Virus record (IMG/VR): IMGVR_UViG_3300033178_000167
Coordinates: 1-29,012 of that record
Length of the DNA stretch: 29,012 nt
Direction: 5' to 3' (one strand)
Source: a virus
The translations under genes were made by a program, and so were the position numbers. The notes under the pieces were generated by a model that saw only the letters and a list, made by a program, of their open reading frames with translations, was not told the origin of the DNA and did no database searches. Below are positions 1 through 29,012 of this stretch, one piece after another. The number at the start of each line of letters is the position of its first letter. Positions within the stretch are counted from its first letter, which is position 1.

Positions 1-83
1 TGTGGGGTTTTGTTGTGTGGTGTTACTTCCGGGTAGTCTGTCGGAAAGTATATTACTTGGTTTGGGGTTCATATTGTATCTGG

Positions 84-104
84 GGTAGGGTGTGCTCCTA
101 CCCT
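84..104 (-). terminator. Hairpin downstream of the holin-like gene
   Basis: GGGTAGG/CCTACCC 7-bp stem with 7-nt loop just after the stop codon. Confidence 0.3.
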
Positions 105-122
105 GTTTTTATTCACTTGTTT

Positions 123-320
123 TTATGCTGATTCTTCTTTGGCTTGTCGTGGGTAGTATGCGTTGAACACTACTATGAGTAATGGTACGAGTGAAACGAA
201 CTTAGTGTAGAAGCCCCCCATGAGTGGTTCGACCAGTGCGGGGTCTGCTAGTATTGCTGCGAATATTATCATTGCTCCCGATATAATGTAGGTTGATAGT
301 TTTCCATAATCCATAATCAA
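123..320 (-). CDS. Small 2-TM membrane protein, holin-like
   Basis: 65 aa, two hydrophobic segments, charged C-terminus (RQAKEESA), GGAGA SD, TTG-ATT-ATG dual-start-like N-terminus. Holin function is inference. Confidence 0.5.
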   Translation of the reverse strand: MIMDYGKLSTYIISGAMIIFAAILADPALVEPLMGGFYTKFVSLVPLLIVVFNAYYPRQAKEESA

Positions 321-338
321 TCATCTCCAATATTGTTT

Positions 339-434
339 TTATCTGCATTTAAGGTATAATCCCAAGTGGGTGACTGGTTTCCAGTTCCCTAGGATGTACT
401 GTTCTATATATCCATTTGCGTGTGTGGTTGCCAT
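339..434 (-). CDS. Hypothetical microprotein (31 aa, MATTHANGY...)
   Basis: Manually translated, GGAGGGG SD upstream; below the ORF-track cutoff. Confidence 0.35.
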   Translation of the reverse strand: MATTHANGYIEQYILGNWKPVTHLGLYLKCR

Positions 435-632
435 GCATTATCCCCTCCAAGGATGTTTAATTCAATGTTTCTCTTTTTTTTATAATGGCGGGTATTGGGG
501 GGTTTAAAAGGGGAGGGGTGAATTACGCCCACCATAGCCCCCGGGGGGTTTACCTATCGCCATAAAAAAAATATATAAAATAATTGTGTTTGTTTGCTCT
601 AAAAGTTGAGTAACTATTTATATATAATTGCT

Positions 633-1037
633 CTAGAAGTTGAGTAAAGCATTATTTCTGTATGTGTGGTGTGCTATTTCCCACGGCGTAGGCTCAGGTA
701 CTGGTTGAGTTGGTTCCATTTCGGGAACAACTGGTTCGGGTTCATAGTACCTTTCCAATCGTGCCCGTGCACCATCCCCATGCTTATCATAACCAGTGCA
801 ACCATCATAATCGGCATCACAGTGGCTACAGGTTATTTCCCCTTCATACGTTCCTTTAGGGTTTAATAATAAGCAGTTGTGATGATGGCACAAAGGACAA
901 TAATCCATGTAAGTGTAGTATCCAGTGTAGCCTCCGTACATTCCTCCAGGGTGGAAGTAGCCTTCTATGGTGTTGGTACCATAACATTGAGGTAGTATCA
1001 CCATAAATAAAAGTAGTAAAATAAAAATACGCTTAAT
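633..1037 (-). CDS. Secreted/membrane-anchored Cys/His-rich protein, probable ATT start
   Basis: CPLC...CSHC...C motifs and Pro/Glu-rich tail. The in-frame upstream extension IKRIFILLLLF completes a signal peptide, and GAGGTGA lies 4 nt before the ATT at 1037. The track ATG is at 1004. Confidence 0.6.
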   Translation of the reverse strand: MKRIFILLLLFMVILPQCYGTNTIEGYFHPGGMYGGYTGYYTYMDYCPLCHHHNCLLLNPKGTYEGEITCSHCDADYDGCTGYDKHGDGARARLERYYEPEPVVPEMEPTQPVPEPTPWEIAHHTYRNNALLNF

Positions 1038-1148
1038 TCGATCACCTCTGTTGTATAAATTTTTTATCCAGTTGTATACATCTTTGAATCAATCTGAGGT
1101 GCCACTAATATGTTTAAGGTCATTTCTGACCATCATAATACATAATTA

Positions 1149-1232
1149 TCACCGTTCCACGTCTGTGTATAACAAGTAACCAATCATAAAGAGTAATAAA
1201 ACCAGTACAAACCATGCAACCGTATAATTCAT
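1149..1232 (-). CDS. Single-TM microprotein (27 aa, MNYTVAWFVLVLLLF...)
   Basis: C-terminal part of track ORF 1149..1331; its ATG directly follows the stop of 1234..1392. Confidence 0.45.
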   Translation of the reverse strand: MNYTVAWFVLVLLLFMIGYLLYTDVER

Positions 1233-1233
1233 A

Positions 1234-1392
1234 TTAATCAACACCATAAATCCATATTTTAGGTTTATTCTCATTGTAAAGTTGGATATGGACATACGGA
1301 CATCCTGGGAGATGTTCTGGCGTGTAGCCATGACAGTAAGGACAATAGGTATTTAAACTATATTCTGTTCCATCTGTAAGAGTTTGTTTCAT
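1234..1392 (-). CDS. Small Zn-binding protein (52 aa)
   Basis: GGTGA SD; MKQTLTDGTEYSLNTYCPYCHGYTPEHLPGCPY..., with CxxC plus H/C ligands. Confidence 0.55.
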   Translation of the reverse strand: MKQTLTDGTEYSLNTYCPYCHGYTPEHLPGCPYVHIQLYNENKPKIWIYGVD

Positions 1393-1401
1393 TAAATCAC
1401 C

Positions 1402-1527
1402 TTAATTATACATACTAAGATTCATGTTATCCCGTCTGGTATCCCGTACCCGCACACCCTGCCAGTACCACTCCGCAATCTCACGACTAGTCATACCTAA
1501 TGGGTTGTACAAGACAGCATCCATCAT
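1402..1527 (-). CDS. Hypothetical microprotein (41 aa)
   Basis: MMDAVLYNPLGMTSREIAEWYWQG...; fills the gap between co-oriented genes. Confidence 0.4.
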   Translation of the reverse strand: MMDAVLYNPLGMTSREIAEWYWQGVRVRDTRRDNMNLSMYN

Positions 1528-1538
1528 TAACACTTGAT

Positions 1539-1835
1539 TCACTCCCAATCCTCCCTGAACAATATACTATCAAACCTATCACGGAACATGGCAGTTAACT
1601 GGTAGAAACGTTCACAATCGACGGTAAGGGTGTCACCAGTGATATAAACCCCATCATCATAGGGATAAAACCGTATAGATAAACCTAACTCCTTACTAAT
1701 CTTATTCAACAATTTACAAATGTCATAATCAGTATAAAAACAATCCACGGGTGTTTCCTGGGTGATGATATTATCAATGTCACTGGTTAAGGTTAGGATA
1801 CGACCATCACCTTCACCCTCTATTATCATCAACAT
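1539..1835 (-). CDS. Hypothetical protein
   Basis: 98-aa ORF in a tight operon. Confidence 0.7.
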   Translation of the reverse strand: MLMIIEGEGDGRILTLTSDIDNIITQETPVDCFYTDYDICKLLNKISKELGLSIRFYPYDDGVYITGDTLTVDCERFYQLTAMFRDRFDSILFREDWE

Positions 1836-1839
1836 GTTT

Positions 1840-1965
1840 TTATTCCTCGTCTGGTCTGCTCCGGGCTAACTCATCCTCTAACATTTCACGCATCAACCGA
1901 CAAAACCGTACATCCCGTCGGTGTACTTTCTGGCAGTCCTGCTTATGCAGTGAATCGGATAACAT
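1840..1965 (-). CDS. Hypothetical microprotein (41 aa)
   Basis: MLSDSLHKQDCQKVHRR...; fills the operon gap exactly. Confidence 0.35.
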   Translation of the reverse strand: MLSDSLHKQDCQKVHRRDVRFCRLMREMLEDELARSRPDEE

Positions 1966-1967
1966 AC

Positions 1968-2303
1968 TCATTCATGCTCCGAAACAACCAAACCACTTAA
2001 AAGGTTACGATTACCCTCATCAATCATCCGGAAAACTTGGCTTTCATGGTGGTCAACACATTCCACCACGCCACGCTTATCACAGTAATCCATATATTCT
2101 ATGTGACTCTTCTCATGGAGGATGAGATCAGCAAGAGAATAACGAACTAAACTAGGAATATTGCCTTTGATAACAATCAAAGGAGGGTCACGATTTGGAT
2201 AAATCTCTGCGGTTGGTAAAGTAGCCCTAACCTTCTTTATAATTATTTCAAAGTCATCGAAACAATCCAGCATACTAACTACTTTATCAAGATGTGATTT
2301 CAA
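1968..2303 (-). CDS. Small zincin-like metallopeptidase (SprT/WLM/DUF45-like)
   Basis: HExxH motif (LILHEKSH) followed by DHHESQVFR, resembling the distal H..F motif of these families. Confidence 0.6.
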   Translation of the reverse strand: MKSHLDKVVSMLDCFDDFEIIIKKVRATLPTAEIYPNRDPPLIVIKGNIPSLVRYSLADLILHEKSHIEYMDYCDKRGVVECVDHHESQVFRMIDEGNRNLLSGLVVSEHE

Positions 2304-2315
2304 AAAAAATCCTCC

Positions 2316-3089
2316 TTATTTATAAATTTCTTCAAAAACAAGATCATGGACTATTTCAGCAGATAAGGGGTCTTCATATAGATTTAATGATTTTTGGTGC
2401 CCCTTGATTACGATATAAGAACGCCAACACCTTTTTTCCGGATCCATTTTTTTGATATATGTGGTTCCTGTAAATCCAAATAGGCCGTTTCCCCTTTTGG
2501 AAAGCCCATATTTTTTCCTGGCATCTTCGGATCGGGTTTTACCCTTATTACTAATACTTAATTTTTTGCGTGTGCTTTTTGAAGGAGATACCCCATAAAA
2601 TGGATTATTTTCTCCTTTTTTAGCTTCACTCATCTTTTTACAGGTTTCTTTAGATAATTTTCTACCCATAAGTGATTCACTTATCTTTTTACGGGTTTCT
2701 GTTGAGTGAAATTCCCCATACATCCCATGACTTTCGCCACTATTTTTTAAACTAATTTTTTGTTTAGTTTCTGGAGAATGTTTCCCATTTGCCCCTCCAC
2801 TTTGAAAGTTATATCCTTTAGAATGGTTTAAACAATCATAATAAGTAATATAGGCTACTTCAAGCTCATCCAACGTTTTTTTATCTGTGGCATAATTTAA
2901 AACAATAAATTTAAAATTAGATTCACCATATTTATTAAAAGCATTCTGTAAATGAAAGTTTGCATGCCTTCTATTTTTTAAATTATAAAAATGATGATAT
3001 TTCCTAAGGCAGGGGTTTGAAGTTGTCAACCCAATATAAATCTTACCGTTCACCAGATTTTCTATTTTATAGATATATCCATATACCAT
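2316..3089 (-). CDS. Free-standing GIY-YIG homing endonuclease 1 (GIY-YIG + NUMOD3-like repeats + AP2-like C-terminus)
   Basis: GYIYKIENLVNGKIYIGLT, HFYNL, HANFHLQNAFNKYG, ELE, GYN motifs. Five HS.ET.KK.S...G repeats. C-terminal GFTG...WRSYI...LNLYEDPLSA. True start MVYGY at 3089 with an AGGAG SD; the track extension to 3182 is the RNA leader. Confidence 0.9.
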   Translation of the reverse strand: MVYGYIYKIENLVNGKIYIGLTTSNPCLRKYHHFYNLKNRRHANFHLQNAFNKYGESNFKFIVLNYATDKKTLDELEVAYITYYDCLNHSKGYNFQSGGANGKHSPETKQKISLKNSGESHGMYGEFHSTETRKKISESLMGRKLSKETCKKMSEAKKGENNPFYGVSPSKSTRKKLSISNKGKTRSEDARKKYGLSKRGNGLFGFTGTTYIKKMDPEKRCWRSYIVIKGHQKSLNLYEDPLSAEIVHDLVFEEIYK

Positions 3090-3184
3090 ATTTTTTAACT
3101 CCTTTAGATTCACGCCCTTAACTCCTACTTTTACGCCTTTGTGATAGGCGTGGTGAGGAGTGGAGTTAAGAATACTCCTCACAC
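3090..3184 (-). ncRNA. Structured 5' leader, copy 1 (alternative-pseudoknot translational switch)
   Basis: P1 3182-3174/3161-3153. Loop CUUAACUCC is complementary to 3125-3117 and, over 8 nt, to the SD region 3102-3095. P2 3151-3146/3138-3133, with alternative partner 3116-3111. Covaries with the 9033-9126 copy. Confidence 0.75.
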
Positions 3185-3207
3185 AAGATAATATATGAAC
3201 TTTAAAG

Positions 3208-3220
3208 TATATAAATCCTT
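3208..3220 (-). promoter_or_regulatory. Archaeal TATA/BRE promoter of the GIY-YIG 1 cassette
   Basis: AAGGA-TTTATATA about 23 nt upstream of the leader 5' end. Confidence 0.6.
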
Positions 3221-3985
3221 TTAATTCGTTTTCATGAGCTCTTTGGCTCTTTGGTCAATATAAAATATTTTATGATCTACTCTAACATCTTTATCAATTG
3301 AAAGGTGTAAAAAGGCTTCTGGAAGAATTGGTAACTGCATACTGTCACTATACCCCCCATATCCAAGGAATGCTCCCGTAAAAGCATAGTACCTTCTTTT
3401 AAGCCCATCATGGGTTCTTATTGGAATTGTGAAACATTGGCAACGGTGATTATGGCCATTTAAATAAATTGTAGCATTAATTGCCTGAGTATTCCTGATA
3501 AATGCACTTTCGGCAGTATAATGGTGTTTTGAACTGCCTCGGCCATGTGCAAGATAAATATCAATAATTTCATCATTTACTTTAAAACTGTCAATTGTTT
3601 GATTCCCATAATCACAATTTAAAGCATTAGCTATAATCCGGGTTAAATCAAGGTCATAGTCTTTCTCTAATCTTAACTCATGGTTTCCTTTACATAAATA
3701 AACTATATCATCTTTGAATGGTTTGAAAAAGTTTATAACATAATCAAGTTGATCATCAAGACTCATGGTTGCTTTAAATGCACTGTTGGCTAACTGTTTG
3801 GTTGCTGATTCTGCCAGATCCCCCATGAGGTATATTCGTTTTGGGTTTTTGATTCTGGTTACTAAATCAGCCCAATAGTTTAGGTAGTCCTCATTAAACT
3901 CAGGGCTACCTATATGGAGGTCCCCACAAGGAAGTATATACACCCTTTCTTTATCTTTTAACGTATAACTGTCCAAGTCAACCAA
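3221..3985 (-). CDS. Calcineurin-like metallophosphoesterase
   Basis: All five motifs present: GDLHIG, GDLAE, KGNHE, AHG, GHNH. Confidence 0.85.
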   Translation of the reverse strand: MVDLDSYTLKDKERVYILPCGDLHIGSPEFNEDYLNYWADLVTRIKNPKRIYLMGDLAESATKQLANSAFKATMSLDDQLDYVINFFKPFKDDIVYLCKGNHELRLEKDYDLDLTRIIANALNCDYGNQTIDSFKVNDEIIDIYLAHGRGSSKHHYTAESAFIRNTQAINATIYLNGHNHRCQCFTIPIRTHDGLKRRYYAFTGAFLGYGGYSDSMQLPILPEAFLHLSIDKDVRVDHKIFYIDQRAKELMKTN

Positions 3986-4061
3986 ACCCCCATCTTTGTT
4001 TATAAGAATAAATAAGTGTTTATAAATGGTTATAGTAAAAAAACTATAATATTATAGTAAA

Positions 4062-4083
4062 AGTACAATAGTCCTATTGTACT
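4062..4083. promoter_or_regulatory. Perfect 10-bp inverted repeat, operator candidate
   Basis: AGTACAATAG-TC-CTATTGTACT upstream of a TTTATAAA box (4020-4027) before the phosphoesterase. Confidence 0.4.
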
Positions 4084-4120
4084 GCAATAAGTTCAATTTC
4101 TTAATTGAACCAAATACGGT

Positions 4121-4219
4121 TCAATCTTCGTCCTCTTTCTTTGAGGGTGCGAAACTCCGATGATCCGTATCCCGTTTCCAGTAATGGTCATAGTAATGTT
4201 GATTGTCATTCAAAGCCAT
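4121..4219 (-). CDS. Hypothetical microprotein (32 aa)
   Basis: MALNDNQHYYDHYWKRD...; GGTGA SD. Confidence 0.3.
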   Translation of the reverse strand: MALNDNQHYYDHYWKRDTDHRSFAPSKKEDED

Positions 4220-4225
4220 ACCCTT

Positions 4226-4567
4226 TCACCTTCTCATCGGATCATAATCTAAATGTCTTCGGTCAGGAACACTCCTACCAGATAAATACAAACTCCCATA
4301 ACTAGCATAATAATGATGAAATGGGCCAATAATATGACAATAACGATTCTCAAACGGGTAACTGATTTGTTCCCTACCAGCAACATAAGCCGGGGGACCA
4401 CTTAATACAAGTCCGCATCCTTTGCAGACTATTTCATCCCGTATTAGGTCATGTTCAAAGTTACTATGGTGTGTGTCACACTCTGGACACTGCGTGTGTG
4501 TAATTAGTTTAATGGTGTCGTTTACAGTTTCTAAGCCTTCATCTAAACTTATATTTGTTTCTTCCAC
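4226..4567 (-). CDS. TFIIB/TFB-type zinc-ribbon protein (no cyclin folds)
   Basis: CPECDTHHSNFEHDLIRDEIVCKGCGLVL matches the TFB N-terminal ribbon pattern CPxC...D..RGE.VC..CG.V. Confidence 0.65.
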   Translation of the reverse strand: MEETNISLDEGLETVNDTIKLITHTQCPECDTHHSNFEHDLIRDEIVCKGCGLVLSGPPAYVAGREQISYPFENRYCHIIGPFHHYYASYGSLYLSGRSVPDRRHLDYDPMRR

Positions 4568-4703
4568 CGATAATGTAATGTTTTAACCCCCAAAAGTGTA
4601 AAAGAATTTAAAACCGGTTTTTGGGGAGGGGATGGAGAATTTCACTTGACAATTTCCATTCACTCCCTTCATTAGAACACAGTTACCATTTAGAGAAAAA
4701 GTA

Positions 4704-4994
4704 TTAGTCCTCTAAACTATCAATTATTGCAGACTTTAATTTAAACCGCCTCATTGATTTAGCAATTACCACCATTTCTTTCTCAAAATCATCACACATA
4801 TGAGGTCCTAATCTATCAGACCCTAATGGGTCTTTCCGGTCTTGCCATCCCCTTCGTCTCCTAAGTTTCCGATATTTGGCTACTCGTATTCTTACCTTTT
4901 CCCTTGTTGCTATCCTTGAACATTCTTCTCCACAGTATTTTTGACGGTTGCTTTTTGGATGAAATTCTGTTCCACACAAAGGGCAAATTTTCAT
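4704..4994 (-). CDS. Small Zn-finger protein with basic helix
   Basis: KICPLCGTEF...QKYCGEECSR followed by an Arg/Lys-rich segment. Confidence 0.65.
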   Translation of the reverse strand: MKICPLCGTEFHPKSNRQKYCGEECSRIATREKVRIRVAKYRKLRRRRGWQDRKDPLGSDRLGPHMCDDFEKEMVVIAKSMRRFKLKSAIIDSLED

Positions 4995-5001
4995 TAAAAA
5001 G

Positions 5002-5817
5002 CTACCCCCTTGCTAATGATTCCCCAAACCATCCAAGTACATATTTAGAAAAAATATTAACCCACCACTTACGCTTAAAATTAGTCTTAGCGTGACAAGA
5101 TAGACAGAGAGTAATCAAATTCAATGGAGATGAGTTTTCTTTATTATAATCAATATGATGAACTACTAACCCCCATTTAGCCCCACATAATTGACACTGA
5201 TCCTTATCTCTCTTTTTAATCCGATCTTTTAATTTATCATTAAATTCAAGTGGATAAACCTCGTCCCCTATCCCTTTGTAATAATAAGGACGTTCCTTTT
5301 CAATAGCACATTTTGTACTACAATAAATCATTTCACTTTCTATAAATCTATGAGCTAATCTCTTTTTTCCAAATCTAATCTTTTCAGAAAGTATATTGTA
5401 ATTTTTAGAGTTTACAACATATTTTCTATTCTTTTTAATATTCTTACCGCAATTGTGACATTTTGTTACAAATTTATAATCATAACAATCAGGACATAAT
5501 GGAACAAAATTTTTATAATTAAACTGTTTTCCACATTTTTTACATGTCTGTTTTCGTAGTTCCGTTTCCCTACATAATTTAGAGCAATATACATTTTTAG
5601 CGTTTATATATTTCTCATGAATATAAAAAGGCTTGCCACACTTCTTACACGTTTTAAGAATATGGTCATCCTGCCCTTGCTTATAACAGTCATAAGAACA
5701 ATATTCCTTTTTCCATTCATCTCTTTTAAGTAGACTTTTACCAGGGTTGAATAACTGTTTACATGATGGACATTCAATTTTATTTCCATCTCTGGCTAAG
5801 ATTTTTTTAGTTTCCAT
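5002..5817 (-). CDS. HNH endonuclease with multiple N-terminal Cys4 Zn fingers
   Basis: RDKDQCQLCG...VVHHIDYNKENSSPLNLITLCLSCHAK is a canonical HNH core; at least 4 CxxC...YCS..C repeats. The frame stays open upstream to about 5928 and encodes one more finger (see findings). Confidence 0.85.
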   Translation of the reverse strand: METKKILARDGNKIECPSCKQLFNPGKSLLKRDEWKKEYCSYDCYKQGQDDHILKTCKKCGKPFYIHEKYINAKNVYCSKLCRETELRKQTCKKCGKQFNYKNFVPLCPDCYDYKFVTKCHNCGKNIKKNRKYVVNSKNYNILSEKIRFGKKRLAHRFIESEMIYCSTKCAIEKERPYYYKGIGDEVYPLEFNDKLKDRIKKRDKDQCQLCGAKWGLVVHHIDYNKENSSPLNLITLCLSCHAKTNFKRKWWVNIFSKYVLGWFGESLARG

Positions 5818-5951
5818 TCTCGCATCCGAACAGTTTTTACAACAGCATATATGTTTTGGTTGACATTTGATTTTTTCATACTCTTTACCACACCATGCAC
5901 AAATCTTTGACGTTTTAACTCCCCCATATTAATTATATTAGTCCATTATAC

Positions 5952-5969
5952 TATATAAAGATTTATATA
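5952..5969. promoter_or_regulatory. Back-to-back TATA boxes (TATATAAA-GA-TTTATATA)
   Basis: Perfect inverted repeat; the minus-strand box lies 24 nt before the ATG at 5927. Confidence 0.5.
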
Positions 5970-6031
5970 CTTCTTAATCCAATAATATTAATCCCTTGAA
6001 TGATTTTCATCACCTTGGAATAAAAAAAATG

Positions 6032-6190
6032 TTAATCATCCCCCTTTATATCAATCCCGTGCTTCTTTAACACTTCTAACGGAGCGATATAGTTTTTAGA
6101 TTCCCATCCATAATTATCACTCCAGAAATATCCTAAATCGTACATTAATGATTTAAATTCTTTTACTGGTAAATCTATTTGTAGTTTCAT
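6032..6190 (-). CDS. Hypothetical protein (52 aa)
   Basis: MKLQIDLPVKEFKSLMYDLGYFWSDNYGWES...; GGAGG SD; followed by a T-run. Confidence 0.55.
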   Translation of the reverse strand: MKLQIDLPVKEFKSLMYDLGYFWSDNYGWESKNYIAPLEVLKKHGIDIKGDD

Positions 6191-6196
6191 CTTGTA

Positions 6197-6424
6197 TCAT
6201 TCCTCCTCTTCTTCTAACATTTCACGATACAAATCTCCCTGCATCCAATTCCCATTAGGCCCCCACACTACAATATTATCCCTAATCTCTTTACAACACA
6301 TGCCGGGGCCTTCCAATACTACTTTAACTTCTTTACCTTCATTGTTGGTTACATTGAAGGTTATCCTTTGCTTACCTTCTAATATTTTCTTTAATACATC
6401 CATGTTATACGCCTCCGCTTTCAA
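6197..6424 (-). CDS. Hypothetical protein
   Basis: 75-aa ORF, GGGTGA SD. Confidence 0.7.
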   Translation of the reverse strand: MKAEAYNMDVLKKILEGKQRITFNVTNNEGKEVKVVLEGPGMCCKEIRDNIVVWGPNGNWMQGDLYREMLEEEEE

Positions 6425-6427
6425 CGT

Positions 6428-6580
6428 TCACCCTTTCACCCCCTCAGTCGTGGTTTGTTGTAGTGTCCAACACGACAAGTGATATATTTCCTTAGAGGTA
6501 TGGTCATATTTGAATCCCCGATTATCACTGGATGGGAGTATGAATACTTTTTCCCGACAGATAGGACAAACATCACTCAT
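6428..6580 (-). CDS. Zn-finger microprotein, paralog A (50 aa)
   Basis: MSDVCPICREKVFILPSSDNRGFKYDHTSKEIYHLSCW...; paralog at 9317..9472. Confidence 0.65.
   Translation of the reverse strand: MSDVCPICREKVFILPSSDNRGFKYDHTSKEIYHLSCWTLQQTTTEGVKG
6433..6527. repeat. Direct repeat 2A (95 bp, 91/95 identical to 9328..9422)
   Basis: Manual alignment, 4 mismatches. Confidence 0.9.
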
Positions 6581-6906
6581 CATTTCACCGTCCAAACACT
6601 CTCATAATTCCCCTCATAATCTAAAAATCCTAAATGATTCACATTTCCATTCTCAAAATCAAGTTCGGTAAGGCCTTCCATGGAAGGGATACTATCAACC
6701 GTAACCCAATAATCACAACCTTTGTGTTTACAAATAAAATGGCCTTCAAAAGTTAATGCAATTAAAAAAGGATTATCGTTATTAGGCACATCAACATACG
6801 ACCGAAAGATGGTTCTTTCAGTAACTGGTAGAATATATCCAGTTATATCTCCAGGGAATACGCATCCTTCAAATGCTTTAAAGATTGGTATCCTAATGTC
6901 TTCCAT
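6580..6906 (-). CDS. Hypothetical protein
   Basis: 108-aa ORF coupled to its neighbours. Confidence 0.75.
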   Translation of the reverse strand: MEDIRIPIFKAFEGCVFPGDITGYILPVTERTIFRSYVDVPNNDNPFLIALTFEGHFICKHKGCDYWVTVDSIPSMEGLTELDFENGNVNHLGFLDYEGNYESVWTVK

Positions 6907-7362
6907 TTAAATCACTTCCCATGTACTACCATTCCATCGTTTATTATACACTGTTTCCATAACAAAACAAAGCCACATAATCTCAAAGTTTGTTGTCATA
7001 AACTCATAATTCTTCATTTTAGTTTCGGGAACTCCACACCTTAAATGATAATCTAACCAATTGGTCAAATCACCTAATATTCCCAAATATGTTTTGTGTT
7101 TGTTTATAGAGTTTGAATAAGCATAGACAAACTGAGCATCTGAATTTAAATATATCTCTTGGAGGTCTTCCTGTCTTGGAACCCAGAAATAACCATCTAA
7201 GTCCTCATCTCTTCTAAAATTATTGAGGACTGTGGGAGTAACTTTAACAAAGTGACAGTTTCCATCTCCACCAATCCATCCAAATAAGTCATACAAGGTG
7301 GGTTTCCATCCCTCTTGTATCTCAGTGGCTTCTTTACACATTTTTATAAAAGTTTCATCCAT
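6907..7362 (-). CDS. Conserved phage hypothetical protein
   Basis: FIKMC..A.EIQ..W.P ... W.PRQEDLQE ... E.MWLCFVM...YNK.WNG..W pattern, recalled from phage hypotheticals. Confidence 0.75.
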   Translation of the reverse strand: MDETFIKMCKEATEIQEGWKPTLYDLFGWIGGDGNCHFVKVTPTVLNNFRRDEDLDGYFWVPRQEDLQEIYLNSDAQFVYAYSNSINKHKTYLGILGDLTNWLDYHLRCGVPETKMKNYEFMTTNFEIMWLCFVMETVYNKRWNGSTWEVI

Positions 7363-7364
7363 CC

Positions 7365-7625
7365 TTATTCCCCCTCTAAAATATCCATAAAATCAAGCAA
7401 TGATTGATAATAACCCTTAAACAACTGGAATGGAGCATCACGATTAAATATTAAGTGATCCCTAAGCTTATCCCATTTCTCTTTATAATTATTATTTTTA
7501 TCAAGCCCATATATTTCAATGGCAATATCAAAACCATCATTTCTACCTTGGATATATGCCTCTTCTTTTTGTCTTGCCACTTCTTTTTTAAACCATTCGC
7601 ATATTTTATCATCCATTCTAATCAC
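7365..7625 (-). CDS. Hypothetical protein
   Basis: 86 aa; start overlaps the ERCC4 stop. Confidence 0.7.
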   Translation of the reverse strand: MIRMDDKICEWFKKEVARQKEEAYIQGRNDGFDIAIEIYGLDKNNNYKEKWDKLRDHLIFNRDAPFQLFKGYYQSLLDFMDILEGE

Positions 7626-7698
7626 CTCTCAAAATAATATTCCTTAATGTTATTTGCTTTGCGTTCTCCTATCCCATCCACACTCATCAAATCCTCAA
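7621..7698. repeat. Direct repeat 1A (78 bp, 72/78 identical to 9704..9781)
   Basis: 3' end of the ERCC4 gene (HhH motif); 46 bp perfectly identical. Confidence 0.9.
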
Positions 7699-8263
7699 CC
7701 GTGGTTTTACATAACTCTATAATACTATCAACCCCCAAAACATCTATAATCCTCTTAGAATACTCCAACCCAATCCCAGGAATACAACTAACCATAGCCT
7801 CTAAAACATCCCCATCACTAACAGCCAACCTCCTAACCTTATCTAAATGTTTAAGTGAACCATCACTTTTCTCCATCAATGCCTTTGACAAGGTGAAAAA
7901 ATCCCTATTAGAATCAACATTAAACACTGGGATTTTATACCGTGCCGATATACTCGCACATGCCCCTAAAAACTGTTTCCGAGTGAAAGAAGTGTGTTTC
8001 ATAACCTCTTCTTCATCAAAACGTCCAACAATAATTAAGTAAGGGTGTTGGTAATTTTCAATCATATTCTGCAACTGAACCCATAATCTCCCCATAACGG
8101 AAGATATAAAATCTTCTACTGTTTTCCTTTCACAGCAAACGCTGTTAGTGGGGTAAACCAAATCTCCAACAGGCAACATTGTAACCTCCCCTGTTGAAAA
8201 AGTTTTAAGAAATAATTCTTTAATATGAGAGGGTTCTCTAGAATCTAAGAACACATTACTCAT
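7622..8263 (-). CDS. ERCC4/XPF-family structure-specific nuclease with (HhH)2
   Basis: DSRE, VGDL, ERKT..DF..S...GRL..QL motifs; IPGIG and VDGIG HhH motifs. Confidence 0.9.
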   Translation of the reverse strand: MSNVFLDSREPSHIKELFLKTFSTGEVTMLPVGDLVYPTNSVCCERKTVEDFISSVMGRLWVQLQNMIENYQHPYLIIVGRFDEEEVMKHTSFTRKQFLGACASISARYKIPVFNVDSNRDFFTLSKALMEKSDGSLKHLDKVRRLAVSDGDVLEAMVSCIPGIGLEYSKRIIDVLGVDSIIELCKTTVEDLMSVDGIGERKANNIKEYYFER

Positions 8264-9032
8264 ATAATGCCCCCATAACTAAATCATGAACTATCTCAGC
8301 ACTTAATGGATCATTGAAATACCCCAAATGTTTATTACGGCCATTATAGTGAATATGAGATCGCCATGGTATGTTTTCGGGATTAAGATCCTTCCTAAAG
8401 TGAGCACCAGTAAAACCAAATAACCCCTCTCCTCGTCGAGTTATACTCATCTTTTTGATGATGTCGATGGGACGTTTTTTACCATAATACGGATGTTTTT
8501 CACCAGAAAGATTGGGACGTTTTTTACCTTTTTTGGCTTTGCTAATTTTATTACGAGCGGCTTCACTTAATTTTTTGCCATAAATTGGAGCCAGTGGTCC
8601 CCTTTTCCCATACATATGGTTATTTTTACCAGAATGGGCCTTGCTCATGTTCTTACGAGCTTTTAGGGATGCCTTTTTACCTTTTCGGGCTTTGCTAATT
8701 TTCTTACATGTTTCTTCTGAATGTTTCCCATTAGCTCCCCCTCTTCGAATGTTATATCCATTTTTATCATTCAAACAATCATAGGAATTAATATAATCCT
8801 CTTCTAATTTATCAAGAACCCTTTTAGAAGTAGCGTATTTTAGAACAGTGAATTTAAAATTAGATTTGCCATACTTATTAAAAGCATTTTGCAAGTGTGA
8901 ATTGTTATGCTTATTATTTTTTAATTCACATAAATGGTTTGATTTGCGTTTATATGGGTCTTGGGTTGTTTGACCAATATACACTTTACCATTTAGGGTG
9001 TTCACTATTTTGTAGATATATCCATATACCAT
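8256..9032 (-). CDS. Free-standing GIY-YIG homing endonuclease 2 (GIY-YIG + NUMOD3-like + AP2-like)
   Basis: GYIYKIVNTLNGKVYIGQT, HNNSHLQNAFNKYG, GYN; same architecture as 2316..3089. True start MVYGY at 9032 with an AGGAG SD. Confidence 0.9.
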   Translation of the reverse strand: MVYGYIYKIVNTLNGKVYIGQTTQDPYKRKSNHLCELKNNKHNNSHLQNAFNKYGKSNFKFTVLKYATSKRVLDKLEEDYINSYDCLNDKNGYNIRRGGANGKHSEETCKKISKARKGKKASLKARKNMSKAHSGKNNHMYGKRGPLAPIYGKKLSEAARNKISKAKKGKKRPNLSGEKHPYYGKKRPIDIIKKMSITRRGEGLFGFTGAHFRKDLNPENIPWRSHIHYNGRNKHLGYFNDPLSAEIVHDLVMGALYE

Positions 9033-9126
9033 ACTACCTGACTCCTTAAATTTAACTCCCTTTGACTCTGATTGCACCCCATGATTGGAGTTAGGGAAGA
9101 GCGGAGTCAAAGAACACTCCTCCCTA
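9033..9126 (-). ncRNA. Structured 5' leader, copy 2 (alternative-pseudoknot translational switch)
   Basis: P1 9126-9116/9102-9092. Loop CUUUGACUCC pairs with 9068-9060 or with the SD region 9045-9039. P2 9091-9086/9081-9076, with alternative partner 9059-9053. Confidence 0.75.
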
Positions 9127-9145
9127 GTTAATATATTGTGTGAAC

Positions 9146-9154
9146 TTATATACA
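9146..9154 (-). promoter_or_regulatory. TATA box of the GIY-YIG 2 cassette
   Basis: TGTATATAA about 20 nt before the leader; the AAGTTCA..ATATATTA spacer is shared with copy 1. Confidence 0.55.
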
Positions 9155-9165
9155 TACTTTTCCCC

Positions 9166-9324
9166 TCATATTTCCACCTTGAATATTGTTCTTTGGAATA
9201 GCTTTTTACATCGTACGCATAAGCCCACTACAATCATCTCAAAACAATCATCATCAGCCACTGTTATTGGATCATCGGTTATGAGTTCCTGGTATTGCCC
9301 ACAATATGAGCAATGATCATACAT
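9166..9324 (-). CDS. Zn-ribbon microprotein (52 aa)
   Basis: MYDHCSYCGQ...GLCVRCKK, two CxxC motifs; GGGGTGA SD. Confidence 0.6.
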   Translation of the reverse strand: MYDHCSYCGQYQELITDDPITVADDDCFEMIVVGLCVRCKKLFQRTIFKVEI

Positions 9325-9472
9325 CGGCTTTCACCCCCTCAGTCGTGGTTTGTTGTAGTGTCCAACACGACAAATGATATATTTCCTTAGTTTTATGGTC
9401 ATATTTGAATCCCCGATTATCAGCGCTGGGGAGTACGTGTACGGGTGTTTGGCAGATAGGGCAGTTATTCAT
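9317..9472 (-). CDS. Zn-finger microprotein, paralog B (51 aa)
   Basis: MNNCPICQTPVHVLPSADNRGFKYDHKTKEIYHLSCW... Confidence 0.65.
   Translation of the reverse strand: MNNCPICQTPVHVLPSADNRGFKYDHKTKEIYHLSCWTLQQTTTEGVKADV
9328..9422. repeat. Direct repeat 2B
   Basis: Copy of 6433..6527. Confidence 0.9.
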
Positions 9473-9708
9473 TTAATCCCCTCTTTTAAATTAATAAACA
9501 TGTAGTCTGGGAATTTGAATTGATCTACTTCTAATACTTCAAGCCCAAATACTTCTTTACCGTCCCAATATTTTTCAATCCCCCTCATCCCCGTTTCAAC
9601 GGTTTTATAAAAATCAGATCTGATTAAAACAGTGTTGTACCTTGAATAACTTTTAGCAACATCTTGGTAAAACATCTCAAACTGATCACAATCTTGCATC
9701 CGTATCAC
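9469..9708 (-). CDS. Hypothetical protein
   Basis: 79 aa; begins MIRM like the gene after ERCC4. Confidence 0.7.
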   Translation of the reverse strand: MIRMQDCDQFEMFYQDVAKSYSRYNTVLIRSDFYKTVETGMRGIEKYWDGKEVFGLEVLEVDQFKFPDYMFINLKEGIK

Positions 9709-9781
9709 CTCTCGAAGTAGTATTCTTTAATGCTGTTTGCTTTGCGTTCTCCTATCCCATCCACACTCATCAAATCCTCAA
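9704..9781. repeat. Direct repeat 1B
   Basis: Copy of 7621..7698. Confidence 0.9.
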
Positions 9782-9878
9782 AACTGCAATGTAGGTAAGT
9801 ATTCCCCCTGACCTTTACTATTTCATCCCGTTGTAGGATGAAATCAATCACACCTTTGCTTTGGTTTAGTTCAATCAT
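9705..9878 (-). CDS. Chimeric microprotein (57 aa) ending in the ERCC4 HhH tail
   Basis: MIELNQSKGVIDFILQRDEIVKVRGNTYLHCSF-EDLMSVDGIGERKANSIKEYYFER; GGGTGA SD; coupled to both neighbours. Confidence 0.6.
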   Translation of the reverse strand: MIELNQSKGVIDFILQRDEIVKVRGNTYLHCSFEDLMSVDGIGERKANSIKEYYFER

Positions 9879-10144
9879 GGTTTCACCCTTTCAAATAAAT
9901 CAATAACATCTTCTTTAAGTCTTTCAGCCATTTTAAGCTCAAAAATAGCCTTATAACATTGTTTTTCCTGTTCTTTTGTGTAATGAGTTAATCGACTGAA
10001 TAAATATATTGGCCCCTTAATTTCCTCAATGTCATTATCAATGAGCCTTAGAAGGTATTCTTTTAAATCAATATCGTTGGGCTTGTTTTTACAGTATTCA
10101 CAACTTATACATTCTAATTCATCATGTATCTTACACATTTTCAT
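9875..10144 (-). CDS. Hypothetical protein with N-terminal Cys/His cluster
   Basis: 89 aa; CKIH...CISCEYC. Confidence 0.7.
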   Translation of the reverse strand: MKMCKIHDELECISCEYCKNKPNDIDLKEYLLRLIDNDIEEIKGPIYLFSRLTHYTKEQEKQCYKAIFELKMAERLKEDVIDLFERVKP

Positions 10145-10515
10145 CTTTTCACCCCTACCATATTCTCAACAACCCGTAAACACTTAGCCACATAATCAGC
10201 CTCCGACATCGCCATACGACCATTATTGCAGGAGCAGCAGATAACCCGACAATTACCCGGCTCCAGGACACGGTGCTTAGGGTTCACCACATCCAAACTA
10301 ACCTGATTAGGCAAAGTACATTGACTATTCCCCGACTTTGTGGGGACTAGTTTGCACTGGCAGAAGTAACACCCCGTCTTCATAGCCTCCACAGCCATAT
10401 CATATATCTCCGCCCGGTGTATCCGTACCCGGAAGCCCCTACGCTTATGATCCCGCCGAGTGTTCCCAGCCCACTTCCACAACCTATCCATAACATCACC
10501 ATCCATACACATCAC
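10141..10515 (-). CDS. His-Me finger (HNH-like) endonuclease-fold protein, possibly inactive
   Basis: CYFC...SLDVVNP...GNCRVICCSCN..R...S..DYV..C resembles the phage SLDRID...NV..CC..CN family. Confidence 0.6.
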   Translation of the reverse strand: MMCMDGDVMDRLWKWAGNTRRDHKRRGFRVRIHRAEIYDMAVEAMKTGCYFCQCKLVPTKSGNSQCTLPNQVSLDVVNPKHRVLEPGNCRVICCSCNNGRMAMSEADYVAKCLRVVENMVGVKR

Positions 10516-10551
10516 CCTCCTATTTTATTAAATAATCAAATATTTTTAATA

Positions 10552-10782
10552 TTGTAACTTTGTAACTTTGTAACTTGGCTAAAAACGTAACCAATTTGTA
10601 ACTTTGTAACTTTGTAACCTGGGGATAACACTCTCTTTTTTTTATACCCCCCCCTCTCTCCCCACCCAAGTTACAAATCACAAACACAATAATCCACTCC
10701 TTAAACATTTTTTAACACCCTCAAAACTCCTAGTTTGTAACCTGTCGGATCAGGTTACAAAAAGTTACAACTCAAGTTACAA
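10552..10782. repeat. Iteron-like TGTAAC repeat cluster, putative replication origin
   Basis: Two triplets of 8-bp tandem TGTAACTT-type units (10553-10574, 10597-10618), inverted GTTACA copies (10670, 10754, 10764, 10776), an 11-bp IR at 10734-10761 and a polypyrimidine tract between the clusters. Confidence 0.7.
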
Positions 10783-13417
10783 CCTCATCCTCTAACCCTT
10801 TTTGTTCATCTGTTTCGGTTTGATACAAAAAGTTAATAAAATTTTTTAAAGGTATCTTAATAACCTTGGTTGGTTTATCAAACCTAACAGCCTGGTATTT
10901 CCACCCCATTAATTCAGCAATCCCTTTCAACGGTTGACATACCTTCAATTCCTTATGTACTTCTTTTTTAAACCCGGTTGTTAAACAGACATATTGATTG
11001 TTCTTTGATTCTATCGGTATCATCCAAGGTATTAATCGTTCATTCAGCACACTCCACACCTTTTCTTTGAAATTCTTACTTTCTTTGAGTTTAGATGTGT
11101 AATTATCCAAGTCTTTGGGCTTCCCATCCACTTCATCAATTACTTGCACCCGACCATAAGCCTTGTTAATACATTCCAAGAGGAATATTCGCACCTCTTC
11201 ACGGTGTTCCTCATCCATATCCTCCATACTCTCAGACCGGCTCCAACCATAGATCCAATTATCAGGACGAACCCCTGCCTCATAATACACCCTTGTAACC
11301 AGAGTATCACAAAGTTCCTTCCATTCCATTTGTAACAAATCAGGGTTTTCCATGAACTCTTTAATCACAAATTGGCTGATGGGTTTTAAGAGGTTGAATT
11401 TGCACCGTTTATGGTTTTTAGTCTGCCATTCATCCTCAAACGCATCTACTTCTTTTTGAGTTTTCATTTCACTGTGGGTGAAATTGAGAATGATAAACCT
11501 TCTAACCAGTGCATCGTCATCAGGTACAAATAGGTTTGCGGTGAAAATGACTGGAGCATAAGCGGGTATGTTTCTGAACCTTCGGCCTTCATATCTTCCC
11601 CGGCCTGTTGGTCTTTCTATTGCTCCTTTTATCATTTCAGTTACGCTTACCCGGCTAAATGCTCCTGCAGGTTCATTGACTACTACTGGGAATGTGGATT
11701 GACTGATTCTATTACCTACTCTTGCAACGGTGTCAAACATCCCCCCTGTTAAGTCAGTGTCAGGGGTGGGTTCATCCCATAAATATAGGACCATTTGGCC
11801 TAGTGTGGATTTCCCACTTTTAGCCTTCCCATACAAATAAAGCCAAGGAGCCCATGTTCCTAGTTGTTTCATACTGTAAATGAATGGGCTGATAAGTCCC
11901 CATTTAAAAATAGTAGCTATCTTTGTTTCATGGCCCTCGAATGAGTGTCGTAAGTCATCTAATACTTTAAGTGCTTGTTGAAGTTCATCGTTTGGGGGCT
12001 CGAAGGTTTCATATTTCACTGTGATGATTTTGTTGGTTTCTGGAGTGTAAAAGAATCCTGGAGTTTCAATATCTGTTTTTATCTCAGCATATTGTTCCCG
12101 GATCATTTTATTCATAATAGCAGGTAAACAGTCATTTACCATACGGTTGTTGATTACATGCCCTGATTCGATTAAATCGTTTTTAATGTCATCTAATAAG
12201 TCGGGGCCTGTTTTGATTGGTCGTGGGCTGTTATGGGTTTGCCATAGTATCTCAAATTTACGGGGTTCGTCTTCTAATGGGCTGTCAAAGATTATCACTT
12301 CGGAGGGGTAAGCTTCTATCACCGTTTTCTCTGTTGCTATTACCTTATCCCCAGTGTATTTTTCTTTTACGTGGATTATGCTTTTTTTGTCTTGGTTTGC
12401 TACGAATAGTTCGTTTGTTCCGATTCTGGCTGTTAGCATTCCATAGTGGATTGGTTTTTCTATGATGTCATTGATTTCTCGTTGTATGGTTTTGAACATA
12501 TCTTGATCTGCTTGTTTTTCAATGGTTTCATATAGGCCACTTGCCCCTTTTAACTCAGTGTCTGGGAGGGTGTTGTTGTATGTGCGGTGGAGGACTTGGA
12601 TTCTTGCAGACATCCCGTCTTCATCATCATGGCTTAATCGTTCTATTAATAATTGTGCTGATGATTCTTTGATCCCCTCTTTTTTCATAAACCCTGACAA
12701 TGAATAAATTATATCATTCCTGTATGATTCCCGATAGAATGGTTTTAAAAGAGTTATAATGTGGTCAATATCGGATTCAGATAATTCACGGTCTGAATTA
12801 ACATTATTAGATTTTCTGTTGGATTTATATGTCTTGTCTTTCTTAAAATCAGATTTTAATGGTTTCAGTTGGTGTTTAACCCACATTACCCCATCTTCAA
12901 CAGTTAGGATGGGTTTATCCTGGTAAACAGTGTATGGTTCTTTGGTTTCAGGATGTATGCTTGGGGGAATTACAGTGTAACTTCCTTCATGCCCCCTTAT
13001 CTCTATTTTATCAATAGGATAATCTTTTTTAGTACCAACCGGTTTTTCTGAATATATGTAAACATGAAATCCTCTTCCAGACTGGATAATCAATGTTTCA
13101 ACATCTTCAAAGTATTGTAAAAATGAAGGGTCATCCAGATCCACTTGAGTTAAATACAATCCTTCTCCTAAACTATCTCCTAATATAACTCCAAGGTTTC
13201 CCTTATATCCTTTTAACAACCCACGAGGATACATAACACTTTGATATTTTTTCCATTTGTAGTCCTCTGGTTTATTTGGAGAGGGATTGGTTAATTTGAA
13301 ATTGTATTTTTTTGATAATGGTTTTAGGGGGATGATATTGCAGTTGTAAAATTGTTTGGGGATTAATTTAATGGAGGCTTGTTTTTCTGTTTGAGTTTTT
13401 TCTGTTTGAGTTTTCAA
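10772..13417 (-). CDS. Bifunctional primase-polymerase (AEP Prim-Pol + PriCT-like) fused to a P-loop helicase
   Basis: QVDLDD, SGRGFHVY, EIRG..SYTVIPPSIHP (Prim-Pol); YR..YRND.IYSLSG (PriCT-like); LYGKAKSGKST Walker A. Confidence 0.85.
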   Translation of the reverse strand: MKTQTEKTQTEKQASIKLIPKQFYNCNIIPLKPLSKKYNFKLTNPSPNKPEDYKWKKYQSVMYPRGLLKGYKGNLGVILGDSLGEGLYLTQVDLDDPSFLQYFEDVETLIIQSGRGFHVYIYSEKPVGTKKDYPIDKIEIRGHEGSYTVIPPSIHPETKEPYTVYQDKPILTVEDGVMWVKHQLKPLKSDFKKDKTYKSNRKSNNVNSDRELSESDIDHIITLLKPFYRESYRNDIIYSLSGFMKKEGIKESSAQLLIERLSHDDEDGMSARIQVLHRTYNNTLPDTELKGASGLYETIEKQADQDMFKTIQREINDIIEKPIHYGMLTARIGTNELFVANQDKKSIIHVKEKYTGDKVIATEKTVIEAYPSEVIIFDSPLEDEPRKFEILWQTHNSPRPIKTGPDLLDDIKNDLIESGHVINNRMVNDCLPAIMNKMIREQYAEIKTDIETPGFFYTPETNKIITVKYETFEPPNDELQQALKVLDDLRHSFEGHETKIATIFKWGLISPFIYSMKQLGTWAPWLYLYGKAKSGKSTLGQMVLYLWDEPTPDTDLTGGMFDTVARVGNRISQSTFPVVVNEPAGAFSRVSVTEMIKGAIERPTGRGRYEGRRFRNIPAYAPVIFTANLFVPDDDALVRRFIILNFTHSEMKTQKEVDAFEDEWQTKNHKRCKFNLLKPISQFVIKEFMENPDLLQMEWKELCDTLVTRVYYEAGVRPDNWIYGWSRSESMEDMDEEHREEVRIFLLECINKAYGRVQVIDEVDGKPKDLDNYTSKLKESKNFKEKVWSVLNERLIPWMIPIESKNNQYVCLTTGFKKEVHKELKVCQPLKGIAELMGWKYQAVRFDKPTKVIKIPLKNFINFLYQTETDEQKGLEDEVVT

Positions 13418-13419
13418 GT

Positions 13420-13557
13420 TTATTTCCTCCTGTATTTTTCTATTATATCCCCTGCTTGGATTATAATTTCACGTTCTTCAACGTCCACCTCATTGTTATC
13501 CATTTTAGTTAATAAGAATCTGTTTAAGTCATTTTTAAGCCTTTTTATCCAGTTCAT
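13420..13557 (-). CDS. Hypothetical microprotein (45 aa)
   Basis: MNWIKRLKNDLNRFLLTK...; GGGGGGA SD. Confidence 0.45.
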   Translation of the reverse strand: MNWIKRLKNDLNRFLLTKMDNNEVDVEEREIIIQAGDIIEKYRRK

Positions 13558-13599
13558 ATTATATCATCCCCCCCTATCCCATTAAATTAATAACTTGAT

Positions 13600-13620
13600 G
13601 AAAATAAAAAAAGAAAAGGG
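13600..13620 (-). terminator. Oligo-T archaeal terminator
   Basis: TTTTCTTTTTTTATTTT on the minus strand after 13667..14206. Confidence 0.45.
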
Positions 13621-13666
13621 GGTGTGAGGTAGTGCACCTGCTAAAATCCATTACACTCACTCCCTT

Positions 13667-14206
13667 TTATTCTCTAAAGCTTTTGATTATGTTTTTCTGG
13701 TATTCGTTCCCATTGAACGTGGTTTTCTCAGTTCTGATTTTAACCTTGGCATTGGATAGTTTTCTAATCATTTCTTGACGGTTTTTAATACCAAACTCTT
13801 CAACCATCAAAGCCTGTAACTTTCCGAATGCACTTTTTTTACTATTCCAGTAACCATCACCATACTCACGGAGTCCCCCATAGTTGTCATAGGATTCCCT
13901 ACCATCACTAAGTATCGTTTTAATTGTTAGGATGGTGTCGTAGAACTCTTTACCTTGACTATCCTGTTTGGGGTTGAATGCTCTTTTCAGCACCACTTCA
14001 TCCACTACTGCGTTGGTGTTGGTTTCGAGGATTGGTTTACTACTTCCGCTGTCCTTAAAATCTTGTTCGAGTTTGTCCCTGATTTCTTCAAAGTTCACTT
14101 CTTCAAATTTGTTGTCTTCTTGGGCTTCGTTTTGGCTTTTGTAGCCGTCTAATGCTTGTTCTGCCATTTTTTCACCTTCTCTTTTTAGCTCTCTATTCTT
14201 ATTCAT
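13667..14206 (-). CDS. Putative ssDNA-binding/recombination protein
   Basis: Acidic N-terminus and beta-rich core ending ...KIRTEKTTFNGNEYQKNII; located upstream of the primase-helicase. Function is inference. Confidence 0.5.
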   Translation of the reverse strand: MNKNRELKREGEKMAEQALDGYKSQNEAQEDNKFEEVNFEEIRDKLEQDFKDSGSSKPILETNTNAVVDEVVLKRAFNPKQDSQGKEFYDTILTIKTILSDGRESYDNYGGLREYGDGYWNSKKSAFGKLQALMVEEFGIKNRQEMIRKLSNAKVKIRTEKTTFNGNEYQKNIIKSFRE

Positions 14207-14210
14207 CTGG

Positions 14211-14351
14211 TTAAAAACCGCAAACTATGGGGTTAAAAACGTTATATTCCCGTATCATGTGGTCCACGAGGTCTAATTCGCATTTTTCACAGTATGGATA
14301 TTGGTCTTCACTGACCGGTTTCCCACATATTTGACATACTTCATAAGACAT
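14211..14351 (-). CDS. Zn-ribbon microprotein (46 aa)
   Basis: MSYEVCQICGKPVSEDQYPYCEKC. Confidence 0.6.
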   Translation of the reverse strand: MSYEVCQICGKPVSEDQYPYCEKCELDLVDHMIREYNVFNPIVCGF

Positions 14352-14356
14352 GCTTT

Positions 14357-14527
14357 TCACCCCGTACATACCCGTCTGGGTAACCCTACCTCTTCAACTG
14401 ATGCTAAATCCACCAATGCACTGCACTCTGGGCATTCAACCTGTTCACGTGCATCCACTAATCCGTTAGTTGTGGACTGGTGGAATCGTTTACCACAGTT
14501 GAAACAGGTGTACCGTTTTTTTAACAT
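14357..14527 (-). CDS. Zn-ribbon microprotein (56 aa)
   Basis: MLKKRYTCFNCG...VECPECS; GAGGTGA SD supports a start at 14527. Confidence 0.7.
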   Translation of the reverse strand: MLKKRYTCFNCGKRFHQSTTNGLVDAREQVECPECSALVDLASVEEVGLPRRVCTG

Positions 14528-14561
14528 TTCAATCACCTCTCCAATTATTTTTTTAATGGAA

Positions 14562-14598
14562 TGGGGTGTGTGGAGTCGAACCACACCTTCACAGCCCC
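14562..14598 (-). other. tRNA-like T-loop hairpin (not a full tRNA)
   Basis: GGGG-CTGTGAAG-GTGTGG-TTCGACT-CCACAC-A-CCCC-A. Confidence 0.45.
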
Positions 14599-14660
14599 AA
14601 TGAACCTTATTATCATATTTTTAACCACTCTCTCCAGAGGAGGCTTTTAGTTCACTGGTC

Positions 14661-14837
14661 TTACCTTGAACCCCTAACTGCATACCGTCTAAGTTCTGAT
14701 TCCTCGTCGCCTTCCTTAAAAAGGTGGCATAATCGGATGTGGTCACAGACCGCACCCGGCACACCTCTCCTTTTTAGACTTTTATTCTGGGTTTTGCTGT
14801 TATTGATTTCTGGAGGGTTTAATTGTTGTTTCTTCAT
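14661..14837 (-). CDS. Hypothetical basic protein (58 aa)
   Basis: MKKQQLNPPEINNSK...; GAGGGGG SD. Confidence 0.4.
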   Translation of the reverse strand: MKKQQLNPPEINNSKTQNKSLKRRGVPGAVCDHIRLCHLFKEGDEESELRRYAVRGSR

Positions 14838-15217
14838 CAAATAACCCCCTCCACTCGCTTATTTCTGGTTAAATGATGAGCATTATCTAAACTGGCTTTT
14901 TGTAAGATATATCGGTGCCCTGTGACTTTACTCAATCCCTGTTTTCGTAATTGATAGGCAACACCACGAACATTATGCCCTAACTCGTCAGCTATTTCTT
15001 TCTGAGTCAAACCCTGCCCGTGGAGTTCTTTAAGCCGGTTCACATCTTCGGATGACCATGAGTTCTTTTTAGTTGCTAATTCAAGGACGGTCACCCTTTT
15101 GGCTATGCTGCTCCTTGTTCGGTTTAGGATGGTGCCCAGTTCTTCATAGGTGTGGTCGGGGTATAGTTTGATGAGTTGTTCATCTTCTGTGGTTGTCCAA
15201 CGCTTAGCCATACTCAT
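14837..15217 (-). CDS. Tandem Myb/HTH-like DNA-binding protein
   Basis: RWTTTEDEQL...EELG.ILNRT.SSI and SWSSEDVNRLKEL...TQKEIADELG repeats. Confidence 0.75.
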   Translation of the reverse strand: MSMAKRWTTTEDEQLIKLYPDHTYEELGTILNRTRSSIAKRVTVLELATKKNSWSSEDVNRLKELHGQGLTQKEIADELGHNVRGVAYQLRKQGLSKVTGHRYILQKASLDNAHHLTRNKRVEGVI

Positions 15218-15474
15218 TGCCCCCAGTGTACTCCAGTACATGGTTGGTTTCCAGGGTTACGGGTTACATTCAAGTCTTCATCTACAAAGCCCATCATAGA
15301 CCGTAACTCTAACGCTCCTTGGAATGAGAGTTTGTCTTCTATGGTTTTGAAGGTTAATCCAAGGCACCCGTCTTCCATGATGCACAGTATGGCAGTGCCT
15401 GGTAGTGTTATCCCAGTCTTAGCATGGAATAAGTCGTGGTAGTGTTTGATTAACCCGTTCATTGCGTTACTCAT
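15214..15474 (-). CDS. Hypothetical protein
   Basis: 86 aa, coupled. Confidence 0.65.
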   Translation of the reverse strand: MSNAMNGLIKHYHDLFHAKTGITLPGTAILCIMEDGCLGLTFKTIEDKLSFQGALELRSMMGFVDEDLNVTRNPGNQPCTGVHWGQ

Positions 15475-15680
15475 TCTGATATGCCCCCTGCTAGTTCCAT
15501 CTCCTTAGTGGTGGCGGTGTTGTTTTTCCTCCACGGACATGATTGGTGGCATGGTTCACTCTGGCAGTCTTCGGTTCCGGTGACTGGGTTGAGTCCATGT
15601 TGCCATCGTACCTCATTACACCTGCATTCGTGTTGTCTTTCCTGGAGGCTTATCTCACGCTCCCAACTGAGAACCATCAT
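15471..15680 (-). CDS. Cys-rich hypothetical protein
   Basis: 69 aa with HECRC...C..EPC...CPW. Confidence 0.6.
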   Translation of the reverse strand: MMVLSWEREISLQERQHECRCNEVRWQHGLNPVTGTEDCQSEPCHQSCPWRKNNTATTKEMELAGGISE

Positions 15681-15814
15681 TCCACCTCATTGGAAGCAAT
15701 TATATCCATTACGCAGTGTGCCTTATAATCAGGGTCATCCACTGGTAAGGTCGCCATGTATGCTTTTATTGCTTGTTTCAAATCCTCTCCAAGTTTTATT
15801 TTTATTATTCTCAT
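15677..15814 (-). CDS. Hypothetical microprotein (45 aa)
   Basis: MRIIKIKLGEDLKQAIKAY...; GGGGTGA SD. Confidence 0.55.
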   Translation of the reverse strand: MRIIKIKLGEDLKQAIKAYMATLPVDDPDYKAHCVMDIIASNEVE

Positions 15815-15976
15815 TTAAATCACCCCTATTTCATGCAACGCCCTAACATCTGATTGACAAAACAAACATAAACCAAGGAATACTACCCCAACAAAACAGG
15901 TCACCCAAACCCACGGAGGTATAAGGATGTACCATGGGGTGCGTGGTTTTTGTTTGAAAAGGTCTCTTTTAGTCAT
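15815..15976 (-). CDS. Single-TM microprotein (53 aa)
   Basis: MTKRDLFKQKPRTPWYILIPPWVWVTCFVGVVFLGLCLF... Confidence 0.5.
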   Translation of the reverse strand: MTKRDLFKQKPRTPWYILIPPWVWVTCFVGVVFLGLCLFCQSDVRALHEIGVI

Positions 15977-16169
15977 AATAATCCCCCCCTGCCTCTTCTA
16001 ACATTCCTAAACCCTCGGCATAGCATTCTAAATCAGATTCTGAGATTTGATTATTTTCTAAGGTTTCAATCCTTCTTTCTAATTTTTTAATCCGTTTAAA
16101 AAGGTCATGGATTAATTCTTCGGTTGTCATGTGATGGTTTTCCAAATAATCCATACTATCAATGTTCAT
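15969..16169 (-). CDS. Coiled-coil hypothetical protein
   Basis: 66 aa; LFKRIKKLERRIETLE heptads. Confidence 0.7.
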   Translation of the reverse strand: MNIDSMDYLENHHMTTEELIHDLFKRIKKLERRIETLENNQISESDLECYAEGLGMLEEAGGDYYD

Positions 16170-16331
16170 TCATTCCACCTCTGCTGCTATTGTTTTTTGT
16201 TGTCGGTGCAGGTCCCCGATTTCACGGGCTTCCTGCATTATCAGTTCCCCTAATTTCTCTACCTTTTGACAAGCCCTTTCCTGGCGTTTCTGCCGTTCAG
16301 CTTCCCTTCGTAAATGATTCCAAACTCCCAT
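16170..16331 (-). CDS. Helical microprotein (53 aa)
   Basis: MGVWNHLRREAERQKRQE...; coupled on both sides. Confidence 0.55.
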   Translation of the reverse strand: MGVWNHLRREAERQKRQERACQKVEKLGELIMQEAREIGDLHRQQKTIAAEVE

Positions 16332-16442
16332 TTAGATCCCTTCTTCATGAGCAGTGGGTTTCCCAAAAGCACTGTAATCTATTATGATCGGTTCGATGTC
16401 ATCCCAGTCCATGTCTTCAACACTTATATTTTTAGTTTGCAT
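16332..16442 (-). CDS. Acidic microprotein (36 aa), first gene of an early operon
   Basis: MQTKNISVEDMDWDDIEP...; GGAG SD. Confidence 0.5.
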   Translation of the reverse strand: MQTKNISVEDMDWDDIEPIIIDYSAFGKPTAHEEGI

Positions 16443-16582
16443 GTTTTTCCACTCCTACAATGTTTTTTTACAGCCCCCCACTGCCTTAGTTGGCTGTAGG
16501 AGTGCCGGGGGTTGGAAAAAAAGTAGTTCCCCGGCTTTGCAGATTGAAATAAGTTTCACCTCTGCCAATCTATACTTAGTAT

Positions 16583-16620
16583 CTATTAGTATATATAATT
16601 TTCTAATAGGGTTCTATTAG
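16583..16620 (-). promoter_or_regulatory. TATA box flanked by CTAATAG/CTATTAG operator-like sites
   Basis: Minus-strand AATTATATAT at 16591-16600; IR CTAATAG-GGTT-CTATTAG at 16603-16620; extra half-site at 16583-16589. Confidence 0.5.
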
Positions 16621-16882
16621 AATATATCTTTGCAGTTTCAAGTCATCGTGGATGGTTTGTTTTTCAGGGTTCACATGTAATCTATGTGATGGCTGTGGTA
16701 AAAAAAGGTTAGTATGTGGGGGAATGGTTGGTGTTTTTGGCCCGACCATCATCTTGATGGGTTTGGCGTTTACACCGTCCATGTTGTTTAGGTATGCCTA
16801 AAAAATAGTATATTGGTCTTTCTAGATAAGAAGGGTGTGGGTGTTTCTTACCCTTTCAGTTTTAGGTATGGTTAAAAAATAG

Positions 16883-17131
16883 TTATGCAAATATACATTC
16901 CAATTCATGAACGATTATTGCATCTTCCCTAACATCAATGGCAATTTCCCATCCAAATAATTCATCCTGGACCCATTCAAACGTTAATTCTATTTCTTCA
17001 AGTGGCACTAACATTGCACATTCCTTACTTATGAACTTCTGCATTGATTCTTTATCTTTTTTAATTTCATGTGTTTTTTTAACTTTGTATATTGGTGGCA
17101 TATTCTTTTTCCTCCCAAATCCCCACATCAC
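16883..17131 (-). CDS. Hypothetical protein
   Basis: 82 aa. Confidence 0.65.
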   Translation of the reverse strand: MMWGFGRKKNMPPIYKVKKTHEIKKDKESMQKFISKECAMLVPLEEIELTFEWVQDELFGWEIAIDVREDAIIVHELECIFA

Positions 17132-17377
17132 TCAAATCTTACTAATATTCATAACCTTTTTACACATTGGACAGAACTCAGAAATATCATCATCATGTGT
17201 GAAAGTATGTACTCCAACATACCCACAATTATAACAATGAAATTCAACACTCATAATCCCCATGCTTTGGAGTTCAATATCCATTAATTTGATTTGGTCG
17301 TATTGTATTGCAGATATGATGTTGTTTAAGAGTTTTATTGTTTCATCTTTCCCGAATTGATATTGTATCCCTACCAT
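17132..17377 (-). CDS. Zn-ribbon protein
   Basis: CYNC...CPMC. Confidence 0.7.
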   Translation of the reverse strand: MVGIQYQFGKDETIKLLNNIISAIQYDQIKLMDIELQSMGIMSVEFHCYNCGYVGVHTFTHDDDISEFCPMCKKVMNISKI

Positions 17378-17380
17378 TGT

Positions 17381-17581
17381 TTATTCCCCCACTTCTAATT
17401 TTAGTTTTAATCCTTCTCGGCAATCCTTACACAACCATAATAAACCATGTCCTCTATTCCTATATTTTGTTATAAAATAAATCTCGGTTTTTGTTAAGTT
17501 GGTGTGCCCATTGCATAAATCACAATCCCCATATGTTTCATGTATTTTTTGGGATTTTAAGAGTTTCCCAGTTTCACCCAT
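17381..17581 (-). CDS. Zn-finger microprotein
   Basis: CDLC...LWLCKDC. Confidence 0.7.
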   Translation of the reverse strand: MGETGKLLKSQKIHETYGDCDLCNGHTNLTKTEIYFITKYRNRGHGLLWLCKDCREGLKLKLEVGE

Positions 17582-17608
17582 GTTATTTCCCCCTAATCTT
17601 TAACAGGT

Positions 17609-17743
17609 TCAATCTCCTTTTTGTAAAATACTAACTTCCAACACAACGCCCGGTTCTAATTCAAACTCTTTAATAACCTCAGCGGGGATGGTTATGTCGC
17701 CTTTTTTACGCATACGGGTTGTGAAAGTAATAGGAAAGTTCAT
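17609..17743 (-). CDS. AbrB/MazE/SpoVT-family DNA-binding protein (44 aa)
   Basis: MNFPITFTTRMRKKGDITIPAEVIKEFELEPGVVLEVSIL fits the G.ITIP.E.R..L.L.PG..L pattern; missing from the track. Confidence 0.75.
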   Translation of the reverse strand: MNFPITFTTRMRKKGDITIPAEVIKEFELEPGVVLEVSILQKGD

Positions 17744-17961
17744 TAATAATCTCTCCGTTTGATTATTTGCCCTTCATTATTATTAGTTACTAAATTCACA
17801 TCAAAAGAGATTCCTCCTGGAGCCCTTAGACGATACCATTCTATACAGCGGGAGCCACTACAAATTAAATCAATTTTTGTAGCTTTATAATCATGCCTTT
17901 CACACCAACTGCTAAAACTTTCATTATATAATTTTTGTTGTCCTTCAACTATTTTAGTCAT
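17743..17961 (-). CDS. Hypothetical protein
   Basis: 72 aa; first gene left of the divergence point. Confidence 0.7.
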   Translation of the reverse strand: MTKIVEGQQKLYNESFSSWCERHDYKATKIDLICSGSRCIEWYRLRAPGGISFDVNLVTNNNEGQIIKRRDY

Positions 17962-18174
17962 TTCATATCACCATTTATATATAAGCCCTTCATTCTTTAT
18001 ATGTTTTTCCCTATGGTGCCTTTTATAAAACCTACTTCGTTAAACTAATGCTTACCGAAGTTCAACTGTACGGAATTTCCGAACAGTTCAACCCAAAACC
18101 ACAAAGTATATAAGTGAGTAACTACAATGTAATAGTAGAGAAAGTTTAGAAATATAAAAAAAGTTGGTGAAAAA
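17962..18174. promoter_or_regulatory. Divergent promoter region with operator-like palindromes
   Basis: TATA-like boxes at 17975-17984, 18021-18030 and 18108-18114; 25-bp near-perfect palindrome at 18064-18088. Confidence 0.6.
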
Positions 18175-18390
18175 ATGGTAAATGAAATATACAAAAAAAT
18201 GGCAGAAGAACACGGCTTTAAAAACCCAGTACAAATCGCAGTAGACTATGGAGTACTTGATGGAAAAGATGTCCAAAGCACTGACATCCTAAACCTTGTT
18301 GATGAAACTGAAAAAGCTGTGAAAGTCAAAGACCCTAACGGGAACACAGCGTGGTTGCCTAAATCCAGAATTGAAATTGAAGAGATTTAA
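18175..18390 (+). CDS. Conserved phage hypothetical protein
   Basis: ETEKAV.V......WLPKS.I motif; GGTGA SD. Confidence 0.7.
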   Translation: MVNEIYKKMAEEHGFKNPVQIAVDYGVLDGKDVQSTDILNLVDETEKAVKVKDPNGNTAWLPKSRIEIEEI

Positions 18391-18403
18391 AGGGGGAATT
18401 GAA

Positions 18404-18667
18404 ATGGATATGAAACTATGGAATTTCCTGGAAAGAATACAAACAATCAAAAATAAAGTGATATATTTTGAAAACTATGGGGAACGTGATGTTCCTGAAG
18501 GAGATCCCGAATCAGTATATCTTGAAATCAATGTGGAAGATGCTGACAGTGAAACCATTGAGGGAAGCTATATTCTATCTGCTGAAAACAAGGATAAACT
18601 CATGGGCTATGTGGGAAATATGAAAAAAGAATACTTTGAAGGGGAGGAAATAGTTGAAAACTGGTGA
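18404..18667 (+). CDS. Hypothetical acidic protein
   Basis: Track ORF 18371..18667; GGGGGA SD favours the ATG at 18404. Confidence 0.7.
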   Translation: MDMKLWNFLERIQTIKNKVIYFENYGERDVPEGDPESVYLEINVEDADSETIEGSYILSAENKDKLMGYVGNMKKEYFEGEEIVENW

Positions 18668-18830
18668 AAAGGATTGGGCTGATGTGAAGGTGGGTGTTCG
18701 GAGGAGCACCCACAAACGCCTTAAACAAATCATGAAGTATGGAGATACATTCGATTCAATAATTAATCAGATTATAGATGAAAACGAAACCCTTAAAAGA
18801 CGATTAGAAACGGAAAGTGGAGGAGAATAA
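18654..18830 (+). CDS. Ribbon-helix-helix-like DNA-binding protein (58 aa)
   Basis: MKTGEKDWADVKVGVRRSTHKRLKQIMKYGDTFDSIINQIIDE resembles archaeal RHH/CopG-like proteins; GGAGG SD, TTG start; missing from the track. Confidence 0.65.
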   Translation: MKTGEKDWADVKVGVRRSTHKRLKQIMKYGDTFDSIINQIIDENETLKRRLETESGGE

Positions 18831-18832
18831 AA

Positions 18833-19015
18833 ATGAGAATAAAAGAAATTAAAAAAAGAATGAATAATGATTTTTGGGCGGTTTATGAATGTGAGCACTG
18901 TGGATATATAACTGACGAAATAGCAGGCTATGATGATGTTAATTTCCACAAGAACGTGATTCCAAACATGGAATGTAAAAAGTGTGGATTAAAAAGTGGG
19001 GGTGACACTGGCTGA
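18833..19015 (+). CDS. Conserved phage Zn-ribbon protein
   Basis: DF.A.YECEHCG...GYDD..FH..VIP.M.C..CG. Confidence 0.75.
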   Translation: MRIKEIKKRMNNDFWAVYECEHCGYITDEIAGYDDVNFHKNVIPNMECKKCGLKSGGDTG

Positions 19016-19111
19016 CGCGGTGATTGAAGAAAAAAAATAGGGGAGAGAAATAGCCCAAAAGGCACATTCTCTCCCAAATAATACTTTGCTTATTTTGTTT
19101 TAATGTTTTAT

Positions 19112-19984
19112 TCACGTCCTGCCGTCGTCTGAATTTATCCACGCCTCGTCGATAACCACCGGCTTAGCATAACTACTGCACCAGTAACTCCCAATACTGT
19201 AATCACTACTTGCAGCCGCTGCTAAATCCACATTAACCCAGTTACTCCCCAATTCTTTACCACGGACTTTTAAAATGATATGCCCTCCAGATTTGCAGGT
19301 TACACGGCAATAAAGGGCTTCGTAGTCCATGTCTTCGGCCACTGCTTTCCCTAACTGGCTGTGGTCGGTGCAGTTGAGGGGTTGGTTGTTTGCTAAGCGT
19401 TGAATCTCTTGTTGTTGGTTATATATATCGTTATAGTATCCCTGCCATGTTTTTGCTTTGATTCGGTTATAATACTCGGTGAAGGTGTTATAGGTGCCTA
19501 CGGCTTTTTCCACGGCTTGGTGAAATGGTGTTTTATTGGTTTGGAATAGGTTGTAGAGTGTTACATAGTTCGGTAGTGCTTTGTTTTCATGGTACCATGC
19601 TAATACACGGCTAAAAGTGTATATAACATCATAGAATGATAGTTGTCCATATTTAGTGGTGTAAAGTGTTGGAGCATAACCATTACCCTTTATGAAGTTG
19701 TTAATCTCCTTGGCTAATTGGACGTAGTCCTGTTTTTGTAGTTGTGCCCCATCCTGGATATTACCGTTTATTTGTAGGGGGTTGGGGTAACTATCAGTGA
19801 GTATATCAAGTGGTTTGGGCTTAGTTAGTTCAACAACACTCGCACATACCATCCTGAGAAACGAAGCCCGGTTCACCTGCACGCCACCAATTGTGATTAA
19901 TTCTGGTAGGTATTTGTTTCCTTGTATGAAGTTCCGGACATCTACACTTGCCTTTGCCACTTCGGTTATTGTTTTAGTTGTTAT
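19112..19984 (-). CDS. pei: Pseudomurein endoisopeptidase (PeiW/PeiP-like endolysin, peptidase C71) with N-terminal pseudomurein-binding repeats
   Basis: PMB-like repeats (V.NFI..N..LP..I.I; I.NFI..NG.AP; LAWY..N..LPNYV). Catalytic YYND...LNCTD.SQL...GH.IL.V.G.EL...VD (C197/H227/D245 counted from the track GTG at 19960). Start probably ATA at 19984. Confidence 0.88.
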   Translation of the reverse strand: MTTKTITEVAKASVDVRNFIQGNKYLPELITIGGVQVNRASFLRMVCASVVELTKPKPLDILTDSYPNPLQINGNIQDGAQLQKQDYVQLAKEINNFIKGNGYAPTLYTTKYGQLSFYDVIYTFSRVLAWYHENKALPNYVTLYNLFQTNKTPFHQAVEKAVGTYNTFTEYYNRIKAKTWQGYYNDIYNQQQEIQRLANNQPLNCTDHSQLGKAVAEDMDYEALYCRVTCKSGGHIILKVRGKELGSNWVNVDLAAAASSDYSIGSYWCSSYAKPVVIDEAWINSDDGRT

Positions 19985-20106
19985 ATTACCATTCCTCCTT
20001 ATAGTGGTGTGTTTCAGATCTCGAGATCACACGAATATAATATGTGTGAAAATGAAAAAATTTAAAAATAAAGACAGCTAATGTAATTATATAGGGGTGA
20101 TAGTTT

Positions 20107-20295
20107 ATGTCAAATGGAAATGAAAGGGAAAAAGCATTATTCTTTAGATTGTTAGGGGCTACATTATTACTCCCCTCACTGATGAATTTAGATAAGTATA
20201 TTGGGATAATCCTTTCAATTACCGGGGTAATCCTGTTCAGTTATGGTTTGAAAGTTGAATTAGAAAAAAAACATAAATCAAATATAACCTCTTAA
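20107..20295 (+). CDS. Small 2-TM membrane protein, antisense moron-like
   Basis: GGGGTGA SD, TATA-like AATTATATA upstream, two hydrophobic helices, basic tail. Confidence 0.6.
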   Translation: MSNGNEREKALFFRLLGATLLLPSLMNLDKYIGIILSITGVILFSYGLKVELEKKHKSNITS

Positions 20296-20296
20296 T

Positions 20297-20518
20297 TCAA
20301 CCCATACCTGTACCATTTATATTCATTAGTTTTTCAATATCAGGTGAAGGTTGAACAATGTATATTTCTTTATTATCAATAGTTACCTTCAACTCCTGTT
20401 CTCCATTGTCCTTTAAGAAACCAATCACTAATTCAGGGTCTTTAACTATTTTTTTTAATTTTGTTTCATCTTTGAGGATTAGTTCAAAGTCTTGTTTCTT
20501 AACATCAACACTCACCAT
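20297..20518 (-). CDS. Hypothetical protein at the end of the tail module
   Basis: 73 aa with SD. Confidence 0.65.
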   Translation of the reverse strand: MVSVDVKKQDFELILKDETKLKKIVKDPELVIGFLKDNGEQELKVTIDNKEIYIVQPSPDIEKLMNINGTGMG

Positions 20519-20536
20519 TTTACCACCATTTAATTT

Positions 20537-21325
20537 CTAAATTTCAGTGATTGGCGGGAAGTAAAGCATTAAACAAAGCACACTTACACCACCACTCCAA
20601 ACAGCCCCGTCCCGCCTCATTACTCTGATTGAAAAACTTCCCCTATCCTCTGATATGTCTCCAATATTGGCATAATAATCATCTAGTAATGAGCCATAAA
20701 CATTACAGTTTGGGATTGTGTGTACCGATTCTTCATTAAAGGGTAAGGATACTGTTAAGGACCCTGCCGGACTGCTACCATCATTTGTTACCACATAATA
20801 TTTCCCATATACCCTTGGTGCGGCTATGAAATTACCAGAAGGGAAAATTGCAGAAGATTTGACAGTCCAATTGTCAATCGGGTTGATTTTAAGGTAATCC
20901 ATTGCCACCCAATCTGTTTCTGCCAGTGTGGGATGTGATTTAACTAGAATCCTGTATTGATTGTTTTCACTGAAATTCAGAAAACCCGCCCCATTCCCGG
21001 CTTTGGGTGAAACTGAATCTACCCAACGGATAGTGCGTGATGTCAAACTTTGATTGCCATCTGCATCTTTTTTCCAATACTCAATCAAAAGCCCAGGCTT
21101 TTCATTAGTTAGGTTACTGAACCAACGGCAGGTTAATACGTGAGCACCATTCCACGCATTGAAATCAGACCACCCTGTATCCATTATTTTCTGATTAGGA
21201 CCATATACCCCGGATTCTTCACCACCCCGTGCATCAGGGTTTGATATAGGTGTGGAATCATCCCCACTGTATACTGTTGAATCTATTACATTGAAAATAT
21301 TCCTATGCACCCCTTCCGATCCCAT
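20537..21325 (-). CDS. Putative tail/adhesin-associated beta-rich protein
   Basis: 262 aa rich in W/G/S/N; position in the tail operon. Confidence 0.6.
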   Translation of the reverse strand: MGSEGVHRNIFNVIDSTVYSGDDSTPISNPDARGGEESGVYGPNQKIMDTGWSDFNAWNGAHVLTCRWFSNLTNEKPGLLIEYWKKDADGNQSLTSRTIRWVDSVSPKAGNGAGFLNFSENNQYRILVKSHPTLAETDWVAMDYLKINPIDNWTVKSSAIFPSGNFIAAPRVYGKYYVVTNDGSSPAGSLTVSLPFNEESVHTIPNCNVYGSLLDDYYANIGDISEDRGSFSIRVMRRDGAVWSGGVSVLCLMLYFPPITEI

Positions 21326-21326
21326 T

Positions 21327-23003
21327 TTATATCACCTCATACACATATTCTAGATTGTTGAATACGATATTTGTATTTTTATCCCCATGTATTTTGATTC
21401 CAAGCCTTAAAGCCATGTACATGTCAATACCTTCATATCCAAGGTTGAAAGTATTCCTGGTTAACATCCCTTGAGGGGTTGTGTCATATGCTGTTTTCTT
21501 TTGTTCAGTTACTGTGAGGTATCGGGGCCGTTTGAATCCATCACCATTACTGTATAAAATTGTTGTATCATTCTCTCCAGGAGTGTCCGGACTTACCCCC
21601 GTACTACTAAATGATTCTTCTCCTGCTAAAAATCCGGGGGTGGGATATGTTGCCATGTACGGATAATATCTGACAAAATCATAATCTGCATTAATAGCAG
21701 CCGGTGTTTCCCTTGCGGTTAATCCGAAATAACCGGTATTGAGGGGGCCATCTGCATCTATACTGTACAATATTTGTGTTCCATCATAGAAGATTTGAAT
21801 TATATTTGTCAGCCCTGATTTTCTTATCTGAATTTTATAGTCATGCCAGTTACTGTCAAGTGTGAAATCGTACATGGAAAGGGTGATTGGTGTTCCGTTC
21901 ACATATTTTGTGAGAACAAATCTTGCAGGGCTTGACCATCCAGTGTATTGGAAGAAATATCCAGTGTTTGGGGGGTCTCCTGCCCCCGATAATGTTCCAT
22001 TCCAACTGAATACGAATTCAATGTTTTGTTGTTTCCTTGCTTTGAACTCAAAAATATATGGTGCTGTGTATTGGTTTTTTGTCCTTAAATAAATCCTGTT
22101 AGTCCCATCACTGTTAACTCGCAGTATTCCCCCTGTTTCAGTTATGCTGCCTCCACCGCCACTAACAATCTGCCATTTATCGGGGTTGATAATGTTATCA
22201 TCAAAATCATCTGCAAAACTAAATACACTGTCTATATTGCTATGTAGGGTTGCAGAAGCGTTTCCATAGTACATGAAAATTCCAGTTGTAGCATACGGAT
22301 AGGGATAGTTAATCCAAAAATCAGCAGTGGTCCCCGAGGTGTAACTATGCCTATAACTGCAAATAGGTGTTCGGCCATCAGGGCCAGTGAATCTAACATC
22401 ACTGAAATCAGTTTTCATCCCAGAAACATAATTGACAGTCAGTTTCACTGGAAAACTTGTAATACTATATTCCTCACTTCCCTTAATGATGTTTTGTCCT
22501 TTTCTTTTTGTCCATCCGTTTAACCAGACAGGTTTCAGTATTATACTTTCATAATTCATCCAAGGTTTGGGTAGTCTTATCCCTACCTTTCCAGCTGGGG
22601 CTGTTACATCTGTTTTAATTAGTGTTGCAATTCCCCTGGCATTCATAAGGTCAAATGATATATCCTCAGTTAAGGGGGAACTTGGCAAACTTGTTACAAG
22701 ACTTTCATTTATTAGTTCACTTGTACCATTTGTGAGGATTCCTTCAAGTGTAATGGTTGCATAAAAATCTGTTGGAGGTGTGGTATTGTAACTTCTCGTC
22801 CATTTCAATTTGACATTATTCCACGCAAAATTTGAAAGGAGTGGTGGGGCAAAGGTGTATTTGAAGAATCCATCTTGCATCTCCTGGTTTTCAGGGTCTG
22901 GATGGTACACTGCCCCCATTTGGTCATTGTATATAAATTTGTCATGAGTTAATCCTTGTTGGATTAAATGTGAACCTGGTATTATTATCCGATTAGCTAC
23001 CAT
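21327..23003 (-). CDS. Tail adhesin/receptor-binding protein with DUF2341 and ConA/LamG-like domains
   Basis: MKTDFSDVRFT..DG.T....W.....IFMYYGN.SA......VFSFADDFDD (DUF2341) followed by WHDYKI...YDG...GYFGL..DYDFVR (lectin-like); ATG at 23003. Confidence 0.7.
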   Translation of the reverse strand: MVANRIIIPGSHLIQQGLTHDKFIYNDQMGAVYHPDPENQEMQDGFFKYTFAPPLLSNFAWNNVKLKWTRSYNTTPPTDFYATITLEGILTNGTSELINESLVTSLPSSPLTEDISFDLMNARGIATLIKTDVTAPAGKVGIRLPKPWMNYESIILKPVWLNGWTKRKGQNIIKGSEEYSITSFPVKLTVNYVSGMKTDFSDVRFTGPDGRTPICSYRHSYTSGTTADFWINYPYPYATTGIFMYYGNASATLHSNIDSVFSFADDFDDNIINPDKWQIVSGGGGSITETGGILRVNSDGTNRIYLRTKNQYTAPYIFEFKARKQQNIEFVFSWNGTLSGAGDPPNTGYFFQYTGWSSPARFVLTKYVNGTPITLSMYDFTLDSNWHDYKIQIRKSGLTNIIQIFYDGTQILYSIDADGPLNTGYFGLTARETPAAINADYDFVRYYPYMATYPTPGFLAGEESFSSTGVSPDTPGENDTTILYSNGDGFKRPRYLTVTEQKKTAYDTTPQGMLTRNTFNLGYEGIDMYMALRLGIKIHGDKNTNIVFNNLEYVYEVI

Positions 23004-23004
23004 T

Positions 23005-25281
23005 TTAACACGATCTCCTTCCAAATGCCCCTACACTGATAAATCCCATGTTGTTTAATGTTGCACGGTTGTACATCATTCTACTGTTGATTCCTAGGTA
23101 TGTTTTCAAATTTTTCTCCAGTTTACCCATAACTTGATTATAGTAGCTTCCGGGCCGGTTCACACTCACCCTGCTAATATATCCCTCTTCCCGGGTTATG
23201 GAATGGGTAACTGTCTTGGTGCTATAATTCCCTGAAAGGGAATGCCCCGCTAACTTACTTACCATGTACTGTGCGGGGTTTAAAAGAGAGGTTCCTTTCA
23301 ATATGATGGTGAAACTTGCCAAGGGGTAACTGTTCTGTTCTACGTGTCTTTTTGTTTCAATATCTGCATCTGTCTGATTGTTTATCTCAGTAGCATCCTC
23401 ATAATCTTCCCATGCTCCGGGACCATAACGGGCAATACTATCAAGGTTTTCATACTTGCTAATACCTGTCCGGTCTTCATCTCCTTCTTTGTAATGATAA
23501 TGCATTAAATGGCGGTTACGGATGGTTTCATAAGGAGCATAACTTTTATCTGTTACTCCTAAAACATTCACACCCTCAACAGCCTGTACTGGGCTTTGCA
23601 GGTTCATTTCTGGGGACATCATGAATATATCGGTTGCTCTTGTGCGGCCGTAATCCACCCAGGCCACATACTCTAATTTCTCAAGTATTTCATTTATGAC
23701 CTCATAAGGGTAACTGGTTTCCTGTTCCACCTTCATTTTCTTATTTAGTGTTGATGGATAGGCTGTTAATCCTAGTAAATGAATTATACTGTTTTTCCGG
23801 AAACTGATCTGGTTTGTTGTAACATTTGGGTCCCTTACAACTATTTTAGACACATGGTATTCACTGGATGGGGCGTAACGGTCAAATGCTTTTTTCAATT
23901 CAAATTTCCCTAACTGTTCTATCCCATTTAGGGTGGGTTTTAATTGTCCAATCAGGTTACTTGCCCCGGGTTTGCCTGTGAAAAGGATTGTATAGGTTTT
24001 TGCATTTGCAATTGTTTCCCCTGCCTTGTGCATTGTCACTTCAATATTGAATTGTACCCTTGTATCATTCCCACAGCTTTCTCCACTTGTAATATATTTC
24101 AGGCATAAAATGTCATCCTTGGCTGCATCAAAGGGTCTGTCTGGGTTATCCCATAATGTCATATAGTAATTGCCGTTTGAGACCACTCCACAGCCATCGT
24201 AACTCAATGGGTCATAACCTATACGGAGGCCTTTACTTGGACTGTATGCCTTGTTAAACCCATTATTCGCAATTACACCATTACAATCATCCGGGTTGGT
24301 GAAATCTAAATTAAGTGTGTAAGGGTACAGTATCCCATAATTTAAGGGACCATATTCACAGGTTTCACTGCAATGCCTGATACTTTCCAGGGCAGATCCG
24401 AATTGGACCACGGGGAATGTATAGGTATCATCTCCACTGGGTGCAATTCCAATATAGTAGTTTGTATAGACTGGTTTCCGGTAGAAATCAACTACCCTAT
24501 CCACCCCATGGATAGTTATTTGGGTGTTATCATCGTTTTCATCAATTCCAAGAACATACCCTCCAAACTTAACCCTTGTATCCTTCCAATCACTGCCAAC
24601 TGAGATGTTGAGTATATCCATGAAATCAAAGACTTTCCGGCTGAAAATGTTAAGGTTAGGGTCGTTCCATTCCTCCCTGAGTGGTAGGGTTATGTCTGCA
24701 CTGTTTAACTCCCCCATGCTGTTCTCGGTGAACTCTATTTCGCTCCAATCAAGCCGATATTTGCTTTGTCTGTGGTCGCTACTGTAATATTCAAGCCTGT
24801 ACATTTGGAGGTAATCTACCCAGGCATCTAATCCATCCAATTCTATCTTGAAATCATGCCAACCCTCATTTAACTCAAGATAACCAAAATCAAGGTAACG
24901 GTAATGTTCACTGTACCCTGTGAGGGTGTTTATCTGTCCAACCAGTTTGTTGTCAATATAAAGTTTTACAAACTTGTTCCCATTAACAGGCTGCCGACTA
25001 GCCCGGATTAGAACCCAGTGTAATCCTTCCTTTTTTATGTACCGTTTCGTTGTTAGGTTTGCATTGGTTAAACTTGGCCTGTGCCCTGCTAACCCTACAA
25101 GGGTGGCTCCAAGATGTTCTCTTTCATAAATCTGACTATTGCTTTTATCCCAACTGGTACAGGGGAATTTGTAAATGTTTGAGTGGTCCCTAGCCCATAT
25201 TTCCACCTTGACAAAAGGGTCCTCTGTATGGACCACTGAGGGGCTGCTAATCAGTTTGGGTTGGAACTCTGCACTAATCAT
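23005..25281 (-). CDS. Baseplate hub/Tal-like minor tail protein with a carbohydrate-binding insert
   Basis: 758 aa. CBM-like LNEGWHDFKIE...VDYL; hub-like NSADITL, FGGYV..ID......TIHGVD, SI.RYG; two genes after the TMP. Confidence 0.65.
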   Translation of the reverse strand: MISAEFQPKLISSPSVVHTEDPFVKVEIWARDHSNIYKFPCTSWDKSNSQIYEREHLGATLVGLAGHRPSLTNANLTTKRYIKKEGLHWVLIRASRQPVNGNKFVKLYIDNKLVGQINTLTGYSEHYRYLDFGYLELNEGWHDFKIELDGLDAWVDYLQMYRLEYYSSDHRQSKYRLDWSEIEFTENSMGELNSADITLPLREEWNDPNLNIFSRKVFDFMDILNISVGSDWKDTRVKFGGYVLGIDENDDNTQITIHGVDRVVDFYRKPVYTNYYIGIAPSGDDTYTFPVVQFGSALESIRHCSETCEYGPLNYGILYPYTLNLDFTNPDDCNGVIANNGFNKAYSPSKGLRIGYDPLSYDGCGVVSNGNYYMTLWDNPDRPFDAAKDDILCLKYITSGESCGNDTRVQFNIEVTMHKAGETIANAKTYTILFTGKPGASNLIGQLKPTLNGIEQLGKFELKKAFDRYAPSSEYHVSKIVVRDPNVTTNQISFRKNSIIHLLGLTAYPSTLNKKMKVEQETSYPYEVINEILEKLEYVAWVDYGRTRATDIFMMSPEMNLQSPVQAVEGVNVLGVTDKSYAPYETIRNRHLMHYHYKEGDEDRTGISKYENLDSIARYGPGAWEDYEDATEINNQTDADIETKRHVEQNSYPLASFTIILKGTSLLNPAQYMVSKLAGHSLSGNYSTKTVTHSITREEGYISRVSVNRPGSYYNQVMGKLEKNLKTYLGINSRMMYNRATLNNMGFISVGAFGRRSC

Positions 25282-25285
25282 TTAT

Positions 25286-27652
25286 TTATACTCCTTGTAA
25301 TGCTATTCCCTGTTTTGTTGGGCGGTAAAACTCCCTAGCTAATGATAAGTAATAGTTATCACTGATAGGAGGTTGCATCTGGTCGTAGACTCCTATTCCT
25401 GTAATGTCACTGGCAGGTATACTGTCACTTTTAATCGTGGTGGGGTCTTTTTTCATGATAAGCATACCATAACGGTTTGCCGTGAGAGGGGGTATAGGAT
25501 ATATTGTTTGATTTGCCACAGGACTTGGAGCTAATTGGAAAATATCACCATAGAACTCTGCACTTTGTTGTCCATCCGTGTATATCATCAAGTTTAGTTT
25601 TTCTGCTTCCGAAGAGATGACAGTATGATATATATTACGTATAGAAGGGGTTGACGTTAAGGTAAAAGGAGCACTACTGGTTGTGTTTAATGCAGTATCA
25701 TCTGATTTTCTTTCAGTTATTAGTAGTTTCCATGTTCCAGTTCCTTTTAAATACACTCTTCCTCCAAATATAAGCCCCGTGTTGTTTCCTGTTAGTAATG
25801 AAACCTCGTCTAAGTAAACACCCTCCGTGGCTTGGAGGTTTTTACTTGTACACTTCAAATGGTATGTTCCATAACTGGCCCCACTGACTCGTTCTAGTGT
25901 GCTACTCACATCATTGAATCCGTCTAATCCTTCTTCAACACTATACATGTTAGTTGTTAAAAGGTTGTGAGGGTTGAAGTGTAGTGAATAAAATTGGGTG
26001 AGCATTGAAACATCCGCATCCGCAGCCAACCCATTACTGATCACTCCATCATGGTAACAACTAGTATTCTTAGTGAAACCAATATCATCATTGGGGTGTT
26101 CCACATAAACAAAAGGTTTACCCGCCCTTAAAGTCCAGAATGTCCTGTCTAATTGGAGGGTGAATACATCCTTTGAAACATAAAATGGACGGATTAATCG
26201 GGTTAAATGGCTAAAAGTGAAAGTATTAGCCAGTATATAGCTTGTTCCATCCCAACAATACATTTCCACCCCATTACTGGTGGGGACAAGTTTGATTATT
26301 CCATTTGTGAAATTGAATTTACCAATACTCAAATCTGTTTCGTTATGTGTAACCAACCGGGGCACACTATCCGTATAATTACTGTTCCATCCTTTTACAC
26401 TGCCCTTGTAATAATTAGCCGGGTCTATCTGGAAATTCAAAGATTCACTTAGGTTTTTAAAACATTGAATATTACCTTCTGCGCTGGCCCGGTAAAAAGT
26501 AGGGGCCAGGTTAGGGGTGGCATCTGGAGGTAACACTACAACATTGGGTTTATCACTTTCAAGGTAATTGTAAACCTTAACATCACTAATACTCATACTA
26601 TTAGTTGTACTATCTCTGTTCAGGTAATATACTCCCATGTATAGGTCTTTCCAAGCCCCCATGTTGGTCGGGCCGTAAAAAATTGTACTGAAGCCAGTCC
26701 ATGACCCACTGACATACCGGTTCAGTTCAACCCGCATATAATACTTGCTATCAGTGGTTAAACGGAATTTAAATGCTGTTGGACTGTTATCCACAGTTAT
26801 AGGTACAAGATTCCACCATGAACCCCCTCCAGGGCTCCCTATCGTGTGCACCTGGTAGTATTGGTTAGATGTGCTTACACCTAAACTCACCATGTAACTG
26901 TCATTCCATACCGGGGGTGTGGAACTGCTCCGGTTTGGGCTGAACCATACATTTATATCCTTATCCTTATTACCAGCACTTGGCTTATTCCCCGGATATA
27001 ATGTAAATTCCATGATGAATCCATGGTCAAATTGAGTCCTGTGATTGGTCCACACTTGACCGGGAACACCATCAGTGTCTGCCCCTCCACTGAAAACTAT
27101 TTGACCCCCACTACTAGCAATAGCTCCATTTGCCATCCTATACTTACTTGCAGCGAACCAGTCATTTGTAGTGTCAAAATCGGCCCCAGACTCGTTAATG
27201 ATGTATGCAGGGGTTAAATCCTCATAACTATGTTCAATATCGGTCCCATCCTCCCCACCCCGGGTATAGTGCACGGTTAATATTTCATTTAAATCATTAC
27301 TAATCATCTCACCATTCATAACAACCTTAGTCTTTCTCATATTCACAAAATACTGCATAGGGTCTGATAAAACAACCCAACCCTTCAATATACCAGTGTA
27401 ATTATTAATGGAAAGGTTAGAATCGACAGGAGATTGTAAAGGTAATAAACCCCATCGATTATGCCTGCTATGGACTATACGGGGGTTGGTTGTGGAGGAC
27501 CGGCTAACAGGTTGGCATAAACCAACCAGTTGTTGGGCTTCCTCCGGTGTGCATTTAATACTCAGATTAAACTTACCCTCCTCTGATTCCGGGTCCACTA
27601 TTTCATGAGCCTGGCCCAAACCAATCGGACCTATCTTTGCAATATCAGTCAT
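25286..27652 (-). CDS. Minor tail protein (distal-tail position) with lectin/CBM-like domains
   Basis: 788 aa directly after the TMP; ConA-like segment (FIMEF...FKFRL...YMRVE) and CBM4/9-like segment (NLL.N..S.E.GLDGF). Confidence 0.65.
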   Translation of the reverse strand: MTDIAKIGPIGLGQAHEIVDPESEEGKFNLSIKCTPEEAQQLVGLCQPVSRSSTTNPRIVHSRHNRWGLLPLQSPVDSNLSINNYTGILKGWVVLSDPMQYFVNMRKTKVVMNGEMISNDLNEILTVHYTRGGEDGTDIEHSYEDLTPAYIINESGADFDTTNDWFAASKYRMANGAIASSGGQIVFSGGADTDGVPGQVWTNHRTQFDHGFIMEFTLYPGNKPSAGNKDKDINVWFSPNRSSSTPPVWNDSYMVSLGVSTSNQYYQVHTIGSPGGGSWWNLVPITVDNSPTAFKFRLTTDSKYYMRVELNRYVSGSWTGFSTIFYGPTNMGAWKDLYMGVYYLNRDSTTNSMSISDVKVYNYLESDKPNVVVLPPDATPNLAPTFYRASAEGNIQCFKNLSESLNFQIDPANYYKGSVKGWNSNYTDSVPRLVTHNETDLSIGKFNFTNGIIKLVPTSNGVEMYCWDGTSYILANTFTFSHLTRLIRPFYVSKDVFTLQLDRTFWTLRAGKPFVYVEHPNDDIGFTKNTSCYHDGVISNGLAADADVSMLTQFYSLHFNPHNLLTTNMYSVEEGLDGFNDVSSTLERVSGASYGTYHLKCTSKNLQATEGVYLDEVSLLTGNNTGLIFGGRVYLKGTGTWKLLITERKSDDTALNTTSSAPFTLTSTPSIRNIYHTVISSEAEKLNLMIYTDGQQSAEFYGDIFQLAPSPVANQTIYPIPPLTANRYGMLIMKKDPTTIKSDSIPASDITGIGVYDQMQPPISDNYYLSLAREFYRPTKQGIALQGV

Positions 27653-27657
27653 TAGTT

Positions 27658-29012
27658 TTATCTCCCAAACTGGTATGTTTTCACTCTTCTAGCTTCCTCA
27701 TCAAAAGCGGTTTTAGCAATGTCTTTGATCTGTTTTTTATACTCATCCATACCCACAAAGGGGCCACCGATTTGTATTGCTCCCTCATGGAAATGCACAC
27801 CTCCTCCAGTATTTCCCGGTCCTTGTGGAGGAGGAGTATAAGTGTTTGCTAAAGCCCGTCTTGTGGGATCATAATCCACTCCATTTGCACGGAGCCACAC
27901 ATGACTCATCCCATCATAAGTTCCCCAAACCATCTCGGTGGGAACACCAAAAAGGCCATTAATCATGCCCATTAAACCGAGAGTTGTGTCAAAACAGTTC
28001 CCTCCATCAAAAACAGCATCTATTGGGTCCTTCAAGTGTCCCCCATAAGCCATATATTCCAGGCCCGGACCGATGTCTGTCATAAATTGGGCAACAGTCA
28101 TGTCTTTAGGACCATTAGGTGGGGCCCACTGCCCTCTTAGTAGCATGGCGGCCATGTCAAAGGGTTGGCCTCCAATAACACTCCATGTATGGGGGATTGA
28201 AGTTCCATTCCATACTCCGTTCTGCATCCCCGCACCTATACCGAAACGTTGCCCAGCTTCACTTTGGAGGAATTGTGCCCCATCATAACAGTTACATGAA
28301 CCACTATCCCACACTTCCTGGTTGCTTTTCTGGTCACCCATGTAGAAAGTGTATCCAAGGTGTGATGCTATCCCATTAGCTATGGGGGTGAATCCTGCTA
28401 AGCCACTGAACCGGTGCGCTAATGCCTGGCTTATGTATCCTGATCCCACCCCGCTTTTGGCTGACATTGTACTGATTATAGCATCATTGATTGGTCCTCT
28501 TGGTCCTTGTGCATTGGAAATTAATGTTCCTGCCCGGTTTGCTATGTTACTGGCAACACCCATGGCCCTACTTGGTCCCATAGGCCAAACAAAATCAGTT
28601 ATTTTACTAGTGATTATGTTTAAAATATCTCCAATGCTAGGAACTTGCCACCATAATTCTTTGATTTTCTGCCAAGTTTGATTCAGGAAGTCACCTATGC
28701 TGGGTATATTCCAGAATAACTCCTTAATCTTCTGCCAAGTCTGACCTAATAATTGTCCAACCCCAGGAACATGCCAGTTAAGCGGGTTTATCTTCTCCCC
28801 GATCCCTTGCAACACTTGGTTCACACTTGGAGGTTTCCAGTTGAATTTAGGAATCTTGGGAAGTAATACATCTTTTAATTTATTGAGTATTTGGCTTGCA
28901 CTGGGCCATTTAAGCCCGGCTAATGGTGTTCCTCGGAGTAATCCCTTCTCTCCGAGAATATCATCCATTATTGATGGTTTCCCCCCCTTCCCATCGGCAG
29001 CATGAACAGTAC
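27658..29012 (-). CDS. Tape measure protein, C-terminal part (5' truncated by the window), with two Pei-like catalytic domains
   Basis: Frame is open to the window edge (TVHAADGKGGKPSI-MDD...). About 21-aa Trp-periodic amphipathic repeats; two NC[YF]D...H[TV]W...D triads; immediately upstream of the tail genes. Confidence 0.8.
   Translation of the reverse strand, partial: TVHAADGKGGKPSIMDDILGEKGLLRGTPLAGLKWPSASQILNKLKDVLLPKIPKFNWKPPSVNQVLQGIGEKINPLNWHVPGVGQLLGQTWQKIKELFWNIPSIGDFLNQTWQKIKELWWQVPSIGDILNIITSKITDFVWPMGPSRAMGVASNIANRAGTLISNAQGPRGPINDAIISTMSAKSGVGSGYISQALAHRFSGLAGFTPIANGIASHLGYTFYMGDQKSNQEVWDSGSCNCYDGAQFLQSEAGQRFGIGAGMQNGVWNGTSIPHTWSVIGGQPFDMAAMLLRGQWAPPNGPKDMTVAQFMTDIGPGLEYMAYGGHLKDPIDAVFDGGNCFDTTLGLMGMINGLFGVPTEMVWGTYDGMSHVWLRANGVDYDPTRRALANTYTPPPQGPGNTGGGVHFHEGAIQIGGPFVGMDEYKKQIKDIAKTAFDEEARRVKTYQFGR

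Follow-up and report, generated by a model that had tools for sequence, protein, structure and literature searches.

The locus raises the question of whether the leader in front of a viral homing-endonuclease gene can fold in two ways, and whether the choice between the folds sets how much nuclease is made. Only for a few T4 genes is it understood how selfish nucleases are restrained so as not to harm their carriers. The leader lies on the minus strand of the window, which is the whole 29,012-nt stretch of IMG/VR virus record IMGVR_UViG_3300033178_000167 that was analysed. An earlier note on this DNA had described an RNA in which a hairpin loop and an adjacent strand could dock on either of two tandem modules. 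Comparison of 20 leaders suggests that the element is probably an RNA that acts in cis, as the 5' leader of homing-endonuclease genes in Methanobacteriales viruses and proviruses, and gates translation initiation at these genes. Since both folds are kept by selection, the leader most likely gates the amount of nuclease.

Leader anatomy and the two folds

The copy 1 leader is about 95 bases long. The elements listed in the earlier note (TATA box, P1, P2, linker, repeats, SD and AUG) are each found at the minus-strand position given there, and all copy 1 features below are on that strand. The TATA-like box TTTATATA (3215-3208) belongs to an archaeal-type promoter with an A-rich BRE-like stretch upstream. 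A second conserved AT box, CATATATTATC (3187-3197), lies between the TATA box and P1 and looks promoter-proximal. The P1 hairpin (3153-3182) has a 9-bp stem and a 12-nt loop. Its arms are GUGAGGAGU (3182-3174) and ACUCCUCAC (3161-3153), and the loop is AUUCUUAACUCC (3173-3162). The loop segment PKa, CUUAACUCC (3162-3170), is a putative mimic of the anti-Shine-Dalgarno (anti-SD) sequence and is complementary to both the decoy and the SD flank. The selector strand P2a, CACGCC (3147-3152), can take a local or a distal partner. In the local pairing (P2), ACGCCU (3151-3146) pairs with AGGCGU (3138-3133) around the loop AUCACAA. The local partner P2b (AGGCGU, 3133-3138) opens module 1, which continues with a 7-nt linker (3132-3126) and the decoy repeat PKb1, GGAGUUAAG (3125-3117). 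The decoy pairs with the P1 loop (PK1) and has no conserved start codon behind it. Module 2 opens with P2b' (GGCGUG, 3116-3111), the distal partner of P2a (P2', 3152-3147 with 3116-3111), which is followed by a spacer. The SD element PKb2, GGAGUUAA (3102-3095), consists of GGAG and the flank UUAA and also pairs with the P1 loop (PK2). The AUG of the copy 1 gene is at 3089-3087. The tandem duplication of the 3' half is borne out, modules 1 and 2 being tandem duplicates.

The TATA box keeps a fixed position relative to P1 across the aligned leaders. A TTTA(T/A)ATA-like box is found at -33 to -26 from the P1 start in 17 of 17 aligned leaders, and a ATATATTA box at -15 to -5 in every one. With the usual archaeal TATA-to-start spacing, the transcription start is predicted 0-4 nt before P1, at about 3183-3186, so that the whole leader would be transcribed. 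The second AT-rich box (-15 to -5) could in principle give transcripts that start inside the loop. The AT box upstream of P1 (AUAUAUUAU) is also complementary to the start codon region (AUGGUAUAU) over 8-9 bp including G·U (3188-3196 with 3081-3089 in copy 1; 9128-9137 with 9024-9033 in copy 2), and RNAfold uses the copy 2 helix. On upstream read-through transcripts this helix could add a T4-like occlusion of the start site; the complementarity may equally be an accident of (TA)n-rich sequence. P1 was also considered as an intrinsic terminator of the upstream gene. Archaeal termination uses oligo-T, and this role is ruled out by the lack of a T-run after P1.

The order of the elements is P1a, loop (PKa), P1b, P2a, P2b, link1, PKb1, P2b', link2, PKb2 (SD) and AUG. 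The PK helix crosses P1, which makes an H-type pseudoknot with a hairpin inside the long connecting loop. Both modules share one build: a partner for P2a, a linker of 4-14 nt and a partner for the loop, and in module 2 the SD stands 4-8 nt before the AUG. In the ON fold, P2 and PK1 form and the SD is single-stranded. In the OFF fold, P2' and PK2 form, module 1 is looped out and the SD is paired. The two helix sets are mutually exclusive, and each has covariation of its own. A mixed structure of PK1 and P2' is topologically strained in the model because PKb1 and P2b' abut. The 3-nt L1 that would have to span an 8-9-bp helix is tight.

The P1 hairpin (30 nt) occurs once in the window, and none of 100 shuffles contains it. 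The folding energies themselves are modest (MFE z-scores of -2.0 and -2.4); therefore, the argument for more than chance pairing rests on the homologs. RNAfold gives competing nested folds, which is what would be predicted of a multi-state RNA. The energies of the two states were compared with a nested proxy at 37 °C, in which P1 is common to both states, its 3' arm is kept unpaired and the stereochemistry of P1 and the PK helices is ignored. The difference of OFF minus ON in this proxy has a median of +0.5 kcal/mol over the 20 leaders (range -6.1 to +7.1) and lies within 3 kcal/mol in 11 of them, suggesting that the two folds are nearly isoenergetic. The sign of the difference varies: some leaders favour ON by 2-7 kcal/mol and others favour OFF by 5-6.

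Covariation among homologous leaders

The 20 leaders fall into about 6 clades and comprise both window copies, copies on metagenome and IMG/VR contigs, and 3 copies in Methanobacteriales genomes. Protein-guided searches of IMG/VR, metagenomes and a large protein collection yielded 13 further leaders, in front of GIY-YIG genes that are 45-60% identical to those of the window. DNA pattern scans of IMG/VR added L247 and L248. L251, L255 and L252, which are 3 copies in 2 cellular genomes, came from a search with covariance model R1 against 151 genomes that share their order with a Methanobacteriaceae MAG. With R1, no additional copy turned up elsewhere in the window or among about 100 other endonuclease loci. 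Weak covariance-model matches at L174, L198, L176, L178, L253 and L254 were rejected as chance; L253 lies inside a purD-like gene. Close GIY-YIG homologs at L233 and L234 are without the leader. One copy-1-like leader (L232:515-630) lacks about 6 nt around the normal AUG, and its SD/AUG arrangement is lost. The open reading frame there starts with an AUG directly 5' of the second GGAGUU box, and the loop would pair with codons 2-3. This leader may be a decaying or re-tuned copy.

The window has a G+C content of 34-42%. It encodes a pseudomurein endoisopeptidase (Peptidase_C71/Pei with a pseudomurein-binding repeat, PMBR; 19112-19960, minus strand), and on this gene content the host of the virus is assigned to Methanobacteriales. 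The occurrence of the leader in Methanobacteriales genomes agrees with this order.

Elements were located in each leader with the loop as the anchor, ungapped pairings were extended from it, and the helices were tabulated from these anchors (Python). MAFFT and covariance-model alignments place the copy-2-like rows one column off register for P2', and the decoy indel is unalignable in them. Because of this register shift P2' is undercounted in the tool count (80.9% paired). RNAalifold recovers only P1. This helix is paired in 134 of 135 cells (99.3%), with changes on both sides at 8 of the 9 pairs and up to 4 pair types per position. For P1, the tool count on the covariance-model alignment gives a concordant result, as does RNAalifold. 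The arms of P1 thus keep their complementarity and not their sequence.

The P1 loop is nearly invariant, UUCUU(U)RACUCC. It forms 8-10 bp with the decoy (PK1) in 20 of 20 leaders, and 7-9 bp with the SD and its 3' flank (PK2) in 19 of 20. Three independent changes of the loop can be traced. Position 5 went from A to G in the copy-2 clade and from A to U in L251 and L255, and position 4 went from A to G in L252. For each change the complement stands in the decoy and in the SD flank alike (20/20 leaders). Loop column 5 contains 13 A-U, 5 G-C and 2 U-A pairs, and column 4 contains 19 A-U pairs and 1 G-C pair. There is also a compensatory indel, in which an additional loop U is matched by an additional decoy A.

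The two alternative partners of P2a can be told apart by the columns that only one helix uses. The local helix spans positions -4 to +1, and P2b is paired in 93% of cells. The distal helix spans -5/-6 to 0, and P2b' is paired in 98.9% of cells in the anchor-based tables. Column +1, which is used only by P2, has U-A, U-G and A-U pairs. Column -5, which is used only by P2', has C-G, U-A and A-U pairs, and column -4 has A-U and G-C. Between L239 and copy 2, an A-U pair is exchanged for U-A solely in the distal helix; the local partner has a non-pairing U at that place. Copying of module 1 onto module 2 therefore cannot account for the distal complementarity. In L241 the compensation at column -4 is also distal only.

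When the 3' partners were shuffled among sequences (n=2000), the observed pairing was never reached for P1, P2 or P2', and was reached once each for PK1 and PK2. The shuffles ignore relatedness, and with about 6 clades of homologs the independence is overstated; for this reason the weight is put on the count of independent events. The covariation of these leaders indicates that the five helices exist and that selection acts on both alternative pairings. The check proposed in the earlier note, covariation in further homologs, thus gave a positive result for all five helices across the 20 leaders, and the architecture it described, with the loop and P2a docking on either of two tandem modules of which the second holds the SD, has pairing-specific covariation for each alternative.

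The covariation bears on several other readings of the leader. In one of them a single fold does the work. Either the leader would simply be a pseudoknot that sequesters the SD through the P1 loop, together with P2', and module 1 would be a remnant of the duplication or a passive tuning element, or the decoy fold alone would work and the SD match would be left over from the duplication. This agrees with the tandem origin of the modules, with the wide drift of the ON/OFF energy balance among homologs, and with a link1 that varies in length and sequence. However, module copying does not explain helix-specific compensation in both alternatives (L239 and column -4 of L241 in the distal helix; column +1 in the local one), and the decoy tracks every loop change in 20/20 leaders. 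A single functional fold is unlikely.

Quite unlikely, too, is another role at the RNA level, such as a 5'-terminal hairpin that stabilises the mRNA, a site of processing or a landing place for an RNA-binding factor of the virus. Stabilising hairpins typically sit where P1 does, at the predicted 5' end, but such a role leaves unexplained why the SD flank, 3-4 nt past the GGAG, tracks three independent loop changes and why P2b' is complementary to P2a.

The leader could also be a DNA-level element. The motif occurs twice in direct and once in inverted orientation, and these copies would then be protein-binding sites, such as an autorepression operator, a mimic of the homing site or a junction at which the mobile cassette recombines. 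An operator that resembles the homing site is what I-TevI uses to repress its own promoter (PMC2988022), and the leader adjoins a promoter and moves with the cassette. The pairing is strand-specific, however. The helix cores contain 515 Watson-Crick, 24 G·U, 2 A·C and 7 other cells, and the excess of G·U over A·C is expected of a sense-strand RNA and not of DNA motifs or antisense RNA. The conservation of complementarity without sequence in the P1 arms also speaks against a DNA element, as does the finding that endonucleases whose DNA-binding domains differ have nearly the same leader. This reading is highly improbable.

A coding role, as an N-terminal endonuclease extension or a uORF, has practically no probability and is ruled out by frame shifts among homologs and by in-frame stops. 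Of the first 15 leaders, 9 have an open frame upstream of the AUG, both window copies and L001 among them, and some database proteins include the extension. However, the distance from loop to AUG leaves a remainder of 0, 1 or 2 modulo 3 in the homologs, 6 of the first 15 leaders have 1-5 in-frame stops, and the conserved blocks are in different frames in copy 1 and L001. In the short form the GIY motif falls at residues 4-9, the usual place in this family. Several database proteins are thus wrongly extended through the leader. Gene calls with an extension of 26-49 residues include window 8256-9155, L001:1405-2232, P0011, P0014, P0020, P0026, P0032, P0037 and P0039. Judged from the sequences, the true start of the extended endonucleases is the AUG before (M)VYGYIYKI or MTEIYGYIYKI.

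Proposed mechanism and comparison with known systems

In the proposed two-state mechanism, the P1 loop would act as the anti-SD mimic and the adjacent P2a as a selector. With P2a and the loop docked on module 1, the decoy, the SD would be free and the mRNA translatable. With both docked on module 2, the SD would be buried in the pseudoknot helix and the mRNA closed. Since the decoy is transcribed before the SD module, the nascent RNA should fold into the open state first, and would then partition towards the closed state. The modules share their docking strands, so the exchange can go by branch migration. The final mixture would depend on the small difference in energy and on ribosome capture, and the nuclease output per transcript would be capped.

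The balance between the folds may be set in several ways. There is nearly an even chance that no dedicated effector is involved and that kinetic or thermodynamic partition and ribosome capture are sufficient. A trans-acting protein or RNA is also a credible cause, at somewhat less than even odds. Temperature or a small ligand is not very likely. The linker and P2-loop motifs of the viral clades are lost in the provirus clade, linkers and P2 loop differ between clades in length and sequence, and few unpaired nucleotides are conserved, which argues against a pocket for a metabolite or other ligand. The features of a metabolite riboswitch were not found: there is no invariant unpaired pocket, and the gene downstream of each of the 20 leaders is a homing endonuclease.

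A more specific proposal is an effector-responsive switch, in which some factor of the virus or the host, be it a protein, a small RNA or the endonuclease itself, would attach to the free module, flip the folds and time nuclease synthesis in the course of an infection. This is possible but doubtful. If it were true, archaeal viruses would have in the leader their first known family of cis-regulatory RNA switches. The window also encodes a small protein with a TFIIB-like zinc ribbon (4226-4567, minus strand). Its product may be a viral transcription factor and, as such, a candidate trans-acting regulator.

The leader matches no Rfam family, in agreement with the earlier note, which had not recognised it as a known RNA and had suggested this check. 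The whole window has no match in Rfam 15 at gathering thresholds. At E <= 10, the region around copy 1 and five leader loci give only chance snoRNA and miRNA matches. The int-alpA family (RF02996; 71 positions, threshold 35.8 bits) has no match in the window even at E <= 10 and is absent from the cmscan lists of L140, L141, L247, L241 and L244.

The closest parallel in the literature is found in T-even phages, where endonuclease genes (I-TevI, I-TevII, I-TevIII, segB and Aeh1 mobE) have RNA hairpins that sequester the ribosome-binding site (RBS) (Edgell, Gibb & Belfort 2010, PMC2988022). These T4 hairpins are simple and local. The structure contains a late promoter, and for this reason the hairpins form only on long transcripts of early or middle type (PMC2988022). 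As in the leader, a cis RNA structure pairs with the SD of a selfish nuclease gene and presumably keeps a toxic enzyme scarce. The leader differs in that the whole structure lies downstream of its predicted promoter, a hairpin loop 60 nt upstream pairs with the SD to give a pseudoknot, a complete decoy module competes with the SD module, and the host is archaeal. A local SD hairpin of the T-even kind was not found by RNAfold.

The translational operator of E. coli rpsO (S15) is an equilibrium between a pseudoknot and a double hairpin (PMC3985624). It resembles the leader in having alternative RBS-proximal folds of similar stability, one of them a pseudoknot, whose balance decides translation. 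By contrast, the rpsO pseudoknot is trapped on the ribosome by the protein that the gene encodes, and rpsO has neither a duplicated decoy module nor any sequence similarity to the leader.

The preQ1-II and SAM-II/SAM-V riboswitches are H-type pseudoknots with an embedded hairpin that sequester the SD. They have the topology of the leader: a stem 1, a loop strand whose 3' partner segment contains the SD, and a hairpin set into the long connecting loop. These riboswitches bind a metabolite in a conserved pocket, whereas the leader has few conserved unpaired nucleotides, a built-in decoy competitor and no Rfam match. The MS2 maturation gene and hok mRNA have kinetically controlled leaders in front of toxic or low-copy genes. 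Type I toxin mRNAs are kinetically controlled and encode a toxic gene (PMC11228461). In these systems, as proposed for the leader, the order of transcription and slow refolding set the opening of the RBS and limit a harmful protein. Their nascent RNA is usually inactive, or is briefly active through a small metastable hairpin or later processing, whereas the nascent fold of the leader would be open and held by the decoy repeat. The leader is set apart by its second selector helix and its archaeal-virus origin. Since P2a has two partners, whole modules would be exchanged.

Genes behind the leader and other features of the window

The copy 1 gene (2316-3089, minus strand) encodes a 257-aa endonuclease with GIY-YIG (Pfam E-value 4.3e-07) and NUMOD3 (3.5e-25) domains. 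The copy 2 promoter and leader are at 9030-9154 on the minus strand and match the covariance model with E = 3e-28. The copy 2 elements, all on the same strand, are the TATA-like box (9154-9147), P1 (9126-9116 with 9102-9092; loop 9115-9103), P2a (9093-9087), P2b (9081-9076), the decoy (9068-9060), P2b' (9059-9053), the SD (9045-9037) and the AUG (9032-9030). The copy 2 gene (8256-9032, minus strand) encodes a product 46% identical to that of copy 1. Pfam finds GIY-YIG and NUMOD3 in both window genes, which identifies them as GIY-YIG homing endonucleases.

The leader travels with its own BRE/TATA promoter as a cassette. The genes behind the 20 leaders encode a GIY-YIG endonuclease in 17 cases, an HNH_3+AP2 protein in two (L247 and L252) and a classical HNH/zinc-ribbon protein in one (L255), and no gene of another kind was found among them. 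A clean endonuclease swap behind one leader (L245 against L248) was considered and ruled out, because the 94% identity reaches well into the open reading frame. A third homing-endonuclease-like gene in the window, a classical HNH gene (PF01844; 5002-5817, minus strand), has an upstream region without such a leader. A related HNH gene in a Methanobacteriales genome (L255) does carry the leader. The IMG/VR relative of the L247 HNH gene (L250) is without it, and nothing recognisable as a leader trace was found in the N-termini of the HNH homologs.

The promoter and the putative two-state leader would form a portable archaeal cassette that serves three endonuclease families. The leader would be a translational control element for archaea, where very few cis-regulatory RNAs are known. 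Selection that is visible on each conformer separately would also make it a clean natural model for the design of bistable RNAs and for co-transcriptional folding.

The window has several other features. An ERCC4/XPF-type nuclease with HhH motifs is encoded at 7622-8263 (minus strand). Two pairs of direct repeats flank the copy 2 region: 6433-6568 and 9328-9463 (136 nt, 85% identity), and 7608-7698 and 9691-9781 (91 nt, 88% identity). They resemble a duplicated segment that carries small zinc-ribbon genes and the start of a gene. Tandem TTGTAAC(T) repeats are found at 10544-10622, just downstream of a Prim-Pol/helicase-like gene (10772-13417). These repeats are iteron-like and may mark a replication origin.

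Follow-up and report, generated by a model that had tools for sequence, protein, structure and literature searches.

What is the function of the non-coding leader that precedes two homing endonuclease genes in a putative archaeal virus, and could it control their translation? The stretch of DNA analysed here, hereafter the window, is a 29-kb IMG/VR viral record (29,012 nt) with its genes on the minus strand. Its similarity to Methanobacterium virus Drs3 is mosaic, with short DNA patches 85-95% identical, an ERCC4 nuclease 53% identical and a primase about 44% identical, and one endonuclease homologue is annotated as deriving from a Methanobacteriaceae MAG. From this similarity and this homologue, we infer that the host virus is archaeal and related to Drs3. 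Because the relation is mosaic, a simple insertion map against Drs3 was not obtainable.

Two free-standing GIY-YIG/NUMOD3 endonuclease genes are found in the window (2316-3089 and 8256-9032), each with a non-coding stretch of about 95 nt on its 5′ side. Their proteins are 52-57% identical and both start with MVYGYIY; more than 40 homologues begin at the methionine of the second one. As in other free-standing enzymes of this family, an N-terminal GIY-YIG domain is combined with NUMOD3 repeats, the genes lie between other ORFs, and the Rfam group I intron models had no match in the whole window. At 8256-8263 (ATGAGTAA), the endonuclease stop codon and the ATG of the ERCC4/HhH nuclease gene that follows it overlap, so that the endonuclease cassette adjoins its neighbour without spacer. 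A third nuclease gene with an HNH domain (5002-5817, minus strand, 271 aa) has no leader of this family, and no tRNA or tmRNA was detected in the window.

According to the original prediction, the minus strand of 9126-9033 (copy 2) is a second, diverged copy of the leader at 3182-3090 (copy 1). This was borne out: all the motifs quoted for it lie on the minus strand at the positions given below, and the 7-nt linker, the AUCA start of the P2 loop and the 9 nt from GGAG to AUG are kept. The features of the two copies are as follows.

9146-9154, minus strand: candidate archaeal TATA box (TGTATATAA), immediately preceded by an A-rich, BRE-like stretch; box present in 17/17 tabulated leaders.
9129-9136, minus strand: conserved ATATATTA block just 5′ of P1, near-invariant in 16/17 leaders.
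9116-9126, minus strand: P1 5′ strand UAGGGAGGAGU, with a conserved 9-bp core at 9124-9116; six of nine pairs changed on both sides.
9103-9115, minus strand: loop L1 GUUCUUUGACUCC, putative anti-SD-like effector, complementary to the arm and to the SD flank (alignment, shuffles).
9092-9102, minus strand: P1 3′ strand GCUCUUCCCUA, whose final two bases overlap X (folding, alignment).
9086-9093, minus strand: strand X UAACUCCA, the 5′ strand common to P2 and P2′ (alignments).
9091-9086, minus strand: P2 5′ strand ACUCCA, as originally quoted.
9076-9085, minus strand: P2 loop AUCA (9085-9082), then X′ UGGGGU (9081-9076) as 3′ strand of the local P2 hairpin.
9060-9075, minus strand: 7-nt linker (9075-9069) and arm GAGUCAAAG (9068-9060), which matches L1 over 9 Watson-Crick bp.
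9053-9059, minus strand: X″ GGAGUUA, 3′ strand of P2′, the long-range helix; it adjoins the arm without spacer and pairs with UAACUCC at 9093-9087 (alignment).
9033-9052, minus strand: spacer (9052-9046), SD and flank GGAGUCA (9045-9039), complementary to L1 (alignment), and 6-nt spacer (9038-9033).
9032-9030, minus strand: AUG of copy 2, 9 nt after GGAG.
8256-9032, minus strand: GIY-YIG/NUMOD3 homing endonuclease ORF, 258 aa, starting MVYGYIY (Pfam PF01541, PF07460).
3087-3215, minus strand: copy 1 module, type A (homology, folding, covariance model).
3215-3208 and 3196-3189, minus strand: copy 1 TATA box TTTATATA and ATATATTA block.
3182-3174 with 3161-3153, minus strand: copy 1 P1, with L1 at 3173-3162.
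3152-3146, 3138-3133, 3125-3117 and 3116-3111, minus strand: copy 1 X, X′, arm and X″.
3102-3095 and 3089-3087, minus strand: copy 1 SD and AUG.

In copy 1 (3182-3087), the counterparts of the copy 2 motifs are GUGAGGAGU/ACUCCUCAC, UUAACUCC, GGAGUUAAG, CACGCC/GGCGUG and GGAGUUAA. P1 is far more stable than in shuffled sequences (z = -4.3 in copy 1 and z = -3.8 in copy 2; 0/200 shuffles did as well), and the minimum free energy folds leave the SD outside strong helices. The 3′ half of each leader is laid out as two tandem units, [X′-linker-arm] and [X″-spacer-SD], and is an old tandem duplication.

These features suggest a mechanism in which a bistable leader sequesters the SD and throttles endonuclease translation, as part of a portable archaeal promoter-leader-SD module; we consider this explanation fairly probable. 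The module would drive free-standing homing endonuclease genes in Drs3-related viruses. The stable hairpin P1 would present a 12-13-nt loop L1, ending in ACUCC and acting as an anti-SD, to two diverged downstream units that each hold one partner for X and one for L1. Fold 1 would use unit 1, combining the local helix P2 (X:X′) with an H-type pseudoknot L1:arm and leaving the SD free (ON); fold 2 would use unit 2, combining the long-range helix P2′ (X:X″) with the pseudoknot L1:SD and hiding the ribosome-binding site (OFF). As the arm and X″ abut, and as the P1 3′ strand joins L1 to X without spacers, a full L1:arm helix and a full P2′ should be mutually exclusive. This steric exclusion, predicted by a geometric argument, would let the choice between P2 and P2′ set the partner of L1. 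The ON fold should form first during transcription, since the arm is made before the SD. In this way, translation of the potentially harmful nuclease would probably be limited or timed. The switching, any trigger for it (kinetics, temperature, a protein or a ligand) and the effect on translation are predictions of this model.

Homologous leaders were collected by a protein-guided search of viral and metagenome contigs and of a large protein collection, followed by contig look-ups, and a covariance model (CM), R1, was then run on all the fetched DNA. This gave 18 distinct leaders from metagenomic and viral contigs, which fall into three sequence types, with a distant fourth type in addition. 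Type A comprises 12 leaders (copy 1, L307, L166, L169, L083, L230, L308, L171, L273, L003, L164 and L316), type B five (copy 2, L161, L162, L163 and L082) and type C one (L168). The endonuclease start codon is found at the leader end in all 18 cases, and the CM detected two copies only in the window. A loose loop pattern run on viral contigs gave mostly random hits among the matches listed, from which the CM retained L223, L230 and L273, L223 being the same place as L003; a type B pattern gave no match on the viral contigs. The 18 leaders represent few independent lineages, with an effective sequence number of about 1.7.

Pairing was evaluated in a 17-sequence alignment, A4, for P1, L1:arm, L1:SD and P2′, and in a second one, A5, for P2; both are CM-fitted and thus biased towards the fitted structures. 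A MAFFT alignment (A3) was set aside because it misaligned P2 and the type C helix. P1 is strongly supported by the sequence comparison: in A4, 98.7% of the cells of its nine pairs are paired, six pairs show compensatory changes, and seven different P1 sequences occur. The L1:arm helix (10 pairs) is 93% paired and the L1:SD helix (8 pairs) 100% paired across the 17 sequences, each with one pair changed on both sides (AU in 12, GC in 5). L1 retains 8-10 bp of complementarity to the arm and 7-9 bp to the SD flank in every sequence. The same L1 column, 29, covaries with the arm (29/79) and with the SD flank (29/105), reading A or G in L1 and U or C in both partners. In addition, an extra U in the L1 loop has its counterpart in an extra A in the arm, and L316 keeps an L1:arm pair through a change from U-A to U·G. 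When the 3′ partner was slid by one to three columns, pairing fell from 96-99% to 39-61%.

The original prediction also held that one loop and its two partners covary. Both partners do follow L1, but at a single position between the two window copies; across the family, this amounts to one column and one compensated indel, with no further columns. The covarying column is probably one evolutionary event common to the five type B sequences. Support specific to L1:SD is accordingly thin, with one covarying column, and the GGAG:CUCC pairing is partly forced because the SD is needed in any case. Both L1:arm and L1:SD pair a hairpin loop with a downstream strand and show covariation, as H-type pseudoknots do. 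The loops of the pseudoknot formed by P1 and L1:arm measure 3 nt, 0 nt and the hairpin plus 7 nt, and those of the pseudoknot formed by P1 and L1:SD measure 4 nt, 0 nt and the hairpin plus 7-8 nt. These lengths look compatible with H-type pseudoknots and would give one topology common to both folds.

The two helices built on X covary more clearly. P2′ (A4, 6 pairs) is 98.9% paired with two pairs changed on both sides, and P2 (A5, 6 pairs) is 85% paired with three compensatory pairs, a figure that underestimates P2 because type B is misplaced in A5. Single-sequence folding forms the P2 hairpin with 4-8 bp in 17/17 leaders, and with 9 bp in L316; in L171 and L273, only 4 bp of P2 are left, without compensation. 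In type A, X reads CACGCCU, X′ AGGCGU and X″ GGGCGUG; in type B, X is UAACUCCA, with UGGGGU as X′ and GGAGUUA as X″; in type C, the three strands are CACUACUCC, GAGUAGUG and GGAGUAGU. X is thus wholly different among the three types, and X′ and X″ are complementary to it in each, in agreement with the covariation that had been proposed for the alternative partner of P2. As the registers in which X′ and X″ pair with X differ in part, neither is a simple copy of the other, and L162 carries a compensatory change from A-U to U-A at a position used by P2′ only. The linkers of unit 1 and unit 2 are alike across types and unlike each other, a pattern suggesting that the duplication predates the split into types and that the three strands then changed together. 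Two exclusive helices, P2 and P2′, thus share strand X, each with covariation of its own, as in a bistable switch, and this strand with two partners provides the strongest sequence argument for two folds.

Against this background, a static structure would be an unlikely explanation. It would make P1, L1:arm and P2 the only functional elements, for instance stabilising the mRNA 5′ end or keeping the SD open, with the resemblance of unit 2 reduced to a leftover of the duplication and to the need for an SD. It has in its favour that L1:arm is the longest complementarity (9 Watson-Crick bp, 11-12 with G·U) and has a small stability advantage over L1:SD in the majority of type A leaders, and that L1:SD has one covarying column only. 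It is at odds with the conservation of the X helices, which is higher for P2′, a part of the other fold, than for P2 (98.9% versus 85%), and with the compensatory change specific to P2′ in L162. Nor does it account for an X″ that follows X in three unrelated types despite the diverged unit linkers, or for the UUA/UCA flank of the SD, kept in 18/18 leaders while the next positions vary. The check proposed at the outset, on homologues of the leaders of MVYGYIY-type genes, was run here and found both pairing sets in all 18 leaders, which supports the view that two conformations are under selection. At the level of sequence, the alignments thus establish the family, its helices and the retention of both pairing sets.

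The dual complementarity had been thought hard to explain by chance, and we evaluated this by shuffling the downstream sequence with its dinucleotide content preserved and searching for two non-overlapping complements at least as long as those observed. For L1, such pairs appeared in 0/2000 shuffles of copy 1, 0/2000 of L003 and 7/2000 of copy 2; for X, the values were 3/2000 (copy 1), 16/2000 (copy 2) and 2/2000 (type C). Dual complementarity is thus rare in shuffles, as claimed, but a duplication yields it free; given such an origin, part of it is inherited and not selected, and the real evidence lies in its retention through divergence. Crude helix-energy sums, which omit pseudoknot loop penalties, gave -15.7 to -23.7 kcal/mol for fold 1 and -17.0 to -19.9 kcal/mol for fold 2. 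By these sums, the two folds lie within about 3.5 kcal/mol of each other in 16/17 leaders and within 2 kcal/mol in 9/17.

Each of the 17 tabulated leaders has, about 26-29 nt upstream of the base of P1, a TTTA(T/A)ATA-like box preceded by A-rich bases. Under the general rules for archaeal promoters, this fixed spacing would put the transcription start at the foot of P1. The leader therefore probably begins at its own archaeal TATA promoter. The ATATATTA block may serve either as a proximal promoter element or as a second TATA box; it is a candidate promoter at the right distance for transcripts lacking the inhibitory 5′ arm. Promoter choice could then regulate the gene: transcripts from the proximal box would start in L1, lack the anti-SD and be translated, those from the distal TATA box or from read-through would carry the full leader and be repressed. 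The same arrangement is documented for I-TevI, I-TevII, I-TevIII, segB and mobE (PMC2988022), and ATATATTA is near-invariant and lies about 22-25 nt 5′ of the middle of L1. We nevertheless regard this possibility as improbable as the principal explanation, given that no purine-rich, BRE-like stretch precedes ATATATTA, as one does the distal box, and that the decoy arm and the P2/P2′ duplication would go unexplained. It is in any case compatible with the bistable leader and does not exclude it.

The leader could also be read as an N-terminal extension of the endonuclease. At 9033-9155 and at the other type B loci, gene callers run the ORF through the leader, with products of 299, 352, 261 and 263 aa that start with MYISS or a similar sequence. 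All five type B leaders are open in frame over at least 44 codons 5′ of the AUG, and four of them have an upstream ATG. Conversely, in-frame stops occur 1-26 codons upstream in 8/11 type A leaders, homologous bases of copy 1 and L003 fall in different reading frames, and the type B leader L082 has no upstream ATG. The variable columns of type B are spread over codon positions 1, 2 and 3 as 8, 7 and 13, and 16 of its 20 variable codons are non-synonymous. A strong SD also stands 9 nt before the conserved methionine at which the homologues begin. On these sequence comparisons the leader is non-coding, and we give a coding function an almost negligible probability; the extended type B calls are probably an annotation artefact, although a minor extended isoform of type B may exist. 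Two other candidates were rejected: a short upstream ORF starting from a GUG in X″, whose frame differs between copy 1 and L003, and a C/D-box or K-turn motif in the unit 1 linker, where GUGAUGA was seen by eye in L166 only and is not conserved.

Leader type is not coupled to the endonuclease body. P0004 and P0008, two closely similar proteins, have leaders of type C and type A, respectively, and the L161 leader is one base from copy 2, yet its endonuclease is only 48% identical in protein. This mismatch indicates that the leader behaves as a portable module. At L230:9796-10372, a type A leader even stands 5′ of an HNH_3/AP2 endonuclease and not of a GIY-YIG gene; its GGAG-to-AUG spacing is only 7 nt, and the viral record is complete, with direct terminal repeats.

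The region around copy 2 adds an observation on exchange. A patch of about 280 bp (9007-9286, minus strand, against L161:300-585) is about 99% identical, with one mismatch in the leader, and its flanks are 60-85% identical. It runs from the 3′ end of the small ORF upstream, through promoter and leader, into about the first 25 nt of the endonuclease ORF, and resembles a recent gene-conversion tract with the leader at its centre. The apparently recent exchange of exactly this block could point to a DNA-level element, either a recombination or homing sequence or a protein operator, in place of an RNA structure, and I-TevI is known to autorepress at the DNA level. We judge this very improbable, as the changes observed are compensatory and not sequence-conserving. 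Moreover, U·G occurs at two pairs in 11/17 sequences, on the sense strand; such pairs would be A·C mismatches on the antisense strand or in DNA, which favours selection on RNA pairing over selection on a site in duplex DNA. An RNA function is also compatible with recombination of the module.

The distant fourth type, D, has three representatives (L084, L310 and L311), each with a 9-bp hairpin, a 12-13-nt loop and a second hairpin directly after. At L084:117-215 and in the L310 and L311 copies, which lie upstream of a MYGYIYKIQN-type gene, the order is an extra 5′ hairpin, the 9-bp hairpin with a U-rich loop, and an abutting 9-bp hairpin. By eye, the 5′ strand of the second hairpin has a further downstream complement, GGAAAAC. 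The first 9-bp hairpin has a 3′ strand that is complementary to the SD region, AAGGAAGAG. Being near-identical, the three copies add no covariation. A weak CM match (26.5 bits) at L273:1612-1705 marks a two-hairpin leader with repeated GGAG motifs, 5′ of an 81-aa ORF without Pfam family, in a complete genome that also has a type A leader.

Beyond these contigs, the leader had no blastn match in cultured phages, whose nearest endonucleases are below 40% identity, and Drs3 gave a best CM match of 18 bits (E 0.04) and has no leader. A protein-pattern scan of species-representative prokaryote genomes found no relative; 19 DNA-pattern matches in such genomes fell in unrelated bacteria and were judged to be chance from the organisms alone. 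Rfam 15 gave no match at the gathering score in the whole window, and permissive scans of both leaders returned chance-level scores only (E 0.97 to 8), the best for preQ1-II being 14.5 bits (E 7.9) against a gathering threshold of 47 bits.

The leader is probably an undescribed translational control element. More tentatively, it may possibly be a portable riboregulator that responds to an effector (temperature, a protein or a small molecule), built on a platform from tandem duplication, in which X and L1 would toggle between the decoy unit and the SD unit, and which the unrelated GIY-YIG and HNH-AP2 endonuclease families would share to time homing. To our knowledge, archaea have few known cis-regulatory RNAs, and their viruses hardly any; if the riboregulator reading is true, the leader would be the first class of cis-regulatory RNA to be described in archaeal viruses. 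The family is compact and sequence-defined, with clear covariation, a simple, testable design and types A, B and C as natural arm-swap variants. Its duplicated decoy-and-SD layout would offer a template for synthetic two-state translational regulators in archaea that use the SD.

In the preQ1-II and SAM-II platforms, a strand of the hairpin loop or pseudoknot pairs with the SD, and the leader follows a similar anti-SD and anti-anti-SD logic; unlike them, it matches no Rfam model and a conserved ligand pocket is not evident. The leader of E. coli rpsO (S15) alternates between two hairpins and a pseudoknot, which the S15 protein traps. Like the rpsO leader, the one studied here would be in equilibrium between alternative folds, with a pseudoknot involving the translation initiation region, but its two proposed folds would both be pseudoknots and derive from an internal duplication. 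The closest functional parallel lies in T4-type endonuclease genes, which are held back by RNA structures that sequester the ribosome-binding site (PMC2988022). In the T-even examples (I-TevI, I-TevII, I-TevIII, segB and mobE of Aeh1), a cis RNA structure blocks access to a good SD and so restricts translation, with promoter-like elements nearby, as proposed for the leader; there, the structure is a simple local hairpin containing the SD, relieved by a late promoter inside the hairpin (PMC2988022). In the leader, the SD is not within a stable local stem and would instead pair with the distant L1. The proposed long-range pairing of the SD with a hairpin loop (a pseudoknot), the decoy arm, the duplicated X partner, the two folds of one topology and the archaeal host virus all set it apart from the T-even hairpins, with which it has no sequence similarity. 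If the mechanism proposed here is correct, it would show that selfish endonucleases of archaeal viruses are checked at translation, as those of T4 are, through a different architecture.
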